This document shows positions 1 to 64,000 of a DNA stretch of 64,000 nucleotides, piece by piece; the stretch's first letter is position 1; each line of letters opens with the position of its first letter. The DNA is taken from contig JARGFI010000004.1 in assembly GCA_029210745.1 (NCBI GenBank), positions 8,852 to 72,851 on the forward strand. Reading direction: 5' to 3'. The notes under the pieces were generated by a model that saw nothing but the letters and a program-made list of their open reading frames with translations, was not told the DNA's origin and ran no database searches. The DNA is from Desulfuromonadales bacterium. GTDB lineage: Bacteria > Desulfobacterota > Desulfuromonadia > Desulfuromonadales > JAHYIW01. The translations under genes and the position numbers were made by a program.

Positions 1-3000
1 CGCCACCGCAGCCTGATGTGGCATCAGGGCGATTTCAATGCAGATCCTTACCAGCGTATGGCGCAGGGCGGAAAATGAAAAATGCTGCCAACCGCTGAGA
101 CGGGTAAGCACATTGAGCAGCTGGGTGAGGGGTGAAAAAAACAGCATGACCCCGAAAAGAGCCATCGTCATCGTTGCCAGTTGCCGGTCAAGCAACCAGA
201 CCGCGACCAGCAACACCAGATTCATCACCGGCAACAGACTGCGCCGCAGATTGTCAAACACCTTCCAGCGATTAAACAGCGAGAGCGGGTTTTTCCCCCA
301 GCGCCCATGATGGCGCGGAACACGCGGCAGAACCCACGCGGCAATCTGCCAATCGCCACGAATCCAGCGATGCATGCGTGAGACATAACCCAGATAGTCG
401 GGGGGGAATTCATCGTAAAGCTCAATATCGCTGGCGAGTCCGACTCGTGCGTGGGCGCCTTCAAGCAGATCGTGACTGAGGATCAACCCTTCCGGGAAGA
501 GGTCATCAAGTATCTGTTCGAAGGCCCGGACATCGTAAATCCCCTTGCCATGGTAAGAGCCCTCACCCGTGAGATCCTGATAGATATCGGAGACCACCCG
601 GGTATAGGGATCGACCCCGACAGCATCGCAAAAGAGGCGACTGAAAAGTGAATAGCTGCTGCTCGGCAGGGACGGTGTGACACGCGGCTGAATGAGCGTA
701 TAACCGGAGGTGATCGAACCATCGGCGGCAAAGCGCGGTTGATTGAGCGGGTGCGCCAGGGTCTCGATCATCCGCCGCGCCGAGCCATGCGGAAGCTGGG
801 TGTCGCTGTCGAGAGTAATGACAAAGCGAATCCGTGTTAGTTGCGCGGCCTCCCCGACATAAATCAACTCGCGTGCCAGGTCTTCCCGCCGTTCTACCAG
901 GAGACGATTGAGCTGTTCCAGTTTTCCGCGTTTGCGTTCCCAGCCGATATATTTCTTTTCCGTGCTGCACCAGCTGCGCTGCCGATGGAAGAGCAAAAAA
1001 CGGGGACCATGCCGCTGGTTCAGTTCTTCAATGCCGGCGCGGGCGAGGGCGATCAGCGCATCATCTTCCGGGATGTGCTCTTGCACCGCATCGGTAAAAT
1101 CGGTAAAAAGACTGAAGAGCAGGTTGTCCTGGCGATTCGCCATGAAACGAATTTCCAGTTTCTCAATTTCGCTCTTTATTACCTGTTCATTAATCAGCAG
1201 TGTCGGCACCACCACCAGCGTACGAAACCGGTCAGGGATGCCGGTCTCGGAAAAATCCAACTTCGCCAGGGCATCGGGAGGCAACACGCGCGTCGCCAGA
1301 TAGTTGACCACTTCGATCGCCAGCTGACTGGTTAAAAAGAGCGCGCTGAGCAAGATGGCCAGCGTCCACCAAGCGGGCGTGACCGGCGGAATGAAATAGC
1401 AGAGAAGACCGATCAACAGGGTCACCAGTCCCCCGGTGGTGCCAAAATAAAGCGGGGTGTGATGGCGTCTGACCCAACTTACCAGCCGACAACGAAGATA
1501 CTCGCGGCAACCGGTCTGGCGCACAAAGGCCTGGCGTTGCGCACCGATCAGATAAGCTCCGACGTGCTCCAGCAACGGGTTTTCGAGCCCCTCCTTGCGT
1601 GCCCTCTGAGCGCTATCGACAGCCGCCCTGGCAATCGCCTCTTCGCTCTTGCGCGAGCGGTTGGCAAACTCCTCAACCGCCTGGCGATAGCGATCGCGGG
1701 TCTCAAAATCCATCCCGGCATAAATGCCGGCGGGATCCCTTTTGAGGATCTGCTCGACCCGGCTTGACGCTTCAAACACGGTCCGCCAGTCGAGTTGTAC
1801 CAGCTGACGCAAACTGGTAAAAGCGTTACCGATGGCCAGTTGGTCACTCGCCTGACGGTGCTGTTCCTGCTGGATGAGATCGTTCAGGGAGCTGCCGTAG
1901 GAACGTTCCAGCCACCCTTGCAACGAGACCAGAACCGTCGTCTCGTCATAAAGCAGATCGACCAGTTGGGCCCCGAAGTAGGGGCTTGGCTGCGGGTGGG
2001 CCATTGCCAGATCGGCCAGGGCAGTGAATAACTGGTTCACATCGGAACGATTGGCGACGATCAGACGATTGGCCCAGAAGGCCGCTTCCTGACTTTCGCA
2101 CAGATCGGTCTGGGAACGCACCGCAAGCCCCTGAATACTCTCGATCAGGGCAACGCGCAACATCTGTGGAAATGCCCACAGCTCCGCAATCGACAACGTC
2201 CGTTCAAGTTGATTTTCGGCAAGATGCGCAAGAATGTTCTCTGTCGTCAGCCGCAATTCAACCGCGGCCACGAGCTTCTTGGCCAAACTGTAAATATAAG
2301 GCATGCCAACACGTTCGGGGTCGGAGGCCAGGCGGGGGAGTTGACGGTAAAAACTTTTGGGCAGGTTAAGCAACACGTCGCGGATGGTTCTGACGATCAG
2401 ATATTCATTGTCGATAATCCACTCGGCAACCGGTGTGGCCCCCTGCCCAAGGCGACTTGCCTCAGTCAGCGCCGAACAGATTTTTTGCACCCAGCTGCGG
2501 GCCCGTTTGAGTTTTTTCAGTAACGCGTTGCGCTGCTGTTGCGGCCCGCCCCGCGATTGATAGACGTTCGACCGCCCGCGTTTTTCAATCAACGAGCCGC
2601 TGACCGGGGGTGTCACATCACGCCGTTCGCGACGTCGTTCGCGGGGCGGGTGGAGCACAAAAATTGTCGGTGACGTGGTGCTTTTTTCGCGCAGCAGCGT
2701 GACCGGGTCCCCCATCATCGCAACCGGTGCCTGAAGAACCAACGCCGTTTCATCGTGAAAAAGACTGCCCGAATATTTCACCAGCAACTGTGGAGTAACA
2801 CCGTAGTGCTCCCGCCTCAGGATCATCAGACCAACCAGCAAGCCGGTTACCGCTCCGCCACCGATCGGCACCAGATGATTTTGCATAAAGTGGGGAAGCC
2901 AGTCGGGAGGGGTGGGGGAAAAGTAGGTCAGTACCGCACCGACAGCCGAAAATCCGAGGATGGCAAAGAAGATCCCCAGCAACCGTCGCCGCAAAAAAGG

Positions 3001-3138
3001 ATCATTCGTGAGCAATCGATTATCGGCGGTTTTGTGCAGCACTGCGGCGCGAAAGAAACCACGTTTCCCCAACTCCCACAAAGCTCGTCGGGCATCGCTT
3101 TGCCTGACGAAATAGGCGATCAGAACGCCATCGCTCAC
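1..3138 (-). CDS. Cyclic beta-1,2-glucan synthase-like giant glycosyltransferase (GT84 / NdvB-ChvB-Cgs type), N-terminal 1046 codons; the gene continues past the left edge
   Basis: It is absent from the ORF track because it runs off the window. My manual minus-strand translation from GTG at 3138 stays open to position 1. GAGGAG lies 6 nt upstream and an in-frame TAG at 3156-3154 closes the frame upstream. TM segments are followed by motifs FVITLDSDTQLPHGSARRMIETLAHPLN and SHDLLEGAHARVGLASDIELYDEFPPDYLGYVSRMHRWIRGDWQI, which are typical of the GT84 domain. Confidence 0.75.
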   Translation of the reverse strand, partial: MSDGVLIAYFVRQSDARRALWELGKRGFFRAAVLHKTADNRLLTNDPFLRRRLLGIFFAILGFSAVGAVLTYFSPTPPDWLPHFMQNHLVPIGGGAVTGLLVGLMILRREHYGVTPQLLVKYSGSLFHDETALVLQAPVAMMGDPVTLLREKSTTSPTIFVLHPPRERRRERRDVTPPVSGSLIEKRGRSNVYQSRGGPQQQRNALLKKLKRARSWVQKICSALTEASRLGQGATPVAEWIIDNEYLIVRTIRDVLLNLPKSFYRQLPRLASDPERVGMPYIYSLAKKLVAAVELRLTTENILAHLAENQLERTLSIAELWAFPQMLRVALIESIQGLAVRSQTDLCESQEAAFWANRLIVANRSDVNQLFTALADLAMAHPQPSPYFGAQLVDLLYDETTVLVSLQGWLERSYGSSLNDLIQQEQHRQASDQLAIGNAFTSLRQLVQLDWRTVFEASSRVEQILKRDPAGIYAGMDFETRDRYRQAVEEFANRSRKSEEAIARAAVDSAQRARKEGLENPLLEHVGAYLIGAQRQAFVRQTGCREYLRCRLVSWVRRHHTPLYFGTTGGLVTLLIGLLCYFIPPVTPAWWTLAILLSALFLTSQLAIEVVNYLATRVLPPDALAKLDFSETGIPDRFRTLVVVPTLLINEQVIKSEIEKLEIRFMANRQDNLLFSLFTDFTDAVQEHIPEDDALIALARAGIEELNQRHGPRFLLFHRQRSWCSTEKKYIGWERKRGKLEQLNRLLVERREDLARELIYVGEAAQLTRIRFVITLDSDTQLPHGSARRMIETLAHPLNQPRFAADGSITSGYTLIQPRVTPSLPSSSYSLFSRLFCDAVGVDPYTRVVSDIYQDLTGEGSYHGKGIYDVRAFEQILDDLFPEGLILSHDLLEGAHARVGLASDIELYDEFPPDYLGYVSRMHRWIRGDWQIAAWVLPRVPRHHGRWGKNPLSLFNRWKVFDNLRRSLLPVMNLVLLVAVWLLDRQLATMTMALFGVMLFFSPLTQLLNVLTRLSGWQHFSFSALRHTLVRICIEIALMPHQAAVA

Positions 3139-3355
3139 AATTAGCTCCTCTCGCTAAATAAACTGTTCAGGGGGTGACAAGATTTCAAAAAGACAAAGAC
3201 GCAGTGACCCCGATTTTTTGCGGCGCAATTAAAACTTAATACTAGTTCATTTTCATTGAGATGCAACGTGCAGAAGGGTGACAAAGGGTGAGGAGATAAA
3301 GGGTGTGGATGGGCCGGCTGGTGCCAAAGAACGCCGTCCTCGTTACTCAACGGTA

Positions 3356-4003
3356 TCAAGTCGTGGCGGCGAACTGCACGAGTTTGTCGTGCAATTGGGA
3401 CAACGTGCCATCATTGACAATCGTCGCATCCCAACCCGCAAAAGCGTCAAGGGCGGTCTCACTGCTGTGATTGTTGGCACCGTCGCAACCAGGCCGCTCA
3501 ATCTTGACGATGAGTCCGCCCAGGGCCTTGATCGTGGCCAGCTCATTGGCGAAACGCACATCGTCGATCAACAGATGCGTCCGCTCAAGATCGTAGCTGG
3601 CAACTTTAGCATTCCAGGCCTTGGTCCAATAATCGGGATCCTGCGCCCGACGATACTCCGTCCCCCACCATTGCAGCAAGCGGCGAACCGTCAATGCGGT
3701 GTGTTGCGGTCGACCCTGAACGGCTTGAACGTCCTGGTGCTCGGCAATGAAGTGGTCCCACTGCTCACAAACCGCCCGCGCCCGCTCGCTATCAACGGTA
3801 AAAACCCGCACTTTGTCTTGCTGACAACCATAAACCAGGGGAACAAATTCGTCGCCCCCGACTGAGCGTAAAAATCGTTCCACTTCGTCGCGCAGCACCA
3901 TCGCCATCGGGACGATCAGCACCTCCTGGGTGAGGATTTCGGCCAGAAAGTTCGCTGCTGTCGTTTTTCCCGCCGCCGCTTTACCGGCAAAACCGATAAT
4001 CAT
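3356..4003 (-). CDS. Deoxynucleoside-monophosphate kinase-like P-loop protein (phage T5 dNMP kinase family)
   Basis: The track ORF is 3356-4132. I prefer the internal ATG at 4003 (MIIGFAGKAAAGKTT), which puts the Walker A motif at the N-terminus as in T5 Dnk. Recalled similarity: LTVRRLLQWWGTEYRRAQDPDYWTKAW and IVKIERPG...HSSETALD...IVNDGTLSQLHDKL. Confidence 0.6.
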   Translation of the reverse strand: MIIGFAGKAAAGKTTAANFLAEILTQEVLIVPMAMVLRDEVERFLRSVGGDEFVPLVYGCQQDKVRVFTVDSERARAVCEQWDHFIAEHQDVQAVQGRPQHTALTVRRLLQWWGTEYRRAQDPDYWTKAWNAKVASYDLERTHLLIDDVRFANELATIKALGGLIVKIERPGCDGANNHSSETALDAFAGWDATIVNDGTLSQLHDKLVQFAATT

Positions 4004-4183
4004 TTTTTCATCCCTTAAAACATTGAAATTCAAACCAAACATCTCGGCAGCAGTGTACTTGATTCCGCGCCGACGTTCAATCAATGAAACCGGCAAGTAG
4101 AGAATTGTTTCAGAAAAGTCGTCCCCGGACACATATGTGAAGCATAAATGTTCCTCCCTCGCGCAGAAAAATAATCTATCCCG

Positions 4184-4192
4184 TGGTATAAT
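4184..4192 (+). promoter_or_regulatory. Extended -10 promoter element TGgTATAAT upstream of the 59-aa ORF
   Basis: The sequence is gTGGTATAATcgg, with TATAAT at 4187-4192 and TG at 4184-4185. It lies about 63 nt upstream of the ATG at 4255. Confidence 0.45.
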
Positions 4193-4254
4193 CGGACCGA
4201 ACGCGCTCGTCAGCCACAGTGAACACCATTTAAATTACACCAAGGAGAAGGACG

Positions 4255-4434
4255 ATGACCGAATACAGTTGCAACAATCCTGAGCAACATTGTGATCTGC
4301 ATGCGTGCCAGTTAACGGCCAGCATCCGCAATCCCGAGATTGACAAAATGTTTGAAAACCCGCGTTTCGCCTGCACCAACTGCGGGGTCAAGGTTCACGA
4401 TGCAGCAAACGTTTGCCAGCCAAAAGAACTCTGA
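4255..4434 (+). CDS. Small Cys-rich protein, 59 aa (MTEYSCNNPEQHCDLHACQLTASIRNPEIDKMFENPRFACTNCGVKVHDAANVCQPKEL)
   Basis: It is below the 60-aa track cutoff. A strong RBS (AAGGAGAAGGACG) precedes the ATG, and the ORF has its own promoter-like element and a terminator immediately downstream. It carries six Cys, including a CxxC. Confidence 0.5.
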   Translation: MTEYSCNNPEQHCDLHACQLTASIRNPEIDKMFENPRFACTNCGVKVHDAANVCQPKEL

Positions 4435-4453
4435 TGTGCATCCACAAGTCGTT

Positions 4454-4490
4454 GCCGGGGCGGGGAATTCCCCGCCCCGGCATTTTTTTT
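4454..4490 (+). terminator. Rho-independent terminator
   Basis: The stem is GCCGGGGCGGGG-aatt-CCCCGCCCCGGC, followed by a T8 run. Confidence 0.75.
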
Positions 4491-4550
4491 ACTTTGTGCT
4501 ATAATGAAAATGAAATTCACAACCCTTATTGACAGCAAGGAGCACAGACC

Positions 4551-5150
4551 ATGACAAAACATCTTTTATACGCTGCATTGCTGGTGCTGTTGAGCGCCCC
4601 GCTGGCTGTTGCCGACACCTTCTCGATCGATCCGGCACACTCGCAAGTTCATTTCAGTGTTCGCCACATGGTGATGTTCAATGTTCGCGGAGCCTTCACT
4701 GACTTTTCGGGAACCATTGAGGCTGATTTGGCCAGCAAGGCCCTGAAAGGGGTGACGGCGACAATCCTCACCGCATCTATCGACACGCGCGAAAAAAAAC
4801 GCGATGAGCACCTGCGCAGTGCCGACTTTTTCGACGTTGCCAACCACCCGAAAATGATCTTTACCCTGGATCGCGTTGTCGGGACAAGCGACGATCTGAC
4901 CATTTACGGTAAACTGACGATTCGCGGCATCACCAAAACTGTTGCCTTGCACGGAAAATATCTCGGCGCCAGTACCGATCCGTGGGGCAATCTCCGGGTC
5001 GGTTTCGAAGGAACCGCAACCGTCAATCGTCGTGACTTCGGGTTAACCTGGAACAAGATGCTGGAGGCCGGGGGATATCTGGTCGGTGATCAGGTAGAGA
5101 TCGGCGTGGAGATTGAGGCTATCAAAGGTAGCCATCGGTTCGAAGATTGA
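4551..5150 (+). CDS. yceI: YceI-family periplasmic polyisoprenoid-binding protein
   Basis: It has a signal peptide (LLVLLSAPLAVA), the YceI signature SIDPAHSQVHFSVRHMVMFNVRGAFTDFSGTI, and a GGAG RBS. Confidence 0.85.
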   Translation: MTKHLLYAALLVLLSAPLAVADTFSIDPAHSQVHFSVRHMVMFNVRGAFTDFSGTIEADLASKALKGVTATILTASIDTREKKRDEHLRSADFFDVANHPKMIFTLDRVVGTSDDLTIYGKLTIRGITKTVALHGKYLGASTDPWGNLRVGFEGTATVNRRDFGLTWNKMLEAGGYLVGDQVEIGVEIEAIKGSHRFED

Positions 5151-5175
5151 GGCCATCAGACAATAACCATTGTCA

Positions 5176-5207
5176 AACGCCCCCGCAGCTTGCGCTGCGG
5201 GGGCGTT
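5176..5207. terminator. Strong hairpin between the convergent genes yceI and gabD
   Basis: The stem is AACGCCCCCGCAGC-ttgc-GCTGCGGGGGCGTT (14 bp). The flanking U-tracts are weak. Confidence 0.55.
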
Positions 5208-5232
5208 GTTAGTGCAGATCCGGCGACGGTGG

Positions 5233-6699
5233 TCAGCTATCGATCCCCGCCATGCACAGGTATTTGATTTCCAGATAATCGTCGACCCCATATTTTGAAC
5301 CTTCGCGGCCATTTCCCGATTCCTTGACCCCCCCGAAAGGGGCCACCGGATTTGACACCAGCCCGGTATTGATCCCGATCATTCCATATTCCAGCGCCTC
5401 TCCGACCCGCCAGGTCCGGGCGAGGTCGCGCGTGTAAACATAGGCGGCCAGTCCAAATTCGGTGTCGTTGGCCATCTGGAGCGCTTCTGCTTCGCTGGTG
5501 AAGCGGAAGAGCGGGGCCAACGGACCGAAGGTTTCCTCACGGGCGACCAGCATCTGCGCGGTCGCGCCGGTCAATACCGTCGGTTCAAAAAAAGTCCCAC
5601 CGCTGGCATGGCGTTTGCCCCCGTAGATGACCTTCCCCCCCTTGGCGAGGGCATCGGCAAGATGTTCCTCGACCTTTTCCAGCGCCGCCATATCGATCAG
5701 CGGGCCCTGCTGGGTGTCCCCTTGCAGACCGTCACCGACGCGCAGCGTGGCAACGGCGACCGCCAACTTTGCAGCAAACTGATCATAAACCCCATCCTGA
5801 ACCAGAAACCGGTTGGTGCAGACGCAGGTCTGGCCGGTATTGCGATACTTGGAAATCATCGCCCCTTCGACCGCGGCATCAAGATCAGCATCATCGAAGA
5901 CAATAAAGGGCGCGTTGCCACCCAGTTCCATCGAGACCTTCTTCATCGTTCCGGCGCACTGCATCATCAGCTCTTTGCCCACTTCCGTAGAGCCGGTGAA
6001 GGTCAGCTTGCGGACCAGCGGATTGGCCGTCATCTCACCACCAATCGCCCCCGAAGCCCCGGTCACGACATTGAAAACCCCTGCCGGAATCCCGGCACGC
6101 GCGCCAAGTTCGGCCATCGCCAGCGCTGAATAAGGGGTCGCCGTCGCCGGTTTGGCCACCATCGGACAGCCGACCGCCAACGCCGGACCCGCCTTGCGCG
6201 CCAGCATGGCGGTGGGGAAATTCCAGGGGGTGATCGCGGCGCACACGCCGATCGGTTCCTTGATCACCACCAGCCGCTGGCTACTGAGGGTTGGAGGAAT
6301 CACGTCACCGTAAATCCGCTTCCCTTCTTCGGCGAACCATTCGATAAAAGAGGCACCGTAAGCAATCTCACCGCGCGCTTCGGCCAACGGTTTGCCTTGC
6401 TCGGCGGTCATGATAACGGCCAGATCTTCCTGATGTTCAAGGAGCAGGTCGCGCCATTGACGCAGAATGGCACTGCGCTCTGCAGCAGGCCTGCGTCGCC
6501 ACGCTGACCAGGCACGGTTGGCCGCGGCGATCGCCCGGCGCGTCTCAATCGCCCCCATTTTGGGGATAGTCCCCAACCTATCGCCGGTAGCCGGGTTGGT
6601 GACCGCAATCGTTTCGCCGCTGTCAGCGTCCAGCCATTCACCATCGATGTAGCACTGCTGCCGCAGCAGTGTTGCGTCGCGTAACTTTTCCTTCAACAT
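5233..6699 (-). CDS. gabD: Succinate-semialdehyde dehydrogenase (NAD(P)+)
   Basis: This is a 488-aa ALDH-family protein. Long stretches are near-identical to my recollection of E. coli GabD: [34 protein letters not shown] and [20 protein letters not shown]. Confidence 0.9.
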
Positions 6700-6966
6700 C
6701 TTCTCCCCCTTTGTGTCGTCGCTACGATCAGTTTCGGTATTCAGATAGGAAGATCATCTGCTCACGAGTGAATACTAATCGATTGCCAGCCCATCTTCAA
6801 TCGGTTTTCGTTGCTCTCCCACGACCCGATTAATACTCCGCACCGTTTTTTCCTGTACCGATCTGATACCAAATTAACTTTTGCAAATTTTTTACATTTG
6901 AACTATTTTCCGGTTATGATCTGTCCTCTTTTGTGTCCCAACCGCACCTTAAACAAGGAGTTTTTC

Positions 6967-8001
6967 ATGCCATACGTTCGTGCTCTCATGCTGCTGTTTA
7001 CCCTGCTCCCTGTCCTGGCCTCGAGCACTTTTGCAGCCGACCCGATGGACAACTGGAAACCGAAATTTGACCCCAGCGGTGCCGAGTTTACCTACATCCT
7101 GTCGTGTGTCGGGCACCCGGCGATAGAAGGGGTCGGCGTCGGCTACCGCATTCGTGACAAGGTCTGGGAAAAAAGTAACGGACGGCTCTATGTTGATTTT
7201 CGCCCCTTGTCACAACTCGGCGGAGAAAAGGATGTGATCAACAAGTTGCAACTCGGGGCCATTCAGGGGATGATGAGTTCGTCGGTTGCCGCCGCGAACA
7301 TTGCCGCCACCCTCGGAGTTGTGAATTTACCGTACGTTGTCGACACCTTCGAAAAACTCGATCGCTTCCGCAAAACGCCGGAACTCTGGCAACCGTTTCG
7401 TGATGCGGCGCTGAAAAAAAACATCCTGGTCACCGATATCACCGGCTACGGTTCCTACGGTTGGGCCACCACCGCCCCGGTACGTTCCCTGGCGGAAGCC
7501 AAAGAGATCAATTTCCGCATCGCCCAGGCACCGGTCAATATCGATTTTTACAAGGCGTGGGGGTTGAAATTCACGGTCATGCCGTGGCCCGATGTACCCC
7601 AGGCGTTGCAAACAGGGGTCATTACCGGTCTTGACCACACCCCGATCGTCTGCAACATCAGCGGCAAATTCAACGTCGCCAAAAATTACACCGAACTTGA
7701 ATATGCGCAGGGACTTTACATTCATCTGGTCAATACCCGCTGGTTGAAAAAACTGCCGACCGATTTACAACACCTCCTGCTCGACACCATTAGCGCGGAA
7801 AGTGCGGTGGCCCGCGATCTCACTCGCCGCCAGCAAGCGGCGGAAATTGAGGCCGCCAAAACCCATCAGGTCAACTTTTTCACCCTGTCGCAGAGAGACA
7901 AAGAGCAGCTGATCAAGCTCGCCCGGCCGGTCTATGACAAATGGGGGGAAAAGATCGGGAGCGAATATCTGTCCCAGGTGCGTGCCGCCCTCGGTTCGTA
8001 A
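6967..8001 (+). CDS. TRAP transporter substrate-binding protein, paralogue 1
   Basis: The track ORF starts at 6811. I prefer the ATG at 6967, which follows AAGGAG and gives the signal peptide MPYVRALMLLFTLLPVLASSTFA. It is about 70% identical by eye to the next gene. Confidence 0.8.
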   Translation: MPYVRALMLLFTLLPVLASSTFAADPMDNWKPKFDPSGAEFTYILSCVGHPAIEGVGVGYRIRDKVWEKSNGRLYVDFRPLSQLGGEKDVINKLQLGAIQGMMSSSVAAANIAATLGVVNLPYVVDTFEKLDRFRKTPELWQPFRDAALKKNILVTDITGYGSYGWATTAPVRSLAEAKEINFRIAQAPVNIDFYKAWGLKFTVMPWPDVPQALQTGVITGLDHTPIVCNISGKFNVAKNYTELEYAQGLYIHLVNTRWLKKLPTDLQHLLLDTISAESAVARDLTRRQQAAEIEAAKTHQVNFFTLSQRDKEQLIKLARPVYDKWGEKIGSEYLSQVRAALGS

Positions 8002-8112
8002 ATATCCTGCCCGGCAAGCAACCAAAAAATATTTGAAATAAAACATCGTTTGCACTAACATGGGAGGACTTGTGGTACTTAATTCATCAACCCCCATGAA
8101 GGAGATGTTAAC

Positions 8113-9162
8113 ATGCGCAAAATTTCAATGTACGTGCTGGTCGTATTGGTTGGGCTTGCCACCGTTTGCGGTTCGGCCCTGGCGGCTGAAAAAAAGAAAG
8201 ACCCGCTGGCCAGCTGGAAAGCGGATTTTGACCCGAGCGGGGCGCAATATACCTATATTTTGTCGAATATTTCCCACCCGGTGATCGATGGGGTCGGCGT
8301 CGGGTATCGCATCCGTGACCGCGTCTGGAAAGAATCGAACGGGCGACTGTATGTCGATTTTCGCCCCCTGGCACAACTTGGTGGCGAAAAAGACGTCATC
8401 AATAAACTGAAGCTCGGCGCCATCCATGGCATGCTGAGCTCTTCGGTCGCTGCCGCCAACGTTGCTGACCGGCTGGGCATCGTCAACCTGCCGTATGTCA
8501 TCGATACCTTCGATAAACTTGACAAATTCCGCAATACCCCGGAACTTTGGCAACCGTTTGCCAACAGCGCACTTTCCGCTGGCATCATGACCGTCGATGT
8601 CACCGGCTACGGTCCGTACGGCTGGGCCACCACGGCTCCGGTGAAAACCCTTGCGGATGCCCGTTCGATCAATTTCCGTATTGCCCAGGCTCCAGTGAAT
8701 ATCGATTTTTACAAAGCGTGGGGGCTGAAATTTACCGTCATGCCATGGCCCGACGTACCGCAGGCGCTGCAAACCGGCGTCATTACCGGACTCGATCATA
8801 CTGCGATCGTTTGTAACATCACCAAAAAATTCACCATCGCCAAAAACTTCACCGAGCTGAATTATGCGCAGGGGCTGTTTATCCACCTGATGAACAAAAG
8901 GTGGTTTGACAAGCTGCCACAAGATCTGCAAGAAATCCTGATGACTGCGATCAATGTGGAAAGTGCCGACACCCGCGCCCGCACCCGCAAGCAGTACGAG
9001 GATCAGGTTGCCAAAGCCAAACAAGCCGGCGTGGAATTTTTTACCCTCCCCGCAGCCGAACTGCAACAGTTGATCGAACTGACGAAACCGGTTTACGCCA
9101 CCTGGGGCGAAAAAGTCGGGATGGATTACTTCAACCAGGTCCGCTCCGCACTGAAAAACTGA
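8113..9162 (+). CDS. TRAP transporter substrate-binding protein, paralogue 2
   Basis: It has a GAAGGAG RBS and a signal peptide ending ALA. Long blocks are shared with paralogue 1, for example INFRIAQAPVNIDFYKAWGLKFTVMPWPDVPQALQTGVITGLDH. Confidence 0.85.
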   Translation: MRKISMYVLVVLVGLATVCGSALAAEKKKDPLASWKADFDPSGAQYTYILSNISHPVIDGVGVGYRIRDRVWKESNGRLYVDFRPLAQLGGEKDVINKLKLGAIHGMLSSSVAAANVADRLGIVNLPYVIDTFDKLDKFRNTPELWQPFANSALSAGIMTVDVTGYGPYGWATTAPVKTLADARSINFRIAQAPVNIDFYKAWGLKFTVMPWPDVPQALQTGVITGLDHTAIVCNITKKFTIAKNFTELNYAQGLFIHLMNKRWFDKLPQDLQEILMTAINVESADTRARTRKQYEDQVAKAKQAGVEFFTLPAAELQQLIELTKPVYATWGEKVGMDYFNQVRSALKN

Positions 9163-9201
9163 TTAACCCGGTTGCTAAATCGGGGAGAAACTGCTAGAAA
9201 C

Positions 9202-9236
9202 AAACGGCCGGGAGCAATGATGCTTGCCGGCCGTTT
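9202..9236 (+). promoter_or_regulatory. GC-rich intra-operon hairpin between dctP-2 and the small permease gene
   Basis: The stem is AAACGGCCGG-(15 nt loop)-CCGGCCGTTT, followed by gcaggtttt. Confidence 0.45.
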
Positions 9237-9249
9237 GCAGGTTTTGGAG

Positions 9250-9753
9250 ATGCTTAAAAAAATATTTCGCGTTATCGACAGAACCCTGACTTTCGTCGAA
9301 GACTGGACGCTGCTGGTCGCCGTTCTGGCCGCGCTCTTTTCGGCCCTGGCCAATGTCGCCTTACGCAAACTGACCAACGATGTCAATCTTTTCTGGTCAG
9401 ACGAGGTGGTGCGCAAGGTTATCTACTTCAGTACCTATATTGGCTGCGTGGCGGCGATCCGCTCCCGTTCCCTGATCCGCATCGATGCCCTCCCTCAGCT
9501 GCTGCCGTTTTTAAAAAAGCCGTTGACCCTGTTCAGCCACCTGGCGGTCATGGTTTTCGCCGCGATGATGGTCAAGCTGGGGACCACCATGACCATGACC
9601 GTCTATCAGGATGAATACGCCCGCACCGCCACGCTGCAAATTCCCGAATGGTACTTTTATCTGGTTCTGCCGGTCATGGGAGTGATGATGTTTTTGCGGA
9701 CGCTGATCGTCGCCGTGGAAGACTGGCGCGGCAGCGCGCCGGAAACGAAATGA
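9250..9753 (+). CDS. TRAP transporter small permease (DctQ-like)
   Basis: It has four predicted TM helices. The track start (TTG at 9172) would run through the hairpin, so I prefer the ATG at 9250 (MLKKIFRVIDRTL). ATG at 9217 is an alternative. Confidence 0.7.
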   Translation: MLKKIFRVIDRTLTFVEDWTLLVAVLAALFSALANVALRKLTNDVNLFWSDEVVRKVIYFSTYIGCVAAIRSRSLIRIDALPQLLPFLKKPLTLFSHLAVMVFAAMMVKLGTTMTMTVYQDEYARTATLQIPEWYFYLVLPVMGVMMFLRTLIVAVEDWRGSAPETK

Positions 9754-9760
9754 GGGGCTG

Positions 9761-11047
9761 ATGGAGACCAATACCCTGTTGATCATCGCTCTGCTCCTCG
9801 GCTGCCTCGCCACCACCATTCCGGTTTTCATGGCGCTTTTCTTTACCGGGATGGCGGGATTGGTGTTGATCGTCGGGATCGATCCACAGATCGTTATTGA
9901 AGTCCTTTACCGCAGCATGGACAAATTCGCTCTGGTCGTCGTCCTCTTTTTCGTTCTCTGCGGCAACATCATGACCACCGGCACGATCGTTAAAAAACTG
10001 ATCGATACCGCCAACACCCTGGTCGGCTTTCTCCCCGGCGGACTGGCCATGGCGGGGATTCTGGCCTGTGGATTCTTCGGCGCAATCTCCGGATCAACCG
10101 TTGCAACAGTCGTCGCTATCGGCGGATTCATGATCCCGGCACTGATCGAAAATGACTACGATGAGCGCTTCAGCGTCGGCGTAATGACCACCGCGCCGAT
10201 CCTCGGCGTGATTATCCCCCCCTCGATTTCGATGATCCTCTACGCAATGGTCAGCAACGATCCGCTGGAGGCCCTCTTTCTCACCGGTTTTATCCCCGGC
10301 ATCATGATCATGGTCGGGATGTCGCTTTATGCCTGGTTTTACTGCAAGAGCCGTAATTTCAAGCGCGTTGAACGCCCCACTTTGCACACCTTGCTGGCGA
10401 CCATTCGCAACAGCATCTGGGCCTTGTTTCTACCGATTTTGATCTTCGGCGGGATCTATTCCGGCACCTTTACCGCCAACGAAGCCGCGGTTGTCGCCTG
10501 TTTTTACGCCTTCTTCGTCGAATTGTTTATCCATCGCGACATGAAGTTCGCTGATATTCGCAAGGTTGTTGTCTCGTCAGCCGTCACCTCCTCGACGCTG
10601 CTGGTGATTGTCGCCGGCGCTTCGGTTTTCGGCGAGTATCTGACCTTTGAACAAATTCCCGACCAGATTGCCAACGCTGTCGTCAGCAACATTCAGTCGC
10701 CCTGGGTATTTTTGCTGGCGGTCAACTGTCTGCTGCTGGTGATCGGCATGTTCATGGATATTATCTCTGCGACCTTGATCCTGACGCCGATCTTCCTGCC
10801 ATTGCTCTCACGCTTTGGCATTGACACCATGCACTTCGGTCTGCTGATGACCCTTAATCTCGGCATCGGCTACTGTACGCCCCCCCTGGGGGTCAGCCTC
10901 TATATCTCCGGAGCAGTGGTTGATCGTAACCTGATCTATGTATCCAAAGCCGTTATTCCGTTCTTGCTGATTCAGATCGCCATTTTGCTGCTGTTGACAT
11001 ACTTCCCCGACCTGGTCCTGCTGCTGCCGCGACTGGTTTACGGTTGA
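9761..11047 (+). CDS. TRAP transporter large permease (DctM-like)
   Basis: This is a 428-aa polytopic membrane protein with typical DctM composition and position in the operon. Confidence 0.85.
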   Translation: METNTLLIIALLLGCLATTIPVFMALFFTGMAGLVLIVGIDPQIVIEVLYRSMDKFALVVVLFFVLCGNIMTTGTIVKKLIDTANTLVGFLPGGLAMAGILACGFFGAISGSTVATVVAIGGFMIPALIENDYDERFSVGVMTTAPILGVIIPPSISMILYAMVSNDPLEALFLTGFIPGIMIMVGMSLYAWFYCKSRNFKRVERPTLHTLLATIRNSIWALFLPILIFGGIYSGTFTANEAAVVACFYAFFVELFIHRDMKFADIRKVVVSSAVTSSTLLVIVAGASVFGEYLTFEQIPDQIANAVVSNIQSPWVFLLAVNCLLLVIGMFMDIISATLILTPIFLPLLSRFGIDTMHFGLLMTLNLGIGYCTPPLGVSLYISGAVVDRNLIYVSKAVIPFLLIQIAILLLLTYFPDLVLLLPRLVYG

Positions 11048-11066
11048 GCTGGAAGGAGGCCCTCCC

Positions 11067-11492
11067 ATGCGTACCCAGATTCTGGTGCCGGTTAACGATT
11101 CCGACGCTTCGCAACGCACTGTCGCCACAATTATTGCCCAAAAGGAGCGTTTTCCGGTGCCGTTGACACTGCTGCACGTGGTCAATACCGAACAGCTTGC
11201 CTACCGGATGATCCCCGACTTTCAACTGGACATGGTTCAGTCGCGCGCCGAGAGTGCCGGCAATGCCCTCCTTGAAAAATTTCGTCGCCAGCTGGCGGAC
11301 ACCGGAATCAGCACCACCGCCCGCCTGGAAATTGGCAACCCGCGCAAGATCATCCCGCGCATCGCCAATGATGAAGGGTTCAGCCTGCTCATCATCGGCC
11401 GCCGCCACAGCGGAGAAATCCGCGACGTCCTGTTCGGTTCGGTGGCCAACTACGTCCTGCACAACGTTACTTGCCCGGTACTGCTCTTCTAG
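11067..11492 (+). CDS. Universal stress protein (UspA family)
   Basis: It has a GGAAGGAGG RBS and the C-terminal ATP-binding motif IIGRRHSGEIRDVLFGSVANYVLHNVTCPVLLF. Confidence 0.8.
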   Translation: MRTQILVPVNDSDASQRTVATIIAQKERFPVPLTLLHVVNTEQLAYRMIPDFQLDMVQSRAESAGNALLEKFRRQLADTGISTTARLEIGNPRKIIPRIANDEGFSLLIIGRRHSGEIRDVLFGSVANYVLHNVTCPVLLF

Positions 11493-11539
11493 TACCCTGT
11501 AACCCATAATCTTTCGCATCTTGCTTGTTCTTTGCCGGG

Positions 11540-11785
11540 TCAGCGGACTCGATCCGACACCTGCATCAATGTCTTCAACGTCATCCAATGGGTGAAACCA
11601 TAGGTTTCGGCGGTCTCTTCCAGAATATTCCCCAGACGGGTTTTACGATGAATCACCCAGGGGAGATTCATCCAGGTATCGTGCGCTTCTTTATAAATAC
11701 TTTTCAGCGTCGCATCTTCCGGCACGCCATGTTTCTTCAGCAGCGCCTGTGCCTCTTCTCGTGTTCGTTTTTTTAATTCCGACAT
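11540..11785 (-). CDS. Hypothetical small protein (81 aa)
   Basis: It is the only plausible ORF in this interval, with ordinary amino-acid composition. I recognise no family. Confidence 0.4.
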   Translation of the reverse strand: MSELKKRTREEAQALLKKHGVPEDATLKSIYKEAHDTWMNLPWVIHRKTRLGNILEETAETYGFTHWMTLKTLMQVSDRVR

Positions 11786-11978
11786 GCCCTCCCCCTTTGA
11801 GTAAACAGCCTCGTTTGTTCGTTAATTTGACGCCTCCCTTCATTATCACATTTATCTGATATTTTAAAGTCGTTATTTTGGCTGGGTAATATTTTCTGCG
11901 GCGCCGAAGCATTTTGTTGTCGTGAACCCCAAAACACCACAAAAAAGATAAAGAATAATTTTTTAATAAAAAATATTC

Positions 11979-12007
11979 TTTACAATAGTGTGTAGTTTAT
12001 GTATCAT
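11979..12007 (+). promoter_or_regulatory. Candidate sigma70 promoter of cysDN (TTTACA-N17-TATCAT)
   Basis: The -35 hexamer is at 11979-11984 and the -10 hexamer at 12002-12007. An AT-rich near-palindrome at 11951-11980 precedes it. Confidence 0.4.
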
Positions 12008-12146
12008 CAAAACACATCAACCTTATGGTGAATCGGCGGTTTATCTCAGGGGGCATAATCCATGCGCCCCCCGCGGCCATCGGGGTTTATCTGGAGCACT
12101 CCAGCCAGGCCCACCACAACCGCCGGATAACAGCAGGAGTCCCCCC

Positions 12147-12950
12147 ATGTACGAACACCTGGATGAACTGGAGGCGGAATCGATTTACATCTTCCGCGAG
12201 GCTTTCAATAAATTTGACCACCTGGCGATGCTCTACTCGGTCGGCAAAGATTCGACAGTGATGGCACATCTGGTGCGCAAGGCGTTTTTCGGCAAAATAC
12301 CGTTTCCGCTGGTGCACGTCGATACCACCTACAAGTATCCGGAAATGATCGCTTTCCGTGATCGGATGGTAAAGGAGTGGGCCGCGGAGCTGGTCGTCGG
12401 TCGCAACGAGGAGGCGATCGCCGCCGGGATGGGCCCGGAGCAGGGGCGGATGCGTTGCTGCGAAAAACTCAAAAGTGAGGGGCTGGCACAATTGATCGAG
12501 CAACACGATTTCAAAGGCCTTTTTCTCGGCATCCGCCGCGATGAAGAGGGGAGTCGTGCCAAGGAACGGGTCTTCTCGCCGCGCGACAAGAACTCGGAGT
12601 GGGCGTACAAGGATCAGCCGCCGGAGCTCTGGGATCAGTACAACACCAGCTTTTCCGCTGATACCCATGTACGTATCCATCCGATTCTCGGCTGGACCGA
12701 GATCAATATCTGGGAGTATATCGCCCGCGAGAAGATCGAGATCTGCCCGCTTTATTTCGCCGCCGAGGGTAAACGCTTCCGTTCCCTTGGTTGCATGCCC
12801 TGTACCGGGCCGATTGCCTCTACGGCGTCCACTCTGGAAGAAATTATCGCCGAGTTGCGCGTCATTAAAGACCCTGAGCGGGCCGGTCGGGCGCAGGACC
12901 AGGAAAGCGATTACGCGATGCAGAAGCTGCGGGCGAAGGGGTACATGTAG
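12147..12950 (+). CDS. cysD: Sulfate adenylyltransferase subunit 2
   Basis: The track ORF starts at 11988. I prefer the ATG at 12147 after AGGAGT, giving an N-terminus ([18 protein letters not shown]) that aligns with the CysD N-terminus. It has the PP-loop SVGKDS. Confidence 0.9.
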
Positions 12951-13018
12951 TCCATTCCGGCGCTCCCGTGCGGAAGAGTCAGCAACCCGCCATCTTTCCT
13001 GAAGATAAGGATCAAGCA

Positions 13019-14581
13019 ATGAATTTAAGTGACAGCCTGAAAATAGTTATCGTCGGTCATGTCGACCACGGCAAGTCGACCCTGATCGGTCGCCTGTTAT
13101 TCGATACCGGCTCAATTCCTGAAAAGCGCTATCAGGAGGTCGCCGATACCTGTCGTCGACAGGGGCGACCGTTCGAGTTTGCCTACCTGATGGACGCGCT
13201 GGAGGAGGAACGCGAGCAGAACGTCACTATCGACACCACCCAGACCTTCTTTCAGACCTCAAAGCGCCCCTATGTGATTATCGACGCACCGGGACACAAA
13301 GAGTTTTTGAAAAACATGATTACCGGGGCGGCCTGTGCCGATGCGGCGATTCTGCTCCTCGACGGGATCGAAGGGGTCAGGGAGCAGACCCGTCGGCATG
13401 CCTACGTCCTCTCGTTACTCGGCATCCGGCAGGTGATCGTGGCGGTCAACAAGCTCGACATGGTTGACTTTTGCCGCGAGGTTTTTCAGCAGGCAGAAAA
13501 TGAGATCCGCGCCTTTCTTCATACCCTCGACATCGTTCCCACCTATGTGGTGCCGATCTCGGCACGCTCAGGAGAAAATATTGCTGCCGCGCAAGGGGGC
13601 ACCGTCTGGTACAACGGACCGTCAATCCTCAGCGCCCTCGACACCTTTGAAAATCTGCGTGCCGATACCCGGCTGGCGTTTCGTCTGCCGATTCAAGATG
13701 TGTATAAAGTCGGGACGCGGCGGATCTACGTCGGTCGGGTCGCCACCGGAAGCGTCGAGGTCGGCACTCAGGTCACTTTTCTCCCGTCCGGACGAGCAAC
13801 CAAGGTTAAGTCGATCGAGCGCTGGCCGCAGGGCGGAGCGCAGGTTGCCGGGGCCGGGGAGAGTATTGGTCTCACCTTTGATGAAGAAATTTTTGTGGAG
13901 CGCGGCGAAGTGCTGGCCCCCTCCAACGATTTGCCGATCGTGACCGAGGAAATCAAGGCCGGCGTTTTCTGGCTGGGGAAACGGCCACTACAAAAAGGGG
14001 AGACCTACACCCTGAAACTGGCGACCGCCGAAGGTTCAGCCGTCTGTGTCGATATCGAAGAACGGCTCGATTCGTCTACGCTGGAGGTCATCGAACGCCA
14101 TGCCGCCGAATTGCACGGCAGCGAAAGCGGCACGGTAATCTTTGCCCTGAAAAAGGCAATCGCCGCCGATCTTTATCTGGAAAACGGGCCTCTCGGGCGA
14201 TTTGTTATCGAAGATAATTTCCTCATCGGTGGCGGGGGCACGGTGCGTGACCTGACCGCCGCAGAGGGGAGCCAGAAGGCCCAGGTGATTCGCCTTGACG
14301 ATCATTTCGCCACCGAACCTGACGGCAATATGATCGATTTGACCCGCAGTCGCGGCAGTATCGAGTTTGTCGTCACCGGGCGTTTTGGTGATCGACTGGC
14401 GGCGGGAGAGCGGGTGCTCTTCAAGTTGCGCGGCCCCAAACAGATTGAGCCGGTGGCCCTGCTTGCCTATGAGCACAATTTTTGTTTTACCTTCAGCCGT
14501 GAAGAAGATTTTATCGCCCTGGTGTTGTTCAGCACGGCAAAACCGGCGACGCAGACGGCAGCAGCCGACATCGCAATCTGA
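13019..14581 (+). CDS. cysN: Sulfate adenylyltransferase subunit 1 (GTPase), with an uncharacterised C-terminal tail of about 90 aa
   Basis: I prefer the ATG at 13019 (MNLSDSLKIVIVGHVDHGKSTLIGRLL). G-motifs DAPGH and NKLD are present. There is no APS-kinase domain. Confidence 0.85.
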   Translation: MNLSDSLKIVIVGHVDHGKSTLIGRLLFDTGSIPEKRYQEVADTCRRQGRPFEFAYLMDALEEEREQNVTIDTTQTFFQTSKRPYVIIDAPGHKEFLKNMITGAACADAAILLLDGIEGVREQTRRHAYVLSLLGIRQVIVAVNKLDMVDFCREVFQQAENEIRAFLHTLDIVPTYVVPISARSGENIAAAQGGTVWYNGPSILSALDTFENLRADTRLAFRLPIQDVYKVGTRRIYVGRVATGSVEVGTQVTFLPSGRATKVKSIERWPQGGAQVAGAGESIGLTFDEEIFVERGEVLAPSNDLPIVTEEIKAGVFWLGKRPLQKGETYTLKLATAEGSAVCVDIEERLDSSTLEVIERHAAELHGSESGTVIFALKKAIAADLYLENGPLGRFVIEDNFLIGGGGTVRDLTAAEGSQKAQVIRLDDHFATEPDGNMIDLTRSRGSIEFVVTGRFGDRLAAGERVLFKLRGPKQIEPVALLAYEHNFCFTFSREEDFIALVLFSTAKPATQTAAADIAI

Positions 14582-14585
14582 AAAA

Positions 14586-14609
14586 AGGGGCGCCCGATCG
14601 GGTGCCCCT
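14586..14609 (-). terminator. Palindromic hairpin with a T-run on the minus strand; terminator of the dehydrogenase gene and a barrier for cysN
   Basis: The sequence is AGGGGCGCCCGA/TCGGGTGCCCCT. A6 at 14581-14586 becomes a U-tract on the minus strand. Confidence 0.6.
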
Positions 14610-14637
14610 GGTAAAATCGTCTGACTCAATGTGCCGA

Positions 14638-15504
14638 TTATTTGCGCAAAACCTTGACCACCGCCGAAAAATCCTCCTCGCCGCGACCATCCTTGATGGC
14701 CTGGGCAAAGACCCCGACCACCGCATCAGCGACAGGCAGTTTGAGCCCCGATTGGCTGGCGTCTTCCTGAACCAGCAGCAACTGATCCTGAACGTATTTG
14801 AGGGCGAGATTGCGTGAAAAGTCGCCCCGTGAAATTGAACGCCCCTTGGCGTGAAAAAGTGGCGAGGCCACCCCGCCGGAGTCAAGTACCTCAAGAATTT
14901 TGTCGGCCTTGAAACCAAGTTTTTCACCAAGCACCAACCCTTCCGAGAGGGCAACCATCAACTCGGCCTGAACCAGGTTGACCACAAACTTCATTTTCGT
15001 GGCATCTCCGACATCACCAACATGGATAATGTTTAAACCGAAGAAAGCAAAGGTTTCGCGACAACGGCTGATCAGACTTGAATCCCCGCCGGCAAGGATC
15101 GTCAACAAGCCGTTGGCGGCATGCTCCTTGGTTCCCCACACGGGAGCGTCAAGAAACAGCAGGCGGCGCTGAGCGGCCTGATCAGCGAGTTCCATCGTCG
15201 TTTCCAACGAGTGCGTACCCATGTCAACGAGGACGGTCCCCGGATCGAGCCCCGCCAGTGCCCCGTCAGCACCAGGGAAAATGACCTGAGTCTCATCCGG
15301 GGCGGAAACGATAACAATCACCATGTCCCGCCCCTTGGTGGCCTCGAAAGGGGTCGCTGCGGCGCGTGCCCCAAGCTTGACCAGCTCAGCCACCGCAGCC
15401 GGATTACGATCATAGACTGTCAAATTAAAACTTCCCTTGGTCAGGTTCGCCGCCATATGCTGCCCCACCGTCCCCAGACCGATAAACCCAATCTCTTTAA
15501 TCAT
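14638..15504 (-). CDS. NAD(P)-dependent beta-hydroxyacid dehydrogenase (HIBADH / succinic-semialdehyde-reductase family)
   Basis: It has the N-terminal Rossmann motif IGFIGLGTVGQHMA, HIBADH-family length (288 aa) and a GGGAGGAAG RBS. Confidence 0.8.
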   Translation of the reverse strand: MIKEIGFIGLGTVGQHMAANLTKGSFNLTVYDRNPAAVAELVKLGARAAATPFEATKGRDMVIVIVSAPDETQVIFPGADGALAGLDPGTVLVDMGTHSLETTMELADQAAQRRLLFLDAPVWGTKEHAANGLLTILAGGDSSLISRCRETFAFFGLNIIHVGDVGDATKMKFVVNLVQAELMVALSEGLVLGEKLGFKADKILEVLDSGGVASPLFHAKGRSISRGDFSRNLALKYVQDQLLLVQEDASQSGLKLPVADAVVGVFAQAIKDGRGEEDFSAVVKVLRK

Positions 15505-15755
15505 TATCTTCCTCCCGCAACCGATTAATTTTGAATTCCTCCAAGTCTAGTACGAATATCCTTTAAAACAAGCTAATAATTTTTGCAAGTCCCATCTCCG
15601 CCGACACCTGGCAAATGGAGGGAGCGTTGGACACAACTTATCGGTTCACACCTGCAAGATTGTACCGCTGGCATATTTGAGCGATTATTAACGCCCACAA
15701 AGATGATATATTTTGCGCTATATGCTGCAAAATTAAAAGAAACAAAAAAAATTTC

Positions 15756-15784
15756 TTGACACAGGTCAAAGCTTCGGCTAAAAA
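15756..15784 (+). promoter_or_regulatory. Candidate cyd promoter (TTGACA-N17-TAAAAA) overlapped by the CRP/FNR-type palindrome TTGAC-N4-GTCAA (15756-15769)
   Basis: This is a perfect 5+5 inverted repeat with a 4-nt spacer, resembling the FNR consensus TTGAT-N4-ATCAA. It lies about 110 nt upstream of the first cyd-operon ORF. Confidence 0.35.
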
Positions 15785-15878
15785 AACAAATATTACAAAA
15801 TTTGTCATATTTACTACTAAGTCGCAGCCATGATGGCGTAGCTGCTCGGTGGTGACGAGAACAATCAGGTGCTGACCA

Positions 15879-16103
15879 ATGAAATTCCATCTTTTCGGTA
15901 ACATTTTCAATTTTTATTGTCAGGGGTTTCGTTCCATGCGTCTCGGCCGAACGTTATGGACGATAATCCTGATCAAGCTGGTGGTCCTGGTGGCCCTGGC
16001 CAGGCTGCTCTTTCCGGATCAGATGGAGGAAAATTTTGCAACTGACCAGGCTCGCGCCGCCCATGTTCTTGGGCAACTGACCGTTCGTTCGTCGTCTCAC
16101 TAA
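15879..16103 (+). CDS. DUF4492-like small membrane protein preceding cydA
   Basis: The sequence NFYCQGFRSMRLGRTLWTIILIKLVVLVALARLLFP matches my recollection of the DUF4492 pattern found upstream of cydAB. It has one TM helix. Confidence 0.55.
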   Translation: MKFHLFGNIFNFYCQGFRSMRLGRTLWTIILIKLVVLVALARLLFPDQMEENFATDQARAAHVLGQLTVRSSSH

Positions 16104-16112
16104 CCCTCAGTC

Positions 16113-17660
16113 ATGGAGGCAACCGTGCTGGAACAGATCGATTTTACCCAGGTAAATTGGGCTCGCGCCCAGTTTGCCCTCACCGCCATGTATCACTGGA
16201 TTTTTGTGCCGCTGACCCTGGGACTCTCCTTTTTACTGGCATTCTTCGAGAGTCTTTACGTTAAAACCGGCAACGAGGAATGGAAGCGCATTACCCGCTT
16301 CTGGATGAGCCTTTTCGCCATTAACTTCGCTATTGGCATCGCGACCGGCATTATTATGGAATTTGAGTTTGGCACCAACTGGTCGAACTATTCCTGGATG
16401 GTGGGTGATATTTTTGGTGCACCGTTGGCGATTGAAGGCATTTTTGCTTTTTTCATCGAAGCAACTTTTTTTGCGGTGATGTTTTTCGGCTGGGACCGCG
16501 TGTCCAAAAAAACACACCTCTTCGCCACCTGGATGGTAGCGATCGGTTCCAACCTTTCAGCTTTGTGGATTCTGGTCGCCAACGGCTGGATGCAGTTGCC
16601 GGTCGGCATGACCTTCAATCCCGATTTAGCCCGCTTTGAAATGACCGATTTTGCTGCCGTTCTTTTTTCGCCCGTGGCGATCAGCAAATTCACTCACACC
16701 AGCGCTTCCGGTTTCATGCTCGCGTCCATTTTCGTTGTTGCCGTCAGCTCCTGGTTCCTGCTCAAGCAGCGCCATCTGCAACTGGCCCGGCGCAGTATCC
16801 TCGTGGCAACGGTTTTCGGGCTGATCGCCGGGCTTTTTGTCGCCTTTTCCGGTGACGAAGCGGCTTTCTCCAATGCCCGCTATCAACCGATGAAACTTGC
16901 CGCCATGGAGGCCCTCTATGATGGCGATGTCCCCAGCGGACTGGTGCCGATGGGGATCCTGGATCCAGACAAACAGCCCGGTGACGACCAGGACCCGTTT
17001 CTGGTAAAAGTCGAGGTTCCGGGGGTATTGTCATTGCTGGCTAACCGGATCTGGGGCAGCTTCGTGCCGGGAATCAACGATCTGGTCTACGGCAATCCGC
17101 AGATGAATATCGTCGGCGCTGGCGAGAAGATCGAACGCGGACGCCGCGCAATTGACGCTTTGGGGCGCTACAAGGAGGCGAAAAAAGGGCATGATGAGGT
17201 CGCTATCGCTGAAGCCCTGGCTCAATTCAGAGCGGATCAGGACTATCTCGGTTACGGCTACCTGCAACGTCCCGAGGACATCGTGCCACCGGTCGCCTTA
17301 ACTTTCTACAGCTTCCGCATCATGGTCATTCTCGGTTCGTTGTTACTTGTGGTCATGGCTCTCTTTCTCTACTTCGCCTGGCAAGATCGTATCAGCGAAC
17401 AGCGCTGGTTGCTGCGCATTGGCGTGGTGAGTCTCTTGGGCGCCTATCTCACTTCGGAAATGGGCTGGGTGGTCGCCGAGGTCGGGCGTCAGCCGTGGGC
17501 GATTCAGGGGTTGCTGCCGGTCACGGTGGCTAATTCCAACCTGACCACCGGCACGGTTCAGACCACGTTCTTTCTCTTTTTGCTGATCTTTACCACCTTG
17601 CTGATTGCTGAAATTCGCATCATGCTTAAACAGATTCAACGCGGACCGGAGGATTATTGA
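16113..17660 (+). CDS. cydA: Cytochrome bd ubiquinol oxidase subunit I
   Basis: This 515-aa protein has conserved motifs GWMQLPVG and GWVVAEVGRQPW plus a Q-loop region. Confidence 0.92.
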   Translation: MEATVLEQIDFTQVNWARAQFALTAMYHWIFVPLTLGLSFLLAFFESLYVKTGNEEWKRITRFWMSLFAINFAIGIATGIIMEFEFGTNWSNYSWMVGDIFGAPLAIEGIFAFFIEATFFAVMFFGWDRVSKKTHLFATWMVAIGSNLSALWILVANGWMQLPVGMTFNPDLARFEMTDFAAVLFSPVAISKFTHTSASGFMLASIFVVAVSSWFLLKQRHLQLARRSILVATVFGLIAGLFVAFSGDEAAFSNARYQPMKLAAMEALYDGDVPSGLVPMGILDPDKQPGDDQDPFLVKVEVPGVLSLLANRIWGSFVPGINDLVYGNPQMNIVGAGEKIERGRRAIDALGRYKEAKKGHDEVAIAEALAQFRADQDYLGYGYLQRPEDIVPPVALTFYSFRIMVILGSLLLVVMALFLYFAWQDRISEQRWLLRIGVVSLLGAYLTSEMGWVVAEVGRQPWAIQGLLPVTVANSNLTTGTVQTTFFLFLLIFTTLLIAEIRIMLKQIQRGPEDY

Positions 17661-17661
17661 T

Positions 17662-18795
17662 ATGTTCGGACAACTCGCACTCAACCAACTCCAGCAACTC
17701 TGGTGGCTGATCGCCTCGGTGGTCGGCGCCCTCTTTCTCATGTTGACCTTTGTTCAGGGGGGCCAAACCCTGCTCTTTAGCGTGCCGCAAACACCCCAGG
17801 AAAAGATGCTGGTGATCAATTCCCTGGGGCGCAAATGGGAACTGACCTTCACCACCCTGGTTCTTTTCGGCGGGGCGCTTTTTGCTGCTTTTCCCCTTTT
17901 TTACGCGACCAGTTTCGGCGGTGCCTACTGGGTCTGGATATTGATTCTGTTTACCTTTATCGGCCAGGCAGTCAGCTACGAATATCGCCGCAAACCGGGG
18001 AACCTCCTCGGGGCCCGCGCCTACGAAACCTTTCTGTTCATCAATGGCAGTGTTGGTTTGCTGCTGATCGGCGCCGCCGTCGGCACTTTCTTTACCGGAT
18101 CCAACTTCAGCCTCAGCGGCTACAATCTGGTCACCTGGCAACATCCTTTGCGCGGACTGGAAGCAGCGTTCAACCCGTTCAATGTCGCCCTCGGGCTGTT
18201 TCTGGTCTTTCACGCCCGGGTCCTTGGTGCGCTTTATCTGCTCAACAATATTGATCATGACGCGCTTAACCGGCGCTGCCGCCAGTCAAGCCTGATCAAC
18301 CTGCTGTTGGCGCTGCCGTTTCTGCTCTTTGTGCTGTTCCGACTGGTAACCATGGACGGCTACGCCGTCGCCCCGCAGACCGGTGTGGTCACCCTTGAAG
18401 CCGGCAAATACCTCGGCAACCTGCTCGCCATGCCGCTCGTTTTTGGCCTGCTGCTGGTTGGCCTGCTGCTGGTTGTCTGGGCGGTAATCGCCGCGCGCTT
18501 TCGCGACAGTCGTCGCGGCATCTGGGCGGGAGGACTCGGCACGGTACTGGTCGCACTGGCACTCTTCTCGCTGGCTGGATACAACAACACCGCCTTCTAC
18601 CCCTCCAAGTTTGATTTGCAGAGCAGCCTCACCATCTACAACGCATCGAGCAGTCACTACACCCTGACCGTGATGAGCTACGTTGCTCTTGCCGTGCCGT
18701 TTGTCCTGGCCTATATCGCCTATTTCTGGCGACTGATGGATGCCCGACCCCTGACCATCGAGCAACTTGACGAACAATCACACGACCTTTATTGA
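17662..18795 (+). CDS. cydB: Cytochrome bd ubiquinol oxidase subunit II
   Basis: The track start at 17605 overlaps cydA. I prefer the ATG at 17662, 2 nt after the cydA stop (MFGQLALNQLQQLWWLI). It is a polytopic membrane protein. Confidence 0.9.
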   Translation: MFGQLALNQLQQLWWLIASVVGALFLMLTFVQGGQTLLFSVPQTPQEKMLVINSLGRKWELTFTTLVLFGGALFAAFPLFYATSFGGAYWVWILILFTFIGQAVSYEYRRKPGNLLGARAYETFLFINGSVGLLLIGAAVGTFFTGSNFSLSGYNLVTWQHPLRGLEAAFNPFNVALGLFLVFHARVLGALYLLNNIDHDALNRRCRQSSLINLLLALPFLLFVLFRLVTMDGYAVAPQTGVVTLEAGKYLGNLLAMPLVFGLLLVGLLLVVWAVIAARFRDSRRGIWAGGLGTVLVALALFSLAGYNNTAFYPSKFDLQSSLTIYNASSSHYTLTVMSYVALAVPFVLAYIAYFWRLMDARPLTIEQLDEQSHDLY

Positions 18796-18810
18796 ACGAG
18801 GAGTTTTATT

Positions 18811-18906
18811 ATGATGACAACTATGTTAATCGGCGGCTGGCTGGCAGTCATTGTTGTTTCTTATCAGATTATTATCCGGGTGCTGGCCCGCACCGGTCAG
18901 CTGTAG
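18811..18906 (+). CDS. 31-aa single-TM peptide (MMTTMLIGGWLAVIVVSYQIIIRVLARTGQL), a candidate CydX/CydS-like bd-oxidase small subunit
   Basis: It is below the track cutoff. A GAGGAG RBS lies 7 nt upstream. It starts 15 nt after the cydB stop and sits immediately before the operon terminator. Confidence 0.5.
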   Translation: MMTTMLIGGWLAVIVVSYQIIIRVLARTGQL

Positions 18907-18933
18907 TTTTATCTGCAGCTGCGTGCAACGAGC

Positions 18934-18975
18934 AAAACGCCCCCGCTGCGGCAACGCAGCGGGGGCGTTTTATTA
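18934..18975 (+). terminator. Rho-independent terminator of the cyd operon; it also lies downstream of the convergent nth
   Basis: The stem is AAAACGCCCCCGCTGCG-gcaa-CGCAGCGGGGGCGTTTT (17 bp), followed by a T-rich tail. Confidence 0.8.
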
Positions 18976-18997
18976 AAAAGATTCGCGTTTGTTTTTG

Positions 18998-19648
18998 TTA
19001 CTTCATCCTCTTCACTCCCACCTGGGGACAACTTTCCACCATAAAACATTGCGAACAGAGCGGCGTCGGTGCCTTGCATAGAGACCGTCCGTGGGCGATC
19101 AGCACATGCCCGCACATCGTCCACTCCCGCGGGGGCAGCAACTGGCACAACTCGCGCTCGACCTTAACCGGATCGGTCTGTTGTGTCCAGCCCAGGCGAC
19201 AGGAAACTCGACCGACATGGGTATCGACGACCATCCCCGGAATACCAAAGGCATTCCCCAAAACCACGTTGGCGGTTTTGCGACCGACGCCGGGGAGAGC
19301 GACCAGCGCGTCGAGCGTGTCCGGAACAACGCCGCCGTGACAGGCATCAATGCGCATCGCGCAGGCGATGAGGTTTTTTGCTTTATTACGAAAGAAGCCG
19401 GTCGAACGAATGAGTGCTTCGACCTCCGCCGGTGCTGCTGCCGCCAAAAAGTGTGGTTGCGGAAAACGCTTGAAGAGTTCGGGGGTGACCAGGTTCACAC
19501 GTACATCGGTACACTGCGCGGAAAGGATCGTCGCGACGAGCAGTTCCCAGGGGGTGGTGTAGTGGAGCGCGCAATGCGCGTCGGGGTAGTGGGCAACCAG
19601 CTCTCGATAGTCGGTAGCGGGCAGGCGAGGGGCAGACGCGGGGGTCAT
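18998..19648 (-). CDS. nth: Endonuclease III
   Basis: It has an HhH-GPD fold (LVALPGVGRKTANVVL) and a C-terminal 4Fe-4S cluster loop CKAPTPLCSQCFMVESC. Confidence 0.9.
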   Translation of the reverse strand: MTPASAPRLPATDYRELVAHYPDAHCALHYTTPWELLVATILSAQCTDVRVNLVTPELFKRFPQPHFLAAAAPAEVEALIRSTGFFRNKAKNLIACAMRIDACHGGVVPDTLDALVALPGVGRKTANVVLGNAFGIPGMVVDTHVGRVSCRLGWTQQTDPVKVERELCQLLPPREWTMCGHVLIAHGRSLCKAPTPLCSQCFMVESCPQVGVKRMK

Positions 19649-19650
19649 GG

Positions 19651-20388
19651 TCAGCCGGGGGCGGCTTCCATGCGCCGGGCGCGCGGAATTTTTTCGAGCG
19701 TAAGATAATGACGCAGATCGACAATCTGTATGGTCAGGGTCAGCGGCAGGTGTGTTGCCGCCTGGCGGGCCATGATGGTGCGATCAATACTGCTTTCGAG
19801 AATACGCAGGTTGCCGCGCAGGTAGGCACGATCGCGGGGAACAAGGGGCAAACGCGCCGGATAGGTGCCGTTGAAGAGCGGACGCCGCGCCTTGCGCAGC
19901 GCCATGGTTAACGCCAGATTGCTTGGCGACCAGAAAAAATCGCCGAAATCACCGAGCACCAGCAGCGGGCAAACCAGATTGACGTTGCCGAGCAGATCGG
20001 AACCGAGTAAATGCGTGATCTGCTCGCGGCGCAACTCCCGTCCGGTACTCAGGCGCACATTAAAAAGGTGGATACACCGGTTGTCGGTATGCAGGTCGGC
20101 GCGCAATGAACACCCCGCGCCCCCCAATTCGACCTGTTGCAGCCCCTTGAGAGGGTAGTAGGAAAGAAAAGCGTTGCCGGTCGGATGCGGACTACGATAC
20201 GCCTTCATCCCCAGCTGTGTGGCGAGGAACTGAAGTTGGTCCTCCATCTTTCCGGTCGTCAGCCCCTGCAAGGCGACGACATCGGGCGCGGCGTGGCCGA
20301 TCACGTCAAGAATCCGCCCCGGATTCTCCTCGTTATCCCCGCCGCAGCAATCACTTACATTGTATGTCATTATCCGGATGCTGTTCAT
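19651..20388 (-). CDS. Endonuclease/exonuclease/phosphatase (EEP) family protein
   Basis: The N-terminus IRIMTYNV...VVALQG and the length are typical of the EEP fold. Its stop is 2 nt from the nth start. Confidence 0.7.
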   Translation of the reverse strand: MNSIRIMTYNVSDCCGGDNEENPGRILDVIGHAAPDVVALQGLTTGKMEDQLQFLATQLGMKAYRSPHPTGNAFLSYYPLKGLQQVELGGAGCSLRADLHTDNRCIHLFNVRLSTGRELRREQITHLLGSDLLGNVNLVCPLLVLGDFGDFFWSPSNLALTMALRKARRPLFNGTYPARLPLVPRDRAYLRGNLRILESSIDRTIMARQAATHLPLTLTIQIVDLRHYLTLEKIPRARRMEAAPG

Positions 20389-20417
20389 CCGTGCCCCCCG
20401 GTCTGTGACCGGCCTGG

Positions 20418-20999
20418 TTATTTTTTCTTTGGAGCCGCTTCAACCCGCACGATGTCGGTGATTACCACCTGATGGGTCGGCATGTCCTGAAAGCGCGCGT
20501 TGATTTTGCGGGTCGGTGCGGTGCCGATTTTATCGACGACAGCCATCCCCTCAACCACCTTGCCGAAGACTGCGTAACCGTAACCGCGCTGATTCGGTGC
20601 GCGGTAATCGAGAAAGGTATTGTCCTTCAAGTTGATGAAAAATTGTGCGGTCGCGCTGTCGACCACGCTGGTCCGGGCCATGGCAATCGTCCCGCGCTGG
20701 TTTTTCAGCCCGTTTGTTGCCTCGTTCTTGATCGGTGCGCGCGTCTCTTTCTTCTTCTGCGCCGTATCGAACCCGCCCCCCTGAATCATAAACTCCTTGA
20801 TGACACGGTGAAAGATCGTGTTTTTATAAAAGCCGGAATCGACGTAGGCCAGAAAGTTTTTCACCGAAATCGGCGCTTTCTTTTCGTCCAGCTCCAGCTT
20901 GATGTCTCCCATATTGGTCTTGACAAGCACCTGTTGTTTGGCCTGAACACTCACCGCAAACAGCAGCAGACAAAGAGTCATTACCATTATTCGACGCAT
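20418..20999 (-). CDS. ppiA: Periplasmic cyclophilin-type peptidyl-prolyl isomerase
   Basis: I prefer the ATG at 20999 (AAGGAG RBS; signal peptide [20 protein letters not shown]). Cyclophilin motifs [14 protein letters not shown] and [12 protein letters not shown] are present. Confidence 0.85.
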
Positions 21000-21012
21000 T
21001 TCTTGCACTCCT

Positions 21013-22020
21013 TTACCGGGATAGTTTTTCCGCCTTCGGCGCACGCCCCATCAGTTCGCTGACCGCCTGGCGGGGGTCAATGTTTTCGTAGAGAATGCGG
21101 AACATCTGCTCGATAATCGGGGCTTCGACGTTGAGTTTTTGTGCCAGCTGCCAGGCCGAAAGGGTGGTCTTGACCCCTTCCGCAACCATGTTCATCTCCC
21201 CCAGTATTTCCTCCAGGGCACGCCCGCGCCCCAGCTCTATCCCGACGCTGCGATTACGCGACAAATCGCCGGTGCAGGTCAGCACCAGATCACCCATTCC
21301 GGCCAGCCCGGCAAAGGTCTCCGCCTGCGCTCCCTTGGCCAGACCGATGCGGGTCATTTCGGTGAGTCCGCGGGTAATCAGCGCGGCCCGCGAATTGTAA
21401 CCAAAACCAAGACCGTCAGCAACCCCGGCGGCCAGTGCCATGACATTCTTGAGCGCTCCGGCCAGCTCGACACCGATAACGTCGCTGTTGGTATAAACAC
21501 GAAAGTAATCTGTGGCGAAGATGGTTTGAACCTGGCGGGCTAAAGACTCGTCTTTGGCCGCCGCGACCACGGCGGTGGGCAGTTCAGTGGCGGTCTCCCT
21601 GGCAAACGAGGGGCCGGACAAAAAAGCCGTGTGCCGCCGCAACAATGGTGGCAAGACTTCTTCGAGCAGCTCGGACATCGTCATCAAGGTCTCGTTTTCG
21701 ATCCCTTTTGAGGCCGAAACGATCAATGTCTGCGCCCCGATCTGTTCGGCTACGGCCCCGACCACGCGGCGCATCAGCTGCGACGGTGGCACCAGCAGCA
21801 CAAGGTCTTTGTCGCGCACCGCCGCCCCCGGATCATTGGTCGCGGTGAGTGTTTCCGCAAGGGGAATGCCCGGCAGGTAGAGGTCATTAATCCGCTGGGT
21901 CCGGATCCGCTCAACCAGATCGGCCTCATATGCCCACAGGGTGACCGGGTAACCTTTTTTGGCGAGCAGGTTGGCCAGGGTGGTTCCCCAGCTGCCCGCA
22001 CCGAGGACGCCGATCTTCAT
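21013..22020 (-). CDS. gpsA: NAD(P)H-dependent glycerol-3-phosphate dehydrogenase
   Basis: It starts [16 protein letters not shown] and carries the GpsA-typical blocks [12 protein letters not shown] and [11 protein letters not shown]. Confidence 0.92.
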
Positions 22021-22059
22021 CGCTGTACCAGCGTGTAGTTCACAGGTTTTTGTGTCATG

Positions 22060-22953
22060 CTAAATCGCCTTCTGTTTCTTGTTAATCCGCTCACGAACCT
22101 GTTCAATTCTTTTCTGCAGCACGTTCTGGTTGGGGTAGACCCCCACCAGCCCTTCAAGCACGGTCAGCGCCTCGCGCAACCGCTCCTGATCTTCCATCAC
22201 ACCAGCCAGCCCCAGCTGTGCCTCACGTGCGAACGGATCGTTCGGAAAAACCTCTACCACCTGGCGATAGGCCAGCTCTGCGGCCTGACTCTGGTGTTCG
22301 AGTGCGTATGCCACGCCGATCCGGTAACTCGCTTCCGGCACCAGGGTGCTCTGCGGATAGTTTTTAATCAGTCCCTCAAACTCGATCCGCGCCTGCTCAA
22401 AATTGTTCTCGCGAAAATAAGCATCGGCGATTTCATAAATCAGCCGGTCGGAGTGAGGGACTCCGGCATCAACAAGTTCCTGATAGACCGTAATCGCCCG
22501 TTCGTTATCGTGCAATCGTTCTTTGTAGATTCGGGCAACTCGCTCCCGGGCAACCAGTGCCAGGGGGTGATCGGGATAATCACGCTCGACCAAAGTACAG
22601 GTCAAGATGGCTTCACGATAACTGCGTTGATACAGTTCCTGAATTTCGGCCAGTCGAAAAAGTGCTTCGGGCGCAATTGCCGCGCTGGGGAAATTATGTT
22701 GCAGCGCCGCAAAACGCTCCGCAGCCTGTTGCGGTTGTTGCTCCTTCAGCAACTTCTCCGCCGTTGCAAAACGACCGGCGAGAATGCTGTCCAGATTGTA
22801 GTAGTACCAGCCAAGTGCCGTTCCACCGACCGCGATGAACAACAGGACCGCGTAGGCCAGCTTGCGACGCAGCGATATTTTATTCTGACGGCGCAATTCC
22901 TCCTGCAGTAGTTTCTTCTTCAGCTTCGCCAATTCCATCGTCGATTTCTTCAT
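22060..22953 (-). CDS. Membrane-anchored tetratricopeptide-repeat protein
   Basis: It has one N-terminal TM helix ([20 protein letters not shown]) followed by TPR-like repeats. The start is ambiguous: ATG 22953, ATG 22938 or TTG 22896. All three overlap the gyrA 3' end. Confidence 0.65.
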
Positions 22954-25381
22954 CCTTTTCAGCCAGTTTTGCTACCGCAACGATGCGTTCTTCGCTTTCC
23001 AGCACCATCAGCCTGACCCCTTGCGTGTTTCTGCCAATCGAGCGGATCGTTGCAATGCGGGTCCGCAACACCTTGCCGCGGTCGGTGACGAACATCAGAT
23101 CAGAATCGTCATCGACCAACTTGATATCGACCACCTTGCCGTTACGTTCCGAGGTCTTGATGGTGATAACCCCTTTGCCGCCGCGACTTTGCGTCCGGTA
23201 CTCGGTCAGGTCGGTCCGTTTGCCAAAACCATTTTCGGTAACCGTAACCAGCGAAGCGGCGGTCGCATCGCTGACCACCTCCATACCGATGATGCAGTCA
23301 TCGCCTTCGAGCATCATGCCACGCACCCCGCGGGTGTCGCGCCCCATGGGACGGGCATTCTCCTCTGGAAAACGGATCGACTTGCCATCCCGACTGGCAA
23401 GCAAAATATCCATCTCGCCGCCGGTCTGGCGTGCGGCAATCAACCGATCCCCCTCATCAATTTTCAGGGCGATGATGCCGCCCTGGCGGGGGTTCGAGTA
23501 CGCCATCAGTTCCGTTTTTTTAACGGTGCCTTTTTCCGTTGCCGTGATGATGTAGCGTCCTTCGACGAACTCTTTAACCGGCAGAATGGTCATGACATTT
23601 TCGTCGTTGCCGAGCTGTAGCAGGTTGACGATGGCCTTACCTCGTGTCGCACGCCCCCCCTGGGGAATTTCGTGCACCTTGAGCCAATGGACCTTCCCTT
23701 TATCGGTAAAGATCAGAATATAGGAGTGGGTCGAGGCGATAAACAGGTTCTCGACAAAATCCTCCTCTTTCGGACGCATACCGGTCTTGCCTTTGCCGCC
23801 GCGGCGTTGGGCTCGGTAGAGAGAAACGGCATTGCGTTTGATATAACCACCGTGGCTGACCGTAACCACCATATCTTCCTCGACAATCATATCCTCCAGG
23901 GAGAGGTCGGCGGTCTGGGCAATGATCTCGGTCCGGCGAGGATCTCCGAACCGTGCACGGATATCCGTCAACTCTTCCTTGATGATCTTGAGGATTTCCT
24001 GGTCGCTGGCGAGGATCTCCTTGAGCCGTTTGATCAGCGCCATAATCTGGTTGTACTCTTCGAGGATCTTGTCCTGCTCCATCCCGGTAAGGCGATGCAG
24101 ACGCAATTCAAGAATCGCCTGGGCCTGGATTTCCGAGAAGCCGAAACGTTCGATCAACCCGATCTTGGCCTGAGCAGGGGTGGCGCTGGCCTTGATGATG
24201 CGGATCACTTCGTCGATATTTTCCAGGGCGATCTTGAACCCTTCGAGGAGATGGGCGCGCGCTTCGGCTTTTTTAAGCTCAAAAATACAGCGGCGGGTGA
24301 CGATTTCGAGGCGGTGCTCGACAAATTTGTCGAGCATTTCGCGTAACGGCATGATGCGCGGCTGGCCACTGCAAATGGCAAGCATAATGATCCCGAAGGA
24401 GGATTGCATGGCGGTCATCTTGTAAAGTTGATTGATGATCACCTGGGGGATGGTATCTTTTTTCAACTCAACGACGATCCGCATCCCGTCCCGGTCGGAT
24501 TCATCGCGCAGATCACTGATTCCTTCGATCTTGCGTTCCTTGACCAGATCGGCAATTTTTTCGATCAGACGGGCCTTGTTAACCTGAAAAGGAATTTCAT
24601 TGACGATGATGCTTTCCCGTCCGGTGCGTTTGTCCTTCTCGACCATCGCTTTGGCGCGCATGCGCACAATGCCGCGCCCGGTACGATACGCATCGCGAAT
24701 CCCGTCGTAGCCAAGGATAAAACCTGCGGTCGGAAAATCAGGTCCTTTGATCAGGGTCACCAGTTCTTCGAAGCCGAGATCGGGACGGTCAATGATCGCG
24801 ATCAGCGCATCAATCACTTCGCCCATGTTGTGCGGTGGAATTTTGGTCGCCATACCGACCGCGATCCCCTCGGAACCGTTGACCAGCAAGTTCGGATATT
24901 TGCATGGCAAAACCAGTGGTTCTTGCAACGAATCATCGTAGTTAGGTCCGAATTCAACGGTTTCCTTGTCGAGGTCGGCAAGCAGTTCCTGGGATAAACG
25001 ATCCATGCGGATTTCGGTATAACGCATCGCCGCAGCAGAGTCGCCGTCGATCGAGCCAAAGTTTCCCTGACCATCGACCAGCGGGTAACGCATGGAAAAA
25101 TCCTGCGCCAGACGGACGATCGTGTCATACACCGCAGAGTCACCGTGCGGGTGGTATTTACCGATGACATCACCGACGACCCGCGCCGACTTTTTGTAGG
25201 GTTTGTTGTATTCGTTCCCCAATTCATTCATGGCGAAGAGAACCCGCCGATGAACCGGCTTGAGTCCATCGCGTACGTCAGGCAGCGCGCGACCGACGAT
25301 CACGCTCATTGCGTACTCCATGTACGACTTGCGCATCTCGTCTTCGATATTGACGGAAATTTTATTCTGTTCGGAAAGCAT
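22880..25381 (-). CDS. gyrA: DNA gyrase subunit A
   Basis: This 833-aa protein contains the active-site region AAMRYTE. It has a QRDR-type block [12 protein letters not shown] and an acidic C-terminal tail. Confidence 0.97.
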
Positions 25382-25443
25382 TTTTTTCCTCCGAAAATCA
25401 GGTTGGCCGCAGCATCTTGCAATGCCCTTTCAACCGGTCATTT

Positions 25444-28942
<3,499 letters not shown>

Positions 28943-28992
28943 TTTTTATTCACATTTAAAAGACTTTTAAAATAATTTTATTATTTAATAAA

Positions 28993-30114
28993 TTACAAAC
29001 GCATTGGCATAATAACAGCTAAATAGTCGTCATTATCATCTGGAACTATTATTCCAGGAGAAATATTATCATTTAATTTAAGAATAATATTTTCACATTG
29101 TTGTATTTGCAAAATATCAATCATAAAACGAACATTAAAACCTATAATCATTTCCGGTCCGGAATAATCAACTCCAAGATCCTCGTGTGATTCACCTAAT
29201 TCTGGATTCGATGACGAAATATTTACATTGTTTAGTGTTAAAGATATTTTTATACCACGTGATTTTTCACTTGTTAAAATTGACATCCTTTTCAATACAT
29301 GAAGAAAATCATTACGGGGAATTACAACATTATGCATATTATTTTTTGGAATAACTCTTTTATAATCCGGAAAATCTCCATCAACAAGTCGCATAACAAT
29401 CAGCGTTTTATCTTTACTGATCACAGCATTATTGTCTTGAATTCCTATTTCTATATAGTCTTCTGATTCATCTGTTATTTTTTTAAGTTCAGTTATTCCT
29501 TTACGTGGAAAAATAACGCCATCAAATAACTCATCAATATTTGTTTGTTCAATACAATGGTCTATTTGCGAAAGACGATGTCCATCGGTCGCGACCAAGC
29601 GTAAAAAATATTTTTCTTCTTCGGATATAACATTAAAAAATATTCCATTTAAATTATATTTGCTTTCATCTGTCGACATGGAAAGTGCTGTTTTTTCGAT
29701 CAAACTGTTCAATTTGGAACAGTCAATTTTTAAAAATTTTGTTTCTTCGGCTGTTGGAAAGTGTGGAAATTCATCGGCTGCCAAACCAACAATATTAAAA
29801 ACGGCTTTTCCACATTTTATTTCTATCCAACAATTTTCTTTAGATTTAAACGAAAGTATTGTTTCTGGGAGTTCCTTGATAATTTCGTAAATTTTCTTTG
29901 CTGATACGGTTATTTTCCCTGTTTTTTCAACTTGTGCCGGATAATTTGCCCGCATACCTACTTCCAGGTCGGTTGCAGTCAGCTGAATTTCTCCGTTATT
30001 TGTTGCTTCAATGAGAACATTAGCCAAAATCGGAATCGTATTGCGTTTTTCTACAATTCCCTGAATTTTACCTAGCCCCTTAAGGAAGATGTTTTTTTCA
30101 ATTTGAAATTCCAT
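28993..30114 (-). CDS. dnaN: DNA polymerase III beta sliding clamp
   Basis: This 373-aa protein starts MEFQIEKN and contains PILANVLIEA and the C-terminal LAVIMPMRL. It is the lowest-GC gene in the window. Confidence 0.95.
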   Translation of the reverse strand: MEFQIEKNIFLKGLGKIQGIVEKRNTIPILANVLIEATNNGEIQLTATDLEVGMRANYPAQVEKTGKITVSAKKIYEIIKELPETILSFKSKENCWIEIKCGKAVFNIVGLAADEFPHFPTAEETKFLKIDCSKLNSLIEKTALSMSTDESKYNLNGIFFNVISEEEKYFLRLVATDGHRLSQIDHCIEQTNIDELFDGVIFPRKGITELKKITDESEDYIEIGIQDNNAVISKDKTLIVMRLVDGDFPDYKRVIPKNNMHNVVIPRNDFLHVLKRMSILTSEKSRGIKISLTLNNVNISSSNPELGESHEDLGVDYSGPEMIIGFNVRFMIDILQIQQCENIILKLNDNISPGIIVPDDNDDYLAVIMPMRL

Positions 30115-30329
30115 GATTACTCCTCCCCCTGTTATTGTTATTTATATTTATAAAAAACATAGTAGATAGTAATAAGTCCTGTTGATTTGTTTTTATCGGC
30201 ATAATTAACTGTTTTATAAAGATTTTTTTGATTGATAAAATTGTTTATAAATATTTTTTATAAACAGGTGACAATTTTAATTTTCAAAAAAAGTCTATTT
30301 GTGAACAATTACCCACACCTGTTAACACC
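30115..30329. other. Extremely AT-rich dnaA-dnaN spacer; candidate DNA-unwinding half of a bipartite oriC
   Basis: DnaA-box-like sites are TTACCCACA (30309-30317, 1 mismatch) and TGTGAACAA (30300-30308, 2 mismatches). A TAG/TAA trinucleotide run sits at 30160-30175. An inverted repeat TGTTTATAA-N7-TTATAAACA sits at 30242-30266. Confidence 0.35.
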
Positions 30330-31706
30330 TTATCTCTCCAAACTGGCTTTAAGGGTGTTGATAGTTTTTTCCAGTTGAAAATCATCAGCAAGTCGACTTT
30401 CAATTCTTTTTATGGCATGGATAATGGTTGAATGATCCTTGCCACCAAATTTTTCTCCTATTTCAGGATAAGAACTGGAAGTAATTTGACGTGATATATA
30501 CATAGCTATTTGTCGAGGGAGTACTAATGCTTTAAGTCTTTTAGGGGATTTTAAATCTGAAATTTTTATATTGAAATGAGAGGCAACAGTTTTTTGAATA
30601 TCCTCAATACTTGTTTCCCTGTTTTTTTCAACCAGAATATCTTTAAGAACGTCTTTGGCCATGTTTATATTGATTGTGGCTGAAGTCAAACTGGCATATG
30701 CGCCAATTCTGACGAGATAACCTTCCAGCTCACGAACATTACTGCTGGCCGAATTTGCAATAAAATAACATACGTCTTCAGGCAATTTTATGCTGTTCTG
30801 TTCAGCTTTCATTTTTAAAATTGCCTGTTTTGTTTCAACATCAGGCGCTTGTATATCAGCTATTAATCCCCATTCAAAACGGGAGCGCAAGCGCTCTTCC
30901 AGCCCTGGAATATCTTTGGGAAATTTATCCGATGTAACGACAATTTGTTTATTCGATTCATAAAGCGCATTAAATGTATGAAAAAACTCTTCCTGGGTTC
31001 GCTCTTTGCCGGCGATAAACTGAACGTCATCAATCAACAGGATATCCATCGAACGAAATTTATTGCGAAATTCATCCATTTTTGCGTAGCGCAGACAATT
31101 AATAAGCTCGTTCATAAATTTTTCTGATGTGTAATAACAAACGCGCACTTTCGGATTTGCCGCAATAATGTGATTACCAATGGCATTGATCAGGTGGGTT
31201 TTGCCAAGCCCTACTCCTCCATAGATAAAGAGTGGGTTATAGGTTGTAGCAGGTTTATTTGCTACCGCCATTGCTGCGGCAAATGCAAACTGGTTGGAAG
31301 AACCTGAAACAAATTCATTGAATGTATATTTTTCGTTAATGTTAAAATGGTTGGCACAATTAAATGGGGACTCGTTATTATTTAAATTTTTCTTATCTTT
31401 TTTTTCTGCTGATTTTTCTTGTTTGTCATTGGTGATCGGAAAAGTTGTTTCACTGACGGGACGCTTTAAATCTTTATTTATTTTAAAAGTGACCTGATAA
31501 TCAGTACCGATGTCGGACAGGGTTTCACAAATGATTTCAGTGTAGTTATCGCGCACCCAGTCATGGATAAAACGATTCGGAACTTCCAGACATACACGAC
31601 CGTTGTCGATTCCTTTGAAGCGAAGGGGTTTTATCCATGTTTTAAAATGCTGAGGATTAAGCTTTTTCTCGAGATGATCAAGAATTTTTTGCCAGATATC
31701 TTCCAT
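30330..31706 (-). CDS. dnaA: Chromosomal replication initiator protein DnaA
   Basis: The track start (GTG at 31748) overlaps a DnaA box. I prefer the ATG at 31706 (MEDIWQKILDHLEKKL), which is typical of DnaA domain I. AAA+ motifs GGVGLGKTHL and LLIDDVQF are present, with domain IV KDHSTIIHA. Confidence 0.95.
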   Translation of the reverse strand: MEDIWQKILDHLEKKLNPQHFKTWIKPLRFKGIDNGRVCLEVPNRFIHDWVRDNYTEIICETLSDIGTDYQVTFKINKDLKRPVSETTFPITNDKQEKSAEKKDKKNLNNNESPFNCANHFNINEKYTFNEFVSGSSNQFAFAAAMAVANKPATTYNPLFIYGGVGLGKTHLINAIGNHIIAANPKVRVCYYTSEKFMNELINCLRYAKMDEFRNKFRSMDILLIDDVQFIAGKERTQEEFFHTFNALYESNKQIVVTSDKFPKDIPGLEERLRSRFEWGLIADIQAPDVETKQAILKMKAEQNSIKLPEDVCYFIANSASSNVRELEGYLVRIGAYASLTSATININMAKDVLKDILVEKNRETSIEDIQKTVASHFNIKISDLKSPKRLKALVLPRQIAMYISRQITSSSYPEIGEKFGGKDHSTIIHAIKRIESRLADDFQLEKTINTLKASLER

Positions 31707-31738
31707 AAAACCGGTTGTTTTCCTCTTGATACAACGAT

Positions 31739-31770
31739 TTATCCACACTTTGTTGACAGGGTGTGGATAT
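31739..31770. promoter_or_regulatory. Inverted pair of DnaA boxes flanking a TTGACA hexamer, upstream of dnaA
   Basis: TTATCCACA (31739-31747) matches the consensus perfectly. TGTGGATAT (31762-31770) has 1 mismatch to TGTGGATAA. The arms ATCCACAC and GTGTGGAT form an 8-bp inverted repeat with a 12-nt spacer containing TTGACA (31753-31758). Confidence 0.65.
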
Positions 31771-31923
31771 TTAAATAAGTGTATTTTCTTCAGGTGTTAA
31801 GCGGTTGTCGGGTGTTTGTATAATGACACTGCACGCTAGCAAACGTCCCTTTTATTTGCAAGTTGTTTTTCATGTTTGCTTCCGTTTGAAATAAACACTT
31901 AAGGTGAATCCGGAATTTTGCTC

Positions 31924-31952
31924 TTGACAAAGCTTTTTGATCTGTTTAAAAG
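31924..31952 (+). promoter_or_regulatory. Candidate rpmH promoter (TTGACA-N17-TAAAAG)
   Basis: Hexamer match only. It lies about 45 nt upstream of the rpmH ATG. Confidence 0.35.
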
Positions 31953-31996
31953 TACCCTTTGCCTAAAATTCGTTAAAGTAAGGAGTTTATAAGAGC

Positions 31997-32149
31997 ATGT
32001 CCAAAAGAACCTATCAGCCGAGTCGAATCAGCCGGAAAAGAACCCACGGATTCCGCAAACGGATGCGCAGTAAAAATGGCAGCGCTGTTATCAAGCGTCG
32101 GCGTGCACGCGGGCGCAGAGTGCTCGCGGCAACGACCCCTGTAAAATAA
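31997..32149 (+). CDS. rpmH: 50S ribosomal protein L34
   Basis: It is below the track cutoff. The translation is [50 protein letters not shown] (50 aa), with an AAGGAG RBS. Confidence 0.95.
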
Positions 32150-32169
32150 CGATTATTGATGGTCTTGTT

Positions 32170-32547
32170 ATTATTCAATCTTGCGCAGAATATACTTTTC
32201 CGAAGGAAAATCGTTTACGTAAACGTCATCAATATCAGCAAACGTGGCTAAACGGTCGTAAGCTGCGTACAAAAAATTTCTTGATTGTTGTTTGTCGACG
32301 TGATTCAGTGTGCGCCTGCCGTGTGGGGATCACCGTCAGCCGCAAAGTCGGTGGCGCAGTGGTTCGCAATCGCGTGAAACGAATGATCCGGGAGTATGTC
32401 AGAATTCATTATCGGCGGCTGCCTACAGCCGCCGATATTTCCATTATAGCCCGACCCGGCACAGCCGTTCTTTCCTCTTCGCAACTGCATGCGGAGCTGG
32501 ACATTCTCCTCATGATCGGTGCGGTCGCGTCACATCCTGAAGATTGA
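32170..32547 (+). CDS. rnpA: Ribonuclease P protein component (start codon unresolved)
   Basis: The track gives only 32281-32547 (TTG start). The conserved N-terminal part [34 protein letters not shown] is encoded in the same frame upstream. That frame has no ATG, GTG or TTG between the TAA at 32071 and 32281. ATT codons at 32152, 32155, 32170 and 32173 are the only near-cognate candidates. The RNR motif [11 protein letters not shown] is present. Confidence 0.75.
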
Positions 32548-32552
32548 GATCG

Positions 32553-32765
32553 ATGCTGACACAAGCAATCCTGAGACTGATCGACGGATATCGATTTCTC
32601 ATATCGCCACTGCTCGGTCCAAACTGCCGTTTTTATCCTTCCTGCTCACTGTATATGCATCAGGCGATCGTACGTTACGGTATCGTCCGTGGCGTGTGGC
32701 TGGGAGTGTTGCGTTTGGGGCGTTGTCATCCATGGAATCCCGGCGGTTATGACCCCCTTCGTTAA
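32553..32765 (+). CDS. yidD: Membrane protein insertion efficiency factor YidD
   Basis: It contains [31 protein letters not shown]...[13 protein letters not shown] at 32544 is an alternative start. Confidence 0.88.
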
Positions 32766-32795
32766 TCAATTTTCTGTTACCCTGGAGTTTTTTTG

Positions 32796-34457
32796 ATGGA
32801 AGAGAACAATAAAAACTTAATCATCGCACTGACCTTGATGGCTGTTGTCTGGCTCGGTTATAATTTTTTGTTTCCCGCGCAGCCTGCCCCTCCGGTCACG
32901 GCGACGACTGAGGTCGTAACGCCTCCGACAACCGTCGGGTTATCCTCTAAAGCCGATGAACCCGCCGCGCTGCCTGTAACTGCGTCGCTGACAAATGCGG
33001 TCAATCGCCATGGTGTAGAGAATACTGACCACCTCACCGACCGAATCGAAACGACCTCCACAGAAGAGCGTATGCTGCTGGTTGAGACCGACCTTTATCG
33101 TCTCCAGTTGTCAAGTGTCGGCGCGGTGGTGAAGTCAATAGAATTGAAAAAATATCGGCAGGAAGCGGACAGTGATGCCCCCTTCACTGTTATTAATAGC
33201 CCTTCCTTGCAACTGGCGACGCTACGTTCTTCCGGGACCGAAGAATTTTCTTTATCCGCGCAGACCCCCTTCTCTTTATCAACTACCGCGTCGTCGCTCA
33301 ACCTGAGCAGGAATGACAGTCAAACGGTGGTTTTTACTGCGCGCACTCCTTCCGGGGCGTTGCTGGAGAAGTCTTATACTTTTTATGCCGATCGCTATAC
33401 GATCGACCTTACGCAGCAGTTGACAAACACAAGTCTCAAGCCTTTGCGCGGACAATCCTCGTTGACCCTGGTTGAATTGTGGGATGATTCCGATAAGGGG
33501 GCGATGTACGAATTTGTCGGTCCGATGACTTTGGTTGGTGAGGAAGTTGAGACGGTTGCTCCCAAGGATCTTAAAAAAGGTTCCAAGTCTTTTATCGCTC
33601 CGGTGTGGAGCGGGTTTGAAACCAAATATTTCATGTCGGTGGCGGTACCGCTCAATTCCGCTGCAGAACAAGTCAAGCTGGAATTGACCGCGCAGAGCGT
33701 CGAAAATACTTTCATCAGCCCGTTGATGACGCTGGCCCCGCAAGAAACCCGGAAGCTCGATTACCTCCTTTATTTTGGCCCGCGTGATCCAGATCAGCTT
33801 CAAATCGTCGGCCATCGCCTCGTTGAGTCTATAGATTACGGTTTTTTTGCCATTATTGCCGAACCTCTGGTACATATACTTAAGTTTTTTTACGGCTATA
33901 TCGGTAATTACGGTGTTTCCATTATTCTGCTAACGATCCTGATCAAGGCACTGTTCTGGCCGTTGACACACAAGAGTTACGCCTCAATGAAGGCGATGCA
34001 GCAGCTGCAACCTGAAATCACCAAGTTGAAAGAAAAATACAAGAATGACCGCGAAAAGATGAACAAGGCGGTCATGGAAATGTATAAGGAAAAGAAGGTT
34101 AACCCGGTGGGCGGTTGTTTGCCGATGCTGGTGCAGATACCGGTGTTTTTCGCTCTCTACCGAGCCTTGCTGGGCACCATCGATCTGCGTCACGCCTCAT
34201 TCGGTTTGTGGTTGACCGACTTGTCCGCGAAGGACCCTTATTACATTACCCCGGTAGTTATGGGGATCACCATGTTTATTCAGCAGAAGATGTCACCCAG
34301 TACAATGGACCCGACCCAGGCGAAAATCTTCATGTTTATGCCGATAATTTTCACCTTCCTCTTTCTGAATTTTCCGTCGGGGCTGGTTATCTATTGGCTG
34401 GTCAACAACGTACTAACGATTGCGCAACAGTATTTTATTAATAAAAAACCGTCATGA
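32796..34457 (+). CDS. yidC: Membrane protein insertase YidC
   Basis: It has an N-terminal TM helix, a large periplasmic domain and the C-terminal 60-kDa insertase core (GCLPMLVQIPVFFALY, FPSGLVIYWLVNN). Confidence 0.92.
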   Translation: MEENNKNLIIALTLMAVVWLGYNFLFPAQPAPPVTATTEVVTPPTTVGLSSKADEPAALPVTASLTNAVNRHGVENTDHLTDRIETTSTEERMLLVETDLYRLQLSSVGAVVKSIELKKYRQEADSDAPFTVINSPSLQLATLRSSGTEEFSLSAQTPFSLSTTASSLNLSRNDSQTVVFTARTPSGALLEKSYTFYADRYTIDLTQQLTNTSLKPLRGQSSLTLVELWDDSDKGAMYEFVGPMTLVGEEVETVAPKDLKKGSKSFIAPVWSGFETKYFMSVAVPLNSAAEQVKLELTAQSVENTFISPLMTLAPQETRKLDYLLYFGPRDPDQLQIVGHRLVESIDYGFFAIIAEPLVHILKFFYGYIGNYGVSIILLTILIKALFWPLTHKSYASMKAMQQLQPEITKLKEKYKNDREKMNKAVMEMYKEKKVNPVGGCLPMLVQIPVFFALYRALLGTIDLRHASFGLWLTDLSAKDPYYITPVVMGITMFIQQKMSPSTMDPTQAKIFMFMPIIFTFLFLNFPSGLVIYWLVNNVLTIAQQYFINKKPS

Positions 34458-34473
34458 TTGATGAGCAGCTATT

Positions 34474-35106
34474 ATGGTTGAGGATCTTTTGTCTTTGGAG
34501 CAGGTCGGCGCAACGGTCGACCAGGCGGTTGCGTCTGCGCTAACACAGTTGGGCTGTTCGCGGGCCGATGTTGACGTTGAAATTTTGCGCATGCCGACGC
34601 GCGGTTTTTTCGGTTTTTTGGGGCGCAAACCTGCTCTGGTGCGGGTCGTTTTAACTGATCGTGGTTGTGTGGCCCGCGCCATTCTTGAACACTTATTGTC
34701 CCTTGCAAATCTTTCCGGGTCGGTTGCGGTATGTCCTGGCCGCGAAGTGATCGATCTCATTATTACCAGCGAAGAATCTTCATTGATCATTGGTCGTCAC
34801 GGGCAAACCCTCGAAGCCCTCCAGCTCCTTACCGTCGCCCTGACTGATCGTCTGGTTGCTGATCGAACTCGCCTGGTCATCGATATCGATCGCTACCGGG
34901 TTCGTCGAGAGCGCTTTTTACGCCAACTCGCTGGCCGCCTCTCAGGTCAGGTGAAGCGTTCAGGGCAGCCTGTTACGACGGACCTTCTTTCTCCCGATGA
35001 GCGTCGTATTATTCATCAGGCACTCAAGGGTGACCCGGATATCGCCTTTCGTTCGATCGGCCAGGGGTTTGAGCGGAAGGTATTTATTGCCGCTTGTGGT
35101 GGCTAG
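34474..35106 (+). CDS. jag: RNA-binding protein Jag/KhpB (Jag_N + KH + R3H)
   Basis: It contains RGFFGFLGRKPALVRV and the R3H region LSPDERRIIHQAL. Its position after yidC is conserved. Confidence 0.85.
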   Translation: MVEDLLSLEQVGATVDQAVASALTQLGCSRADVDVEILRMPTRGFFGFLGRKPALVRVVLTDRGCVARAILEHLLSLANLSGSVAVCPGREVIDLIITSEESSLIIGRHGQTLEALQLLTVALTDRLVADRTRLVIDIDRYRVRRERFLRQLAGRLSGQVKRSGQPVTTDLLSPDERRIIHQALKGDPDIAFRSIGQGFERKVFIAACGG

Positions 35107-35107
35107 G

Positions 35108-36472
35108 GTGTCATACACCGACACGATCATTGCCCCTGCAACCCCACCAGGTGAGGGTGGGGTTGGTATCTTGCGAATTTCCGGTCCCCTGGCCGAGACG
35201 GCGTTAACGCGTTTTTTTAGACCAGCAAAGAAGCTCACCGCCTTTTCTTCGCACCGACTCTATTATGGCCATATTTATACATTGACTGGTGAGCTGGTTG
35301 ACGAGGTGATGGCTGTTTTGATGCGTGCGCCGGCTTCTTATACCCGCGAAGATGTTGTCGAATTTCACTGTCATGGCGGGAGTGCCGTGTTGTACCGTGT
35401 GCAACGGCTTCTTCTTGAGGAAGGTCTGCGCCTGGCTGCACCGGGGGAATTCACCCAACGCGCATTTCTCAATGGCCGGATTGATCTGACCCAGGCCGAG
35501 GCGGTGGTCGACGTCATTAAGGCGCGCTCTGATGCAGCACGTCAATTGGCCGTGCAACAGATGGATGGTGGACTCTATCGTGAGATGGAAAAACTTTCTG
35601 TCCGCTTGCGCGATCTCGTTGCGCTGGTTGAGGCCTACATCGATTTTCCTGATGAGGAGATTGCTCTTCCCGACAATGAACAACTATCGTGCGCTGCGCA
35701 GCAACTTATAGCGGACATGGACACCTTGCTTGCTTCTTTCGATTCAGGACGTGTTTTACGTGAGGGGATATCGATATTAATTGTCGGTCGCCCGAATGTT
35801 GGCAAAAGTTCCCTGTTGAACGCTTTGCTTGGTGAGTCGCGCGCCATCGTGACCGATATCCCGGGTACCACGCGTGATTTTATCGAAGAAGGACTGACCA
35901 TCAACGGGCTTCCTTTACGCCTGGTCGATACCGCTGGAATCCGTCGCACCGACGATCGAGTCGAGGCGGAAGGTGTGCGGCGGTCCCAACAGAAGATCGC
36001 TGCTGCTGATTTGCAGCTTTTGCTGATTGATGGCAATTGCGGTGTGTCGGATGATGATCTTTATGCGCTGAAGTTCTGTGATCTGCAGCGTACTTTGCTG
36101 GTTGTGTCCAAAAGTGACCTCGCGCAAAAACCGTTGCTTGCCCCTTTCTCGGAGCTCGAAAGGATCGAGCTTTCGTCCAAAACCGGTTTTGGTTTGGCCG
36201 CGCTGCGGGAGGCCATCTTTCAGCGTTTTTCGGTCTCGGGTGCCGCTGGAAGGGAGTCGTTGTGTCTTTCCAATTCTCGCCACTTTGAGGCCTTGTCGCG
36301 CTGTTCAGCTAAGATAGCTTCCTTTTACGAGCAGCTCGCTGCCGGTTTGTCGGCAGAGTTTCTTGCTTATGACTTACGCGAGGCCCTTTTCGCGATCGGC
36401 GAAATTACGGGTGAAACAACCCCTGACGACGTGTTGAATATTATCTTTGAACGTTTTTGTATCGGCAAATAA
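35108..36472 (+). CDS. mnmE: tRNA uridine-5-carboxymethylaminomethyl(34) synthesis GTPase MnmE
   Basis: I prefer the GTG at 35108 ([25 protein letters not shown]). The G-domain motif [14 protein letters not shown] and the C-terminal FCIGK are present. Confidence 0.9.
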
Positions 36473-36473
36473 A

Positions 36474-36489
36474 TGTTTCACGTGAAACA
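36474..36489. promoter_or_regulatory. parS centromere site (perfect TGTTTCACGTGAAACA)
   Basis: This is an exact match to the canonical 16-bp parS. It is embedded in a 22-bp perfect palindrome AAATGTTTCACGTGAAACATTT (36471-36492), straddling the mnmE stop. Confidence 0.85.
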
Positions 36490-36504
36490 TTTTGGGGTAA
36501 CAAG

Positions 36505-38376
36505 ATGATTTCATACGGAAAGCGTTATCAGGTAATCGTGGTTGGGGCAGGGCATGCGGGGTGCGAGGCGGCTCTGGCAGCGGCGCGTATGGGGTGCAGT
36601 ACGTTGCTGTTGAACCTTAATCTTGATGCCGTTGCGCAGATGTCGTGCAATCCGGCAATCGGTGGTTTGGCCAAGGGTCACCTGGTGCGCGAAATTGACG
36701 CGCTGGGCGGGGAGATGGGGTTGAATATCGATGCAACCGGTATCCAGTTTCGTACCCTCAATACACGCAAGGGCCCGGCGGTGCGCGCTTCACGCGCGCA
36801 GGCAGATCGTTATCTCTATCGGGACCGGATGAAAGGTGTTATCGAGCGACAGGCATTGCTTGACCTCAAACAGGGAGCCGTCGCCAGGCTGATGGTGGTA
36901 AATGGTCGGGTCGGTGGGGTGGCGACTGTCGATGGTGTGCACTACGAAGGGGATACCGTGGTATTGACGACCGGAACCTTTATGCGCGGGCTGATACATG
37001 TCGGCCTGAACAGTTATGCCGGGGGGAGGGCTGGAGAGCCACCATCGGTAGGTCTTTCCGATCATTTGCGTGAACTTGGATTTGATGTGGGGCGCTTGAA
37101 AACCGGAACCCCGGCGCGTCTGGACGGGCGTTCCATCGATTTTTCTTCACTGGAACCGCAGTATGGTGACCACCCCCCGCAACCCTTCTCTTTTCTCAAT
37201 GATCAACTAGATGTTGAACAGCTCCCCTGTTACACGACATGGACTAATCAACGGACGCATGACGCGATTCGCTCCGGACTTGACCGGTCCCCCCTTTATA
37301 GCGGGATCATTGAAGGGGTCGGTCCACGCTACTGTCCATCGATCGAGGACAAGGTGGTACGTTTTCCCGAAAAGGATCGCCACCAGATATTTCTCGAACC
37401 GGAGGGGCGTAACAGTCTTGAGTACTACCCGAACGGGGTTTCAACATCCCTTCCGGCGGACGTGCAGCTCGCATTTCTGCGGACCATCCCCGGTTTGGAG
37501 CGGGTCGAGATTGTCCGCCCGGGATATGCTATTGAATATGATTACGTCAACCCTTCCCAGTTACGCCCGACGCTTGAAACCAAACGCGTCAGTGGGCTGT
37601 TTCATGCGGGACAAATCAATGGAACTTCCGGTTATGAAGAAGCCGGGGCGCAAGGGCTGATTGCGGGGATCAATGCCGCGCGGAAGGCCAGGGGGGAAGA
37701 AGCGATCATTATCGGACGTGATCAGGGCTATGTCGGGGTGCTGATCGACGACCTGGTCAACCTCGGGGCAACCGAGCCGTATCGGATGTTTACCTCGCGT
37801 GCCGAATATCGACTGCTGCTGCGTGAAGATAATGCTGATCGGCGTTTAACGACGATTGGCCGCAAGGTCGGACTGGTTGATGACCATCGATGGAAAAGGT
37901 ACTGTGTTAAGATGGGGGAGGTTGAGCGAGGGAGTATACTGCTTAATGCAACCCGAATCGTTCCTTCACAACACGCAGACCTGGCCCGTCTTGGTCTCGA
38001 AAAAATGAGTAACGGCGCGACCTTGTATGAATTGCTGAAACGTCCCGATATTTTTATCAGGGACCTGCTCTTTCTCCATTCAGGGTTGGCGGAACTGGCG
38101 CCCAGGGTGCTGGAACAATTAGAGATAGAAACAAAATATGCCGGCTATATCAAGCGTCAGGAGGAGCAGGTTGCGCGACTGCGCAAGGTTGAGGAAGTCA
38201 AGATTCCGCCGGGGTTTCCGTATGCTGACATCAATGGACTGTCCGCCGAGGTGAGGGAGAAACTCTCCCGGATAGAGCCGGCAACTCTCGGCCAGGCGGG
38301 GCGTATTCCGGGGATAACTCCGGCAGCGATAGCAATTCTCTCGGTGATGTTGAAACGGGGCGTGCGTGAAACTTGA
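36505..38376 (+). CDS. mnmG: tRNA uridine 5-carboxymethylaminomethyl modification enzyme MnmG (GidA)
   Basis: I prefer the ATG at 36505 ([23 protein letters not shown]). The FAD-binding motifs and the overall length match GidA. Confidence 0.95.
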
Positions 38377-39022
38377 GCATTATTTAGACGCCGGGTTGAA
38401 GCAGCTTGAGCTCGAACTGGATCCGCCACGACAAGCACGCCTGCTGGCATTTCTTGATGAACTCATGCGCTGGAGTGGCAGTATTAATTTAACTGCAATT
38501 GATGATCCGCTGGTTGCGCTGGAAAAACACCTGCTCGATTCTATGACCCTTTTGCCACTATTATCCGGCGATGAAAGTGTTCTCGATTTCGGTTCTGGTG
38601 CCGGTTTGCCGGGGATACCACTGAAAATCGCGCGACCGGAGGTGGATATCTGGTCACTCGACGCGGTGCGCAAGAAAGTCAACTTTCAGCGCCATATCGG
38701 TCGTCAGTTGGCGCTGACCGGTTTTTACCCCCAGCATGGGCGAATTGAAGACTTTGCGATGACAGACAGGGGTCGAAGCGGTTTTTCCTTAATCACTGCG
38801 CGTGCCGTTGCCGACCTTAACAAACTCGTTGAATGGTCCGCTTCTTTGCTGACGGCGAAAGGTCGGTTGGTAGCAATGAAGGGCCCGGAAGGGGAGCATG
38901 AAGTGACGGGTGCTGCGCAGACCGTGAAGAAATACGGCCTGGAGTTGGTTGAAGTGCGCCGCTTAAGGTTGCCGTTCAGTGGTTCGGAACGGCAGTTATT
39001 GATCCTTAAAAACAACGGTTAG
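38366..39022 (+). CDS. rsmG: 16S rRNA (guanine527-N7)-methyltransferase RsmG (GidB)
   Basis: It has the SAM-binding motif [17 protein letters not shown]. Its position after mnmG is conserved. Confidence 0.9.
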
Positions 39023-39179
39023 CCACGATATGTTGGGGCGGCTAAGAATAGCAACACAAGATCATGCAGTGTAGAAAAGGCACTGATTTTTGGTCTGTTT
39101 CTTCTTTCCAATCCCCGAGGGTTTATGATACCCTGCGCAACTCTAATTCTAATTCAATTTATCTGGTGAGGTACTCTAC

Positions 39180-39947
39180 GTGGCGCGCATTATCGCGGTA
39201 GCCAACCAAAAAGGCGGGGTCGGCAAGACGACGACGGCAGTGAATCTGGCGGCGTCGCTGGCCGTTGCCGAAAAGCGGACCCTGCTGGTTGATATGGATC
39301 CGCAGGCCAATTCCTGCAGTGGGCTCGGAGTCGACAAGAGTGCGCAGGAACTGACCATCTATCACGTGCTGCAGGGTTCCGTTCATCCCTCTGAAATCAT
39401 TGTTAAAACGGCACTTGAAAAACTCGCCGTGCTGCCGTCCAACACTGACCTGGCCGGTGCGGAAATTGAGCTGGTGTCGGCCATCTCCCGAGAAAAAAAG
39501 TTGCTCTGGGTACTCAAGGAATTGCGGGACGATTATGACTACATTATTATCGATTGCCCCCCTTCGCTGGGTTTATTGACGATCAATGCATTAACTGCGG
39601 CCGACGCGGTGCTTGTGCCGTTGCAGTGTGAATTTTACGCCATGGAGGGGCTCAGCCATCTGTTGCAGACGGTCAAGCTGCTCCAGCAGGATCTCAACCC
39701 CGAACTGACGTTGCTGGGTATTTTGCTGACCATGTATGACGGACGCAACAATCTGTCACGACAGGTTGAAGATGAGATGCGCAACCATTTCGGCGCACAG
39801 GTTTTTAAAGCGGTTATTCCTCGCAACGTTCGACTGTCCGAGGCGCCGAGCCATGGATTGCCGGTGTTGCTGTATGACATCGCGTCGCGCGGTGCTGAAG
39901 CCTACCTTGAACTGGCCAAAGAAATTATCGACAAAGGGATGGACTGA
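39180..39947 (+). CDS. parA: Chromosome partitioning ATPase ParA/Soj
   Basis: It has a GTG start and the deviant Walker A motif ANQKGGVGKTTTAVNLA. Confidence 0.92.
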   Translation: MARIIAVANQKGGVGKTTTAVNLAASLAVAEKRTLLVDMDPQANSCSGLGVDKSAQELTIYHVLQGSVHPSEIIVKTALEKLAVLPSNTDLAGAEIELVSAISREKKLLWVLKELRDDYDYIIIDCPPSLGLLTINALTAADAVLVPLQCEFYAMEGLSHLLQTVKLLQQDLNPELTLLGILLTMYDGRNNLSRQVEDEMRNHFGAQVFKAVIPRNVRLSEAPSHGLPVLLYDIASRGAEAYLELAKEIIDKGMD

Positions 39948-39953
39948 CAGATC

Positions 39954-40808
39954 ATGGCGAAACGACCTGCGTTGGGTAAAGGAATTGGTGCGCTGTTAAG
40001 TTCGGCGACTCATGAGGGGGGGCGTAAATATTTCCTCTGTCCGCTCGAAGAGTTGCAGCCGATGGCCGGGCAGCCACGCAAAATATTCAATGACGACAAA
40101 CTTGCCGAACTGGTCGCCTCGATCCGGGAAAAAGGGGTGATTCAGCCGCTGGTGGTACGTCGTCAAGAGGATCATTACCAGATCATCGCTGGAGAGCGGC
40201 GCTGGCGGGCGGCACAAAAAGCCGGCTTGCGTGAAGTTCCGGTGGTGATTCAGGATGTTAGCGAGGACTGGGCTTTTGAGGTTGCGCTGATCGAGAACAT
40301 TCAGCGCGAGGATCTCAACCCGTTGGAGGAGGCTGAGGCTTACCACCGACTGGTGGCAGAGTTTGATCTGTCCCAGGAAGAGGTCGCCAAACGGGTTGGT
40401 AAAAATCGTTCCACGGTGGCCAACTCACTGCGTCTGTTGAAGCTTCCCCGGCAACTTAAAGATGACATCGTCAACGGTGCGCTGAGCATGGGGCATGCCC
40501 GAGCAATCCTGCCCCTTGAAGATGAAGTTTTAATGCGCAAGGCGCGGAACGAAGTCGTTGCTCGCGCCCTGACGGTTCGCGCGACTGAAGCGCTGGTCAA
40601 AAAATTCAAAGAGGGCACCACCCCTCCCAAGGTAGGCAATGAGGCTACGCTCAGCCCTGAATTGGATCGACTGGCGACCGAACTGCAGCAGGTGCTGGGG
40701 ACCAAGGTCAAGTTGGCGGCCAAGGGGCGTGGGGGCAAAATCGAAATCGTTTACTATACCGCGAGCGATCTTGATCGGCTCCTGAATATATTGGGTATCA
40801 ATGTTTGA
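39954..40808 (+). CDS. parB: Chromosome partitioning protein ParB/Spo0J
   Basis: It has the ParB box IQPLVVRR...YQIIAGERRWRAA and an HTH region QEEVAKRVGKNRSTVANSLRLL. Confidence 0.92.
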   Translation: MAKRPALGKGIGALLSSATHEGGRKYFLCPLEELQPMAGQPRKIFNDDKLAELVASIREKGVIQPLVVRRQEDHYQIIAGERRWRAAQKAGLREVPVVIQDVSEDWAFEVALIENIQREDLNPLEEAEAYHRLVAEFDLSQEEVAKRVGKNRSTVANSLRLLKLPRQLKDDIVNGALSMGHARAILPLEDEVLMRKARNEVVARALTVRATEALVKKFKEGTTPPKVGNEATLSPELDRLATELQQVLGTKVKLAAKGRGGKIEIVYYTASDLDRLLNILGINV

Positions 40809-40877
40809 TTTGACGCGTCACCGAAACCTCGGGATTAATGAAATAAGAGCCGTTGTACGGAAGGACAGGTAACGATC

Positions 40878-41318
40878 ATGTTTGGAAAGAAGGAACCGAT
40901 GAAGAAAGAAGCCAGTCTCGAAAAAAGCGATATCAAGGCCTTTCTGGGCCCCGGAAGTCAGTTTGAGGGAAAGCTCCATTTTGATGAAATCGTCCGTCTT
41001 GACGGTGCATTTCGTGGCGAAATTGTGTCGAAAGACATCTTGATCGTCGGTGAAACGGCAGACATTCAAGCCGAGGTGACGGTCGGCAGTCTGGTGCTGA
41101 GTGGTCACTTCAAGGGGAATATCAAGGCGGTCAAAAAGGTTGAATTGCGCACGCCGGCAAATGTTGAGGGCAGTATTGAAACCCCTGCGCTGATGATCGA
41201 GGAAGGCGTCGTGTTCAACGGTAGTATCATCATGAAACCGGGCAACACGGGCACAACTGGCGGCGCTGTCCCTGAAAAACAGGAGAAAAGCCGCCCGATA
41301 GAGGAAATACGTCCTTGA
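40878..41318 (+). CDS. Bactofilin (DUF583 polymer-forming cytoskeletal protein)
   Basis: It shows a beta-helical repeat pattern (GPGSQFEGKLHFDEIVRLDGAFRGEIVSKDILIVGETADIQAEVTVGSLVLSGHFKGNI) and a Pro-rich tail. Confidence 0.8.
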   Translation: MFGKKEPMKKEASLEKSDIKAFLGPGSQFEGKLHFDEIVRLDGAFRGEIVSKDILIVGETADIQAEVTVGSLVLSGHFKGNIKAVKKVELRTPANVEGSIETPALMIEEGVVFNGSIIMKPGNTGTTGGAVPEKQEKSRPIEEIRP

Positions 41319-41362
41319 CACCAACGGGGGATCGTGATAGATATTCGCCGTTTTATGTCCAG

Positions 41363-41390
41363 GTATATGTATACAGTATACGTCGTATAC
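41363..41390. repeat. Array of four GTATA(T/C) hexamers, three of them perfect GTATAC palindromes, in the atp operon leader
   Basis: The sequence is GTATAT-GTATAC-a-GTATAC-gtc-GTATAC. It lies about 45 nt downstream of a TTGACA-N17-TAGATA promoter-like element (41316-41344) and 36 nt upstream of the atpF' GTG. Confidence 0.6.
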
Positions 41391-41425
41391 GGTTTGTTCG
41401 ATGAGTCTTACGAAGAGGTAGTGTA

Positions 41426-41854
41426 GTGATTAGTATTGACTGGACCATCATTCTGCAGTTCGTTAATTTTCTGGTGCTGATGGCAGTGCTCAACGCACTC
41501 CTTTATCGCCCGTTGCGCAAGGTTCTTGCGCAGCGTAAAGAGAAAATCGACGCTTCTCACCAGCGTGCCAAGGACCTTGAAGCACAAATCGAGGAAAAAA
41601 TGACGCGCTACCAGGAGCAGTTGCAAGCGGCCAAGATAAAGGGATCGCAGGAGCGGGCCGCAATGCGCAGTGCCGCGACTGCCGAAGAAGCAAAGCTGAT
41701 CGGCGCAGCACGCGAGGAGGCCGCACAGCGACTGCTGTTGCTCAAAGGCAAGGTTGCCGAAGAAGCTGCGGTTGCCGAAAAAACGCTGCGGGCAGAGACC
41801 GAAGGTATTGCCGGTTCCATCGCTGCAAAAGTTTTGGGGAGGGCACTGGCATGA
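41426..41854 (+). CDS. F0F1 ATP synthase subunit b' (second b-type stator subunit)
   Basis: It has a GTG start and an N-terminal TM helix (ILQFVNFLVLMAVLNALLY), followed by a long charged helix. It directly precedes atpF. Confidence 0.75.
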   Translation: MISIDWTIILQFVNFLVLMAVLNALLYRPLRKVLAQRKEKIDASHQRAKDLEAQIEEKMTRYQEQLQAAKIKGSQERAAMRSAATAEEAKLIGAAREEAAQRLLLLKGKVAEEAAVAEKTLRAETEGIAGSIAAKVLGRALA

Positions 41855-42434
41855 GGAGCACGCGTACAATGACAGTTTTCCTTGCCACGCTGGTGATGAG
41901 CTTTCTTTGCGTCGGCGCGGCACTGGCCGCTGGCGACGCGAACCACGCAGACGCGGGTGTTTTGTGGAAAGACTTTCTCTATCGTTGCTTCAATTTCGCC
42001 CTGACGCTGGGGATACTGGCGTATTTCGTGACCAAGCCGATCCGCAACGGACTGGCTGGGCGTCGCGATGCGATTGCCACCAGTCTGGCTGAGGCGGAGC
42101 AGGCGCGCAACGATGCAGAAGCCAAGTTTGCGGAGTATGACGCCAAACTGACCAGTGCTGCGGCAGAGATCGACGAAATTTATGCGGCAATCAAGCGCGA
42201 GGCCGAACTTGAGCGTGAAAAGATTCTCGCCAGCGCTGAAGAATCGGCCCTGAAAATCAAAGCTGAAGCTGAAAAACTGGCTGAGAACGAGGTCGTCAAG
42301 GCCCGTATCGCGCTACGTCAGGAGGCGGTTCGCCTGGCTGTCGAAATCGCCGAAGACTTGCTGAAAAAGAACGTCAACGAGCAGGATCAGAAGCAGCTTA
42401 TCGATGAATATATGCAACAGGTAGGAGAACTACA

Positions 42435-42438
<4 letters not shown>
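41851..42438 (+). CDS. atpF: F0F1 ATP synthase subunit b
   Basis: It has a TM helix and a long A/E/K-rich coiled helix. A 4-nt overlap couples it to the previous gene. Confidence 0.8.
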
Positions 42439-44496
<2,058 letters not shown>

Positions 44497-44527
44497 TTCG
44501 AGAGGCGCACGCTGAAGGGTTAATGGA

Positions 44528-45394
44528 ATGGCCAATCTCAAAGATATAAAAAAGCGGATCAGCTCGGTCAAGAGTACGCAGCAGATCACCAAGGCGATGA
44601 AAATGGTTGCTGCGGCGAAACTGCGCCGGGCACAGGACGCGGTGGTTGCTGCGCGCCCGTACGCCGACAAGTTGCATGACATGTTGTCGAGCCTGGCGTT
44701 GCGTGAGGACGCCAATGCGCACCCTTTGCTGCAGAATCGCGGCACAGGACGCGCCCTGGTTGTGCTGATGACAGCGGATCGCGGTCTCTGCGGGGGCTTC
44801 AATGCCAATGTCAACAAAATGACCGAGCGTTTTGTGCGCGACAACGCCGAAGGGTATGAGTTGATTGATATTTTGATTATCGGGCGCAAGGGAAAAGAGT
44901 ACCTTAAGCGGCGCGATGGCATGAATATCATCAAGGTACATGAAAACATTGCCGGCAGCATCAATTATGCTACTGCGGCACTGATTGGGGCAGAGGTCGT
45001 CGAAAAATACGTCAGTGGCGACTACGACGCTGTATACCTGGTCTTCAATGCATTTCAAAGTGCCATCTCTCAGGAGGCAACGCTTGTCAAGTTGTTACCC
45101 GTTACCCCGAAAGAGGTCGAGGAGAGTGTGCATGTCGCCGAGTATCTGTATGAGCCAAGTCGCGGAGAAGTTCTCAAACAGTTACTCCCGAAACACATTG
45201 AAGTCCAGATTTTTCGCGCGTTGCTTGAATCGGTCGCATCAGAGCACGGGGCGCGGATGAGTTCAATGGATAGTGCCAGCAAGAATGCCTCGGAAATGAT
45301 CGGCAAGTTGACCTTGCAGTACAACCGGGCGCGTCAGGCGGCAATTACCAAGGAGCTGATGGAAATCATCTCCGGTGCTGAAGCGATTAAGTAA
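44528..45394 (+). CDS. atpG: F0F1 ATP synthase subunit gamma
   Basis: The N-terminus [36 protein letters not shown] and the C-terminus [14 protein letters not shown] are canonical. Confidence 0.95.
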
Positions 45395-45423
45395 CTATAA
45401 AAATAGATTTCGCCTGCGGGTGA

Positions 45424-46851
<1,428 letters not shown>

Positions 46852-46889
46852 TCACTCTGACTGCGCAAAGCATCCAAGGACATTAGCTG

Positions 46890-47300
46890 ATGGCTGAAAA
46901 ACTTAAACTGGAAATGGTCACCCCCCACAAACTGGTGCTGTCGGAAGAGGTGGATGAAATTACCGCTCCCGGTGCGATCGGAGAATTCGGCGTACTTCCC
47001 GGACACACGCCGATGTTGACAACCCTGAAGGTAGGCGAACTGACCTATCGGCAGGGGAATCAGGTGAAACACGTCGCGGTGAACTGGGGCTATGTTGAAG
47101 TTGAAGACGACAACGTAACCGTTTTGGTTGAAACGGCAGAGATGGCAGACAAAATCGATCTGGAACGGGCCAGGGCGGCCCTCAGTCGAGCTGAAAATGC
47201 GTTGAAAACACTTTCACCGGATGATAAACAATTCAAGATCATGGAAGCGGCTCTCACCCGGGCTTTAATGCGGATTCAGATCGCTACACGGCACAGTTAG
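46890..47300 (+). CDS. atpC: F0F1 ATP synthase subunit epsilon
   Basis: This 136-aa protein starts LKLEMVTPHKLVLSEEVDEITAPGAIGEFGVLPGHTP. Confidence 0.9.
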   Translation: MAEKLKLEMVTPHKLVLSEEVDEITAPGAIGEFGVLPGHTPMLTTLKVGELTYRQGNQVKHVAVNWGYVEVEDDNVTVLVETAEMADKIDLERARAALSRAENALKTLSPDDKQFKIMEAALTRALMRIQIATRHS

Positions 47301-47330
47301 TCGTTTTTTTCATGTCAAATATCAACAATA

Positions 47331-47360
47331 AGGGCGATCACCGTCAGGTGATCGCCCTTA
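47331..47360 (+). terminator. Hairpin downstream of atpC
   Basis: The stem is AAGGGCGATCACC-gtca-GGTGATCGCCCTT (13 bp). The trailing T-run is weak. Confidence 0.5.
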
Positions 47361-47462
47361 TGCGTATTACCTCAGGCGCGGCGGAGGGGTACAGCTGCGC
47401 CGGTCTTCCTGAAAATGTCTTGACCAAAGCCCCTCCTGCAAGATGCCCCTGCAAAGGGGGGG

Positions 47463-48200
47463 TCAGAATGATTTAAGGGAAACTTTTTCTTCTTCAAGGA
47501 TCCGCATCTTCTCTTCTACAAACTCAAGATGATCCATCATCCGGTCACGGGCCACCTCAGGGTTGCGCAATGAGATTGCTTCGTAAATCATGCGATGCTG
47601 TTCCAGTAACGGCTGCAAGTAGCCTGCACGTTTGTAAAATTCTGAAAGTGCGAGATGAATAGTTGCACTGAAAAGTCCGTGAATTGAATTAAGAACGTGC
47701 TGTTGTAATGTATTATGGGTTGCTGCAGTGATTATGATATGAAACTTTGTGTCGATATTCGGATCCCACCCGCCAGAGAGGGTTTGGCGTTCCATCTCGC
47801 GATAGAGGTGACCCAGTTCTTCAATCTCTTCCGCACTGGCGCGTGTCGCCGCCAGAAATGCAGACCAGCTCTCTATCCCCTTGCGAACTTCAACCAGCGC
47901 CTGGAGTAATTGCGGGTTGTTCTCAACCATGTTGGTGAGTGGATCGGACAGGGTGGTTTCGGTCAGGGAGCGGACATAGGTCCCCCCTCCTTGACGCGAC
48001 TCCAGAAGTCCCATGGCTTCAAGGACCATGAGCGCCTCGCGCACGGATGGGCGACTGACCCCCATCATTGCAGCAAGATCGCGTTCCGAGGGAATCCGCG
48101 ATCCGGGAGTGAGCTGGCCGACCGCAATAAGGTTCTTGATTTGTTGAACGATTTCCTCGGAGATTTTTTTGGGACGGATAGGTTTAAAAGCGATGGTCAT
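47463..48200 (-). CDS. GntR-family transcriptional regulator, FadR subfamily (wHTH + FCD domain)
   Basis: I prefer the ATG at 48200 (AGGAG RBS; MTIAFKPIRPKKISEEIVQQIKNLI). The HTH region is SERDLAAMMGVSRPSVREAL. Confidence 0.8.
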   Translation of the reverse strand: MTIAFKPIRPKKISEEIVQQIKNLIAVGQLTPGSRIPSERDLAAMMGVSRPSVREALMVLEAMGLLESRQGGGTYVRSLTETTLSDPLTNMVENNPQLLQALVEVRKGIESWSAFLAATRASAEEIEELGHLYREMERQTLSGGWDPNIDTKFHIIITAATHNTLQQHVLNSIHGLFSATIHLALSEFYKRAGYLQPLLEQHRMIYEAISLRNPEVARDRMMDHLEFVEEKMRILEEEKVSLKSF

Positions 48201-48222
48201 GCCATTACTCCTTAAGGTCGAT

Positions 48223-48233
48223 TGGTATGACCG
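48223..48233. promoter_or_regulatory. Candidate FadR-type operator TGGTATGACCG in the regulator's own upstream region
   Basis: The sequence has a GGT-N3-ACC core palindrome, which resembles the GntR/FadR consensus t.GT.n.AC.a. It lies 23 nt upstream of the ATG. Confidence 0.3.
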
Positions 48234-48324
48234 ATTTAACATGAGGTGTTGTAATAATCAACAGCAAAATCACTATGTCGCTTAAGCACGTTTTCTCGAC
48301 CGCGGGTACAAAACAGACGGCCCC

Positions 48325-49323
48325 CTAATCGGTCACGCCCAGCAGCTGAGAGTAGTCGCCCAGATTCACCGTGTGTGAGCCACCGACGACGCAGGCGTGC
48401 GCACCGATCAACGAGTGCTGCAGCTGACTTTGTTTGACTGAGGTATCAGCGTGAATAATTGAATCACGGATCACCGTATTTTCAATCGTACAGTTCTCTG
48501 CCACGGTGACAAAAGGGCCGATGACTGAGTGACGGATAACCGTACCGGGACCAATATAAACCGGGGGGATGATAACGGAGTCAATAATTTCACCGTGAAT
48601 CTGCTGCGTTTCAAGCAGGAGCTGGCGATTGGTTTCAAGTAACGTTTCCGGTTTACCGCAATCGAGCCAGGAATCGATCTCAGGGGCTCGAAATTTAAAC
48701 CCGGCAGCGACCATATCCATAAAAACAGCAGGTAAATAATATTCGCCCTTAACCGTTTCCCCTGCGTTTACCGCCGCCTCCAGATAGCGCATCAGCGCCG
48801 CCGCATCCTTCAGGTAGTAAAGTCCGACCTGGGCAAGGCGGGAAATCGGTGTGTCAGGTTTTTCCACCATATCGACAATGAAGTCTCCGTCAAGCACATT
48901 CACGCCGAAGCGTTGGTAATCCTCAACCTCCCTGGAATAAATCAAACCATCACAGTCGGCCGCCAATGCAGAGATATTCTGTAAGTCGGTGATAAAGATA
49001 GTGTCGTTAAAAACCACCAGTACATCATCACCCTCCGCGATCGATGGAACTGCCTGTAACACGGCGTGAGCCGGGCCGAGTCGGTCATGCTGCAGATAAT
49101 AACTGCACTGGAGGTCAGGATAGCGATCCGTCATAAAACTACGGATTTGCTCGCCCAGATCATCGGTAATAAAGATATATTCCGTAGCGGCCAGCGGCGC
49201 AAGGCGATCAATAATGTGCTCAAGAACGGTTGCACCCGCGACCTGAACCAGTGACTTGGCGCGGGTCAGAGTCTGGGGGCGTAAGCGGGTTCCTTTCCCC
49301 GCGACGGGCAGAATGATTTTCAT
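48325..49323 (-). CDS. Sugar-phosphate nucleotidyltransferase with a C-terminal left-handed beta-helix
   Basis: The N-terminus is MKIILPVAGKGTRLRP (NTP_transferase signature). The C-terminal part shows an I/V-rich hexapeptide-like periodicity. Confidence 0.75.
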   Translation of the reverse strand: MKIILPVAGKGTRLRPQTLTRAKSLVQVAGATVLEHIIDRLAPLAATEYIFITDDLGEQIRSFMTDRYPDLQCSYYLQHDRLGPAHAVLQAVPSIAEGDDVLVVFNDTIFITDLQNISALAADCDGLIYSREVEDYQRFGVNVLDGDFIVDMVEKPDTPISRLAQVGLYYLKDAAALMRYLEAAVNAGETVKGEYYLPAVFMDMVAAGFKFRAPEIDSWLDCGKPETLLETNRQLLLETQQIHGEIIDSVIIPPVYIGPGTVIRHSVIGPFVTVAENCTIENTVIRDSIIHADTSVKQSQLQHSLIGAHACVVGGSHTVNLGDYSQLLGVTD

Positions 49324-49352
49324 ATTTTCTCCACTGTTGCGGCCAAACGGCC

Positions 49353-49802
49353 TTATTTCAGATAAAAGATGACGCTACTTGTGGCCGAAGTCGCGCGAGT
49401 GAACTCGAAACGCGCCAGCGACAAGCCGTGTCGCTCCAGCAGACGACGCAGAATGTCGATGCGCGCTGTGGCCAGAGCCGCGGGGTCCGTTGTTTCAGTC
49501 GCTGCAGCGACCACTTCCAGACGCCAGAAGCTTTCCGGCTTTTGTTGTAAAAAATCGAACCATTGGGTGAGCTGTCTGAGCATCACGGGACGAGGTAACA
49601 CGGCCCCAGGATTGAACAAAGGCTCGGCAAATTGAACCCGCAGGGGGGCAGCAGTAACCACAACCGATTCAAGTTGAATATCCGCCGCGTGTAAAGTAGC
49701 CGGCGGTGGCGTAGCGGGGATGGAAAGCGGGGGCGGCTGCTCAATGTGCTGAGCGCAGGAAAAAATGCCCGATAATACCAGGATAAATAGCAAACGAAAC
49801 AT
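49353..49802 (-). CDS. Hypothetical lipoprotein
   Basis: It has a signal peptide with a lipobox-like SGIFSC, then a Pro-rich linker. The C-terminal part is vaguely OmpA_C-like but lacks the motifs I would need to call it. Confidence 0.45.
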   Translation of the reverse strand: MFRLLFILVLSGIFSCAQHIEQPPPLSIPATPPPATLHAADIQLESVVVTAAPLRVQFAEPLFNPGAVLPRPVMLRQLTQWFDFLQQKPESFWRLEVVAAATETTDPAALATARIDILRRLLERHGLSLARFEFTRATSATSSVIFYLK

Positions 49803-49856
49803 GGTTTCTCCTTGAAAGCGGGGAGATTATAACAAAAAAAAGAACGAAAAGGAGCA

Positions 49857-50450
49857 TTAAAGCGATTCTGTGGGGCGGTTTGTGGGCGCTTCAGAAAACG
49901 AAGGGTGACGACGAATGGTTTGCAGTAGAAAATCAGCCGCAAAACCATTAATCAGCCCGGCGACAAGAGCGAAGAAAAGAAAAAATGGGAAGAGCGACCA
50001 GAGACCGGGATGCTGGACCAGCAACAACCAGGCGAGGAGCATTTGGCCGAATACGTGGCCAACCGCACCAATAACGGAAACGCCGATCGGGCTGAAGTAG
50101 CGTTTGCCGAGATGACAGGCGAGGGACATCAGTGCCACAGCGGCCAGGCCCCCACCAAGGGAAAGAAAAAAGCCCGGTGAAAAAATTCGCCCGAGAAGCA
50201 ACGAAGCAAAACCGATACGGGTGAGGGTGACCGTGAACGCGGCTCTAAAATCAAACAGATAGAGGGCCAGCACAGAAAAAATATTGGCAAAACCGAAACG
50301 AAACCAGGGGGCAGGGGTTGGAAACAGATATTCGACCGTATGAATGGCGGTTGCCAGGGTTGCCAGCAAGGCAAGAAAAATATAGCGGCGGGTGCGCTCC
50401 AGACGCAGCGGGTCAACGGGTGATGAGGTCATAATCAAGATCACGGCCAC
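49857..50450 (-). CDS. Gx transporter family membrane protein (Hpre_diP_synt_I-like)
   Basis: It has five or six TM helices. The composition and its context next to NusG_II and ApbE are typical of this family as I recall it. Confidence 0.6.
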   Translation of the reverse strand: MAVILIMTSSPVDPLRLERTRRYIFLALLATLATAIHTVEYLFPTPAPWFRFGFANIFSVLALYLFDFRAAFTVTLTRIGFASLLLGRIFSPGFFLSLGGGLAAVALMSLACHLGKRYFSPIGVSVIGAVGHVFGQMLLAWLLLVQHPGLWSLFPFFLFFALVAGLINGFAADFLLQTIRRHPSFSEAPTNRPTESL

Positions 50451-50805
50451 TGCGACCGGTTATGCGCAGCAGCAACCGGTTCGGCACACAGGCCAGCAGG
50501 TCGCCCGACTTGCTGGCGCACCCCATGCCGATGCAGACCTGATTTGGACAGGGAGACGCAATGAAGCGAACCGCACCGTCCTCGATAACAATATTTGAGG
50601 GGCCAAGTGGACCATCAAGGTTAATAACGCGATCGGTGTCGAGCGCCAGCTTGTAGGTCACCTGGTTATTTTGCTCGACGATGAGATGCACACCGGCCGC
50701 ACGGAAGGAACGCAAGGACAGAAAAAAAACGCAAAACAGGATCAGTCCGCTGACTAACAGCCGGTCGCCAACGGTCATCCGTCGCCAGAGAGGCTTCAGT
50801 GCCAT
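50413..50805 (-). CDS. NusG domain II-containing protein (DUF1312)
   Basis: It has an N-terminal TM helix and the paired Cys motif CPNQVCIGMG...GDLLACVPNRL. The start may be the internal ATG at 50778. Confidence 0.6.
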   Translation of the reverse strand: MALKPLWRRMTVGDRLLVSGLILFCVFFLSLRSFRAAGVHLIVEQNNQVTYKLALDTDRVINLDGPLGPSNIVIEDGAVRFIASPCPNQVCIGMGCASKSGDLLACVPNRLLLRITGRSGRDLDYDLITR

Positions 50806-51815
50806 GACAGCAACGTGGACATCCCCGGCGTCAGATGGAATTCCCCCGCCGGGTCGATAATCAAGCCCTCGGTGGCAGGAAAGTCGGACAACAGGGCAAG
50901 CCCCGCCTCCGGACCGAGGACAAAAGCAGCGGTCGCCAGGGCATCCGCCAGTGCCGCACTGTCGGCAACAATGGTGACACTGCGGGAGCGGCGACCGGGG
51001 AAGCCGGATGCCGGGTCAAAAATATGGTGATAACGGACGCCATTGCGTTCAAAAAACCGTTCATAGTCTCCTGACGTGACCACCGCACGATCGGCGAGTT
51101 TGAGTGCCGCAACCGTTTTGTCTGGTTCAAGCGGATCCTGAATACCGATTAACCAGCGTTCCTTGGATGACTTTCCTCCGAGCAGGACAATATCGCCACC
51201 AGCATTCACCGAAGCGTGCTTAATGCCGCGCTGCCGCAGCAGCAGTGCCGCGCGATCAATGGCGTAGCCTTTGGCAATGGCACCCAAATCGACAGCAAGA
51301 TGCGAATTTTTTTTGGTGACAATTTGCCCGTTCAAGGTCAGGGCATCTGGCCCGACGCCGGTCAGTGCGACCGAGATTTCAGCCGGAGTCGGGATATGCG
51401 GTGCGCTTGAACCGATAGCCCAGAGCTGCTTGAGCCGCCCCAGGGTCATGTCAAACCCTCCGCGTGAGGCTTTTGCAACACGTAACCCCAGAGCGAGCAC
51501 CTCGGCCGTTTCAGGGGCAACGGCAAAAGGTTCAGTCGCTGCGGAAAGACGCGCCACATCACTCTCCGCAATGTGTGGCGACATCAAATGCTCAATGCGT
51601 GCAATTTCGCTGAAAGCCGCAGATACAGCTTCCTCAAGGATGTCCAGGTCGGGGCCAAAGGCGACAATTTCCACCACCGTGCCGAGCAAAAGTTGCTGTC
51701 GACGGAGCTGATGGCTGGTCGGTAGCAGAACAAAAAGTCCGACCATGATCGCAACGACCGCTAACAAGGCGAACCTGATGCGTGACGATCGCACGCTAGG
51801 CCTCGACGATTTCAC
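50796..51815 (-). CDS. apbE: FAD:protein FMN transferase ApbE
   Basis: Motifs [15 protein letters not shown] and HHIFDPASG are present, with an N-terminal membrane anchor. Confidence 0.85.
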
Positions 51816-53136
51816 CGACCAGATCGTATTCCGACGAGTCGGTGATCCGCAGGTTGACGATCTGGCCGACCTCTGCGTTACCGGCGGTCACATAGACTTT
51901 ACCGTCAATATCCGGCGCCTGGCGAATTGAACGTCCCTGCAACAGCAGGTCGGTTTCATCACTGAGCCCCTCGATCAGAACCGGCTCAACCCGGTTAATC
52001 AGCCCCCGGTTCTTGCGAAACGAAATACGACCCTGGGCTTTCATCAATTGGTGGTAACGGCGATTCTTGACGATGTCGGTGATCTGATCGGCAAACAGCG
52101 CGGCGGGCGTCCCCTCTTCACGCGAATAACGAAACACTCCCACCCGCTCCAGATGCCCCTCTTTAACAAAATCGAGCAACTGTCGAAAGTGGTCATCGGT
52201 TTCACCTGGAAAACCGACGATAAATGAGGTGCGCAAGGTGATGTCGGGAACCGCCTGCCTGATCCGCGCAATCAACTTGCGAATCGCCGCCTGATCGACC
52301 CGACGATTCATCTGCAAGAGGATCTCATCAGCAAAATGCTGGAGTGGAATATCGAGATAGGCGCAAATTTTATCTTCAGTCGCCATCAGTTCCAGCAGTT
52401 CGTCACTGATGTGATCGGGATAGGCATAAAGCAGCCGCAGCCAGGCGAGCTCTTCGATCTGAACCAGTTCGCGCAATAACTTTTCCAGTGCGCCGGTTTC
52501 ACCAAAGTCGCGGCGGAAAGCGGTGATATCCTGGGCAATCAGGTTGATTTCCTTGACCCCCGCCCTGGTCAGGGCACGCACCTCATCGACGATAGATGCA
52601 ATTTCCCGTGAGCGCAGCGCGCCACGAATCTCCGGGATGACGCAGTACGAACAGTGGTTGGAACACCCCTCAGCGATTTTCACGTACGTTGAATAAAATG
52701 GCGAAGAACGCAGTCGCGGCGTGGTGTGATCGTAGAGAAAATCACCTTTGCCGATGTCTGTCAACGGGGTTCTATCCACAAGACACTGTTCAATCAGCGT
52801 CGCCAGGCGCCCCGCATCACCGGTGCCGATAAACAGATCAACTTCGGGAAGTTCCTTACTCAATTCATCCCGGTAGCGTTGCGGCAGACAGCCGCTGACG
52901 ATGAGCAGCGAACAATGACCACTGATTTTGTGGTCGGCAACGCTGAGAATGGTATCGACCGATTCCTCGCGGGCATCGCTGATAAAAGAGCAGGTGTTGA
53001 CGATGATAATATCTGCCAGACTCTCATCGGTGGTGATGGTGTAACGGTCATCTGGAAGGTGGCCGAGCATGATTTCGGCATCGACCAGATTTTTAGGGCA
53101 GCCGAGGCTGACCAGAGCGACTTTGAGCTGTTTCAA
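51796..53136 (-). CDS. rimO: Ribosomal protein S12 methylthiotransferase RimO
   Basis: The track start at 53205 adds 23 unlikely residues. I prefer the TTG at 53136 ([19 protein letters not shown]). The radical-SAM motif CSNHCSYC and a C-terminal TRAM domain are present. Confidence 0.85.
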
Positions 53137-53149
53137 AATAATGCCCTTT

Positions 53150-53184
53150 ACGAAAAATGAACGCGGCAAGGTGACCTTGCCGCG
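53150..53184 (-). terminator. Rho-independent terminator after the LolA-like gene
   Basis: On the minus strand the hairpin is CGCGGCAAGG-tca-CCTTGCCGCG, followed by TTCATTTTT. Confidence 0.6.
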
Positions 53185-53217
53185 CGTAAGACGTGATCCA
53201 CGCAACTGAAGATAAGA

Positions 53218-53997
53218 TTAAAAACCCATCGATTCCCCGGTCGGACGGACCACATCGACGTTGGGTGGTATCATAAAATCGAACGATTGCAAAAACATTC
53301 CGCGATTGGTGCGAATATTACTGAATTCAATGATCGTTAAATTATTGTAAGTGTCGTAGACGCTGGTTGACAGAATCGGAAAAATGCTGTTATCAGGCGT
53401 GCCGCCGTGCCGCGCGAGAACCGCATTGCGATCAACGACGACGAGCATTTTGTGAAACATGGTGGTGGTTCGATTCGGTTCCAGTTGGAGAATATAGTTC
53501 CCCGCAACATCTTCGTTCGGGTCAGCCCAGCGAATAAAAAAATCGCGGGACAGATTGCTGAGTCCGGTCAGAAACGTCATCGGGTTGTTCTGCCTCGCCA
53601 GCGTCGTCTGTTCGATATTGGACAAGATCACCTGTCGGTTTTCCGGAAGATAAACCCACAGTTTTTCACCATTAGAGACAAATTCCTGGCGGGTTGGCCG
53701 GTCGTATTCCCAGCGAAAGAGCACCTTGGGGACGCGCCCGGTGCTCCCTTCATCAAACTTGATGAAGACCCGCCCTTCACCGCGTTGACTGCGATCAAGG
53801 GAGGAGATATGGGACTCCTGAAAAAAATCGGCCTGGAAATCAACGATTTTTTCTTCCGCTGGGGCGTCGGGAGTAAACGGCCGTTCGAGCGCGGCAATGA
53901 CCTCGCGCAGACCGATTGATTGCCCGCCCGGGGGAGCGGCGCAAGCCACCGCAGCCAGTAACAGGAATGAGGACAAAAGAAAAATGATGCGTTTCAT
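53218..53997 (-). CDS. LolA-like outer-membrane lipoprotein carrier/sorting family protein
   Basis: It has a signal peptide. The sequences VDFQADFFQESHISSLDRSQRGEGRVFIK and EKLWVYLPENRQV are typical of the LolA fold. Confidence 0.6.
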   Translation of the reverse strand: MKRIIFLLSSFLLLAAVACAAPPGGQSIGLREVIAALERPFTPDAPAEEKIVDFQADFFQESHISSLDRSQRGEGRVFIKFDEGSTGRVPKVLFRWEYDRPTRQEFVSNGEKLWVYLPENRQVILSNIEQTTLARQNNPMTFLTGLSNLSRDFFIRWADPNEDVAGNYILQLEPNRTTTMFHKMLVVVDRNAVLARHGGTPDNSIFPILSTSVYDTYNNLTIIEFSNIRTNRGMFLQSFDFMIPPNVDVVRPTGESMGF

Positions 53998-54021
53998 ATG
54001 AAACTCCTCGCTGAAATGATT

Positions 54022-54516
54022 TTATAACGCCAGGTCGTGGTGCTGCCCGCGCACCGATTTAATCATAACCATGCCGGACGCCAGGTCAAATTCGAGGGTC
54101 CGCCCATGGTTGCCGCCGACATCTTCGGCAATGATCGGGATGTTGCGTTCTTTTAGAACCTCCCGCGCCGCCCTGGTATTACGAACCCCGATCGGTTCTT
54201 TTTCGGACCCTGGTGATGGCTCGAACATGGTCGCGCCACCGACCAGCTTGGCGGTCAAGTTCTCGGTCGCGCATCCACGTCCATTTAACTCGGTTATCAT
54301 CATGGTGATGGCCTCATCGACAAACTTTTCCCGGCGTTGACCGTCGTTGCTGGCCAGTGCATGGGGGAGGAGGGTGTGGGCGAGACCACCAAGTCCGGAC
54401 GATTCATCGTAGAGGACAACCGCGAGACACGAGCCCAGTCCATAGGTCACCAGTACCGCAGGGGGGGGGGCGATCTGAAATTGGGCAATCCCGACGCGCA
54501 GACGATTCTCGCTCAT
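54022..54516 (-). CDS. cheD: Chemoreceptor glutamine deamidase CheD
   Basis: It contains LGSCLAVVLYD and GNHGRTLEFDLASG. Confidence 0.85.
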   Translation of the reverse strand: MSENRLRVGIAQFQIAPPPAVLVTYGLGSCLAVVLYDESSGLGGLAHTLLPHALASNDGQRREKFVDEAITMMITELNGRGCATENLTAKLVGGATMFEPSPGSEKEPIGVRNTRAAREVLKERNIPIIAEDVGGNHGRTLEFDLASGMVMIKSVRGQHHDLAL

Positions 54517-55133
54517 AACGGGTTCCCCACGACGCGCAGGATGACTGCCATCGACCCGGGATCCGGGAGCAGGAAAAAGTGGCCGGTGATTGCGTCGGGA
54601 GTGTTCTGGGTGCCGTGAAAAAGCGTTTCCACCATCAATGCGTAATCGCCTTCCTGACTCAATTCGATCAGGACGTGATCCGCTATCGCTCCGGCCATAT
54701 CGTAAGCCAGGGCCGGAACCGAAGGGATCAGGGTCAAACCGAGGACTGAACCGAGGGCGTTCAGATACGCCGAGGCAAGGATGTTGCCGACCTCTTTCAG
54801 GGTGGAGGTAGCAATGTCGTCAAGCTCGCTACCCCGGTGCGCATCGCCAAGCAGAATCGTCAGTAGCCGGTTGACACTGTCAGTCGGAAAAACGAGCAAA
54901 ATATCACCTCTGGCCCCACCGAGGATCTGCAACGAAATGCCCACCACCAGCCGTTCCGGACCCCCGAGGATTTCCGGGACTGCGGCGATGTCGGTGACGG
55001 TAACATGTGGCACTTTAAGATAAATTGTTTGACCGATCAGCTGGCTCATTGCCGTCGCCGCGTGACCCATGCCGATGTTACTGACTTCTTTCAGCGCGTC
55101 GAGTTGCTGATCGGTAAGCGATTGAAAGACCAT
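54513..55133 (-). CDS. cheC: CheY-P phosphatase CheC
   Basis: It contains two copies of the CheC signature context: LKEVSNIGMGHAATAMS and LKEVGNILASAYLNAL. Confidence 0.8.
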   Translation of the reverse strand: MVFQSLTDQQLDALKEVSNIGMGHAATAMSQLIGQTIYLKVPHVTVTDIAAVPEILGGPERLVVGISLQILGGARGDILLVFPTDSVNRLLTILLGDAHRGSELDDIATSTLKEVGNILASAYLNALGSVLGLTLIPSVPALAYDMAGAIADHVLIELSQEGDYALMVETLFHGTQNTPDAITGHFFLLPDPGSMAVILRVVGNPL

Positions 55134-57035
55134 CTAGTGCTCCCGCGATTTACTCGCCACCGCCTTCAGGCGACTGGCGAGCAGGTATTGTGGGTCGATG
55201 ATAAAGATAATCCTACCGTCACCGAGGATTGTCGCACCGCTCACGCCGACCAGCAAGTCAAGCGGGAAGGACAGCGTTTTGACAAAAGCTTCGCGTTGTC
55301 CCGAAAGCCGGTCGACAACCAGTCCGACCTTTCGACCACGTGCCTCGGAAACGACAACCTGGATGGTGTCAGCGAGGGGCGGGGTGTCGATCCCGAGAAC
55401 TTTACTCAGGGATAAAAGGGGAATAATCTCTCCGTCAAAGCGGGTAACGTTCTGCCGACCGGACAATTCAATCGAGTTGCCCTCCAGTTCAAGCGTGCGA
55501 AACACCCGCGTGATAGGGATGCCGAGGGTTTCGTTGCCGCATTCAACCAGCAGGATACGAATGATAGCCACGGAGAGGGGGAGTTTTAACAAGATACGGG
55601 TTCCCTGCTTGGGACGCGAAGAAAACTCAAGCGTTCCTCCCAGGTTTTCAACGGCGGATTTAACGATATCCATGCCCACGCCACGCCCGGAGGTTTCCGT
55701 TACGCGGGTGGCGGTAGAAAACCCGGGATGACAAACCAGCTGTAAAACATCGCGAACCGGCATCGATTTAAGCTGTGTCTGGGAATAAAGACCGCTTTTC
55801 ACTGCTTTGGCGCGGATGGCGCTGATATCCATACCCACGCCATTGTCAGCAACTTCAATCAGCACGAGATCCTTCTCGCGCCACGCCTTGATGACGATTT
55901 CACCAGATTTTTCAATCCCGTGATCAATCGCATTGCGGACCATGTGCACCAGCGGGTCGGAAAGTTCTTCCAGAATCGCCCGGTCCATTTCAACGTCCAC
56001 ACCTTCGAGGCGAAGTTCGACTTGTTTGCCGGTTTTTTTGGCAAGATCACGCACCATACGTGGCAGGTGCCCGGTGATACTCTCCATCGGGGTCATGCGG
56101 ACCTGCAAAACGTGATGATGCAGATCGGTGATCAGCCTGGCGAGTTGATCGAATCCCGAGCGTACTTCATGCCACTGTTCCTGATCGGCGGCGGCCTGCA
56201 ACATGTAGCGGCTGGTCAAAAGTTCACCGGTCAGGTTGATAAACTGGTCAAGCAAACGGGTGCGTACCCGCACCGTGCGTGGCGCGTCATCTTTGCGTGA
56301 CGTCTGCGGCGCGGGATGGACCGTCGCGGCGGGGGACAGCTCACAGGTGACTTTGGCCACGTCGGTAATGCTGGCAAGCAGGGGCTGAAGATCGGCCGGA
56401 TCACGGTCGGTTATAAGCTGGATCGACAGCCCGGAGAACAGAGCGCCGGAACGTAACTCTTCTTCGCTTGGGGAACTGGAAAGAAGTTGGCCGAGACTTT
56501 TCACCTGGCGGAGAATCAGTAAGGCGCGCGCCGCCGGTGCTGCCGCATCTGCGGCCAGCGCGATCTGGATTTTCATGCTGGCTGACTCAGGCGGAGCATC
56601 GGTGCTGGGAGCGGGAGTTAGCGGGGCAACAGCAGGAACCGGTTGCTCTGGCGGTGCGGCCTGGGGAGCATTTTGCGGCGGCGCAACCGCCAGAAACTCG
56701 GTGATATCGCGTTCGGGAAGATCGGCATTTATATCCTCGACCAACCCTTCGAGGACGTCGAGACCCGCCAGCAGGCGATCTATAGCTCCGCCGGGCACAC
56801 TGCCGCTCTGGCGAAAACCGTCGAGCAGATCTTCCAGGTGATGAGCCAGATCGGCGGTTCGGACATAACCCATCGACGCCGCCATCCCTTTAATAGAATG
56901 GGCGTCACGAAAGAGGGTATCGATACACTCGCGATCGTGCGGGTTCTTCTCCAGAGCAATCAGGAGTTGTCCCATGTTTTTGAGATGTTCGTTTGTTTCG
57001 GAAAGAAACATCCCGCGGTATTTGGACATGTCCAT
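55134..57035 (-). CDS. cheA: Chemotaxis histidine kinase CheA (HPt, dimerisation, HATPase, CheW-like domains)
   Basis: The HPt site is RDAHSIKGMAASMG, followed by a Pro/Ala-rich linker. The ATPase boxes are VRNAIDHG and DNGVGMD, and a C-terminal CheW-like domain is present. Confidence 0.92.
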   Translation of the reverse strand: MDMSKYRGMFLSETNEHLKNMGQLLIALEKNPHDRECIDTLFRDAHSIKGMAASMGYVRTADLAHHLEDLLDGFRQSGSVPGGAIDRLLAGLDVLEGLVEDINADLPERDITEFLAVAPPQNAPQAAPPEQPVPAVAPLTPAPSTDAPPESASMKIQIALAADAAAPAARALLILRQVKSLGQLLSSSPSEEELRSGALFSGLSIQLITDRDPADLQPLLASITDVAKVTCELSPAATVHPAPQTSRKDDAPRTVRVRTRLLDQFINLTGELLTSRYMLQAAADQEQWHEVRSGFDQLARLITDLHHHVLQVRMTPMESITGHLPRMVRDLAKKTGKQVELRLEGVDVEMDRAILEELSDPLVHMVRNAIDHGIEKSGEIVIKAWREKDLVLIEVADNGVGMDISAIRAKAVKSGLYSQTQLKSMPVRDVLQLVCHPGFSTATRVTETSGRGVGMDIVKSAVENLGGTLEFSSRPKQGTRILLKLPLSVAIIRILLVECGNETLGIPITRVFRTLELEGNSIELSGRQNVTRFDGEIIPLLSLSKVLGIDTPPLADTIQVVVSEARGRKVGLVVDRLSGQREAFVKTLSFPLDLLVGVSGATILGDGRIIFIIDPQYLLASRLKAVASKSREH

Positions 57036-57058
57036 AGTGGCGTTCCTGAAACGATACC

Positions 57059-57430
57059 TCAGCGGGAGGCAGTGACGATGCGGCGAACGATTTCCAACAC
57101 CTGTTCTTCCTTAAACGGCTTGACGATAAAGTCCTTTGCCCCGGTTTCAACGGCTTCGACAACCAACGCCTCCTGCCCGAGAGCACTGCACATGACGATG
57201 TTGGCCTCAGGGAATTCGTGAATGATTTCGCCAAGAGCCTCGATACCGCTTTTTAACGGCATGACGATATCCATGGTGACCAGATCAGGGCGGATGTCGC
57301 GGTAACGTTCGACAGCTTCGACGCCGTTCGTTGCTTCCCCGACAACTTCAAGCCCGCCCTTGATCATGATTTCCTTGAGCATGTTGCGCATAAACAGGGC
57401 ATCGTCTACGATCATCACCCTAACAGCCAT
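57059..57430 (-). CDS. cheY: Chemotaxis response regulator CheY
   Basis: It is a 123-aa single receiver domain with MIVDDALFMR...DLVTMDIVMP...KPF. Confidence 0.85.
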   Translation of the reverse strand: MAVRVMIVDDALFMRNMLKEIMIKGGLEVVGEATNGVEAVERYRDIRPDLVTMDIVMPLKSGIEALGEIIHEFPEANIVMCSALGQEALVVEAVETGAKDFIVKPFKEEQVLEIVRRIVTASR

Positions 57431-57445
57431 TCCTGCCTCCTGTCA

Positions 57446-57868
57446 TCAGTCTTCACCCAGGGATGATAATAGTTGTGGAACGTCGAGTAGATTAATCATC
57501 CCCTCATCACTGGTTAATACGCCGTGGATCAGTTGTTTGCTGCTGACCTCCGGTGTAACCGGCTGCATCCCCTCGGTGTCGAGGGAAACAATCGCCCCGA
57601 CTGAAGTAAACGCCAGCCCCAGCGTTGCGATATTCAGGGAGAGGATAGCGACGCGCGCATCGTGCTGGTCTCCCTCGTAGCCAATCAGCGCGGCGAGATC
57701 AACAATCGGCACGACATTGCCGTGAAAATTGATTGCACCGAAGAGGTGTCGCGGAGCCCGGGGGATATAGTGAAATGTCGGCGACTCGACAATTTCCTGG
57801 ATGTAATCAATATGCAGCCCGAACAGTTCACGATCGAGGTGAAAAAGCAGAAACTGTTCCACCGTCAA
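57446..57868 (-). CDS. cheW: Chemotaxis coupling protein CheW
   Basis: It is 140 aa, and the sequence [21 protein letters not shown] is typical of CheW. Confidence 0.85.
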
Positions 57869-59154
57869 TCCTCAATCACTTCTGCATCTGTGGCGTCTTC
57901 AAGCTTGAATCGTTCGACGACTTCCAGCAACTCTTCAGAAAGGGCGGAAAGCTCATTCGCGGCGTGTGACATTTCTTCCATTGAGGCGGATTGTTCTTGC
58001 GTCACTGCGGAAACTTCCTCCGTTGCCGCCGCGTTGTCAGAGACAACCTTGGCAATTTCCTCAATCGTCTGTACCATGTTTTTGGAGCTGCTGAGCTGTT
58101 TCTGCGAAAGTTCCGCGATGCTGGTCGCCTTGATTTGGGTGTTTTTTGCGGTATCGATGATTTTTTCAAACGATTGGCTGTTGATATCGATCGCCTGATG
58201 GCTGCTATCCATCTCTTTGATCGTTTCCCGCATCGACACCTGGATATCCGTACTCTCGGCGCGGATCATCTCAATCAGGCGGGTAATCTCCAAAGCGGAC
58301 GCCCCCGTCGAATCGGCCAACTTGCGGATTTCCTCGGCGACCACCGCGAAACCACGACCGTATTCACCGGCGCGGGCGGCCTCAATGGTCGCGTTCAGGG
58401 ACAGCAAGTTGGTCTTTTGTGCAATCCCGGTGATGAACTCGACGATCGTTCCGACTTTTTGCACCTGGGCACTGAAGGCCAGGATCTTTTCGCCGTTGGT
58501 TTCAACATTGGCGAGCACCTGTTTCATCTTGGTCATCGTTTCGCGGGCGTTGTCTCCCCCGCTCTGAGCCGCGCTGGCTGTTTCGCTGGCCGAAGCGGCA
58601 AGCTTGTTGGCCGAGGAGGCGATCAGGTCGATCGAGACCGCGATTTCCTTGATCAGGCGGGTCGAACGTTCAACCATCTCCGACTGCGTCTCCGCGCCGC
58701 GGCTGATCTGTTCAACGGTGCCCGCAACTTCGTTGGTCGAGGCGGTCATTTGCTCCGAGGTTGTTGAAAGCCCTTGTGCCGAATGAGTAACTTTCTCTGC
58801 CGTCGTACGGATATAACCGAGGAGTTCGCGCAGGCTGTGAACGACCGTGTTAAGCGAAGCAGCAAGGTCGCTGGTCTCGTCAGGAAAGCGCCCGGCATTT
58901 ATTTTAATGTCCTGCGACAAATCCCCTTCTCCCAGCCGGTGCGCCGCCCCGGTCAATATCCTGATATTGCCGGTAAAGGCCTTGGCGAAGGCCGCCCCCA
59001 GAACCAGCCCGACAAGAATGGCACAGCCGACGGAAAACAGTTGTTGCCATTCCGGGGGCACGCCGGTCAGCGGAGTGATGATGTTGACCAGAACAATCGA
59101 ACCGATAACAACGATAAAACCGAGGATGAATTTATAACTGATCTCTACGCGCAT
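57865..59154 (-). CDS. Methyl-accepting chemotaxis protein with a minimal extracytoplasmic loop (2 TM + HAMP + MA domain)
   Basis: Two TM helices are separated by about 10 residues, followed by HAMP. The conserved hairpin tip is [36 protein letters not shown]. Confidence 0.88.
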
Positions 59155-59223
59155 TTATCCTCTCCTTCTAATAAAATCGATTGGCGGAATTATAGCAAAA
59201 TTATCACGCTTAAACAGGATATT

Positions 59224-60084
59224 TTAATACGCCTCGGCCAAGGTCCGCCGGTAAATGCGTTCCGCGGGCGATTCAACGGTGAAGAGGCGTCTGGTGTTCC
59301 CCTGAAGCGTCTCCGCCCGGCCAAGAATGAGATAGCCTTCGGAATTAAGCGCCTTGGCGAAGCGGTGAAAAACGTTTTCCTGCTCCTCCCGGGAGAAGTA
59401 GATCATCACATTCCGACACATAATCATGTCGCAAGCAGGAAAAAGATCTTTGCCAAGAATATTATGCTGGCGAAAGGTCACCATTTTACGGATTCTTTTC
59501 GCGAGATGATAGTGGCGATCCTCCTTGACAAAGTAACGTGCAAGAATTTCCGGCGGGACTTCGACGAGGCGCTGCTCCTCATAGCACCCCTGACTGGCCT
59601 GATGAATAATGTCATCACTCAGATCGGTCGCGAGGATTTTTACTCCCAGCCCCTTGCGGTCAAGATTGTCGAGCAATAAAGCCAGAGAATACGGTTCCTC
59701 TCCTCCGGCACAACCGACACTCCAGATGTTGATCTCGCTGCGCCCGAAAGCGTGCAGTTTGTTGATCAGCAGTGGAAGAATCTTCTCTTCCAGCAGAATA
59801 AATGTTGACGGGTTGCGGAAGAACTGGGAGACGTGAATCATCAATGCCTCGACCAGCGAATCAACCTCCTGTTCGCTTCGGTGCAACAGGGCAATATAGG
59901 AAGTTGCCTCATGGAATCCGCAGCGCCGAATCCGGGTAGCGATCCGGCGTTTAAGACAACGATCTTTATACATGTCAAGATCAAGATCGCGGCGTGCCAA
60001 CAACAACGCGCGAATCTCGGCGAAGGCGTCGTCAGGAAATTCCGAACCGACAAGAGGTTCACTGTCGGCAGATTGCTTCTTCAT
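59224..60084 (-). CDS. cheR: Chemotaxis protein methyltransferase CheR
   Basis: I prefer the ATG at 60084 (MKKQSADSEP). The SAM-binding region is IWSVGCAGGEEPYSLA, and FCRNVMIYF-like CRNVMIYFS is present. Confidence 0.85.
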   Translation of the reverse strand: MKKQSADSEPLVGSEFPDDAFAEIRALLLARRDLDLDMYKDRCLKRRIATRIRRCGFHEATSYIALLHRSEQEVDSLVEALMIHVSQFFRNPSTFILLEEKILPLLINKLHAFGRSEINIWSVGCAGGEEPYSLALLLDNLDRKGLGVKILATDLSDDIIHQASQGCYEEQRLVEVPPEILARYFVKEDRHYHLAKRIRKMVTFRQHNILGKDLFPACDMIMCRNVMIYFSREEQENVFHRFAKALNSEGYLILGRAETLQGNTRRLFTVESPAERIYRRTLAEAY

Positions 60085-60196
60085 GGGATAGAAATATACC
60101 TCCGAAACTGCATTAGAGCATAAGAAAGGCGGTAAAGAAAGATCAAACCTCAGCAAAAACAGGTGAATGATCAAATTTCAGGGTTATTTCCCCAGG

Positions 60197-61198
60197 TCAG
60201 TCGCAAAAATGGTTGTAGCCTTTGGCAGGAAGATCAAACGCTCTATCCAGGTGGTCGGTCATTTGTCGCGCAGCGGGATCTGCCAAGAGGGTGCCGATAC
60301 AGGTTATCGGCAGGCCAGTGGTTGCCGATAACTGTTCGATGGCCACCGCTTTTTCTGCGGGCGAGCTGAAAAGCAATTCGTAATCTTCTCCGCCGTTCAG
60401 GGCCAGGTTCAACAGCTCAGGATCGTTGGACAGGGACGCGGCAAAGGCCTTCGATAACGGCAACGCCCGACCGTCAAGGCGGCACCCCACTGCTGAGGCA
60501 GTCAAGAGATGTTCCAGATCACCCAGCAGTCCATCAGAAATATCAAGCATCGCCGTGGCCAGATGAAGGCGGGCCAGTTCACGACCGATCAACGTGCGCG
60601 CGGCCGGGTTGTGATGACGTTGCGCCAGTGCCTCGGGAGGGCGCTCCCCACGTTGCAGCAGCGCCAGGGCCAAGGCGCTGTCGCCGATGGTGCCGGTGAC
60701 GTAAAGCCGTTCACCGGCATGCGCCCCGGCACGGGAAATCATTTCGTCAGGGGGGACTGAGCCGAGGATCGTCACGGCGACAAAAAGTGGTCCGGGGGAA
60801 CGGCAGGTATCACCACCAATCAGCGCAACGTCGTAGTCTTTGGCCGCGGCACCGACGCCAGCGAAGAACTGCTCGATATGGTCCACAGGATGATCCTTGG
60901 TCAGTCCGAGACCCAGGGTGATATAGCGCGGCGTTCCGCCCATGGCGGCAATATCGCTGACGTTGACACTGATACACTTGCGACCGAGCATGAACCAGTC
61001 GGTCCAGTCGAGACGAAAATGGATCGATTCCAGCAGCAGGTCAGTGCTGGTCAGCAGCAGGTCAGTGGCTGGCAGCACCACAGCCGCGCAGTCATCACCG
61101 ATCCCGAGGACCACGTCCGGCTGCGTTGCGGTGCCTTTGCGGATGCGTTCGATCAGACCGAACTCACCGATATCAAAGAGTTTTATTTTTCGGTTCAT
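60197..61198 (-). CDS. thiL: Thiamine-monophosphate kinase
   Basis: I prefer the ATG at 61198 (MNRKIKLFDIGEFGLIERI), because the 59-aa N-terminal extension in the track is implausible. The AIR-synthase-like motifs GDDCAV and VNVSDIAAMGG are present. Confidence 0.85.
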   Translation of the reverse strand: MNRKIKLFDIGEFGLIERIRKGTATQPDVVLGIGDDCAAVVLPATDLLLTSTDLLLESIHFRLDWTDWFMLGRKCISVNVSDIAAMGGTPRYITLGLGLTKDHPVDHIEQFFAGVGAAAKDYDVALIGGDTCRSPGPLFVAVTILGSVPPDEMISRAGAHAGERLYVTGTIGDSALALALLQRGERPPEALAQRHHNPAARTLIGRELARLHLATAMLDISDGLLGDLEHLLTASAVGCRLDGRALPLSKAFAASLSNDPELLNLALNGGEDYELLFSSPAEKAVAIEQLSATTGLPITCIGTLLADPAARQMTDHLDRAFDLPAKGYNHFCD

Positions 61199-61232
61199 AC
61201 GTTGTCGGGTATGCTGTTGAGCAGGGACAGGA

Positions 61233-61937
61233 TCAGATGTCTTCACGCAAGGCGCCGAGAACGCCCGGCGAAAGAGAAAAGAAGGTAAGCCCTTCACTGA
61301 AGACCCAGCCGGGGATTTTTTTGCGGACCCGGGATAAATAATCGATAATGATAAAGTCGCGCACTTGTTGACCAATTTCCGGCGCTATGCGCTGAAATTG
61401 AAGCCCGATCTGAGAACCGTTGACTTCATGGTTGGAGGAAACATAGGAAACCTTGCTTTGCAGCAGGACGGTTCTATTGCGCAAACGAAGCTGCAGCAGC
61501 ATTTCTTCCTCTTTGATCAGTTCAAAGGGCAGATGGATTCGGCAGCCGAGGTCAGACAGATTAATCAGGGTCGCGGTGACTGCCCGGTTGCGAACTTTGA
61601 GTTTGACATTCAGGTCCAGATTGATGCGCAGATGACACCGCGATGGTTTGAAAAAATAAGCTTCGAGAGTGCGCCACAACCGTTCAAGTGAAAGCGGGAA
61701 AACGAACGTATTTCGCTCCTCGTTGTCTGTCGAACCGATACGCAAAACTTCAGCCCATCCCTTCCCGGCGATACAACCCTCCTCCGCCAGTAACAGTGCA
61801 GAGGGGGCGGGGGTGTCGCTGATCTGGTGTCCCCACTCCTCAAGCAATGCGCCGAGAAAGATGCCCAACGCTTCGGAGCGGGTGGCGAGGCCGACGAACT
61901 TGCGCTCGCGTCGCGATGTGCTGTTCAGGATTCCCAT
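61233..61937 (-). CDS. PilZ-domain (c-di-GMP-binding type) protein with an uncharacterised N-terminal domain
   Basis: The C-terminal half carries both PilZ signature elements: RCHLR (RxxxR) and NLSDLG ((D/N)xSxxG). I do not recognise the N-terminal ~100 aa. Confidence 0.6.
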   Translation of the reverse strand: MGILNSTSRRERKFVGLATRSEALGIFLGALLEEWGHQISDTPAPSALLLAEEGCIAGKGWAEVLRIGSTDNEERNTFVFPLSLERLWRTLEAYFFKPSRCHLRINLDLNVKLKVRNRAVTATLINLSDLGCRIHLPFELIKEEEMLLQLRLRNRTVLLQSKVSYVSSNHEVNGSQIGLQFQRIAPEIGQQVRDFIIIDYLSRVRKKIPGWVFSEGLTFFSLSPGVLGALREDI

Positions 61938-62010
61938 AAATTTATTTCCATACTGCTGTGCTCTTTACGCTGGTTGAATTCTAGCCCAGACCGATCGGGT
62001 TGCCAAGATA

Positions 62011-62772
62011 CTAAAAGAAATTTAACGTATTATCGAGCAGATGACGCGGCTGAACGTTTCCCAGGGCATGCAAAACACTGCGGCGCAGGTGAGGAATATC
62101 GGTAGCGAGTTCCTTGACCAGCCGCTTCATGCGCTGGCGTTGCTGGTCGATCTGACCACAGACCGGACAGGCGCAGCAGATTATCGGCAGCGCATTGCGT
62201 TGCGCAAAGGTGATAATATCCTGTTCTTCGACATAGACCAGGGGGCGAATGACCGTGTGGATGCCGTTGTCCGCAACCAGCTTGGGGCTCATCGCTTTTA
62301 ATGCACCGCCGTAAAATTGATTGAGCAGCAGGGTCTCAATAAAATCATCCAGATGGTGACCGAGAGCGATCTTGTTGCAGCCAAGCTTTGTCGCCAGAGT
62401 GTAAAGAGCACCACGGCGCAGGCGGGCGCAGAAGGAACAGTAGGAGGTGCCGGGGCGACGCCTGGCCTCAATTATTTCGTACCCGTTCGTTTCTTCCAGC
62501 CGATAGGCGAAAGCGAACTGTTGCAGATGTTCTTCCAGGCGCTCCTTGCGATAGCCCGGATAGCCAACGTCGACATTTACCGCAATCAGCTCAAACGTGA
62601 TCGGAGCCCGGCGGCGGAGTGCGTCGAGCAGGTGGAGCAAGGTATACGAATCCTTCCCCCCCGACACCGCGACCGCAATGCGATCACCCTCTGCGATCAG
62701 TTCGAAATCTCCGATCGCCTGACCGGTGAGTTTTTTGAGTTTACGAAACAGGGCGTCTTCGGTAATCGCCAT
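62011..62772 (-). CDS. ttcA: tRNA 2-thiocytidine(32) synthetase TtcA
   Basis: I prefer the ATG at 62772 (GGAGG RBS). It has the PP-loop SGGKDS and Fe-S cysteine motifs CSFCARLRRG and CCACPVCG. Confidence 0.85.
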   Translation of the reverse strand: MAITEDALFRKLKKLTGQAIGDFELIAEGDRIAVAVSGGKDSYTLLHLLDALRRRAPITFELIAVNVDVGYPGYRKERLEEHLQQFAFAYRLEETNGYEIIEARRRPGTSYCSFCARLRRGALYTLATKLGCNKIALGHHLDDFIETLLLNQFYGGALKAMSPKLVADNGIHTVIRPLVYVEEQDIITFAQRNALPIICCACPVCGQIDQQRQRMKRLVKELATDIPHLRRSVLHALGNVQPRHLLDNTLNFF

Positions 62773-62844
62773 GTCGCCTCCACAGGACTGAAGCAAGGCG
62801 CTTATGTGTAGTCGATACGCAAAAAAATGCAAAGTGAAAGCTCG

Positions 62845-62880
62845 CGAAAAAGGGGCGACCTGCTGGTCGCCCCTTTTTCG
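62845..62880 (-). terminator. Terminator downstream of pckA (symmetric, with U-tracts on both strands)
   Basis: The stem is CGAAAAAGGGGCGACC-tgct-GGTCGCCCCTTTTTCG. Confidence 0.7.
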
Positions 62881-62898
62881 CAAAGCAACGGCTGCGGT

Positions 62899-64000
62899 TT
62901 AAATTTGCGGCCCGGCCTGAGTGAAGTCGAAGGTATTGTCGTCCTTGATGTACTTCTTGAAGTTGTCGATGAACATTCCGGCCAATTTTCTTGCCGTCGC
63001 ATCGAACGCATCCTTGTTGGCCCAGGCATTACGCGGGTTGAGTACCTTGCTGTCGACATCCGGCAGTTCCTTGGGCATCTTCAATCGAAACCAGCGCGAT
63101 TGCTCAAACTCGGTCTGTTCGATGGTTCCGTCAAGGATCGCATTGACGCAGGCGCGAGTCGCGGCGATACTCATCCGTTGGCCGACACCGTAGCCACCAC
63201 CGGTCCAGCCGGTGTTGACCAGATAGGCGTTGACATTGTGCCGGGCCATCTTTTCACCGAGAAGCTCGGCGTAAACGGTTGGGTGCAGGGGGAGAAAAGC
63301 TTCACCGAAACAGGCGGAGAAGGTTGCCTGTGGTTCAGTAACGCCGCGCTCCGTGCCGGCAACCTTGGCGGTGTAGCCGGAGAGAAAGTAGTACATGGCC
63401 TGGTCCCTGCTCAGCTTGGAGACCGGAGGCAACACGCCAAAAGCGTCACAGGTAAGAAAAATAATATTCTTTGGATGTCCTGCCTTGAGACGGGGTTCAT
63501 GGTTGGCGATATGCTCAATCGGATAAGACACCCGGGTATTCTCGGTTTTTGACCCGTCGGCAAAGTCGATCACGCCGTCTTCGTCGTAGACGACATTTTC
63601 CAGCAGGGCATCACGCCGGATGGCGTGGAAGATCTCCGGTTCACTCTCTTCGGCGAGGCCGATGCATTTGGCGTAGCAGCCCCCTTCAAAGTTGAAAATA
63701 CCGTCATCATCCCAACCATGCTCATCGTCGCCAATCAGTTTACGCCTGGCGTCAGTCGAGAGGGTGGTTTTGCCGGTGCCGGAGAGGCCAAAGAACAGGC
63801 AGACATCGCCGCTCTTGCAGACGTTCGCCGAGCAATGCATGGAGAGGATGTTTTCCAGCGGCAGCCAGTAGTTCATCATGGTAAAGATGCCCTTCTTCAT
63901 TTCGCCGCCATACCACGTGCCGCCGATGATAGCGACATTCTTCTCAACATTGAAAACGCAGAAGACCTCGGAATTCAGACCATGTTTCTCCCAATTCTTG
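62899..64000 (-). CDS. pckA: Phosphoenolpyruvate carboxykinase (ATP), C-terminal ~365 codons; the gene continues past the right edge
   Basis: The track clips it at an internal Met (63900). The frame stays open to 64000, reading ...[24 protein letters not shown]. The kinase-1a motif [11 protein letters not shown] is present. Confidence 0.9.

Follow-up and report, generated by a model that had tools for sequence, protein, structure and literature searches.

The stretch of DNA analysed here (the window; 64,000 nucleotides of the genome of Desulfuromonadales bacterium) includes the chromosomal origin region. The genes rpmH, rnpA, yidD and yidC follow one another in that order on the plus strand (ORF list and gene tables), the minimum of the cumulative GC skew falls at 30-31 kb of the window, and the sole perfect copy of the DnaA box, TTATCCACA, occupies 31739-31747. 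Exact protein matches and the names of the matched proteins point to an uncultured bacterium of the Desulfuromonadales/Desulfuromonadaceae. The rnpA gene has the position expected of a gene for RnpA, directly 3' of rpmH and 5' of yidD-yidC, and rpmH itself begins with ATG behind a strong SD (AAGGAG) and ends at a TAA stop (32147-32149). The features on which the analysis bears are as follows.

Origin region, minus strand: gyrA and gyrB.
27848-28942, minus strand: recF.
28993-30114, minus strand: dnaN.
30330-31706/31748, minus strand: dnaA.
27848-32293: low-GC region comprising recF, dnaN, dnaA, the DnaA-box/promoter spacer and the 5' end of rnpA.
31997-32149, plus strand: rpmH, encoding ribosomal protein L34 (50 aa; ORF list, PF00468).
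32150-32169, plus strand: rpmH-rnpA spacer of 20 nt, non-coding (alignment, junction comparison, SD energies).
32159-32161, plus strand: out-of-frame ATG, in the rpmH frame, not conserved (AAC in a relative, L083).
32170-32175, plus strand: ATT-ATT doublet, one codon of which is the proposed rnpA initiation codon.
32173-32547, plus strand: rnpA coding sequence, RNase P protein (PF00825, structure alignment, pN/pS).
32281-32283, plus strand: TTG, the first canonical start-type codon in the rnpA frame, predicted to be an internal Leu codon.
32280-32315: support interval of a GC change point, best estimate 32294.

The dnaA ORF can be extended from the ATG at 31706 up to a GTG at 31748, an extension that overlaps the perfect DnaA box; the NCBI dnaA call is the 458-aa ATG form. 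A near-perfect DnaA box in inverted orientation is present at 31762-31770, and, of 11 DnaA-box-like matches across the window, five fall between 28946 and 31770. Comparison with Rfam revealed no RNA family anywhere in the window, and thus no rnpB gene there. The sole promoter-like match returned by a promoter scan lies downstream, at 32835-32864; the scan did not flag a visually plausible rpmH promoter (TTGACA at 31924).

Inspection of the rnpA frame codon by codon showed that, beyond the TAA at 32071-32073, the next ATG, GTG or TTG is the TTG at 32281, in agreement with a preliminary description of this DNA that had claimed the absence of these codons between the two positions. The same description had listed ATT at 32152, 32155, 32170 and 32173 and ATA at 32146 as near-cognate codons, a list recovered here with the addition of CTG at 32263, and had assigned the ATG at 32159 to another frame; that ATG is found in the frame of rpmH, within a 31-aa ORF (32156-32251) that has no Pfam match and is spurious. 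The rnpA frame in the window is open back into rpmH, to 32074, and terminates at TGA (32545-32547), giving a product of 124 aa if read from 32173 or 125 aa if read from 32170. The ORF list gives an 88-aa ORF (32281-32547), for which an exact look-up returned no match. Among dnaA-linked rnpA loci from diverse bacteria, a canonical start occurs no more than five codons past the F-P motif of the protein in 52 of 52; the only loci in that survey lacking one are the window and its two closest relatives. The rnpA gene of Desulfuromonadales bacterium and its clade is without an ATG, GTG or TTG start.

The segment encoded upstream of TTG 32281 had been described as a conserved RnpA N-terminus, conserved residues of which would be deleted by a start at that TTG. 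Both statements are borne out. The sequence YTFPKENRL...NFLIVV aligns over its full length with 21 RnpA homologues, all 36 codons upstream of the TTG being included in the alignment, and these homologues begin 5-9 residues before the F-P motif, a position that corresponds to 32170/32173; the start of rnpA is accordingly placed there by homology. Compared with the PF00825 profile, the 124-aa form scores 98.2 bits (cut-off 22.3) and covers profile positions 1-105 of 109 with its residues 9-113, and the 88-aa form covers positions 34-105 only, so that positions 1-33 are supplied by the segment upstream of TTG 32281. The RNR motif region (SRKVGxAVxRNRxKR) is present, and its columns are invariant or nearly so in the homologue alignment. 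Structures of RnpA from S. aureus, B. subtilis, T. maritima and E. coli were aligned with the rnpA product, and the alignments begin at residues 3-6 of the solved chains (residue 24 in the longer chain 6ov1) and residues 7-13 of the query, or at about residue 5 against query residue 10. On this reading the TTG at 32281 is an internal Leu codon (NF-L-IVV) and not a start.

Related assemblies allow the start to be bounded more closely. As sampled, the clade comprises only three diverged genomes, all of them metagenome or short-read assemblies. Over the 701 nt compared, the assembly GCA_032251495.1 (L001) matches the window exactly, and the two are perhaps not independent; GCA_019429445.1 (L002) is about 99% identical, with spacer and ATT-ATT exactly as in the window; and the Logan assembly of SRR22387952 (L083) encodes a DnaA 94% identical to that of the window. 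The L083 junction reads TAG-CAATAAAACGGTCTCGTT-ATT-ATT-CAC-TCT, with GTT ATT ATT retained. Its spacer differs from that of the window by a 2-nt deletion and several substitutions (a gap of 18 nt vs 20), rpmH and rnpA share a frame with two stops (TAG and TAA) between them, AAC stands in place of ATG 32159, the upstream ATT pair (32152/32155) is absent, and an in-frame TAA occurs four codons 5' of ATT-ATT. Because of this TAA and the loss of the upstream pair, ATT 32170 and ATT 32173 are the only near-cognate candidates that remain ahead of the conserved N-terminus, and the predicted start is bounded to these two codons by the comparison with L083. The doublet is kept in the window, L001, L002 and L083 while the adjacent spacer has diverged.

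Substitutions within the coding sequence are in keeping with this placement. Between the window and L002, the first 42 rnpA codons show three synonymous and no non-synonymous differences, and pN/pS over the whole gene is 0.17; between the window and L083, pS is 0.24 and pN 0.059 over the first 21 rnpA codons, which are all that L083 covers. By these measures the N-terminal codons of rnpA are under purifying selection and, since the spacer has meanwhile diverged and acquired an indel, coding constraint is seen to begin at the ATT doublet. Taken at the level of its predicted product, rnpA is an intact, bona fide and presumably functional gene for the RNase P protein. Within its coding sequence, on the plus strand at 32410-32437, is a perfect stem-loop of 12 bp (TATCGGCGGCTG-CCTA-CAGCCGCCGATA, then TTTCCATTAT). 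Terminator-like, with a folding energy of -23 kcal/mol and a z-score of -6.1, it has no second copy in the window and is unchanged in L001 and L002; it may act as an attenuator within the gene or, ahead of yidD-yidC, as a stabiliser.

Existing annotations of this gene are inconsistent. NCBI calls rnpA in L002 at 6177-6551, equivalent to a start at 32173 of the window, as a 124-aa 'ribonuclease P protein component' (P0001); the JGI call on the L002 contig is 74 aa; and L001 is without an rnpA call. In four Desulfuromonadales outgroups (L084-L087), the in-frame rnpA starts are GTG or TTG only, 6-19 nt past the rpmH stop, and no in-frame ATG is found there in any of the four. Comparison of the starts used by relatives, a check proposed in the preliminary description, therefore finds ATT-ATT kept throughout the clade and GTG/TTG in use outside it. 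For Geothermobacter hydrogeniphilus (L086; GCA_002093115.1) the NCBI rnpA call is a 119-aa product from an ATA overlapping the rpmH stop (ATAA, 6378-6381), and a GTG five codons downstream in the same frame gives a normal N-terminus, MGRRGQTFP...; the ATA start call is probably not needed. As PGAP chose this ATA despite the in-frame GTG, its non-canonical calls alone are not proof of such starts. In an uncultured Desulfuromonas (L084; ERZ794998) rnpA is called as 87 aa (5141-5404) and rpmH is not called, and in-frame GTG/TTG codons 12 nt past the rpmH stop give a full-length RnpA; the short call is a caller artefact, an under-annotation like that in the clade of the window. Metagenome scans with a degenerate DNA pattern over ATT-ATT and the N-terminus, and with the N-terminal 55 aa (best match 37% identical), retrieved no further members of the clade, and in a scan of genome contigs with DnaA the matches listed were all at 55% identity or less.

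The locus is further marked by a discontinuity in base composition. The preliminary description had reported a switch from 35-40% to 55-57% GC near 32,290-32,310, and a maximum-likelihood change point at 32294 (2-lnL support interval 32280-32315; GC 0.354 to 0.567) places it there as well, with GC3 rising from 0.26 to 0.55. The further suggestion that the break and the missing start fall in the same place holds only in part: the break is real and lies close to TTG 32281, but the proposed start is some 125 nt upstream and, the TTG being the Leu codon of NF-L-IVV, its closeness to the break is irrelevant to initiation. Within rnpA, the break comes about 125 nt after the start site and shortly before the conserved RNR-motif region, and it is best read from these comparisons as a separate, clade-shared feature that leaves the gene undisrupted.

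Leftward of the break, GC in the low-GC region is 0.32-0.40, against about 54% for the genome, with intergenic values of 0.24-0.36; GC3 is 0.36 in recF, 0.22 in dnaN and 0.33 in dnaA (0.22-0.36 for the block, vs about 0.55-0.66 in the flanks). Within this setting rpmH forms a sharp GC-rich island (GC about 0.58, GC3 0.55; change points near 32015 and 32142), beyond which the 5' end of rnpA is again low in GC. On its left side, in recF/gyrB, the block grades into the neighbouring sequence with no sharp edge. Low GC3 is common to L002 and L083 and is absent in the nearest outgroup, L084 (0.64-0.69 in dnaA, dnaN and recF). Identity of the encoded proteins to those of the four outgroups is 76-80% for GyrB, 69-73% for DnaA, 61-63% for DnaN and 42-48% for RecF; expressed relative to divergence between outgroups, the ratio is 1.23-1.32 for block genes and 0.94-1.15 for flanking genes. 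In a protein search the best matches of DnaA outside the clade, at 69-73% identity, were from Desulfuromonas, Geothermobacter and Trichloromonas. The block thus has the deviating composition of a horizontally acquired island and not the foreign phylogenetic affinity. A distant low-GC donor was considered and rejected, DnaA, DnaN and RecF being of Desulfuromonadales type. The block could have arisen by in-situ AT drift, or it could have been replaced by the DNA of an unsampled relative of low GC from the same order, the crossover falling near the conserved RNR-motif region of rnpA. Either origin could explain historically how GTG or TTG gave way to ATT, and neither alters the conclusion reached about present-day initiation. 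This low-GC block of replication genes is the more puzzling feature of the region and may deserve a study of its own.

Other accounts of the missing start were weighed against initiation at ATT. That the real product is the 88-aa protein beginning at TTG 32281, with the open frame upstream of it untranslated, is suggested by the TTG being the first canonical start-type codon in the frame and by the similarly short products that gene callers give in relatives (87 aa in L084, 74 aa for JGI on the L002 contig). Such a protein would nonetheless be missing profile positions 1-33, an N-terminal part found in all solved RnpA structures; the 36 codons that it leaves untranslated align with homologues and differ from L002 at synonymous sites only; the TTG has no SD (dG +0.6); and the short L084 call is an artefact, full length being reached there from in-frame GTG/TTG. 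The preliminary description had allowed that conservation of the 88-aa form among orthologues would speak against its interpretation, and the 21 homologues instead include the N-terminal segment. We consider an 88-aa product very improbable. Still harder to credit is that ATG 32159 (frame 2) joins the rnpA frame through a programmed -1 frameshift or an assembly error of 1 nt, although the F-P motif follows this ATG by 11 codons, a single additional base anywhere in 32159-32197 would restore the frame, and T4 and A4 runs are close by. The same sequence recurs in L002 and, over the 701 nt compared, in L001; L083 has no ATG at this position, and its 2-nt deletion changes the frame relation of rpmH and rnpA; the spacer evolves as non-coding DNA; and ATG 32159 has no SD (dG +0.3). 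A programmed -1 frameshift would call for a slippery site together with an upstream start and a frame relation that are both conserved, a combination that the L083 junction contradicts, and the frameshift, indel or sequencing error entertained in the preliminary description finds no favour in these comparisons. An L34-RnpA fusion by readthrough was also considered and rejected, the frame relation differing between strains.

A different account holds that the event which produced the low-GC block also cost rnpA its start, whether this event was regional AT-biased mutation or homologous replacement by DNA of a low-GC relative, crossing over inside rnpA, and that rnpA is now decaying or marginally expressed. 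The start site does fall within the low-GC segment, which extends rightward to 32294; the block is specific to the clade and absent in L084; its proteins are slightly more diverged, by the ratios given above, than those of the flanks; the use of GTG/TTG in the outgroups implies that ATT arose in the lineage carrying the block; and the break, just upstream of the most conserved stretch of rnpA, would be a plausible crossover site. Against this, some 125 nt separate the break from the start, and both the reading frame and the homologue alignment cross the break undisrupted; decay is hard to reconcile with a pN/pS of 0.17; the ATT doublet has been kept despite divergence of the spacer next to it; and the affinities of DnaA indicate no distant donor. 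A recombination scar, which the preliminary description had offered as a cause of the missing start, is disfavoured on the same grounds: distance to the break, integrity of the gene and the Desulfuromonadales type of DnaA, DnaN and RecF. We judge loss of this kind unlikely, and note that it accounts for the origin of the ATT rather than its present translation and is compatible with ATT initiation.

Initiation at ATT, also raised in the preliminary description, is favoured by the conserved doublet, the upstream TAA of L083 and the positions at which homologues begin, and we assign a probability of about three in four to the reading that translation of rnpA starts at ATT 32170 or ATT 32173. The gene shows the sequence attributes of AUU-initiated genes: no ATG, GTG or TTG at the conserved N-terminus, and an ATT that is at the expected position and conserved. 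The surroundings of the doublet bear on how such a start might be used. With the anti-SD taken as canonical (no 16S rRNA gene lies within the window), the SD energy at the ATT sites, -2.5 kcal/mol, equals the median for random 20-mers from the window, and the spacer (32150-32169) has no SD above background; corresponding values are -8.7 for rpmH, -11.3 for dnaN and -9.5 for gyrA, with no SD at TTG 32281 or ATG 32159. RNA around the rnpA start is predicted to be unstructured, with a fold z-score of +0.99 and a centroid structure that leaves the doublet unpaired. The rpmH stop precedes ATT 32170 by 20 nt and ATT 32173 by 23 nt, and this short stop-to-start gap, combined with the lack of an SD of its own, is characteristic of a translationally coupled second cistron. 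In the same window recF, yidD and jag are likewise without SD above background (+0.4, -2.7 and -1.9 kcal/mol at 28943-28962, 32533-32552 and 34454-34473), strong SDs being located at operon-first genes (dnaN, gyrA, rpmH), which suggests that translational coupling is widely used in this genome.

Published measurements give these features a plausible interpretation. RnpA is held low in bacteria, commonly by GUG or UUG starts, with an L34:RnpA ratio of about 130:1 in E. coli (PMC9945441). Expression from AUU is 6-8 times below that from AUG, a second cistron without SD located 20 nt past a stop is re-initiated at roughly one tenth of the SD-containing level, and A/U-rich sequence enhances such initiation (PMC3592434). 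Together with the absent SD, the unstructured spacer and the weak starts of the outgroups, these data lead us to propose weak re-initiation after rpmH termination. Ribosomes ending L34 synthesis at UAA 32147-32149 would stay on the A/U-rich, unstructured spacer, and a small fraction of them would re-initiate at AUU 32170 or 32173; weak start codon, missing SD and 20-nt gap would then combine to give a very low RnpA:L34 output from one transcript, an outcome that other bacteria reach through GUG or UUG starts. We regard the chances as even that rnpA initiation depends on rpmH termination.

Several known systems offer comparisons. The genes infC and pcnB of E. coli start at AUU, as does ebpA of Enterococcus faecalis (ATT), and by sequence alone rnpA here would do likewise; it resembles these AUU genes in being an essential or dosage-sensitive gene whose translation AUU would keep intrinsically weak. 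Like infC, which starts a few nucleotides past the preceding stop (UAA GGU AUU; PMC3592434), rnpA is a second cistron; and ebpA was also mis-annotated at a downstream canonical codon (PMC4447247). Unlike infC, which is preceded by an SD and for which an IF3 feedback loop has been demonstrated, rnpA has no SD above background, a 20-nt gap and a doublet of ATT codons. Relative to the usual rpmH-rnpA operon of E. coli and many bacteria, gene order, the closeness of rnpA behind rpmH and the weakness of the start codon (GTG in Citrobacter rnpA) are the same; the usual operon starts rnpA at GUG or UUG, whereas the start in this clade is outside ATG/GTG/TTG, so that standard callers miss or truncate the gene. 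In Thermus thermophilus, rpmH is nested in the rnpA reading frame and the two share an initiation site, with neighbouring start codons and a common SD. Both arrangements represent unusual expression of rnpA relative to rpmH, but the genes of the window are sequential, with neither a shared start nor a start-type codon in the overlap. Nesting of the Thermus type was rejected for this locus; rpmH contains no start-type codon in the frame of rnpA, and stops separate the two genes in L083. Provided that initiation is at ATT, as is probable, the rnpA start joins those of the AUU-initiated genes already known from bacteria and extends the weak-start habit of rnpA.

A more elaborate reading, which we advance tentatively and regard as doubtful when taken as a whole, is that rnpA of this clade has moved past GUG/UUG to an SD-less AUU-AUU read only by ribosomes leaving rpmH; that RnpA synthesis would thereby be tied to L34 translation and to IF3 stringency, as an infC-like fidelity sensor; and that the change of start would have arisen with the clade-specific AT-rich remodelling of recF-dnaN-dnaA-DnaA boxes-rnpA 5' end, rpmH being spared.

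In practical terms, gene callers limited to ATG, GTG and TTG drop or truncate an essential rnpA here, and a check of MAG completeness or of essential genes could wrongly score it as missing or broken. As a modest new example of a known phenomenon, AUU initiation, the gene would extend to AUU the trend toward weak starts in rnpA, and it would offer a natural setting in which to test re-initiation without an SD at a non-canonical codon.
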